64,000 bases of DNA from Eledone cirrhosa (lineage: Eukaryota), in assembly GCA_964016885.1 (NCBI GenBank), contig OZ024742.1, positions 13,702,001 through 13,766,000 on the forward strand, given 5' to 3'. Shown in pieces: positions 1 through 64,000 of the stretch; the stretch's first letter is position 1; each line of letters opens with the position of its first letter. The notes beneath the pieces were generated by a model, which had not been told where the DNA came from, searched no databases, and saw nothing but the letters and a program-made list of their open reading frames with translations. Both the position numbers and the translations under genes were made by a program.

Positions 1-3000
1 GTTCCACCCAGCCTCATATCTTGACTTGGTCATTCCATGACAGTATCTTGGTCAGTCTATCACCTGTTTGACCCAGCCTCATATCTTGATTTGGTCATTC
101 CATGACAGTATCTTGGTCAGTATATCACCTGTTCCACCCAGCCTCATATCTTGACTTGGTCATTCCATGACAGTATCTTGGTCAGTCTATCACCTGTTTG
201 ACCCAGCCTTATATCTTGACTTGGTCATTCCATGACAGTATCTTGGTCAGTCTATCACCTGTTTGACCCAGCCTCATACCTTGACTTGGTCATTCCATGA
301 CAGTATCTTGGTCAGTCTATCACATGTTTGACCCAGCCTCATATCTTGATTTGGTCATTCCATGACAGTATCTTGGTCAGTCTATCACCTGTTCCACCCA
401 GCCTCATATCTTGACTTGGTCATTCCATGACAGTATCTTGTTCAGTCTATCACCTATTCCACCCAGCCTCATATCTTGATTTGGTCATTCCATGACAGTA
501 TCTTGGTCAGTCTATCACCTGTTTGACACAGCCTCATATCTTGATTTGGTCATTCCATGACAGTATCTTGGTCAGTCTATGACATGTTCCACCCAGCCTC
601 ATATCTTGACTTGGTCATTCCAAGACAGTATCTTGGTCAGTCTATCACCTGTTTGACCCAGCCTCATATCTTGACTTGATCATTCCATGACAGTATCTTG
701 GTCAGTCTATCTCCTGTTTGACCCAGCCTCATATCTTGACTTGGTCATTCCATGACGGTATATTGGTCAGTCTATCACCTGTTTGACCCAGCCTCATATC
801 TTGACTTGGTCATTCCATGACAGTATCTTGGTCAGTCTATCACCTGTTCCACCCAGCCTCATATCTTGACTTGGTCATTCCATGACAGTATCTTGGTCAG
901 TCTATCACCTGTTTGACCCAGCCTCATATCTTGACTTGGTCATTCCATGACAGTATCTTGGTCAGTCTATCTCCTGTTTGACCCAGCCTCATATCTTGAA
1001 TTGGTCATTCCATGACAGTATCTTGGTCAGTCTATCACATGTTTGACCCAGCCTCATATCTTGATTTGGTCATTCCATGACAGTATCTTGGTCAGTCTAT
1101 CACCTGTTCCACCCAGCCTCATATCTTGACTTGGTCATTCCATGACAGTATCTTGGTCAGTCTATCACCTGTTTGACCCAGCCTTATATCTTGACTTGGT
1201 CATTCCATGACAGTATCTTGGTCAGTCTATCACCTGTTTGACCCAGCCTCATATCTTGACTTGGTCATTCCATGACAGTATCTTGGTCAGTCTATCACAT
1301 GTTTGACCCAGCCTCATATCTTGATTTGGTCATTCCATGACAGTATCTTGGTCAGTCTATCACCTGTTCCACCCAGCCTCATATCTTGACTTGGTCATTC
1401 CATGACAGTATCTTGGTCAGTCTATCACCTATTCCACCCAGCCTCATATCTTGATTTGGTCATTCCATGACAGTATCTTGGTCAGTCTATCACCTGTTTG
1501 ACACAGCCTCATATCTTGGTTTGGTCATTCCATGACAGTATCTTGGTCAGTCTATCACTTGTTCCACCCAGCCTCATATCTTGACTTGGTCATTCCATGA
1601 CAGTATCTTGGTCAGTCTATCACCTGTTTGACCCAGCCTCATATCTTCACTTGGTCATTCCATGACAGTATCTTGGTCAGTCTATCACCTGTTTGACCCA
1701 GCCTCATATCTTGACTTTGTCATTCCATGACAGTATCTTGGTCAGTCTATCACCTGTTTGACCCAGCCTCATATCTTGACTTGTTCATTGCATGACATTA
1801 TCGTGGTCAGTCTAGCACCTGTTTGACCCAGCCTCATATCTTGACTTGGTCATTCCATGACAGTATCTTGGTCAGTCTATCACCTGTTTGACCTAGCCTC
1901 ATATCTTGACTTGGTCATTCCATGACAGTATCGTAGTCAGTCTATCACCTGTTTGACCCAGCCTCATATCTTGATTTGGTCATTCTATGACAGTATCTTG
2001 GTCAGTCTATCACTTGTTCCACCCAGCCTCATATCTTGACTTGGTCATTCCATGACAGTATCTTGGTCAGTCTATCACCTGTTTGACCCAGCCTTATATC
2101 TTCACTTGGTCATTCCATGACAGTATCGTGGTCAGTCTAGCACCTGTTTGACCCAGCCTCATATCTTGACTTGGTCATTCCATGACAGTATCTTGGTCAG
2201 TCTATCACCTGTTTGACCCAGCCTCATATCTTGATTTGGTCATTCCATGACAGTATCTTGGTCAGTCTATCACCTGTTTGACCCAGCCTCATATCTTGAC
2301 TTGGTCATTCGATGACAGTATCTTGGTCAGTATATCACCGGTTTGACCCAGCCTTATATCTTGACTTGGTCATTCCATGACAGTATCTTGGACAGTCTAT
2401 CACCTGTTTGACCCAGCCTCGTATCTTGACTTGGTCATTCCATGACAGTATCTTGGTCAGTCTATCTCCTGTTTGACCCAGCCTCATATCTTGACTTGGT
2501 CATTCCATGACAGTATCTTGGTCAGTCTATCACCTGTTTGACCCAGCCTCGTATCTCTACTTGGTCATTCCATGACAGTATCTTGGTCAGTCTATCACCT
2601 GTTTGACCCAGCCTCATATCTTGACATGGTCATTCCATGACAGTATCTGGGTCAGTATATCTCCTGTTCCACCCAGCCTCATATCTTGACTTGGTCATTC
2701 CATGAGAGTATCTTGGTCAGTCTATCACCTGTTTGACCCAGCCTCATATCCTGACATGGACATTCCATGACAGTATCTTGGTCAGTCTATCACCTGTTCC
2801 ACCCAGCCTCATATCTTGACTTGGTCATTCCATGACAGTATCGTGGTCAGTCTATCACCTGTTTGACCCAGCCTTATATCTTGACTTGATCATTCCATGA
2901 CAGTATCTTGGTCAGTTTATCACCTGTTTGACCCAGCCTCATATCCTGACTTGTTCATTCCATGACAGTATCTTGGTCAGTCTATCACCTGTTCCACCCA

Positions 3001-6000
3001 GCCTCATAACTTGACTTGGTCATTCCATGACAGTATCTAGGTCAGTCTATCACCTGTTTGACCCAGCCTTATATCTTGACTTGATCATTCCATGACAGTA
3101 TCTTGGTCAGTTTATCACCTGTTTGACCCAGCCTCATATCCTGACTTGTTCATTCCATGACAGTATCTTGGTCAGTCTATCACCTGTTCCACCCAGCCTC
3201 ATAACTTGACTTGGTCATTCCATGACAGTATCTTGGTCAGTGTATCACCTGTTTGACCCAGCCTTATATCTTGACTTGGTCATTCCATGACAGTATCTTG
3301 GTCAGTTTATCACCTGTTTGACCCAGCCTCATATCTTGACTTGGTCATTCCATGACAGTATCTTGGTCAGTCTATCACCTGTTTGACCCAGCCTCATATC
3401 TTGACTTGGTCATTCCATGACAGTATCTTGGTCAGTCTATCACCTGTTTGACCAAGCCTCATATCTTGACTTGGTCATTCCATGACAGTATCTTGGTCAG
3501 TCTATCTCCTGTTTGACCCAGCCTCATATCTTGACTTGGTCATTTCATGACGGTATATTGGTCAGTCTATCACCTGTTTGACCCAGCCTCATATCTTGAC
3601 TTGGTCATTCCATGACAGTATCTTGGTCAGTCTATCACCTGTTCCACCCAGCCTCATATCTTGACTTGGTCATTCCATGACAGTAACTTGGTCAGTCTAT
3701 CACCTGTTTGACCCAGCCTCATATCTTGATTTGGTCATTCCATGACAGTATCTTGGTCAGTCTATCACCTGTTCCACCCAGCCTCATATCTTGACTTGGT
3801 CATTCCATGACAGTATCTTGGTCAGTCTATCACCTGTTTGACCCAGCCTTATATCTTGACTTGGTCATTCCATGACAGTATCTTGGTCAGTCTATCACCT
3901 GTTTGACCCAGCCTCATACCTTGACTTGGTCATTCCATGACAGTATCTTGGTCAGTCTATCACATGTTTGACCCAGCCTCATATCTTGATTTGGTCATTC
4001 CATGACAGTATCTTGGTCAGTCTATCACCTGTTCCACCCAGCCTCATATCTTGACTTGGTCATTCCATGACAGTATCTTGGTCAGTCTATCACCTGTTTG
4101 ACACAGCCTCATATCTTGATTTGATCATTCCATGACAGTATCTTGGTCAGTCTATCACCTGTTTGACCAAGCCTCATATCTTGACTTGGTCATTCCATGA
4201 CAGTATCTTGGTCAGTCTATCTCCTGTTTGACCCAGCCTCATATCTTGACTTGGTCATTCTATGACGGTATATTGGTCAGTCTATCACCTGTTTGACCCA
4301 GCCTCATATCTTGACTTGGTCATTCCATGAGAGTATCTTGGTCAGTCTATCACCTGTTCCACCCATCCTCATATCTTGACTTGGTCATTCCATGACAGTA
4401 TCTTGGTCAGTCTATCACCTGTTTGACCCAGCCTCATATCTTGACTTGGTCATTCCATGACAGTATCTTGGTCAGTCTATCTCCTGTTTGACCCAGCCTC
4501 ATATCTTGACTTGGTCATTCCATGACAGTATCTTGGTCAGTCTATCACATGTTTGACCCAGCCTCATATCTTGATTTGGTCATTCCATGACAGTATCTTG
4601 GTCAGTCTATCACCTGTTCCACCCAGCCTCATATCTTGACTTGGTCATTCCATGACAGTATCTTGGTCAGTCTATCACCTGTTTGACCCAGCCTTATATC
4701 TTGACTTGGTCATTCCATGACAGTATCTTGGTCAGTCTATCACCTGTTTGACCCAGCCTCATATCTTGACTTGGTCATTCCATGACAGTATCTTGGTCAG
4801 TCTATCACATGTTTGACCCAGCCTCATATCTTGATTTGGTCATTCCATGACAGTATCTTGGTCAGTCTATCACCTGTTCCACCCAGCCTCATATCTTGAC
4901 TTGGTCATTCCATGACAGTATCTTGGTCAGTCTATCACCTATTCCACCCAGCCTCATATCTTGATTTGGTCATTCCATGACAGTATCTTGGTCAGTCTAT
5001 CACCTGTTTGACACAGCCTCATATCTTGATTTGGTCATTCCATGACAGTATCTTGGTCAGTCTATCACATGTTCCACCCAGCCTCATATCTTGACTTGGT
5101 CATTCCATGACAGTATCTTGGTCAGTCTATCACCTGTTTGACCCAGCCTCATATCTTGACTTGGTCATTCCATGACAGTATCTTGGTCAGTCTATCACCT
5201 GTTTGACCCAGCCTCATATCTTGACTTGGTCATTCGATGACAGTATCTTGGTCAGTATATCACCGGTTTGACCCAGCCTCATATCTTGACTTGGTCATTC
5301 CATGACAGTATCTTGGAGAGTCTATCACCTGTTTGACCCAGCCTCGTATCTTGACTTGGTCATTCCATGACAGTATCTTGGTCAGTCTATCACCTGTTTG
5401 ACCCAGCCTCGTATCTCTACTTGGTCATTCCATGACAGTATCTTGGTCAGTCTATCACCTGTTTCACCCAGCCTCATATCTTGACATGGTCATTCCATGA
5501 CAGTATCTGGGTCAGTATATCTCCTGTTCCACCCAGCCTCATATATTGACTTGGTCATTCCATGACAGTATCTTGGTCAGTCTATCACCTGTTTGACCCA
5601 GCCTCATATCCTGACATGGACATTCCATGACAGTATCTTGGTCAGTCTATCACCTGTTCCACCCAGCCTCATATCTTGACTTGGTCATTCCATGACAGTA
5701 TCTAGGTCAGTCTATCACCTGTTTGACCCAGCCTTATATCTTGACTTGATCATTCCATGACAGTATCTTGGTCAGTTTATCACCTGTTTGACCCAGCCTC
5801 ATATCCTGACTTGTTCATTCCATGACAGTATCTTGGTCAGTCTATCACCTGTTCCACCCAGCCTCATAACTTGACTTGGTCATTCCATGACAGTATCTTG
5901 GTCAGTGTATCACCTGTTTGACCCAGCCTTATATCTTGACTTGGTCATTCCATGACAGTATCTTGGTCAGTTTATCACCTGTTTGACCCAGCCTCATATC

Positions 6001-9000
6001 TTGACTTGGTCATTCCATGACAGTATCTTGGTCAGTCTATCACCTGTTTGACCCAGCCTCATATCTTGACTTGGTCATTCCATGACAGTATCTTGGTCAG
6101 TCTATCACCTGTTTGACCAAGCCTCATATCTTGACTTGGTCATTCCATGACAGTATCTTGGTCAGTCTATCTCCTGTTTGACCCAGCCTCATATCTTGAC
6201 TTGGTCATTCCATGACGGTATATTGGTCAGTCTATCACCTGTTTGACCCAGCCTCATATCTTGACTTGGTCATTCCATGACAGTATCTTGGTCAGTCTAT
6301 CACCTGTTCCACCCAGCCTCATATCTTGACTTGGTCATTCCATGACAGTATCTTGGTCAGTCTATCACCTGTTTGACCCAGCCTCATATCTTGATTTGGT
6401 CATTCCATGACAGTATCTTGGTCAGTCCATCTCCTGTTTGACCCAGCCTCATATCTTGACTTGGTCATTCCATGACATTATCTTGGTCAGTCTATCACAT
6501 GTTTGACCCAGCCTCATATCTTGATTTGGTCATTCCATGACAGTATCTTGGTCAGTCTATCACCTGTTCCACCCAGCCTCATATCTTGACTTGGTCATTC
6601 CATGACAGTATCTTGGTCAGTCTATCACCTGTTCCACCCAGCCTCATAACTTGACTTGGTCATTCCATGACAGTATCTTGGTCAGTGTATCACCTGTTTG
6701 ACCCAGCCTTATATCTTGACTTGGTCATTCCATGACAGTATCTTGGTCAGTTTATCACCTGTTTGACCCAGCCTCATATCTTGACTTGGTCATTCCATGA
6801 CAGTATCTTGGTCAGTCTATCACCTGTTTGACCCAGCCTCATATCTTGACTTGGTCATTCCATGACAGTATCTTGGTCAGTCTATCACCTGTTTGACCAA
6901 GCCTCATATCTTGACTTGGTCATTCCATGAGAGTATCTTGGTCAGTCTATCTCCTGTTTGACCCAGCCTCATATCTTGACTTGGTCATTCCATGACGGTA
7001 TATTGGTCAGTCTATCACCTGTTTGACCCAGCCTCATATCTTGACTTGGTCATTCCATGACAGTATCTTGGTCAGTCTATCACCTGTTCCACCCAGCCTC
7101 ATATCTTGACTTGGTCATTCCATGACAGTATCTTGGTCAGTCTATCACCTGTTTGACCCAGCCTCATATCTTGACTTGGTCATTCCATGACAGTATCTTG
7201 GTCAGTCTATCTCCTGTTTGACCCAGCCTCATATCTTGCATTGGTCATTCCATGACAGTATCTTGGTCAGTCTATCACATGTTTGACCCAGCCTCATATC
7301 TTGATTTGGTCATTCCATGACAGTATCTTGGTCAGTCTATCACCTGTTCCACCCAGCCTCATATCTTGACTTGGTCATTCCATGACAGTATCTTGGTCAG
7401 TCTATCACCTGTTTGACCCAGCCTTATATCTTGACTTGTTCATTCCATGACAGTATCTTGGTCAGTCTATCACCTGTTTGACCCAGCCTCATATCTTGAC
7501 TTGGTCATTCCATGACAGTATCTTGGTCAGTCTATCACATGTTTGACCCAGCCTCATATCTTGATTTGGTCATTCCATGACAGTATCTTGGTCAGTCTAT
7601 CACCTGTTCCACCCAGCCTCATATCTTGACTTGGTCATTCCATGACATTATCTTGGTCAGTCTATCACCTGTTTGACACAGCCTCATATCTTGACTTGGT
7701 CATTCCATGACAGTATCTTGGTCAGTCTATCACCTATTCCACCCAGCCTCATATCTTGATTTGGTCATTCCATGACAGTATCTTGGTCAGTCTATCACCT
7801 GTTTGACACAGCCTCATATCTTGGTTTGGTCATTCCATGACAGTATCTTGGTCAGTCTATCACTTGTTCCACCCAGCCTCATATCTTGACTTGGTCATTC
7901 CATGACAGTATCTTGGTCAGTCTATCACCTGTTTGACCCAGCCTCATATCTTCACTTGGTCATTCCATGACAGTATCTTGGTCAGTCTATCACCTGTTTG
8001 ACCCAGCCTCATATCTTGACTTTGTCATTCCATGACAGTATCTTGGTCAGTCTATCACCTGTTTGACCCAGCCTCATATCTTGACTTGGTCATTGCATGA
8101 CATTATCGTGGTCAGTCTAGCACCTGTTTGACCCAGCCTCATATCTTGACTTGGTCATTCCATGACAGTATCTTGGTCAGTCTATCACCTGTTTGACCTA
8201 GCCTCATATCTTGACTTGGTCATTCCATGACAGTATCGTGGTCAGTCTATCACCTGTTTGACCCAGCCTCATATCTTGATTTGGTCATTCTATGACAGTA
8301 TCTTGGTCAGTCTATCACTTGTTCCACCCAGCCTCATATCTTGACTTGGTCATTCCATGACAGTATCTTGGTCAGTCTATCACCTGTTTGACCCAGCCTT
8401 ATATCTTCACTTGGTCATTCCATGACAGTATCGTGGTCAGTCTAGCACCTGTTTGACCCAGCCTCATATCTTGATTTGGTCATTCGATGACAGTATCTTG
8501 GTCAGTCTATCACCTGTTTGACCCAGCCTCATATCTTGACTTGGTCATTCGATGACAGTATCTTGGTCAGTATATCACCGGTTTGACCCAGCCTTATATC
8601 TTGACTTGGTCATTCCATGACAGTATCTTGGACAGTCTATCACCTGTTTGACCCAGCCTCGTATCTTGACTTGGTCATTCCATGACAGTATCTTGGTCAG
8701 TCTATCACCTGTTTGACCCAGCCTCGTATCTCAACTTGGTCATTCCATGACAGTATCTTGGTCAGTCTATCACCTGTTTGACCCAGCCTCATATCTTGAC
8801 ATGGTCATTCCATGACAGTATCTGGGTCAGTATATCTCCTGTTCCACCCAGCCTCATATCTTGACTTGGTCATTCCATGAGAGTATCTTGGTCAGTCTAT
8901 CACCTGTTTGACCCAGCCTCATATCCTGACATGGACATTCCATGACAGTATCTTGGTCAGTCTATCACCTGTTCCACCCAGCCTCATATCTTGACTTGGT

Positions 9001-12000
9001 CATTCCATGACAGTATCTAGGTCAGTCTATCACCTGTTTGACCCAGCCTTATATCTTGACTTGGTCATTCCATGAGAGTATCTTGGTCAGTTTATCACCT
9101 GTTTGACCCAGCCTCATATCTTGACTTGGTCATTCCATGACAGTATCTTGGTCAGTCTATCACCTGTTTGACCCAGCCTCATATCTTGACTTGGTCATTC
9201 CATGACAGTATCTTGGTCAGTCTATCACCTGTTTGACCAAGCCTCATATCTTGACTTGGTCATTCCATGACAGTATCTTGGTCAGTCTATCTCCTGTTTG
9301 ACCCAGCCTCATATCTTGACTTGGTCATTCCATGACGGTATATTGGTCAGTCTATCACCTGTTTGACCCAGCCTCATATCTTGACTTGGTCATTCCATGA
9401 CAGTATCTTGGTCAGTCTATCACCTGTTCCACCCAGCCTCATATCTTGACTTGGTCATTCCATGACAGTATCTTGGTCAGTCTATCACCTGTTTGACCCA
9501 GCCTCATATCTTGATTTGGTCATTCCATGACAGTATCTTGGTCAGTCTATCACCTGTTCCACCCAGCCTCATATCTTGACTTGGTCATTCCATGACAGTA
9601 TCTTGGTCAGTCTATCACCTGTTTGACCCAGCCTTATATCTTGACTTGGTCATTCCATGACAGTATCTTGGTCAGTCTATCACCTGTTTGACCCAGCCTC
9701 ATACCTTGACTTGGTCATTCCATGACAGTATCTTGGTCAGTCTATCACATGTTTGACCCAGCCTCATATCTTGATTTGGTCATTCCATGACAGTATCTTG
9801 GTCAGTCTATCGCCTGTTCCACCCAGCCTCATATCTTGACTTGGTCATTCCATGACAGTATCTTGTTCAGTCTATCACCTATTCCACCCAGCCTCATATC
9901 TTGATTTGGTCATTCCATGACAGTATCTTGGTCAGTCTATCACCTGTTTGACACAGCCTCATATCTTGATTTGGTCATTCCATGACAGTATCTTGGTCAG
10001 TCTATGACATGTTCCACCCAGCCTCATATCTTGACTTGGTCATTCCAAGACAGTATCTTGGTCAGTCTATCACCTGTTTGACCCAGCCTCATATCTTGAC
10101 TTGATCATTCCATGACAGTATCTTGGTCAGTCTATCACCTGTTTGACCAAGCCTCATATCTTGACTTGGTCATTCCATGACAGTATCTTGGTCAGTCTAT
10201 CTCCTGTTTGATCCAGCCTCATATCTTGACTTGGTCATTCTATGACGGTATATTGGTCAGTCTATCACCTGTTTGACCCAGCCTCATATCTTGACTTGGT
10301 CATTCCATGAGAGTATCTTGGTCAGTCTATCACCTGTTCCACCCAGCCTCATATCTTGACTTGGTCATTCCATGACAGTATCTGGGTCAGTATATCTCCT
10401 GTTCCACCCAGCCTCATATATTGACTTGGTCATTCCATGACAGTATCTTGGTCAGTCTATCACCTGTTTGACCCAGCCTCATATCCTGACATGGACATTC
10501 CATGACAGTATCTTGGTCAGTCTATCACCTGTTCCACCCAGCCTCATATCTTGACTTGGTCATTCCATGACAGTATCTAGGTCAGTCTATCACCTGTTTG
10601 ACCCAGCCTTATATCTTGACTTGATCATTCCATGACAGTATCTTGGTCAGTTTATCACCTGTTTGACCCAGCCTCATATCCTGACTTGTTCATTCCATGA
10701 CAGTATCTTGGTCAGTCTATCACCTGTTCCACCCAGCCTCATAACTTGACTTGGTCATTCCATGACAGTATCTTGGTCAGTGTATCACCTGTTTGACCCA
10801 GCCTTATATCTTGACTTGGTCATTCCATGACAGTATCTTGGTCAGTTTATCACCTGTTTGACCCAGCCTCATATCTTGACTTGGTCATTCCATGACAGTA
10901 TCTTGGTCAGTCTATCACCTGTTTGACCCAGCCTCATATCTTGACTTGGTCATTCCATGACAGTATCTTGGTCAGTCTATCACCTGTTTGACCAAGCCTC
11001 ATATCTTGACTTGGTCATTCCATGACAGTATCTTGGTCAGTCTATCTCCTGTTTGACCCAGCCTCATATCTTGACTTGGTCATTCCATGACGGTATATTG
11101 GTCAGTCTATCACCTGTTTGACCCAGCCTCATATCTTGACTTGGTCATTCCATGACAGTATCTTGGTCAGTCTATCACCTGTTCCACCCAGCCTCATATC
11201 TTGACTTGGTCATTCCATGACAGTATCTTGGTCAGTCTATCACCTGTTTGACCCAGCCTCATATCTTGATTTGGTCATTCCATGACAGTATCTTGGTCAG
11301 TCCATCTCCTGTTTGACCCAGCCTCATATCTTGACTTGGTCATTCCATGACATTATCTTGGTCAGTCTATCACATGTTTGACCCAGCCTCATATCTTGAT
11401 TTGGTCATTCCATGACAGTATCTTGGTCAGTCTATCACCTGTTCCACCCAGCCTCATATCTTGACTTGGTCATTCCATGACAGTATCTTGGTCAGTCTAT
11501 CACCTGTTCCACCCAGCCTCATAACTTGACTTGGTCATTCCATGACAGTATCTTGGTCAGTGTATCACCTGTTTGACCCAGCCTTATATCTTGACTTGGT
11601 CATTCCATGACAGTATCTTGGTCAGTTTATCACCTGTTTGACCCAGCCTCATATCTTGACTTGGTCATTCCATGACAGTATCTTGGTCAGTCTATCACCT
11701 GTTTGACCCAGCCTCATATCTTGACTTGGTCATTCCATGACAGTATCTTGGTCAGTCTATCACCTGTTTGACCAAGCCTCATATCTTGACTTGGTCATTC
11801 CATGAGAGTATCTTGGTCAGTCTATCTCCTGTTTGACCCAGCCTCATATCTTGACTTGGTCATTCCATGACGGTATATTGGTCAGTCTATCACCTGTTTG
11901 ACCCAGCCTCATATCTTGACTTGGTCATTCCATGACAGTATCTTGGTCAGTCTATCACCTGTTCCACCCAGCCTCATATCTTGACTTGGTCATTCCATGA

Positions 12001-15000
12001 CAGTATCTTGGTCAGTCTATCACCTGTTTGACCCAGCCTCATATCTTGACTTGGTCATTCCATGACAGTATCTTGGTCAGTCTATCTCCTGTTTGACCCA
12101 GCCTCATATCTTGCATTGGTCATTCCATGACAGTATCTTGGTCAGTCTATCACATGTTTGACCCAGCCTCATATCTTGATTTGGTCATTCCATGACAGTA
12201 TCTTGGTCAGTCTATCACCTGTTCCACCCAGCCTCATATCTTGACTTGGTCATTCCATGACAGTATCTTGGTCAGTCTATCACCTGTTTGACCCAGCCTT
12301 ATATCTTGACTTGGTCATTCCATGACAGTATCTTGGTCAGTCTATCACCTGTTTGACCCAGCCTCATATCTTGACTTGGTCATTCCATGACAGTATCTTG
12401 GTCAGTCTATCACATGTTTGACCCAGCCTCATATCTTGATTTGGTCATTCCATGACAGTATCTTGGTCAGTCTATCACCTGTTCCACCCAGCCTCATATC
12501 TTGACTTGGTCATTCCATGACAGTATCTTGGTCAGTCTATCACCTATTCCACCCAGCCTCATATCTTGATTTGGTCATTCCATGACAGTATCTTGGTCAG
12601 TCTATCACCTGTTTGACACAGCCTCATATCTTGGTTTGGTCATTCCATGACAGTATCTTGGTCAGTCTATCACTTGTTCCACCCAGCCTCATATCTTGAC
12701 TTGGTCATTCCATGACAGTATCTTGGTCAGTCTATCACCTGTTTGACCCAGCCTCATATCTTCACTTGGTCATTCCATGACAGTATCTTGGTCAGTCTAT
12801 CACCTGTTTGACCCAGCCTCATATCTTGACTTTGTCATTCCATGACAGTATCTTGGTCAGTCTATCACCTGTTTGACCCAGCCTCATATCTTGACTTGGT
12901 CATTGCATGACATTATCGTGGTCAGTCTAGCACCTGTTTGACCCAGCCTCATATCTTGACTTGGTCATTCCATGACAGTATCTTGGTCAGTCTATCACCT
13001 GTTTGACCTAGCCTCATATCTTGACTTGGTCATTCCATGACAGTATCGTGGTCAGTCTATCACCTGTTTGACCCAGCCTCATATCTTGATTTGGTCATTC
13101 TATGACAGTATCTTGGTCAGTCTATCACTTGTTCCACCCAGCCTCATATCTTGACTTGGTCATTCCATGACAGTATCTTGGTCAGTCTATCACCTGTTTG
13201 ACCCAGCCTTATATCTTCACTTGGTCATTCCATGACAGTATCGTGGTCAGTCTAGCACCTGTTTGACCCAGCCTCATATCTTGATTTGGTCATTCGATGA
13301 CAGTATCTTGGTCAGTCTATCACCTGTTTGACCCAGCCTCATATCTTGACTTGGTCATTCGATGACAGTATCTTGGTCAGTATATCACCGGTTTGACCCA
13401 GCCTTATATCTTGACTTGGTCATTCCATGACAGTATCTTGGACAGTCTATCACCTGTTTGACCCAGCCTCGTATCTTGACTTGGTCATTCCATGACAGTA
13501 TCTTGGTCAGTCTATCACCTGTTTGACCCAGCCTCGTATCTCAACTTGGTCATTCCATGACAGTATCTTGGTCAGTCTATCACCTGTTTGACCCAGCCTC
13601 ATATCTTGACATGGTCATTCCATGACAGTATCTGGGTCAGTATATCTCCTGTTCCACCCAGCCTCATATCTTGACTTGGTCATTCCATGAGAGTATCTTG
13701 GTCAGTCTATCACCTGTTTGACCCAGCCTCATATCCTGACATGGACATTCCATGACAGTATCTTGGTCAGTCTATCACCTGTTCCACCCAGCCTCATATC
13801 TTGACTTGGTCATTCCATGACAGTATCTAGGTCAGTCTATCACCTGTTTGACCCAGCCTTATATCTTGACTTGGTCATTCCATGAGAGTATCTTGGTCAG
13901 TTTATCACCTGTTTGACCCAGCCTCATATCTTGACTTGGTCATTCCATGACAGTATCTTGGTCAGTCTATCACCTGTTTGACCCAGCCTCATATCTTGAC
14001 TTGGTCATTCCATGACAGTATCTTGGTCAGTCTATCACCTGTTTGACCAAGCCTCATATCTTGACTTGGTCATTCCATGACAGTATCTTGGTCAGTCTAT
14101 CTCCTGTTTGACCCAGCCTCATATCTTGACTTGGTCATTCCATGGCGGTATATTGGTCAGTCTATCACCTGTTTGACCCAGCCTCATATCTTGACTTGGT
14201 CATTCCATGACAGTATCTTGGTCAGTCTATCACCTGTTCCACCCAGCCTCATATCTTGACTTGGTCATTCCATGACAGTATCTTGGTCAGTCTATCACCT
14301 GTTTGACCCAGCCTCATATCTTGATTTGGTCATTCCATGACAGTATCTTGGTCAGTCTATCACCTGTTCCACCCAGCCTCATATCTTGACTTGGTCATTC
14401 CATGACAGTATCTTGGTCAGTCTATCACCTGTTTGACCCAGCCTTATATCTTGACTTGGTCATTCCATGACAGTATCTTGGTCAGTCTATCACCTGTTTG
14501 ACCCAGCCTCATACCTTGACTTGGTCATTCCATGACAGTATCTTGGTCAGTCTATCACATGTTTGACCCAGCCTCATATCTTGATTTGGTCATTCCATGA
14601 CAGTATCTTGGTCAGTCTATCACCTGTTCCACCCAGCCTCATATCTTGACTTGGTCATTCCATGACAGTATCTTGTTCAGTCTATCACCTATTCCACCCA
14701 GCCTCATATCTTGATTTGGTCATTCCATGACAGTATCTTGGTCAGTCTATCACCTGTTTGACACAGCCTCATATCTTGATTTGGTCATTCCATGACAGTA
14801 TCTTGGTCAGTCTATGACATGTTCCACCCAGCCTCATATCTTGACTTGGTCATTCCAAGACAGTATCTTGGTCAGTCTATCACCTGTTTGACCCAGCCTC
14901 ATATCTTGACTTGATCATTCCATGACAGTATCTTGGTCAGTCTATCACCTGTTTGACCAAGCCTCATATCTTGACTTGGTCATTCCATGACAGTATCTTG

Positions 15001-18000
15001 GTCAGTCTATCTCCTGTTTGATCCAGCCTCATATCTTGACTTGGTCATTCTATGACGGTATATTGGTCAGTCTATCACCTGTTTGACCCAGCCTCATATC
15101 TTGACTTGGTCATTCCATGAGAGTATCTTGGTCAGTCTATCACCTGTTCCACCCAGCCTCATATCTTGACTTGGTCATTCCATGACAGTATCTTGGTCAG
15201 TCTATCACCTGTTTGACCCAGCCTCATATCTTGACTTGGTCATTCCATGACAGTATCTTGGTCAGTCTATCTCCTGTTTGACCCAGCCTCATATCTTGAC
15301 TTGGTCATTCCATGACAGTATCTTGGTCAGTCTATCACATGTTTGACCCAGCCTCATATCTTTATTTGGTCATTCCATGACAGTATCTTGGTCAGTCTAT
15401 CACCTGTTCCACCCAGCCTCATATCTTGACTTGGTCATTCCATGACACTATCTTGGTCAGTCTATCACCTGTTTGACCCAGCCTTATATCTTGACTTGGT
15501 CATTCCATGACAGTATCTTGGTCAGTCTATCACCTGTTTGACCCAGCCTCATATCTTGACTTGGTCATTCCATGACAGTATCTTGGTCAGTCTATCACAT
15601 GTTTGACCCAGCCTCATATCTTGATTTGGTCATTCCATGACAGTATCTTGGTCAGTCTATCACCTGTTCCACCCAGCCTCATATCTTGACTTGGTCATTC
15701 CATGACAGTATCTTGGTCAGTCTATCACCTATTCCACCCAGCCTCATATCTTGATTTGGTCATTCCATGACAGTATCTTGGTCAGTCTATCACCTGTTTG
15801 ACACAGCCTCATATCTTGATTTGGTCATTCCATGACAGTATCTTGGTCAGTCTATCACCTGTTTGACCCAGCCTCATATCTTGACTTGGTCATTCCATGA
15901 CAGTATCTTGGTCAGTCTATCACCTGTTTGACCCAGCCTCATATCTTGACTTGGTCATTCGATGACAGTATCTTGGTCAGTATATCACCGGTTTGACCCA
16001 GCCTTATATCTTGACTTGGTCATTCCATGACAGTATCTTGGACAGTCTATCACCTGTTTGACCCAGCCTCGTATCTTGACTTGGTCATTCCATGACAGTA
16101 TCTGGGTCAGTATATCTCCTGTTCCACCCAGCCTCATATCTTGACTTGGTCATTCCATGACAGTATCTTGGTCAGTCTATCACCTGTTTGACCCAGCCTC
16201 ATATCCTGACATGGACATTCCATGACAGTATCTTGGTCAGTCTATCACCTGTTCCACCCAGCCTCATATCTTGACTTGGTCATTCCATGACAGTATCTAG
16301 GTCAGTCTATCACCTGTTTGACCCAGCCTTATATCTTGACTTGATCATTCCATGACAGTATCTTGGTCAGTTTATCACCTGTTTGACCCAGCCTCATATC
16401 CTGACTTGTTCATTCCATGACAGTATCTTGGTCAGTCTATCACCTGTTCCACCCAGCCTCATAACTTGACTTGGTCATTCCATGACAGTATCTTGGTCAG
16501 TGTATCACCTGTTTGACCCAGCCTTATATCTTGACTTGGTCATTCCATGACAGTATCTTGGTCAGTTTATCACCTGTTTGACCGAGCCTCATATCTTGAC
16601 TTGGTCATTCCATGACAGTATCTTGGTCAGTCTATCACCTGTTTGACCCAGCCTCATATCTTGACTTGGTCATTCCATGACAGTATCTTGGTCAGTCTAT
16701 CACCTGTTTGACCAAGCCTCATATCTTGACTTGGTCATTCCATGACAGTATCTTGGTCAGTCTATCTCCTGTTTGACCCAGCCTCATATCTTGACTTGGT
16801 CATTCCATGACGGTATATTGGTCAGTCTATCACCTGTTTGACCCAGCCTCATATCTTGACTTGGTCATTCCATGACAGTATCTTGGTCAGTCTATCACCT
16901 GTTCCACCCAGCCTCATATCTTGACTTGGTCATTCCATGACAGTATCTTGGTCAGTCTATCACCTGTTTGACCCAGCCTCATATCTTGATTTGGTCATTC
17001 CATGACAGTATCTTGGTCAGTCTATCACCTGTTCCACCCAGCCTCATATCTTGACTTGGTCATTCCATGACAGTATCTTGGTCAGTCTATCACATGTTTG
17101 ACCCAGCCTCATATCTTGACTTGGTCATTCCATGACAGTATCTTGGTCAGTCTATCACATGTTTGACCCAGCCTCATATCTTTATTTGGTCATTCCATGA
17201 CAGTATCTTGGTCAGTCTATCACCTGTTCCACCCAGCCTCATATCTTGACTTGGTCATTCCATGACAGTATCTTGGTCAGTCTATCACCTGTTTGACCCA
17301 GCCTTATATCTTGACTTGGTCATTCCATGACAGTATCTTGGTCAGTCTATCACCTGTTTGACCCAGCCTCATATCTTGACTTGGTCATTCCATGACAGTA
17401 TCTTGGTCAGTCTATCACATGTTTGACCCAGCCTCATATCTTGATTTGGTCATTCCATGACAGTATCTTGGTCAGTCTATCACCTGTTCCACCCAGCCTC
17501 ATATCTTGACTTGGTCATTCCATGACAGTATCTTGGTCAGTCTATCACCTATTCCACCCAGCCTCATATCTTGATTTGGTCATTCCATGACAGTATCTTG
17601 GTCAGTCTATCACCTGTTTGACACAGCCTCATATCTTGATTTGGTCATTCCATGACAGTATCTTGGTCAGTCTATCACCTGTTTGACCCAGCCTCATATC
17701 TTGACTTGGTCATTCGATGACAGTATCTTGGTCAGTATATCACCGGTTTGACCCAGCCTTATATCTTGACTTGGTCATTCCATGACAGTATCTTGGACAG
17801 TCTATCACCTGTTTGACCCAGCCTCGTATCTTGACTTGGTCATTCCATGACAGTATCTTGGTCAGTCTATCACCTGTTTGACCCAGCCTCATATCCTGAC
17901 ATGGACATTCCATGACAGTATCTTGGTCAGTCTATCACCTGTTCCACCCAGACTCATATCTTGACTTGGTCATTCCATGACAGTATCTAGGTCAGTCTAT

Positions 18001-21000
18001 CACCTGTTTGACCCAGCCTTATATCTTGACTTGATCATTCCATGACAGTATCTTGGTCAGTTTATCACCTGTTTGACCCAGCCTCATATCCTGACTTGTT
18101 CATTCCATGACAGTATCTTGGTCAGTCTATCACCTGTTCCACCCAGCCTCATAACTTGACTTGGTCATTCCATGACAGTATCTTGGTCAGTGTATCACCT
18201 GTTTGACCCAGCCTTATATCTTGACTTGGTCATTCCATGACAGTATCTTGGTCAGTTTATCACCTGTTTGACCCAGCCTCATATCTTGACTTGGTCATTC
18301 CATGACAGTATCTTGGTCAGTCTATCACCTGTTTGACCCAGCCTCATATCTTGACTTGGTCATTCCATGACAGTATCTTGGTCAGTCTTTCACCTGTTTG
18401 ACCAAGCCTCATATCTTGACTTGGTCATTCCATGACAGTATCTTGGTCAGTCTATCTCCTGTTTGACCCAGCCTCATATCTTGACTTGGTCATTCCATGA
18501 CGGTATATTGGTCAGTCTATCACCTGTTTGACCCAGCCTCATATCTTGACTTGGTCATTCCATGACAGTATCTTGGTCAGTCTATCACCTGTTCCACCCA
18601 GCCTCATATCTTGACTTGGTCATTCCATGACAGTATCTTGGTCAGTCTATCACCTGTTTGACCCAGCCTCATATCTTGATTTGGTCATTCCATGACAGTA
18701 TCTTGGTCAGTCTATCACCTGTTCCACCCAGCCTCATATCTTGACTTGGTCATTCCATGACAGTATCTTGGTCAGTCTATCACCTGTTTGACCCAGCCTT
18801 ATATCTTGACTTGGTCATTCCATGACAGTATCTTGGTCAGTCTATCACCTGTTTGACCCAGCCTCATATCTTGACTTGGTCATTCCATGACACTATCTTG
18901 GTCAGTCTATCACATGTTTGACCCAGCCTCATATCTTGATTTGGTCTTTCCATGACAGTATCTTGGTCAGTCTATCACCTGTTCCACCCAGCCTCATATC
19001 TTGATTTGGTCATTCCATGACAGTATCTTGGTCAGTCTATCACCTGTTTGACACAGCCTCATATCTTGATTTGGTCATTCCATGACAGTATCTTGGTCAG
19101 TCTATGACATGTTCCACCCAGCCTCATATCTTGACTTGGTCATTCCAAGACAGTATCTTGGTCAGTCTATCACCTGTTTGACCCAGCCTCATATCTTGAC
19201 TTGATCATTCCATGACAGTATCTTGGTCAGTCTATCACCTGTTTGACCAGGCCTCATATCTTGACTTGGTCATTCCATGACAGTATCTTGGTCAGTCTAT
19301 CTCCTGTTTGACCCAGCCTCATATCTTGACTTGGTCATTCTATGACGGTATATTGGTCAGTCTATCACCTGTTTGACCCAGCCTCATATCTTGACTTGGT
19401 CATTCCATGAGAGTATCTTGGTCAGTCTATCACCTGTTCCACCCAGCCTCATATCTTGACTTGGTCATTCCATGACAGTATCTTGGTCAGTCTATCACCT
19501 GTTTGACCCAGCCTCATATCTTGACTTGGTCATTCCATGACAGTATCTTGGTCAGTCTATCTCCTGTTTGACCCAGCCTCATATCTTGACTTGGTCATTC
19601 CATGACAGTATCTTGGTCAGTCTATCACATGTTTGACCCAGCCTCATATCTTGATTTGGTCATTCCATGACAGTATCTTGGTCAGTCTATCACCTGTTCC
19701 ACCCAGCCTCATATCTTGACTTGGTCATTCCATGACAGTATCTTGGTCAGTCTATCACCTGTTTGACCCAGCCTTATATCTTGACTTGGTCTTTCCATGA
19801 CAGTATCTTGGTCAGTCTATCACCTGTTTGACCCAGCCTCATATCTTGACTTGGTCATTCCATGACAGTATCTTGGTCAGTCTATCACATGTTTGACCCA
19901 GCCTCATATCTTGATTTGGTCATTCCATGACAATATCTTGGTCAGTCTATCACCTGTTCCACCCAGCCTCATATCTTGACTTGGTCATTCCATGACATTA
20001 TCTTGGTCAGTCTATCACCTATTCCACCCAGCCTCATATCTTGACTTGGTCATTTCATGACAGTATCTTGGTCAGTCTAGCACCTGTTTGACCCAGCCTC
20101 ATATCTTGACTTGGTCATTCCATGACAGTATCTTGCTCAGTCTATCACCTGTTCCACCCAGCCACATATCTTGACTTGGTCATTCCATGACAGTATCTTG
20201 GTCAGTCTATCACCTGTTTGACCCAGCCTCATATCTTAACTTGGTCATTCCATGACAGTATCTTGGTCAGTCTATCTCCTGTTTGACCCAGCCTTATATC
20301 TTTACTTGGTCATTCCATGAGAGTATCTTCGTCAGTTTATCACCTGTTCCACCCAGCCTCATATCTTGTCTTGGTCATTCCTTGAGAGTATCTTGGTCAG
20401 TCTGTCACCTGTTTGACCCAGCCTCATATCTTGACTTGGTCATTCCATGACAGTATCTTGGTCAGTCTATCACCTGTTTGACCCAGCCTCATATCTTGAC
20501 TTGGTCATTCCATGGGAGTATCTTGGTCAGTCTATCTCCTGTTTGACCCAGCCTTATATCTTGACTTGGTCATTCCATGAGAGTATCTTGGTCAGTCTAT
20601 GAAGGGTTCACCTGTTTGACTTGGTCATTCCATGAGAGTATCTTGGTCAGTTTATCACCTGTTCCACCCAGCCTCATATCTTGTCTTGGTCATTCCTTGA
20701 GAGTATCTTGGTCAGTCTATGAAGGGTTCACCTGTTTGACTTGGTCATTCCATGACAGTATCTTGGTCAGTCTATCACCTGTTTGACCCAGCCTCATATC
20801 TTGACTTGGTCATTCCATGACAGTATCTTGGTCAGTCTGTCACCTGTTTGACCCAGCCTCATATCTTGACTTGGTCATTCCATGATAGTATCTTGTTCAG
20901 TCTATCACCTGTTCCACCCAGCCTCATATCTTGATTTGGTCATTCCTTGAGAGTATCTTGGTCAGTCTATCACCTGTTTGACCCAGCCTCATATCTTGAC

Positions 21001-24000
21001 TTGGTCATTCCATGACAGTATCTTGGTCAGTCTATCTCCTGTTTGACCCAGCCTTATATCTTGACTTGGTCATTCCATGACAGTATCTTGGTCAGTCTAT
21101 CTCCTGTTTGACCCAGCCTTATATCTTGACTTGGTTATTCCATGACAGTATCTTGGTCAGTCTATCACATGTTCCACCCAGCCTCATATCTTGACTTGGT
21201 CATTCCATGACAGTATCTTGGTCAGTCTATCACCTGTTTGACCCAGCCTCATATCTTAACTTGGTCATTCCATGACAGTATCTTGGTCAGTCTATCTCCT
21301 GTTTGACCCAGCCTTATATCTTTACTTGGTAATTGCATGAGAGTATCTTGGTCAGTTTATCACCTGTTCCACCCAGCCTCATATCTTGTCTTGGTCATTC
21401 CTTGAGAGTATCTTGGTCAGTCTGTCACCTGTTTGACCCAGCCTCATATCTTGACTTGGTCATTCCATGACAGTATCTTGGTCAGTCTATCACCTGTTTG
21501 ACCCAGCCTCATATCTTGACTTGGTCATTCCATGAGAGTATCTTGGTCAGTCTATGAAGGGTTCACCTGTTTGACTTGGTCATTCCATGAGAGTATCTTG
21601 CTCAGTTTATCACCTGTTCCACCCAGCCTCATATCTTGTCTTGGTCATTCCTTGAGAGTATCTTGGTCAGTCTATGAAGGGTTCACCTGTTTGACTTGGT
21701 CATTCCATGACAGTATCTTGGTCAGTCTATCACCTGTTTGACCCAGCCTCATATCTTGACTTGGTCATTCCATGGGAGTATCTTGGTCAGTCTATCTCCT
21801 GTTTGACCCAGCCTTATATCTTGACTTGGTCATTCCATGAGAGTATCTTGGTCAGTCTATGAAGGGTTCACCTGTTTGACTTGGTCATTCCATGAGAGTA
21901 TCTTGGTCAGTTTATCACCTGTTCCACCCAGCCTCATATCTTGTCTTGGTCATTCCTTGAGAGTATCTTGGTCAGTCTATGAAGGGTTCACCTGTTTGAC
22001 TTGGTCATTCCATGACAGTATCTTGGTCAGTCTATCACCTGTTTGACCCAGCCTCATATCTTGACTTGGTCATTCCATGACAGTATCTTGGTCAGTCTGT
22101 CACCTGTTTGACCCAGCCTCATATCTTGACTTGGTCATTCCATGATAGTATCTTGTTCAGTCTATCACCTGTTCCACCCAGCCTCATATCTTGATTTGGT
22201 CATTCCTTGAGAGTATCTTGGTCAGTCTATCACCTGTTCCACCCAGCCTCATATCTTGACTTGGTCATTCCATGACAGTATCTAGGTCAGTCTATCACAT
22301 GTTTGACCCAGCCTTATATCTTGACTTGGTCATTCCATGAGAGTATCTTGGTCAGTTTATCACCTGTTTGACCCAGCCTCATATCTTGACTTGGTCATTC
22401 CATGACAGTATCTTGGTCAGTCTATCACCTGTTTGACCCAGCCTCATATCTTGACTTGGTCATTCCATGACAGTATCTTGGTCAGTCTATCACCTGTTTG
22501 ACCAAGCCTCATATCTTGACTTGGTCATTCCATGACAGTATCTTGGTCAGTCTATCTCCTGTTTGACCCAGCCTCATATCTTGACTTGGTCATTCCATGA
22601 CGGTATATTGGTCAGTCTATCACCTGTTTGACCCAGCCTCATATCTTGACTTGGTCATTCCATGACAGTATCTTGGTCAGTCTATCACCTGTTCCACCCA
22701 GCCTCATATCTTGACTTGGTCATTCCATGACAGTATCTTGGTCAGTCTATCACCTGTTTGACCCAGCCTCATATCTTGATTTGGTCATTCCATGACAGTA
22801 TCTTGGTCAGTCTATCACCTGTTCCACCCAGCCTCATATCTTGACTTGGTCATTCCATGACAGTATCTTGGTCAGTCTATCACCTGTTTGACCCAGCCTT
22901 ATATCTTGACTTGGTCATTCCATGACAGTATCTTGGTCAGTCTATCACCTGTTTGACCCAGCCTCATACCTTGACTTGGTCATTCCATGACAGTATCTTG
23001 GTCAGTCTATCACATGTTTTACCCAGCCTCATATCTTGATTTGGTCATTCCATGACAGTATCTTGGTCAGTCTATCACCTGTTCCACCCAGCCTCATATC
23101 TTGACTTGGTCATTCCATGACAGTATCTTGTTCAGTCTATCACCTATTCCACCCAGCCTCATATCTTGATTTGGTCATTCCATGACAGTATCTTGGTCAG
23201 TCTATCACCTGTTTGACACAGCCTCATATCTTGATTTGGTCATTCCATGACAGTATCTTGGTCAGTCTATGACATGTTCCACCCAGCCTCATATCTTGAC
23301 TTGGTCATTCCAAGACAGTATCTTGGTCAGTCTATCACCTGTTTGACCCAGCCTCATATCTTGACTTGATCATTCCATGACAGTATCTTGGTCAGTCTAT
23401 CACCTGTTTGACCAAGCCTCATATCTTGACTTGGTCATTCCATGACAGTATCTTGGTCAGTCTATCTCCTGTTTGATCCAGCCTCATATCTTGACTTGGT
23501 CATTCTATGACGGTATATTGGTCAGTCTATCACCTGTTTGACCCAGCCTCATATCTTGACTTGGTCATTCCATGAGAGTATCTTGGTCAGTCTATCACCT
23601 GTTCCACCCAGCCTCATATCTTGACTTGGTCATTCCATGACAGTATCTTGGTCAGTCTATCACCTGTTTGACCCAGCCTCATATCTTGACTTGGTCATTC
23701 CATGACAGTATCTTGGTCAGTCTATCTCCTGTTTGACCCAGCCTCATATCTTGACTTGGTCATTCCATGACAGTATCTTGGTCAGTCTATCACATGTTTG
23801 ACCCAGCCTCATATCTTTATTTGGTCATTCCATGACAGTATCTTGGTCAGTCTATCACCTGTTCCACCCAGCCTCATATCTTGACTTGGTCATTCCATGA
23901 CAGTATCTTGGTCAGTCTATCACCTGTTTGACCCAGCCTTATATCTTGACTTGGTCATTCCATGACAGTATCTTGGTCAGTCTATCACCTGTTTGACCCA

Positions 24001-27000
24001 GCCTCATATCTTGACTTGGTCATTCCATGACAGTATCTTGGTCAGTCTATCACATGTTTGACCCAGCCTCATATCTTGATTTGGTCATTCCATGACAGTA
24101 TCTTGGTCAGTCTATCACCTGTTCCACCCAGCCTCATATCTTGACTTGGTCATTCCATGACAGTATCTTGGTCAGTCTATCACCTATTCCACCCAGCCTC
24201 ATATCTTGATTTGGTCATTCCATGACAGTATCTTGGTCAGTCTATCACCTGTTTGACACAGCCTCATATCTTGATTTGGTCATTCCATGACAGTATCTTG
24301 GTCAGTCTATCACCTGTTTGACCCAGCCTCATATCTTGACTTGGTCATTCCATGACAGTATCTTGGTCAGTCTATCACCTGTTTGACCCAGCCTCATATC
24401 TTGACTTGGTCATTCGATGACAGTATCTTGGTCAGTATATCACCGGTTTGACCCAGCCTTATATCTTGACTTGGTCATTCCATGACAGTATCTTGGACAG
24501 TCTATCACCTGTTTGACCCAGCCTCGTATCTTGACTTGGTCATTCCATGACAGTATCTGGGTCAGTATATCTCCTGTTCCACCCAGCCTCATATCTTGAC
24601 TTGGTCATTCCATGACAGTATCTTGGTCAGTCTATCACCTGTTTGACCCAGCCTCATATCCTGACATGGACATTCCATGACAGTATCTTGGTCAGTCTAT
24701 CACCTGTTCCACCCAGCCTCATATCTTGACTTGGTCATTCCATGACAGTATCTAGGTCAGTCTATCACCTGTTTGACCCAGCCTTATATCTTGACTTGAT
24801 CATTCCATGACAGTATCTTGGTCAGTTTATCACCTGTTTGACCCAGCCTCATATCCTGACTTGTTCATTCCATGACAGTATCTTGGTCAGTCTATCACCT
24901 GTTCCACCCAGCCTCATAACTTGACTTGGTCATTCCATGACAGTATCTTGGTCAGTGTATCACCTGTTTGACCCAGCCTTATATCTTGACTTGGTCATTC
25001 CATGACAGTATCTTGGTCAGTTTATCACCTGTTTGACCGAGCCTCATATCTTGACTTGGTCATTCCATGACAGTATCTTGGTCAGTCTATCACCTGTTTG
25101 ACCCAGCCTCATATCTTGACTTGGTCATTCCATGACAGTATCTTGGTCAGTCTATCACCTGTTTGACCAAGCCTCATATCTTGACTTGGTCATTCCATGA
25201 CAGTATCTTGGTCAGTCTATCTCCTGTTTGACCCAGCCTCATATCTTGACTTGGTCATTCCATGACGGTATATTGGTCAGTCTATCACCTGTTTGACCCA
25301 GCCTCATATCTTGACTTGGTCATTCCATGACAGTATCTTGGTCAGTCTATCACCTGTTCCACCCAGCCTCATATCTTGACTTGGTCATTCCATGACAGTA
25401 TCTTGGTCAGTCTATCACCTGTTTGACCCAGCCTCATATCTTGATTTGGTCATTCCATGACAGTATCTTGGTCAGTCTATCACCTGTTCCACCCAGCCTC
25501 ATATCTTGACTTGGTCATTCCATGACAGTATCTTGGTCAGTCTATCACATGTTTGACCCAGCCTCATATCTTGACTTGGTCATTCCATGACAGTATCTTG
25601 GTCAGTCTATCACATGTTTGACCCAGCCTCATATCTTTATTTGGTCATTCCATGACAGTATCTTGGTCAGTCTATCACCTGTTCCACCCAGCCTCATATC
25701 TTGACTTGGTCATTCCATGACAGTATCTTGGTCAGTCTATCACCTGTTTGACCCAGCCTTATATCTTGACTTGGTCATTCCATGACAGTATCTTGGTCAG
25801 TCTATCACCTGTTTGACCCAGCCTCATATCTTGACTTGGTCATTCCATGACAGTATCTTGGTCAGTCTATCACATGTTTGACCCAGCCTCATATCTTGAT
25901 TTGGTCATTCCATGACAGTATCTTGGTCAGTCTATCACCTGTTCCACCCAGCCTCATATCTTGACTTGGTCATTCCATGACAGTATCTTGGTCAGTCTAT
26001 CACCTATTCCACCCAGCCTCATATCTTGATTTGGTCATTCCATGACAGTATCTTGGTCAGTCTATCACCTGTTTGACACAGCCTCATATCTTGATTTGGT
26101 CATTCCATGACAGTATCTTGGTCAGTCTATCACCTGTTTGACCCAGCCTCATATCTTGACTTGGTCATTCCATGACAGTATCTTGGTCAGTCTATCACCT
26201 GTTTGACCCAGCCTCATATCTTGACTTGGTCATTCGATGACAGTATCTTGGTCAGTATATCACCGGTTTGACCCAGCCTTATATCTTGACTTGGTCATTC
26301 CATGACAGTATCTTGGACAGTCTATCACCTGTTTGACCCAGCCTCGTATCTTGACTTGGTCATTCCATGACAGTATCTGGGTCAGTATATCTCCTGTTCC
26401 ACCCAGCCTCATATCTTGACTTGGTCATTCCATGACAGTATCTTGGTCAGTCTATCACCTGTTTGACCCAGCCTCATATCCTGACATGGACATTCCATGA
26501 CAGTATCTTGGTCAGTCTATCACCTGTTCCACCCAGACTCATATCTTGACTTGGTCATTCCATGACAGTATCTAGGTCAGTCTATCACCTGTTTGACCCA
26601 GCCTTATATCTTGACTTGATCATTCCATGACAGTATCTTGGTCAGTTTATCACCTGTTTGACCCAGCCTCATATCCTGACTTGTTCATTCCATGACAGTA
26701 TCTTGGTCAGTCTATCACCTGTTCCACCCAGCCTCATAACTTGACTTGGTCATTCCATGACAGTATCTTGGTCAGTGTATCACCTGTTTGACCCAGCCTT
26801 ATATCTTGACTTGGTCATTCCATGACAGTATCTTGGTCAGTTTATCACCTGTTTGACCCAGCCTCATATCTTGACTTGGTCATTCCATGACAGTATCTTG
26901 GTCAGTCTATCACCTGTTTGACCCAGCCTCATATCTTGACTTGGTCATTCCATGACAGTATCTTGGTCAGTCTATCACCTGTTTGACCAAGCCTCATATC

Positions 27001-30000
27001 TTGACTTGGTCATTCCATGACAGTATCTTGGTCAGTCTATCTCCTGTTTGACCCAGCCTCATATCTTGACTTGGTCATTCCATGACGGTATATTGGTCAG
27101 TCTATCACCTGTTTGACCCAGCCTCATATCTTGACTTGGTCATTCCATGACAGTATCTTGGTCAGTCTATCACCTGTTCCACCCAGCCTCATATCTTGAC
27201 TTGGTCATTCCATGACAGTATCTTGGTCAGTCTATCACCTGTTTGACCCAGCCTCATATCTTGATTTGGTCATTCCATGACAGTATCTTGGTCAGTCTAT
27301 CACCTGTTCCACCCAGCCTCATATCTTGACTTGGTCATTCCATGACAGTATCTTGGTCAGTCTATCACCTGTTTGACCCAGCCTTATATCTTGACTTGGT
27401 CATTCCATGACAGTATCTTGGTCAGTCTATCACCTGTTTGACCCAGCCTCATATCTTGACTTGGTCATTCCATGACACTATCTTGGTCAGTCTATCACAT
27501 GTTTGACCCAGCCTCATATCTTGATTTGGTCTTTCCATGACAGTATCTTGGTCAGTCTATCACCTGTTCCACCCAGCCTCATATCTTGATTTGGTCATTC
27601 CATGACAGTATCTTGGTCAGTCTATCACCTGTTTGACACAGCCTCATATCTTGATTTGGTCATTCCATGACAGTATCTTGGTCAGTCTATGACATGTTCC
27701 ACCCAGCCTCATATCTTGACTTGGTCATTCCAAGACAGTATCTTGGTCAGTCTATCACCTGTTTGACCCAGCCTCATATCTTGACTTGATCATTCCATGA
27801 CAGTATCTTGGTCAGTCTATCACCTGTTTGACCAGGCCTCATATCTTGACTTGGTCATTCCATGACAGTATCTTGGTCAGTCTATCTCCTGTTTGACCCA
27901 GCCTCATATCTTGACTTGGTCATTCTATGACGGTATATTGGTCAGTCTATCACCTGTTTGACCCAGCCTCATATCTTGACTTGGTCATTCCATGAGAGTA
28001 TCTTGGTCAGTCTATCACCTGTTCCACCCAGCCTCATATCTTGACTTGGTCATTCCATGACAGTATCTTGGTCAGTCTATCACCTGTTTGACCCAGCCTC
28101 ATATCTTGACTTGGTCATTCCATGACAGTATCTTGGTCAGTCTATCTCCTGTTTGACCCAGCCTCATATCTTGACTTGGTCATTCCATGACAGTATCTTG
28201 GTCAGTCTATCACATGTTTGACCCAGCCTCATATCTTGATTTGGTCATTCCATGACAGTATCTTGGTCAGTCTATCACCTGTTCCACCCAGCCTCATATC
28301 TTGACTTGGTCATTCCATGACAGTATCTTGGTCAGTCTATCACCTGTTTGACCCAGCCTTATATCTTGACTTGGTCTTTCCATGACAGTATCTTGGTCAG
28401 TCTATCACCTGTTTGACCCAGCCTCATATCTTGACTTGGTCATTCCATGACAGTATCTTGGTCAGTCTATCACATGTTTGACCCAGCCTCATATCTTGAT
28501 TTGGTCATTCCATGACAATATCTTGGTCAGTCTATCACCTGTTCCACCCAGCCTCATATCTTGACTTGGTCATTCCATGACATTATCTTGGTCAGTCTAT
28601 CACCTATTCCACCCAGCCTCATATCTTGACTTGGTCATTTCATGACAGTATCTTGGTCAGTCTAGCACCTGTTTGACCCAGCCTCATATCTTGACTTGGT
28701 CATTCCATGACAGTATCTTGCTCAGTCTATCACCTGTTCCACCCAGCCACATATCTTGACTTGGTCATTCCATGACAGTATCTTGGTCAGTCTATCACCT
28801 GTTTGACCCAGCCTCATATCTTAACTTGGTCATTCCATGACAGTATCTTGGTCAGTCTATCTCCTGTTTGACCCAGCCTTATATCTTTACTTGGTCATTC
28901 CATGAGAGTATCTTCGTCAGTTTATCACCTGTTCCACCCAGCCTCATATCTTGTCTTGGTCATTCCTTGAGAGTATCTTGGTCAGTCTGTCACCTGTTTG
29001 ACCCAGCCTCATATCTTGACTTGGTCATTCCATGACAGTATCTTGGTCAGTCTATCACCTGTTTGACCCAGCCTCATATCTTGACTTGGTCATTCCATGG
29101 GAGTATCTTGGTCAGTCTATCTCCTGTTTGACCCAGCCTTATATCTTGACTTGGTCATTCCATGAGAGTATCTTGGTCAGTCTATGAAGGGTTCACCTGT
29201 TTGACTTGGTCATTCCATGAGAGTATCTTGGTCAGTTTCTCACCTGTTCCACCCAGCCTCATATCTTGTCTTGGTCATTCCTTGAGAGTATCTTGGTCAG
29301 TCTATGAAGGGTTCACCTGTTTGACTTGGTCATTCCATGACAGTATCTTGGTCAGTCTATCACCTGTTTGACCCAGCCTCATATCTTGACTTGGTCATTC
29401 CATGACAGTATCTTGGTCAGTCTGTCACCTGTTTGACCCAGCCTCATATCTTGACTTGGTCATTCCATGATAGTATCTTGTTCAGTCTATCACCTGTTCC
29501 ACCCAGCCTCATATCTTGATTTGGTCATTCCTTGAGAGTATCTTGGTCAGTCTATCACCTGTTTGACCCAGCCTCATATCTTGACTTGGTCATTCCATGA
29601 CAGTATCTTGGTCAGTCTATCTCCTGTTTGACCCAGCCTTATATCTTGACTTGGTCATTCCATGACAGTATCTTGGTCAGTCAATCTCCTGTTTGACCCA
29701 GCCTTATATCTTGACTTGGTTATTCCATGACAGTATCTTGGTCAGTCTATCACATGTTCCACCCAGCCTCATATCTTGACTTGGTCATTCCATGACAGTA
29801 TCTTGGTCAGTCTATCACCTGTTTGACCCAGCCTCATATCTTAACTTGGTCATTCCATGACAGTATCTTGGTCAGTCTATCTCCTGTTTGACCCAGCCTT
29901 ATATCTTTACTTGGTAATTGCATGAGAGTATCTTGGTCAGTTTATCACCTGTTCCACCCAGCCTCATATCTTGTCTTGGTCATTCCTTGAGAGTATCTTG

Positions 30001-31113
30001 GTCAGTCTGTCACCTGTTTGACCCAGCCTCATATCTTGACTTGGTCATTCCATGACAGTATCTTGGTCAGTCTATCACCTGTTTGACCCAGCCTCATATC
30101 TTGACTTGGTCATTCCATGAGAGTATCTTGGTCAGTCTATGAAGGGTTCACCTGTTTGACTTGGTCATTCCATGAGAGTATCTTGCTCAGTTTATCACCT
30201 GTTCCACCCAGCCTCATATCTTGTCTTGGTCATTCCTTGAGAGTATCTTGGTCAGTCTATGAAGGGTTCACCTGTTTGACTTGGTCATTCCATGACAGTA
30301 TCTTGGTCAGTCTATCACCTGTTTGACCCAGCCTCATATCTTGACTTGGTCATTCCATGGGAGTATCTTGGTCAGTCTATCTCCTGTTTGACCCAGCCTT
30401 ATATCTTGACTTGGTCATTCCATGAGAGTATCTTGGTCAGTCTATGAAGGGTTCACCTGTTTGACTTGGTCATTCCATGAGAGTTTCTTGGTCAGTTTAT
30501 CACCTGTTCCACCCAGCCTCATATCTTGTCTTGGTCATTCCTTGAGAGTATCTTGGTCAGTCTATGAAGGGTTCACCTGTTTGACTTGGTCATTCCATGA
30601 CAGTATCTTGGTCAGTCTATCACCTGTTTGACCCAGCCTCATATCTTGACTTGGTCATTCCATGACAGTATCTTGGTCAGTCTGTCACCTGTTTGACCCA
30701 GCCTCATATCTTGACTTGGTCATTCCATGATAGTATCTTGTTCAGTCTATCACCTGTTCCACCCAGCCTCATATCTTGATTTGGTCATTCCTTGAGAGTA
30801 TCTTGGTCAGTCTATCACCTGTTTGACCCAGCCTCATATCTTGACTTGGTCATTCCATGACAGTATCTTGGTCAGTCTATCTCCTGTTTGACCCAGCCTT
30901 ATATCTTGACTTGGTCATTCCATGACAGTATCTTGGTCAGTCTATCTCCTGTTTGACCCAGCCTTATATCTTGACTTGGTTATTCCATGACAGTATCTTG
31001 GTCTGTCTATCACATGTTCCACCCAGCCTCATATCTTGACTTGGTCATTCCATGACAGTATCTTGGTCAGTCTATCACCTGTTTGACCCAGCCTCATATC
31101 TTGATTTGGTCAT
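1..31113. repeat. Satellite DNA array, 65-bp monomer (GTTTGACCCAGCCTCATATCTTGACTTGGTCATTCCATGACAGTATCTTGGTCAGTCTATCACCT), about 480 copies, continuing beyond the window start
   Basis: 65-bp periodicity is directly visible; monomers differ by a few recurring substitutions (e.g. GTTTG/GTTCC); twelve 55-bp variant monomers lie at 20.6-22.0 kb and 29.2-30.6 kb. Confidence 0.98.
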
Positions 31114-31320
31114 ATCTAAGATATGATATAATTATCTTTCTCTTTATCTCATTCTCCCCCCCCCCCCCCTCTCTCTCTGTATATATATATATATATATAT
31201 ATACAAACAAGCCTCATTTTAAAAAAAAATTGTTTACATCATGTAGAGCAAACATTTTTTTTTATTACTTGAATTAGGCAAAGCCGGCCATTTATCGCTC
31301 GTATACAGGAAACAGACTGG

Positions 31321-31419
31321 CCAGTCTGCTGATATGCAAATCTGGCTGATCAGAGGATCTGCTAATATGCAGATCTGGCTGATCAGCCAGTCTGCTAATA
31401 TGCAAATCAGGCCGATCAG
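31321..31419. repeat. Three tandem 33-bp units inside the inverted-repeat element
   Basis: CCAGTCTGCTGATATGCAAATCTGGCTGATCAG / AGGATCTGCTAATATGCAGATCTGGCTGATCAG / CCAGTCTGCTAATATGCAAATCAGGCCGATCAG. Confidence 0.9.
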
Positions 31420-31484
31420 TCACTGTATATTTTAGAATATAGCATATATTTTCTCTAGCTCTGACAGTTTGGCAGGTAAACAGT

Positions 31485-31534
31485 GAGCTGTACTGATGAA
31501 GGGTGATACCCAGAAACATTAGTGTCTGCAGTTC
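31485..31534 (+). ncRNA. Type I hammerhead ribozyme, predicted cleavage after GUC (C31526)
   Basis: Stem I GAGCTGTA/TGCAGTTC (8 bp, 2 GU); core CTGATGA 31493-31499; stem II GGGT-gat-ACCC after an A.A mismatch; GAAA 31513-31516; stem III ACA-ttag-TGT; GTC triplet. Confidence 0.8.
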
Positions 31535-31700
31535 TGTTCGCATGCCAACACAAGAGCAAGAATGAAGGGTTCATTCTACTGACATGGCTATACAAATGAG
31601 GCTTGTTTGTATAATTACAAACGAATCGAATATTATTATTAATATTCGAAAAACTCAGATTACATTTATTGTATTCAGCCATGTAGAGCGAAAGTTTCTC

Positions 31701-31739
<39 letters not shown>

Positions 31740-31741
31740 GT

Positions 31742-31922
31742 TCCTTCTATTGGCACAAGGCCAGCAGTTATTCAGTGCATTACTGGTACTATATTTTATC
31801 GACCCCGTAAGAATGAAAGGCAAAGTTAACCTCGGCGGGATTTGAATTCAGATTGGCAAGGGCCGTAACTATGCTGCAAAGCGTGGTGTCTGACGCTCTA
31901 CGATACTGCCAAACCCCTGCCC
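31742..31922 (-). mobile_element. tRNA-derived SINE (Octopus OR-type/CORE-like)
   Basis: ATCGACCCCGTAAGAATGAAAGGCAAAGTTAACCTCGGCGGGATTTGAATTCAG; the reverse complement gives a B-box-like GAATTCAAATCC; a homologous partial copy lies at 40986-41079. Confidence 0.75.
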
Positions 31923-32980
31923 TTATATATATAATACATACAGTATCCTCCTGTCAATGTTTTATCTATCACCCTAGGTCGCCTGCCGCTTCATTCCATT
32001 CTTTATCTCCCTACCCCCTTTATTAGTTTTCTAATTCCTCAGTAGGTACATTCCTATTGTACTTCATTTTTATATAACTGTTTGTTGTAATATTTAATAG
32101 TTGAAACTACATCACAAACTGGATTCCAAACGACAATAACTCCTCGGTTTTCCACAAAGAAGAAGAATATATTGGTTAATTTGAATTATGAGCATAGTGG
32201 GACGGAATTTAATATGTTTATTTCGCTCTTCCCATAAATTCTGCCCTTCCTGTTTTAATTCGTAATGAAGCGAAAGCCATCAGCAATGGCCTGCATTAAC
32301 AAATAGAAATACAAAATTTCACACAATATTGTGAATTGTGTGGTGTGTAGAAGTGTTGACAAGCTTTTCAGACATAACCACTTTAATTAGTGTGTCATTC
32401 TGCTACTGTTCAATGACTATTAAATCAATTCACGCCCAGCTTTGCTCAATGCATTTCATTTGCCGCGAGCTTCACATCTAAATTATGTTTATATCATATT
32501 GAACTTCGTTATTTAAAGCCGGAAATGTCGAAATCCTGACAGGATTAAAGGAAGTTATATTTAATACGAAATAATAGCTAAGCGGAAGATTCTATCAAAT
32601 TGTTGAAATCAATTTGATAAACAGGTTTCAATGTTATAAGACAAGACTTTGCTAATGGTTAATAAACGTTGAATGATGTCGTATTCTGAAATACCAATAT
32701 ATGGTTGGAACTGGTCATAAACGTTTATTCTTTGTTAAAATTCTAATTTAACGTGAAATCATTTTATCAGCAGTCATCATAAAGTAACTTGAATTCTTGT
32801 TAGAGTTTTCACTAGCTTCTACGTGTATCTTTATATTTGTAGGCACATAATTTAAAATACTTCTACTTAGATGTGTTACTGTTCAATTGACGAAATACTA
32901 AATCACAAAAGATAATTTCCATAACAAATCTTTTGATTTCACTGACAGCATCTCTCTCTCTCTCTCTCTCTGACAGCATA

Positions 32981-33021
<41 letters not shown>

Positions 33022-33048
33022 GTCTTTGTCCCTCTCTCTCTCCCCTTA

Positions 33049-33091
<43 letters not shown>

Positions 33092-33102
33092 TATATATAT
33101 AT

Positions 33103-33180
33103 AATTGCCTTGTCTGACGAACGAATGCGGACGTTTCTTGTATTCGTCTTATTCGGGAAACCTCTGGTAATGAGGTAATT
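33103..33180 (+). ncRNA. Type I hammerhead ribozyme with long stem II, predicted cleavage after GUA (A33169)
   Basis: Stem I AATTGCCTTGT/ATGAGGTAATT (11 bp, 3 GU); CTGACGA 33114-33120; stem II CGAAT/ATTCG after an A.G mismatch; GAAA 33157-33160; stem III ACC-tct-GGT; GTA triplet. Confidence 0.7.
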
Positions 33181-33817
33181 ATATTGTATTGTTTATTATA
33201 CATTATCCGGGAACCTTATAGGCACCCGTTTTACGTGTGTTGTGTTGAGGCAAATAACTATGTGTATACTCTTGTAATGTATTTTACATTGCCTCTTTAG
33301 TGCCCTGAGATACAACCGGTACTGGCATTGATATATATGCTGGGTCCGTCAACCCTTAATATTATTATTATTATTATTTATATATATATATATATATTAT
33401 TGATTTTCTTGCTAAATAACAATTACACCCGTTTACATCATCCACATCTCACTACATCATTTCAATCTCATTTTCAATTTAAATTATAACTTTTCATAGA
33501 TAGGATATCTCCCTCTAAAATATCTCCCTTCGACCCAATAGTCATTCATTCCTTCATTGGTTCGTCCATTCATTCAATTTCACTGTTAATGATTAATCCC
33601 CCCTTTACCACATTTATTGCGGTTTCATTGCTTAATTTACAGCCAAACTTCGCTTCATCAGTTCAACCAATGTGCTGGCTGTCTTCTCATGATATCCTTA
33701 ATTTCCTTACCTTGTTCATATTACTACAGATATGTTAACCGACTGAACTAGCATCACTACTGTCAACTCCTAACAATGCCGCACATAGTATCGCTTCACT
33801 ACACACACACAGACACA

Positions 33818-33884
<67 letters not shown>

Positions 33885-33947
33885 ATAATACTTCTGCAAG
33901 ACTAAGACACAGTTTCATTACAATACACACACCTATGTGTATATATA

Positions 33948-34043
33948 CAGTGGCACAAAAAATGTATACACGCTTCAACAGCGTTCTAATAAATATTCCC
34001 TGTACAGGTAATCAAAGTATGTATACATGTTTGGAGCACCCTG
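33948..34043. mobile_element. 96-bp Tc1/mariner-type MITE
   Basis: TA|CAGTGGCACAAAAAATGTATACA ... TGTATACATGTTTGGAGCACCCTG|TA: imperfect ~24-bp TIRs starting with CAG, and a TA target duplication. Confidence 0.6.
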
Positions 34044-34759
34044 TATATATGCCTATATATTTGCCTGTGTCTGTGTGTGTAGTGGGCGGAAACAAAATAC
34101 AAAGAAAATAAAGATATAATATAAATTAAAGCTGAAATTAACGTTTATGAAAAGAAGAGTTACGGTGTTACTGTTGATGTCTCGGACGTCGTCATTGCTT
34201 CGGAACATGGCAGTGAATGTAAGAAAGACTGGGTGGGGTCAAGTTGTGACAGAACGGCCATATGGACAGATTGGTCATTTAGCTTATATATTGCTTGTCC
34301 AAATTCGTTCCTACTGACCACCAATACTAAATGAATACTAAACTAATACCACCACATTTTATCCATTGAGCGAAAACAAACATTCTCGCCCATATCATCA
34401 CCTATTACTCTTCCATACCATTACATCTGCTTCTTGTCCCTTACATTACATCTGTTTCTTGTCTATACCATTACATCTGTTTCACTTCTAATCTATCACT
34501 CTCTAGACAAATTCACTACTACTTATGTTCGATTCTACCTCTTCTATATTTACATCATACTGAATTATCCTCATACAACATCGCAATTCTAATTAAAATA
34601 CCTCTCCCCCACTAACCCATCAAATATACACAGATACACACCCCAATATATAAAGGTGTGGCTGGCGAAGGACATTAACACTGAAAAGATACAGACACCA
34701 AGCTAAATTCTTCGAGAGAAGGAGAGAGAAGGAGAGTGGAAAGAGGGGGGGGGGAAATA

Positions 34760-34858
34760 ACCACCAGTACTAGACTGGTACTATATTTATGAAAGTCGGA
34801 ATGACAAAATGGAAGTATGAGTCTGGTGGGATGTGAGCTTAGAGCGCTGTCAGCTGGA
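34760..34858 (-). mobile_element. Degenerate SINE fragment of the 31742-31922 family
   Basis: CCAGTACTAGACTGGTACTATATTT...GGTGGGATGTGAGCTTAGAGCG aligns loosely with CAGTGCATTACTGGTACTATATTTT...GGCGGGATTTGAATTCAGA. Confidence 0.4.
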
Positions 34859-34861
34859 ATA

Positions 34862-36921
<2,060 letters not shown>

Positions 36922-37121
36922 NNNNNNNNNNNNNNNNNNNNNNNNNNNNNNNNNNNNNNNNNNNNNNNNNNNNNNNNNNNNNNNNNNNNNNNNNNNNNNN
37001 NNNNNNNNNNNNNNNNNNNNNNNNNNNNNNNNNNNNNNNNNNNNNNNNNNNNNNNNNNNNNNNNNNNNNNNNNNNNNNNNNNNNNNNNNNNNNNNNNNNN
37101 NNNNNNNNNNNNNNNNNNNNN
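36922..37121. other. Assembly gap (200 N)
   Basis: Run of exactly 200 N, typical of a fixed-size scaffolding or curation gap; true distance and adjacency are unknown. Confidence 0.97.
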
Positions 37122-40020
37122 CTGGATGTGTGTAAAGAGTGTAGATGTGTGTGTGGCTGGATGTGTGTAAAGAGTGTAGATGTGTGTGTGGCTGGATGTG
37201 TGTAAAGAGTGTAGATGTGTGTGTGTGGCTGGATGTGTGTAAAGAGTGTAGATGTGTGTGTGGCTGGATGTGTGTATAGAGTGTAGATGTGTGTGTGGCT
37301 GGATGTGTGGAAAGAGTGTAGATGTGTGTGTGGCTGGATGTGTGTAAAGAGTGTAGATGTGTGTGTGGCAGGATGTGTGTATAGAGTGTAGATGTGTGTG
37401 TGGCAGGATGTGTGGAAAGAGTGTAGATGTGTGTGTGGCAGGATGTGTGGAAAGAGTGTAGATGTGTGTGTGGCTGGATGTGTGTAAAGAGTGTAGATGT
37501 GTGTGTGGCAGGATGTGTGGAAAGAGTGTAGATGTGTGTAAAGAGTGTAGATGTGTGTGTGGCAGGATGTGTGTATAGAGTGTAGATGTGTGTATGGCTG
37601 GATGTGTGGAAAGAGTGTAGATGTGTGTGTGGCTGGATGTGTGGAAAGAGTGTAGATGTGTGTGTGGCAGGATGTGTGTATAGAGTGTAGATGTGTGTGT
37701 GGCAGGATGTGTGGAAAGAGTGTAGATGTGTGTGTGGCAGGATGTGTGGAAAGAGTGTAGATGTGTGTGTGGCTGGATGTGTGTAAAGAGTGTAGATGTG
37801 TGTGTGGCAGGATGTGTGGAAAGAGTGTAGATGTGTGTAAAGAGTGTAGATGTGTGTGTGGCAGGATGTGTGTATAGAGTGTAGATGTGTGTGTGGCTGG
37901 ATGTGTGGAAAGAGTGTAGATGTGTGTGTGGCTGGATGTGTGGAAAGAGTGTAGATGTGTGTAAAGAGTGTAGATGTGTGTGTGGCAGGATGTGTGTATA
38001 GAGTGTAGATGTGTGTGTGGCTGGATGTGTGGAAAGAGTGTAGATGTGTGTGTGTGGCTGGATGTGTGTAAAGAGTGTAGATGTGTGTGTGGCAGGATGT
38101 GTGTATAGAGTGTAGATGTGTGTGTGGCTGGATGTGTGTATAGAGTGTAGATGTGTGTGTGTGGCTGGATGTGTGTAAAGAGTGTAGATGTATGTGTGTG
38201 GCTGGATGTGTGTAAAGAGTGTAGATGTGTGTGTGGCTGGATGTGTGTAAAGAGTGTAGATGTGTGTGTGGCAGGATGTGTGTATAGAGTGTAGATGTGT
38301 GTGTGGCAGGATGTGTGGAAAGAGTGTAGATGTGTGTGTGGCAGGATGTGTGGAAAGAGTGTAGATGTGTGTGTGGCTGGATGTGTGTAAAGAGTGTAGA
38401 TGTGTGTGTGGCAGGATGTGTGGAAAGAGTGTAGATGTGTGTAAAGAGTGTAGATGTGTGTGTGGCAGGATGTGTGTATAGAGTGTAGATGTGTGTGTGG
38501 CTGGATGTGTGGAAAGAGTGTAGATGTGTGTGTGGCTGGATGTGTGTAAAGAGTGTAGATGTGTGTGTGGCAGGATGTGTGGAAAGAGTGTAGATGTGTG
38601 TAAAGAGTGTAGATGTGTGTGTGGCAGGATGTGTGTATAGAGTGTAGATGTGTGTGTGGCTGGATGTGTGGAAAGAGTGTAGATGTGTGTGTGTGGCTGG
38701 ATGTGTGTAAAGAGTGTAGATGTGTGTGTGGCAGGATGTGTGTATAGAGTGTAGATGTGTGTGTGGCTGGATGTGTGTATAGAGTGTAGATGTGTGTGTG
38801 TGGCTGGATGTGTGTAAAGAGTGTAGATGTATGTGTGTGGCTGGATGTGTGTAAAGAGTGTAGATGTGTGTGTGGCTGGATGTGTGTAAAGAGTGTAGAT
38901 GTGTGTGTGGCAGGATGTGTGGAAAGAGTGTAGATGTGTGTAAAGAGTGTAGATGTGTGTGTGGCAGGATGTGTGTATAGAGTGTAGATGTGTGTGTGGC
39001 TGGATGTGTGGAAAGAGTGTAGATGTGTGTGTGGCTGGATGTGTGGAAAGAGTGTAGATGTGTGTGTGGCTGGATGTGTGTAAAGAGTGTAGATGTGTGT
39101 GTGGCAGGATGTGTGGAAAGAGTGTAGATGTGTGTAAAGAGTGTAGATGTGTGTGTGGCAGGATGTGTGTATAGAGTGTAGATGTGTGTGTGGCTGGATG
39201 TGTGGAAAGAGTGTAGATGTGTGTGTGGCTGGATGTGTGGAAAGAGTGTAGATGTGTGTGTGGCTGGATGTGTGTAAAGAGTGTAGATGTGTGTGTGGCT
39301 GGATGTGTGGAAAGAGTGTAGATGTGTGTGTGGCTGGATGTGTGTAAAGAGTGTAGATGTGTGTGTGGCTGGATGTGTGGAAAGAGTGTAGATGTGTGTG
39401 TGGCTGGATGTGTGGAAAGAGTGTAGATGTGTGTAAAGAGTGTAGATGTGTGTGTGGCAGGATGTGTGTATAGAGTGTAGATGTGTGTGTGGCTGGATGT
39501 GTGGAAAGAGTGTAGATGTGTGTGTGGCTGGATGTGTGGAAAGAGTGTAGATGTGTGTGTGGCTGGATGTGTGGAAAGAGTGTAGATGTGTGTGTGGCTG
39601 GATGTGTGTATAGAGTGTAGATGTGTGTGTGGCTGGATGTGTGTATAGAGTGTAGATGTGTGTGTGTGGCTGGATGTGTGTAAAGAGTGTAGATGTGTGT
39701 GTGGCTGGATGTGTGTAAAGAGTGTAGATGTGTGTGTGGCTGGATGTGTGGAAAGAGTGTAGATGTGTGTGTGGCTGGATGTGTGTAAAGAGTGTAGATG
39801 TGTGTGTGGCAGGATGTGTGGAAAGAGTGTAGATGTGTGTGTGGCAGGATGTGTGGAAAGAGTGTAGATGTGTGTGTGTGGCTGGATGTGTGTAAAGAGT
39901 GTAGATGTGTGTGTGGCTGGATGTGTGTATAGAGTGTAGATGTGTGTGTGGCTGGATGTGTGTAAAGAGTGTAGATGTGTGTGTGGCAGGATGTGTGGAA
40001 AGAGTGTAGATGTGTGTGTC
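37122..40020. repeat. Minisatellite, ~35-bp unit GGCTGGATGTGTGTAAAGAGTGTAGATGTGTGTGT, with 19-bp and 37-bp variants
   Basis: Visible periodicity; strongly G/T-biased on the + strand. Confidence 0.95.
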
Positions 40021-40420
40021 GCTGGATGTGTATGTGTGTCTGGATGTGTGTGTCCCTGACTGTGTGTGTGTGTGTCTGGATGTGTGTGTATATGTGTGTC
40101 TCTGGCTGTATGTACATGTGTGTCTCTGTCTGTGTGTCTCTCTGGCTGTGTGTATGTGTGTCTCTCTGGCTATGTATGTGTGTGTCTGACTGTGTGTATA
40201 TGTGTGTGTCTGTGTGTGTCTCTCTGGCTGTGTGTATGTGTGTCGCTGGCTGTGTATGTGTGTGTCTGACTGTGTGTATATGTGTGTGTCTGTGTGTGTC
40301 TCTCTGGCTGTGTGTATGTTTGTCTGGTTGTGTGTATGTGTGTGTCTGGCTGTGTGTACATGTGTGTGTATGTGTGTGTGTGTGTATGTCTGTCTCTCTT
40401 TGTGTGTATGTATATGACTG

Positions 40421-40472
<52 letters not shown>
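40021..40472. repeat. Degenerate (GT)n low-complexity tract ending in pure (TA)n(GT)n
   Basis: Directly visible. Confidence 0.9.
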
Positions 40473-40475
<3 letters not shown>

Positions 40476-40509
40476 ACTGTAGTGGTTGGTGAGATGTTTC
40501 TGTATACCC

Positions 40510-40825
40510 GAATACTGAATGGTTAGAATCTCCGGCTCAAGATCGTGAGATCGTGAGTTCGATTCTCCGGGCTGTGTGTTGTGTCCTTGAGCAAGACACT
40601 TTATTTCATTTTGCTCCAGTCTACTCAACAGGTAAAAATGAGTTGTACCTGTAATTCAAGGAGTCACACATTGCCACACATTGTGTCACTCTGAATCTCC
40701 CTGAGAATTACATTAAGGCTGTACGTGTCTGTGGAATGCTCAGACATTTACACGTTAATTTCACGAACTAGAAATTCCGTTGATTTAATCAACTGGAGTA
40801 GTCGTCGTCGTAAAATGACGGAGGA
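40510..40825 (+). mobile_element. tRNA-derived CORE-type SINE
   Basis: A-box-like TGGTTAGA, B box GTTCGATTC (40557-40565), then CORE-like GTGTCCTTGAGCAAGACACTT; a homologous inverted copy lies at 41766-42007. Confidence 0.8.
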
Positions 40826-40985
40826 CCGTTAACATGTTTAACGAGTGTATTTATATCTACATGAAAGTTTTCTATTATTGTCTTTTTAAATATACACACA
40901 CAATATAAGAACGAAGAAAATTAAATTCATATAAAAAAATAACTATAAAAGATATGTATGTACTTAAATACATACATATAATTAT

Positions 40986-41079
40986 TTCTACTTTTGGCAC
41001 AAGGCCATCAATTACCCAGTGCATTACTGGTACTTTATCTTATCGACCCCGTAAGGATGAAAGACAAAGTTAACTTCGA
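40986..41079 (-). mobile_element. Truncated SINE, same family as 31742-31922
   Basis: TTGGCACAAGGCCA...CAGTGCATTACTGGTACT...ATCGACCCCGTAAGGATGAAAGACAAAGTTAAC is near-identical to the 31.75-31.83 kb segment. Confidence 0.75.
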
Positions 41080-41219
41080 TATAATGTAGTTAATACGAAA
41101 CGTTGAGAGATATATAGTAAAAGACAGATAAAACACGGACGCGCATTGCAAACGCATAGACCAGTTAAGCAAGAAAACTCCGATCACACGTTACGTTTTC
41201 TTTTGTCTTGGACTATTTC

Positions 41220-41270
41220 AGCTTCACGTCTGAAAAGAGGATTATATCCCTGAAATATCGGGGGCTAAAA
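41220..41270 (+). ncRNA. Degenerate hammerhead-like motif, probably inactive
   Basis: CTGAAAA (G8 mutated) - GGA-ttata-TCC - GAAA-TA-TC (minimal palindromic stem III); partial stem I AGCTTC/GGGGCT. Confidence 0.35.
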
Positions 41271-41765
41271 TGCTCTGGGTAAGACATTACTTTGTTTTGT
41301 TTTTGTTTCATTTTACCTCATTTGACCTGCGTATTTTTCTACCACACTCTATTGGCTTTTTAAAAAATTATCGGTCTTTTGACTTTAGTAAGGAACTTAA
41401 TTATGATGACCGGAACCTGCCAAGCAAGGCGAACATTACAAAAATATTTTTGGGGTGCATATATATATACAGTTATAAGTATCCTGGTACATCTATCTAT
41501 ATACTACTAAAACTATGTGATTGTGTGCTTATCTGTAATTTAATACAGCCAAAACGTCGCATGATGGGAAAATACTTTGAAAGGAATTTTTCCGGGTACC
41601 TTCATAAATAGAGAGAGAAAGAAAGACAGAGAGAAAGAGATAGTGGTTGTGAGCGAATATTTCTTGCTAAATAGGAAAGGTTTCTAAGTGCGTGTGTATG
41701 TATGTATATATATATGTGTGTGTAACCGGTGTGTATAGGTCACAGACACCCACATAACAGCCCAC

Positions 41766-42007
41766 TCGTGAAACTAACGTGCAAGTGACTGAGCATTCCA
41801 CAGACACGCGTACCCTTTATGTAGTTCTCAGGGAGATTCAGTGTGACACAGTGTGTAACAAGGCTGGTCCTTCGAATTACATGTACTTAATTTTGCCAGC
41901 TGAGTGTACTGGAGCAACGTGAAATAAAGTGTCTTGCTCAAGGATACAACGCACCACTGGGAATTGAACTCACGACCTTACGATTGTGAGTCGAATATCC
42001 TAACCAC
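41766..42007 (-). mobile_element. tRNA-derived CORE-type SINE, inverted relative to 40510-40825
   Basis: AAAGTGTCTTGCTCAAGGATACAAC, GAATTGAAC (B box, reverse complement), CTCAGGGAGATTCAG and GAGCATTCCACAGACACG are reverse complements of the + copy. Confidence 0.8.
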
Positions 42008-42232
42008 ACACTTTCACACACATAAATGCATATATAAACACACATACATAATATATATATAAATATGCACAAACACAAACACACTCACACACATATACAC
42101 ACACACACACACACATATATATACACACGCACATGCATATACAATTACACAGGCACACATACACACATAAAAATACACATATATATATATACCCACATGT
42201 ATAAATAAACACACACACACACATAAAAATAC

Positions 42233-42263
<31 letters not shown>

Positions 42264-42405
42264 TATATACATACAAACAAATATATACACATACAAAACA
42301 AAAAATTTATAAATACACACACATACAAACACACACACATGTATACACACACACACATAAACAGACACTCTCATATACATATAAACACACACTCATATAC
42401 ACAGC
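42008..42405. repeat. CA/TA low-complexity tract
   Basis: Directly visible. Confidence 0.85.
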
Positions 42406-42461
42406 CACTTTACTGTGAAACCCAATAATAAAACATTTTTCTTCCCACCTCCAAATATTTT

Positions 42462-42578
42462 GTCACTCTCTCTCAAAATATTACCCCTCTCTCTATATCC
42501 CTCTACATATCTCACTTTCTCTCACACTCACAATTCCCTCTCTCATTAAACCACAAACAATTCTCCCCCTCTCTATAT
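42462..42578. repeat. CT-rich ~60-70 bp minisatellite, left part (split by the LINE)
   Basis: CTCACAATTCCCTCTCTCATTAAACCAC...CTCCCCCTCTCTATAT recurs at 46488-46769. Confidence 0.75.
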
Positions 42579-42787
42579 CAATTACCACTTGATATAGATG
42601 TCAATTACTTTGCTCCGGATTTTTACGGATTATTGTCAAAAAAACTGTGAGTTCATTGATCAATTTAATAGCATTGTTTAGTTAACCCCTTGCCTGGGCC
42701 GTCAGACGTTGAGTCAACTAATTTTCGCCCCTTTCTGGGGCGAAATTTTCATTTTCATCTCAAAACTGTGTAGACTTGGTATCAGCA

Positions 42788-55600: not shown

Positions 55601-58600
55601 TGTCATTTATATCATAGCTGTGACATAGGTAATATATCTGTCACTTATATCATAGCTGTGACATAGGCGATATAACTGTCACTTATATAATAGCTGTGAC
55701 ATAGGTAATATATCTGTCACTGATATCATATATGTGACATATGTAATATATCTGTCACTTATATCATAGCTGTGACATAGGTAATATATCTGTCACTTAT
55801 ATCATAGATGTGACATAGGTAATATATCTGTCACTTATATCATAGCTGTTACATAGGTAATATACCTGTCACTTATATCATAGCTGTGACATAGGTAATA
55901 TATCTGTCACTTATATCATAGTTGAGACATTGGCAATATATCTGTCACTTATATCATAGCTGTGACATAGGTAATATATCTGTCACTTATATCATAGCTG
56001 TGAGATAGGAGAGAGATCTGTCACTTATATCATAGCTGTGACATAGGTAATAGATCTGTCACTTATATCATAGTTGTGACATAGGTAATATATCTGTCAC
56101 TTATATCATAGGTGTGAGATAGGAGAGAGATCTGTCACTTATATCATAGCTGTGACATAGGTAATATATCTATCACTTATACCATAGCTCTGACATAGGT
56201 AATATATCTGTCACTTATATCACAGCTGTGACATAGGGGATATATCTGTCACTTATACCATAGCTGTGAAATTGGTAATATATCTGTCACTTATATCATA
56301 GCTGTGACATAAAAGATAGATCTGTCACTTATATCATCGCTGTGACATAGGTAATATCTCAGTCACTTATATCATAGCTGTGATATAGGGGATATATCTG
56401 TCACTTATATCATAGCTGTGACATAGGTAATATATCTGTCACTTATATCATAGCTGTGAGATAGCAGAGAGATCTGTCACTTATATCATAGCTGTGAGAT
56501 AGGTAATATATCTGTCACTTATATCATAGCTGTGACATAGGTAATAAATCTGTCACTTATATCATAGTTGTGACACAGGTAATATATCTGTCATTTATAT
56601 CATAGCTGTGACATAGGTAATATATCTGTCACTTATATCATAGCTGTGAGATAGGAGAGAGATCTGTCACTTATATCATAGCTGTGAGATAGGTAATATA
56701 TCTGTCACTAATATCATAGATGTGACATAGGTAATATATCTGTCACTTATATCATAGCTGTTACATAGGTAATATATCTGTCACTTATATCATTGCTTTG
56801 ACATAGGTAATATATCTGTCAATTATATCATAGCAGTGACATAGGTAATATATCTGTCACTTATATCATAGCTGTGACATAGGTGATATATCTGTCACTT
56901 ATATCATAGCTGTGACACAGGTAATATATCTGTCATTTATATCATAGCTGTGACATAGGTAATATATCTGTCACTTATATCATAGCTGTGACATAGGCGA
57001 TATAACTGTCACTTATATAATAGCTGTGACATAGGTAATATATCTGTCACTGATATCATATATGTGACATATGTAATATATCTGTCACTTATATCATAGC
57101 TGTGACATAGGTAATATATCTGTCACTTATATCATAGATGTGACATAGGTAATATATCTGTCACTTATATCATAGCTGTTACATAGGTAATATATCTGTC
57201 ACTTATATCATAGCTGTGACATAGGTAATATATCTGTCACTTATATCATAGTTGAGACATTGGCAATATATCTGTCACTTATATCATAGCTGTGACATAG
57301 GTAATATATCTGTCACTTATATCATAGCTGTGAGATAGGAGAGAGATCTGTCACTTATATCATAGCTGTGACATAGGTAATAGATCTGTCACTTATATCA
57401 TAGTTGTGACATAGGTAATATATCTGTCACTTATATCATAGCTGTGAGATAGGAGAGAGATCTGTCACTTATATCATAGCTGTGACATAGGTAATATATC
57501 TATCACTTATACCATAGCTCTGACATAGGTAATATATCTGTCACTTATATCTTAGCTGTGACATAGGAGATATATCTGTCACTTATATCACAGCTGTGAC
57601 ATAGGGGATATATCTGTCACTTATACCATAGCTGTGAAATTGGTAATATATCTGTCACTTATATCATAGCTGTGACATAAAAGATAGATCTGTCACTTAT
57701 ATCATCGCTGTGACATAGGTAATATCTCAGTCACTTATATCATAGCTGTGATATAGGGGATATATCTGTCACTTATATCATAGCTGTGAGATAGGTAATA
57801 TATCTGTCACTTATATCATAGCTGTGACATAGGTAATAAATCTGTCACTTATATCATAGTTGTGACACAGGTAATATATCTGTCATTTATATCATAGCTG
57901 TGACATAGGTAATATATCTGTCACTTATATCATATATGTGACATATGTAATATATCTGTCACTTATATCATAGCTGTGACATAGGTAATATATCTGTCAC
58001 TTATATCATAGCTGTGACATAGGTAATAAATCTGTCACTTATATCATAGCTGTGACATAGGCGATATAACTGTCACTTATATAATAGCTGTGACATAGGT
58101 AATATATCTGTCACTGATATCATATATGTGACATATGTAATATATCTGTCACTTATATCATAGCTGTGACATAGGTAATATATCTGTCACTTATATCATA
58201 GATGTGACATAGGTAATATATCTGTCACTTATATCATAGCTGTGACATAAAAGATAGATCTGTCACTTATATCATAGCTGTGACATAGGTAATATATCTG
58301 TCACTTATATCATAGTTGTGACATTGGCAATATATCTGTCACTTATATCATTGCTTTGACATAGGTAATATATCTGTCAATTATATCATAGCTGTGACAT
58401 AGGTAATATATCTGTCACTTATATCATAGCTGTGACATAGGTGATATATCTGTCTCTTATATCATAGCTGTGACACAGGTAATATATCTGTCATTTATAT
58501 CATAGCTGTGACATAGGTAATATATCTGTCACTTATATCATAGCTGTGACATAGGCGATATAACTGTCACTTATATAATAGCTGTGACATAGGTAATATA

Positions 58601-61600
58601 TCTGTCACTGATATCATAGCTGTGACATAGGCGATATATCTGTCACTTATATCATAGATGTGAAATAGGTAATATATCTGTCACTTATTTCATAGCTGTG
58701 ACATAAAAGATAGATCTGTCACTTATATCATAGCTGTGACATAGGTAATATATCTGTCACTTATATCATAGTTGTGACATAGGCAATATATCTGTCACTT
58801 ATATCATAGCTGTGACATAGGTAATATATCTGTCACTTATATCATATATGTGACATATGTAATATATCTGTCACTTATATCATAGCTGTGACATAGGTAA
58901 TATATCTGTCACTTATATCATAGCTGTGACATAGGGGATATATCTGTCACTTATATCATAGCTGTGACATAGGTAATATATCTGTCACTTATACCATAGC
59001 TGTGACACAGGTAATATATCTGTCACTTATATCATAGCTGTGACATAGGAGAGAGATCTGTCACTTATATCATAGCTGTGACATAGGTGATATATCTGTC
59101 ACTTATACCACAGCTGTGACATAGGGGATATATCTGTCACTTATATCACAGCTGTGACATAGGGGATATATCTGTCACTTATTTCATAGCTGTGACATAG
59201 GTAATATATCTGTCACTTATATCTCAGCTGTGACATAGGAGAGAGATCTGTCACTTATATCATAGCTGTGACATAGGTAATATATCTATCACTTATACCA
59301 TAGCTCTGACATAGGTAATATATCTGTCACTTATATCATAGCTGTGAGATAGGAGAGAGATCTGTCACTTATATCATAGCTGTGAGATAGGTAATATATC
59401 TGTCACTTATATCATAGATGTGACATAGGTAATATATCTGTCACTTATATCATAGCTGTTACATAGGTAATATATCTGTCACTTATATCATTGCTTTGAC
59501 ATAGGTAATATATCTGTCAATTATATCATAGCAGTGACATAGGTAATATATCTGTCACTTATATCATAGCTGTGACATAGGTGATATATCTGTCACTTAT
59601 ATCATAGCTGTGACACAGGTAATATATCTGTCATTTATATCATAGCTGTGACATAGGTAATATATCTGTCACTTATATCATAGCTGTGACATAGGCGATA
59701 TAACTGTCACTTATATAATAGCTGTGACATAGGTAATATATCTGTCACTGATATCATATATGTGACATATGTAATATATCTGTCACTTATATCATAGCTG
59801 TGACATAGGTAATATATCTGTCACTTATATCATAGATGTGACATAGGTAATATATCTGTCACTTATATCATAGCTGTTACATAGGTAATATACCTGTCAC
59901 TTATATCATAGCTGTGACATAGGTAATATATCTGTCACTTATATCATAGTTGAGACATTGGCAATATATCTGTCACTTATATCATAGCTGTGACATAGGT
60001 AATATATCTGTCACTTATATCATAGCTGTGAGATAGGAGAGAGATCTGTCACTTATATCATAGCTGTGACATAGGTAATAGATCTGTCACTTATATCATA
60101 GTTGTGACATAGGTAATATATCTGTCACTTATATCATAGGTGTGAGATAGGAGAGAGATCTGTCACTTATATCATAGCTGTGACATAGGTAATATATCTA
60201 TCACTTATACCATAGCTCTGACATAGGTAATATATCTGTCACTTATATCACAGCTGTGACATAGGGGATATATCTGTCACTTATACCATAGCTGTGAAAT
60301 TGGTAATATATCTGTCACTTATATCATAGCTGTGACATAAAAGATAGATCTGTCACTTATATCATCGCTGTGACATAGGTAATATCTCAGTCACTTATAT
60401 CATAGCTGTGATATAGGGGATATATCTGTCACTTATATCATAGCTGTGACATAGGTAATATATCTGTCACTTATATCATAGCTGTGAGATAGCAGAGAGA
60501 TCTGTCACTTATATCATAGCTGTGAGATAGGTAATATATCTGTCACTTATATCATAGCTGTGACATAGGTAATAAATCTGTCACTTATATCATAGTTGTG
60601 ACACAGGTAATATATCTGTCATTTATATCATAGCTGTGACATAGGTAATATATCTGTCACTTATATCATAGCTGTGAGATAGGAGAGAGATCTGTCACTT
60701 ATATCATAGCTGTGAGATAGGTAATATATCTGTCACTAATATCATAGATGTGACATAGGTAATATATCTGTCACTTATATCATAGCTGTTACATAGGTAA
60801 TATATCTGTCACTTATATCATTGCTTTGACATAGGTAATATATCTGTCAATTATATCATAGCAGTGACATAGGTAATATATCTGTCACTTATATCATAGC
60901 TGTGACATAGGTGATATATCTGTCACTTATATCATAGCTGTGACACAGGTAATATATCTGTCATTTATATCATAGCTGTGACATAGGTAATATATCTGTC
61001 ACTTATATCATAGCTGTGACATAGGCGATATAACTGTCACTTATATAATAGCTGTGACATAGGTAATATATCTGTCACTGATATCATATATGTGACATAT
61101 GTAATATATCTGTCACTTATATCATAGCTGTGACATAGGTAATATATCTGTCACTTATATCATAGATGTGACATAGGTAATATATCTGTCACTTATATCA
61201 TAGCTGTTACATAGGTAATATATCTGTCACTTATATCATAGCTGTGACATAGGTAATATATCTGTCACTTATATCATAGTTGAGACATTGGCAATATATC
61301 TGTCACTTATATCATAGCTGTGACATAGGTAATATATCTGTCACTTATATCATAGCTGTGAGATAGGAGAGAGATCTGTCACTTATATCATAGCTGTGAC
61401 ATAGGTAATAGATCTGTCACTTATATCATAGTTGTGACATAGGTAATATATCTGTCACTTATATCATAGCTGTGAGATAGGAGAGAGATCTGTCACTTAT
61501 ATCATAGCTGTGACATAGGTAATATATCTATCACTTATACCATAGCTCTGACATAGGTAATATATCTGTCACTTATATCTTAGCTGTGACATAGGAGATA

Positions 61601-63405
61601 TATCTGTCACTTATATCACAGCTGTGACATAGGGGATATATCTGTCACTTATACCATAGCTGTGAAATTGGTAATATATCTGTCACTTATATCATAGCTG
61701 TGACATAAAAGATAGATCTGTCACTTATATCATCGCTGTGACATAGGTAATATCTCAGTCACTTATATCATAGCTGTGATATAGGGGATATATCTGTCAC
61801 TTATATCATAGCTGTGAGATAGGTAATATATCTGTCACTTATATCATAGCTGTGACATAGGTAATAAATCTGTCACTTATATCATAGTTGTGACACAGGT
61901 AATATATCTGTCATTTATATCATAGCTGTGACATAGGTAATATATCTGTCACTTATATCATATATGTGACATATGTAATATATCTGTCACTTATATCATA
62001 GCTGTGACATAGGTAATATATCTGTCACTTATATCATAGCTGTGACATAGGTAATAAATCTGTCACTTATATCATAGCTGTGACATAGGCGATATAACTG
62101 TCACTTATATAATAGCTGTGACATAGGTAATATATCTGTCACTGATATCATATATGTGACATATGTAATATATCTGTCACTTATATCATAGCTGTGACAT
62201 AGGTAATATATCTGTCACTTATATCATAGATGTGACATAGGTAATATATCTGTCACTTATATCATAGCTGTGACATAAAAGATAGATCTGTCACTTATAT
62301 CATAGCTGTGACATAGGTAATATATCTGTCACTTATATCATAGTTGTGACATTGGCAATATATCTGTCACTTATATCATTGCTTTGACATAGGTAATATA
62401 TCTGTCAATTATATCATAGCTGTGACATAGGTAATATATCTGTCACTTATATCATAGCTGTGACATAGGTGATATATCTGTCTCTTATATCATAGCTGTG
62501 ACACAGGTAATATATCTGTCATTTATATCATAGCTGTGACATAGGTAATATATCTGTCACTTATATCATAGCTGTGACATAGGCGATATAACTGTCACTT
62601 ATATAATAGCTGTGACATAGGTAATATATCTGTCACTGATATCATAGCTGTGACATAGGCGATATATCTGTCACTTATATCATAGATGTGAAATAGGTAA
62701 TATATCTGTCACTTATTTCATAGCTGTGACATAAAAGATAGATCTGTCACTTATATCATAGCTGTGACATAGGTAATATATCTGTCACTTATATCATAGT
62801 TGTGACATAGGCAATATATCTGTCACTTATATCATAGCTGTGACATAGGTAATATATCTGTCACTTATATCATATATGTGACATATGTAATATATCTGTC
62901 ACTTATATCATAGCTGTGACATAGGTAATATATCTGTCACTTATATCATAGCTGTGACATAGGGGATATATCTGTCACTTATATCATAGCTGTGACATAG
63001 GTAATATATCTGTCACTTATACCATAGCTGTGACACAGGTAATATATCTGTCACTTATATCATAGCTGTGACATAGGAGAGAGATCTGTCACTTATATCA
63101 TAGCTGTGACATAGGTGATATATCTGTCACTTATACCACAGCTGTGACATAGGGGATATATCTGTCACTTATATCACAGCTGTGACATAGGGGATATATC
63201 TGTCACTTATTTCATAGCTGTGACATAGGTAATATATCTGTCACTTATATCTCAGCTGTGACATAGGAGAGAGATCTGTCACTTATACCATAGCTGTGAC
63301 ATAGAAGATATATCTGTCACTTATATCATAGCTGTGACATAGGAGATATATCTGTCACATCATAACTGTGACATAGGTAATACCTTTGTCTCTTATATCA
63401 TAACT
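52665..63405. repeat. Satellite DNA array, 38-bp monomer (TCTGTCACTTATATCATAGCTGTGACATAGGTAATATA), about 280 copies, both ends inside the window
   Basis: 38-bp periodicity is directly visible. Confidence 0.98.
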
Positions 63406-63575
63406 GTTGTTGTTGCTGCTGTTGATTTTGTTGCTGTTGTTACTGCTGTTGTTGCTGATTTCGCTGTTGTTGCTGTTATTGCTATTGCTATTCTTGTTGT
63501 ATTTGTTGTTACTGTTGTGGCTGCTGTTGCTGATGATGATGTTGTTGCTGATGATGCTGGAGTTGTTGTTGTTGC
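63406..63575. repeat. (TTG/CTG/ATG)n trinucleotide low-complexity tract
   Basis: Directly visible; source of the poly-L ORF. Confidence 0.9.
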
Positions 63576-63669
63576 CGTTCTCGCATGACTTTGCTAAGCA
63601 ACCGAACGAAGTTTTCTGTGTATTTGGTCCGTGAAATCTTTTGCTTTAGTTTTGAAATGTAAGTCAAGC

Positions 63670-64000
63670 AGACACTGGTAGAAACTCGTAGACATTGCTA
63701 GAAACTCGTAGAAAATGGTAGACACTAGTAAACACTAGTAGACTAGTAGACACTAGTAGACACTGGTAGAAACTAGTAGACACTGGTAGACACTAGTAGA
63801 AACTCGTAGAAACTGGTAGAACCTAGTAGACACTAGTAGACACTGGTAGAAACTCGTAGACACTAGTAGAGACTCGTAGAAACTAGTAGAAACTCGTAGA
63901 CACTCGTAGACACTAGTAGAAACTCGTTGACACTAGTAGAAACTAGTAGAAACTCGTTGACACTAGTAGAAACTAGTAGAAATTAGTAGAAACTAGTAGA
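63670..64000. repeat. 10-bp tandem repeat GA(C/A)ACT(A/C/G)GTA, running off the window end
   Basis: GACACTAGTA / GAAACTCGTA / GACACTGGTA units. Confidence 0.93.

What the first reader, a model, noticed from the sequence alone, without database searches (positions are those of the whole stretch)
31204..31609. Element with terminal inverted repeats and TA flanks that carries a canonical GUC hammerhead
It combines DNA-transposon-like hallmarks (16-bp exact TIRs, TA on each side, internal 33-bp triplication) with a retroelement hallmark (a hammerhead). Stem I extends further through AACAG/CTGTT, TTGGCA/TGCCAA (31469-31474 / 31543-31548) and GCTCT/AGAGC, and is followed by a perfect hairpin AGAATGAA-ggg-TTCATTCT (31559-31577). 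It lies ~90 bp past the end of the 65-bp satellite, so it could cleave read-through satellite transcripts (speculative).
Basis: partly seen in the sequence, partly recalled or inferred. Interest (0 to 1): 0.75.

Follow-up and report, generated by a model that had tools for sequence, protein, structure and literature searches.

The report
Hammerhead retrozyme copy mimicking a MITE
This is one copy of an abundant ~440-base repeat that carries a predicted self-cutting hammerhead RNA and was likely pasted into a TA microsatellite by a Penelope-type retrotransposon enzyme; its apparent DNA-transposon ends are a short inverted piece of this one copy, so it is a new member of a known class rather than a hybrid element.

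Summary
The 16-bp inverted repeat, TA flanks, 33-bp triplication, type I hammerhead core and hairpin are all real and beyond chance. The DNA-transposon reading fails. In public runs the family continues through the right 'TIR': all 7 listed contig pieces that reach it run past it. The right 'TA' is CA in most copies and is one side of a compensatory pair in a conserved hairpin. Other copies join head-to-tail with a 430–442-bp period, and many end at 31669 in (AT)n. This copy ends about 35 bp later, matching the Penelope 'tail'. The element is 31204–31706, between two (TA)n tracts: one 440-bp unit plus a short repeat, preceded by a 36-bp inverted arm. Best reading: a non-LTR retrozyme, a non-autonomous Penelope-dependent element. 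The lone hammerhead has an A·A mismatch closing stem II and is predicted to fold into a core-blocking helix, so cutting of satellite read-through RNA is unlikely. Cleavage, expression and the partner enzyme are untested.

The parts
31180..31203 (.). (TA)12 tract, left half of the inferred insertion target; supplies the 'TA flank'
   Evidence: sequence
31204..31219 (-). Distal piece of the inverted left arm (the left 'TIR'): reverse complement of 31594-31609; its outer end falls at a TATA of this copy (31610-31613)
   Evidence: no cover at 31204-31220 in any of four runs
31220..31239 (-). Proximal piece of the left arm: inverted copy of the unit start 31241-31264 with a 5-nt gap; head-to-head centre at 31239/31240
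   Evidence: alignment; hairpin
31240..31679 (+). One ~440-bp non-coding unit of a high-copy family, 38% GC, strongly structured (circular fold z about -9.2 against 60 shuffles)
   Evidence: no Pfam hit for the 3 overlapping ORFs
31320..31419 (+). 33-bp sub-repeat, three copies; copy number varies in the family (joints skipping 33 bp or going back about 32)
31458..31557 (+). Type I hammerhead domain with long interrupted stem I; core 31493-31526; predicted cleavage after C31526
   Evidence: the 4 stem-I pairs that carry listed family variants all stay paired
31559..31577 (+). Hairpin behind the hammerhead; loop variable, stem kept in the family
31582..31684 (+). Predicted 3' multibranch domain closed by 31582-31589/31677-31684, holding hairpins 31605-31622 and 31626-31649; the right 'TIR' end and 'TA' are the 5' strand of the 31605-31622 hairpin
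   Evidence: pair probabilities 0.998-0.999 without the left arm; C-G in family versus T-A here at 31610/31617
31670..31706 (+). About 35-bp 'tail' beyond the commonest listed family end (31669); 31680-31706 is an imperfect direct repeat of the unit start 31240-31266
   Evidence: loose ends and joints; family D6
31707..31736 (.). (TA)15 tract, right half of the inferred insertion target

Best explanation
The stretch 31204-31706 is one copy of a high-copy, head-to-tail ~440-bp non-coding repeat with a type I hammerhead motif, most likely a non-LTR retrozyme that a Penelope-like element's enzyme likely reverse-transcribed into a (TA)n tract, and its 'TIRs' are a short inverted arm not seen in the other copies examined. 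Shown: the unit, its tandem joints, the (AT)n-bound family ends, the conserved stems, and the family running through the right 'TIR'. Inferred: tandem arrays are transcribed; two hammerheads pair through the self-complementary stem III loop and cut out monomers, which may circularise. A PLE RT/GIY-YIG protein would nick both strands of (TA)n and copy the RNA from two internal start points, giving a long forward arm (here 467 bp, more than one unit, read through an uncut hammerhead site) and an inverted short arm joined head-to-head at 31239/31240. The short arm here is made of two pieces and ends at a TATA rather than at the usual end. It was likely either primed at that TATA or shortened later by a deletion using it. 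This solo copy is probably a dead-end insert whose hammerhead is predicted to be inactive alone.
For: Family runs past the right 'TIR': 7 of 26 listed contig pieces reach 31609 and all 7 go beyond, 6 by 31 letters or more (X1 and X2 are one sample, X6 another organism). 31610 is C in 94% (X1) and 79% (X6) of summed contig depth, and its partner 31617 is G in 98% and 83%, a compensatory pair. Head-to-tail joints from 31688-31704 back to 31258-31297 occur in X1, X2 and X6, period 429-442 (5 of 15 listed joints, 5 of 12 listed inserts). Loose ends behind 31669 read (AT)n in 70 (X1) and 74 (X2) contigs, the largest listed for those runs, and 27 more behind 31674. This copy ends 34-37 bp further on, the size of the PLE tail (30-40 bp; bioRxiv 2021.04.23.441226 passages; PMC11167929). 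Inverted 5'-truncated arms and (TA)n targets are described PLE traits. Three listed opposite-strand joints in other copies are not explained by internal inverted repeats. Listed variants hit 9 stem pairs in 31467-31649 and all 9 stay paired. The stem III segment forms a 10-bp self-duplex, -8.8 kcal/mol, like dimer-type metazoan hammerheads (PMC7229834; PMC4209133).
Against: No whole genome was available, so no other full copy could be read end to end. The tables show only the best-supported rows (40 of 192 differences, 15 of 209 joints, 20 of 1153 loose ends). Joints were taken at 80% likeness and have low depth (13-40 in table 5, about 200 for the main one). A second fixed end near 31703-31706 is not among the listed loose ends; it rests on this copy and on 62/83 contigs that run over the stretch's end. 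The left arm's outer end (31609-31613) is not at the common end 31669, which the simple two-start model predicts. The two terminal repeats differ at about 6 of 27 positions, more than the roughly 3% by which this copy differs from run X1's majority. That argues against one RNA circle templating both ends and favours a multimeric template or later decay. No autonomous partner was found: 0 of 9 short motifs occur in the PMC8557442 supplement. Even the double hammerhead (-57.2) is not the lowest two-strand fold (-66.0 kcal/mol).
Confidence: 0.78

Rival explanations
1. A MITE (Tc1/mariner-type, TA target duplication) that captured a hammerhead and moves by cut-and-paste.
For: Exact 16-bp IR with TA on each side, beyond chance; short and non-coding.
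Against: Family contigs run through the right 'TIR'; the right TA is CA in most copies and lies inside a hairpin; no listed loose end at 31609-31613; what precedes the unit in other copies is its own 3' end. The left TA is the end of a (TA)12 tract.
Confidence: 0.04
2. The unit is the 3' pseudo-LTR of an autonomous, ORF-bearing Penelope-like element (for example Hydra or Neptune clade), and this is a heavily 5'-truncated insertion of it.
For: Hammerhead about 150-180 nt from the 3' end, (TA)n target, tail and inverted arm are all PLE traits. Some X6 contigs carry 290-610 unaligned letters ahead of the matched part (records 17, 21, 22), which were not readable.
Against: Joints from the 3' end straight back to the unit start with only 3-34 letters between, in two organisms, leave no room for an ORF in those copies. 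No Pfam hit in the 3 ORFs overlapping the element or the 2 nearest ORFs downstream.
Confidence: 0.12
3. The element is a retrozyme copy, but the left arm arose after insertion, by local fold-back or template-switch repair at the (TA)n junction, not during retrotransposition.
For: The arm is two short pieces, one a gapped snap-back of the adjacent 24 bp; its outer end is not at a common family end. The satellite end 90 bp away also finishes in a perfect fold-back (31109-31127).
Against: At the position matching 31593 the left arm has the family letter while the right arm has a private change, so it was copied before that change or from another template. Opposite-strand joints occur in other copies.
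Confidence: 0.15
4. The hammerhead was kept here to cut read-through transcripts of the 65-bp satellite.
For: It lies on the + strand 413 nt behind the last satellite unit.
Against: The family is high-copy and (TA)n-bound, so adjacency needs no function. The copy has a single hammerhead predicted to be blocked (core-loop III helix, pair probability 0.998; active fold about 2e-6), and this copy pairs worse than the family majority at three stem I positions.
Confidence: 0.03

Closest known systems
Metazoan non-LTR retrozymes (coral, mussel, axolotl; Cervera and de la Pena 2020, PMC7229834: passages and Discussion read; bioRxiv 10.64898/2026.07.22.740005: part 1 of 5 and passages read)
   Same: Short non-coding head-to-tail unit, GC under 45%, one type I hammerhead per unit, weak self-complementary helix III, mismatch at the base of helix II (U·U in axolotl HHR_Amex2, A·A here), solo monomer copies, proposed PLE mobilisation.
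   Different: Unit about 440 bp, longer than the 220-350 bp described; internal 33-bp sub-repeat; hammerhead predicted to be self-blocked, which that paper reports for plant retrozymes and only some mussel circles. This copy is a monomer with an inverted arm. RNA, cleavage and circles are not shown. Neither paper names an octopus or cephalopod family in its main text (0 hits for 'octopus'; 0 for 'cephalopod').
Pseudo-LTR hammerheads and insertion structure of Penelope-like elements (PMC4209133 parts 1-2 of 4; Craig et al. 2021 passages and supplement part 2 of 59; PMC11167929 parts 1-2 of 4)
   Same: (TA)n target, inverted 5'-truncated arm framing the insertion, 30-40-bp tail on one end, type I hammerhead near the 3' end with an unpaired or mismatched base at the foot of stem II.
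   Different: No ORF; short tandem unit; much longer stem I than the minimal PLE motifs; the inverted arm stops about 56-60 bp short of the common end; no sequence match to the listed Hydra, Naiad or Chlamys entries.
Tc1/mariner-type MITEs (definition recalled, not from a call)
   Same: Short, non-coding, exact IR at apparent ends, TA on both sides in this one copy.
   Different: IR not at the family's ends, TA not conserved, tandem units, (AT)n-bound 3' ends.

Membership tests
Tc1/mariner-type MITE | TIRs mark both ends of most family copies | tested here: not met
   7 of 7 listed pieces reaching 31609 run past it; unit start is preceded by the unit's 3' end in other copies
Tc1/mariner-type MITE | TA target-site duplication | tested here: not met
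   31610 is C in 94% (X1) and 79% (X6) of depth and pairs with 31617 in a hairpin; left TA belongs to (TA)12
Tc1/mariner-type MITE | Autonomous transposase element with the same TIRs | not testable with these tools
   no genome held; no transposase family among 17 window ORFs scanned
Non-LTR retrozyme | Type I hammerhead core in the unit | tested here: met
   descriptor hit, 0 of 2000 shuffles; no core position among the 40 of 192 variant rows shown; Rfam models do not detect it
Non-LTR retrozyme | Short head-to-tail tandem units | tested here: met
   joints 31688-31704 back to 31258-31297 in runs of two organisms; arrays themselves not seen end to end
Non-LTR retrozyme | No protein-coding capacity, GC under 45% | tested here: met
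   GC 0.38; no Pfam hit in 3 of 3 overlapping ORFs
Non-LTR retrozyme | Transcribed, self-cleaving, forming circular RNA | not testable with these tools
   no RNA run listed; folding predicts a blocked monomer
Penelope-like element insertion | 30-40-bp tail between two end points | tested here: inconclusive
   common end 31669, this copy ends 31703-31706; second end not shown as a fixed family end
Penelope-like element insertion | Inverted 5'-truncated arm | tested here: met
   31204-31239; opposite-strand joints in other copies
Penelope-like element insertion | Insertion into (TA)n or AT-rich DNA | tested here: met
   (TA)12 and (TA)15 flank this copy; (AT)n loose ends in 70 and 74 contigs
Autonomous Penelope-like element | RT plus GIY-YIG ORF | tested here: not met
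   none in this copy or among 17 ORFs scanned; other copies not readable

The most novel reading that the evidence does not exclude
PLE enzymes copying this retrozyme may prime the second strand wherever a short TAT/TATA in the RNA can pair with the nicked (TA)n target: all four ends seen (31613, 31669, 31674, 31706) fall on TA-like letters. That would make perfect MITE mimics (short exact TIRs plus TA flanks) straight from a retroelement RNA. In addition, the family's hammerhead may be kept off by a built-in 7-bp helix between its core and loop III that only a second copy opens. This would be a route by which TIR-bounded non-autonomous elements arise from ribozyme RNAs, and a homology-primed mode that differs from the homology-free start reported in vitro for Poseidon (PMC11167929).
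Probability: 0.15. Interest if true: 0.6.

Novelty: new member of a known kind. Interest (0 to 1): 0.3.

Why it matters
It removes an apparent class I/class II hybrid: Penelope-type insertions into (TA)n can look exactly like TA-flanked MITEs in a single copy, which can mislead repeat annotation. It adds a further hammerhead retrozyme family, shared by at least two organisms in the runs laid, with covarying 3' hairpins next to the copying start. Such a family is a usable substrate for testing how PLE enzymes mobilise retrozymes, a step proposed but not shown (PMC7229834 Discussion).

Tried and rejected
Whole genome: none held. Rfam: no hit at gathering score in the window; 16 weak matches at E up to 10 in 31150-32000, none a hammerhead family. 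Pattern scans for other copies found 0 loci in metagenome contigs and viral contigs. No RNA holder listed; this says nothing about expression. No cover of 31204-31220 in any run and none of 31221-31237 in X1, X2, X6: by itself only a blank, and bases 31120-31215 were skipped as repeat; I rely on joints and bridging contigs instead. Summed contig depth rises toward 31669, but the tool says it is no copy number, so it is not used as evidence. Read starts and ends in RAD run X10 (31541/31544, 31272, 31613/31616) sit on GCATGC and AATT sites (restriction sites by recall) and were rejected as library artefacts; the 31613 ends there are not element ends. The 41-bp X7 match to 31223-31263 is low-complexity and was ignored. 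Three of six opposite-strand joints (31355/31412, 31382/31469, 31473/31527) have higher local inverted-repeat scores, may come from internal self-complementarity, and were not counted. My first register for the 31582 stem was off by one and was corrected. Nine short motifs were absent from the PMC8557442 supplement. Earlier-finding look-ups by sequence, near and relatives were empty. Literature: 'hammerhead ribozyme + MITE + terminal inverted repeat' gave 4 papers and 'retrozyme + octopus' 3 (2 listed); none by listing describes such an element (listings only). 'twin priming + Penelope + inverted + microhomology' gave 1 unrelated paper. Supplements of the 2026 bioRxiv preprint were not seen and could list related families.

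Full report
Setting. The window is animal-type, repeat-rich DNA: a 65-bp satellite fills 6-31113 and microsatellites and further arrays follow. It looks cephalopod-like (my recall; earlier notes call this genome octopus-like). No assembly was available, so family evidence comes from public runs laid on the stretch.

Observation. The IR 31204-31219/31594-31609 is exact, 20 bp with the flanking TATA; 0 of 1000 shuffles reach 16 bp. The 33-bp triplication lies at 31320-31419. The hammerhead has all core letters in type I order with a 7-bp inner stem I, and 0 of 2000 shuffles match my descriptor. 31455-31580 folds at z -3.2 and 31200-31710 at z -9.4. It is not fully canonical: A·A closes stem II, stem III is three pairs, and Rfam does not see it.

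The boundaries are wrong. The right 'TIR' is internal. Of 26 contig pieces listed (23,783 more not shown), 7 reach 31609 and all 7 continue, to 31638-31691; 6 do so by at least 31 letters. They come from two organisms (X1 and X2 are one sample; X6 is another label). The 'TA' after the right arm is CA in 94% of X1 and 79% of X6 summed depth. Its partner 31617 is G in 98% and 83%, so a C-G pair in the family is a T-A pair here, inside the hairpin 31605-31622. The variants are not phased by the tool, but at those shares they must co-occur. The left TA is simply the end of (TA)12. A second tract, (TA)15, begins at 31707, and the unit start 31240-31266 recurs imperfectly at 31680-31706 (D6).

What the family looks like. 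Five of 15 listed joints and 5 of 12 listed inserts go from 31688-31704 back to 31258-31297, implying a head-to-tail period of 429-442 bp, in X1, X2 and X6. The main one has depth 199.5 and 215.7; the others 13-40. Likeness was set to 80%, which the tool flags as less reliable for joints. Among 20 listed loose ends (1133 not shown), the largest for X1 and X2 lie behind 31669 and read (AT)n (70 and 74 contigs, agreement about 0.6); 27 more lie behind 31674. None is listed at 31609-31613. In X6 the sequence ahead of 31290 is a U-rich linker like the unit's own, not the left arm (38 contigs). Of 22 listed variant rows in 31467-31649, 12 fall on 9 stem pairs and all 9 stay paired; 10 fall in loops or linkers. 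The script was given 19 of the 22; the three left out are unpaired by my reading. None of the 40 rows shown, of 192, is a hammerhead core position. This copy differs from the X1 majority at 13 listed positions in 31264-31669, about 3%; X1 may be another individual or species.

The left arm. Read on the minus strand, 31204-31239 is the unit start (31241-31264, 5-nt gap) followed by 31593-31609 and then (TA)n. So the insertion is head-to-head about 31239/31240: a 36-bp inverted arm and a 467-bp forward arm. Craig et al. describe exactly this for PLEs: an inverted 5'-truncated copy that frames the insertion with inverted repeats, a 30-40-bp tail on one end, and (TA)n targets (passages; supplement table). 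Frangieh et al. show the tail is the stretch between two internal RT start sites and that the enzyme cuts and extends both strands (parts 1-2). Here the forward arm ends 34-37 bp past the common end. Three opposite-strand joints in other copies (31257/31534, 31269/31514, 31290/31511) have no internal inverted repeat to explain them. What does not fit: the arm stops at 31609-31613, not 31669. Either it was primed at this copy's TATA, or 56-60 bp were deleted through that TATA, or the arm is a later repair product. I cannot separate these.

The ribozyme. Nearest-neighbour folding, which ignores Mg2+ and tertiary contacts, puts the active monomer fold 6.6 kcal/mol above a fold in which the core (31492-31498) pairs with 31517-31523: probability 0.998 for that helix, about 2e-6 for the active fold. 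The stem III segment is self-complementary (10-bp duplex, -8.8 kcal/mol). A double hammerhead (-57.2) is within 1 kcal/mol of two blocked monomers (-58.2), though an inactive dimer is lower still (-66.0). This agrees with dimer-dependent metazoan hammerheads and makes cutting by this lone copy doubtful. Nothing links it to the satellite except distance.

Mechanism. Shown: unit, tandem joints, (AT)n ends, kept stems, copy-level inverted arm. Inferred: transcription of arrays, dimer cleavage, possible circles, and PLE-driven two-strand copying into (TA)n. The forward arm is longer than one unit and crosses the cleavage site intact, so its template was an uncut multimer or a circle. The roughly 6 differences in 27 bp between its two ends favour a multimer or later decay over a single circle. 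The partner was not found: the window's only RT-related remains are a LINE-type endonuclease and zf-RVT at 44595-46024 (2 of 17 ORFs above cut-off), and 9 motifs are absent from the Craig supplement.

Comparison and verdict. It works like, and meets the testable criteria of, a metazoan non-LTR retrozyme (PMC7229834; bioRxiv 10.64898/2026.07.22.740005, which argues these derive from PLEs). It fails both testable MITE criteria. My searches found no paper on an octopus retrozyme or a hammerhead-bearing MITE (listings only). Earlier notes of this scan already describe two-armed retrozyme families of 310, 466 and about 490 bp in this and other genomes. They shaped my wording but are not evidence, and none matched this family by sequence. 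New member of a known kind; interest 0.3.

Noticed in passing
window 50466-50508 (+): A second, unrelated minimal type I hammerhead: stem I GTAGTC/GATTAC, core CTGATGA, U·U at the foot of a 4-bp stem II, 2-bp stem III, between (TA)-rich tracts. It resembles the Hydra-clade PLE motifs tabulated in the PMC8557442 supplement.
   Followed up: partly
window 31737-31925 and 40960-41048: Two copies (84% alike) of another, far more abundant repeat that starts right after (TA)n tracts; it drew most of the records laid. Possibly the family that earlier notes link to Naiad elements and a scrambled hammerhead; not checked.
   Followed up: no
window 31109-31127: The 65-bp satellite array ends in a perfect 8-bp fold-back (TCATATCT/AGATATGA), an inverted piece of its own unit.
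   Followed up: no
window 44595-46024 (+): Broken LINE-type remnant: Exo_endo_phos (E 3e-7) and zf-RVT (E 1.5e-7) in separate frames.
   Followed up: no
window 30100-30600: Near its end the 65-bp satellite holds several shorter variant units in which ATGAAGGGTTCACC replaces part of the monomer; ATGAAGGGTTCA also occurs in the element's hairpin at 31562-31573. May be chance.
   Followed up: no
window 37122-40031 and 52669-63407: Two further tandem arrays: a 35-bp strongly G-skewed array (80 copies) and a 38-bp array (283 copies).
   Followed up: no
window 31320-31419: The 33-bp sub-repeat is built from two self-complementary halves and folds into a long rod; family members have two, three or four copies.
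   Followed up: partly
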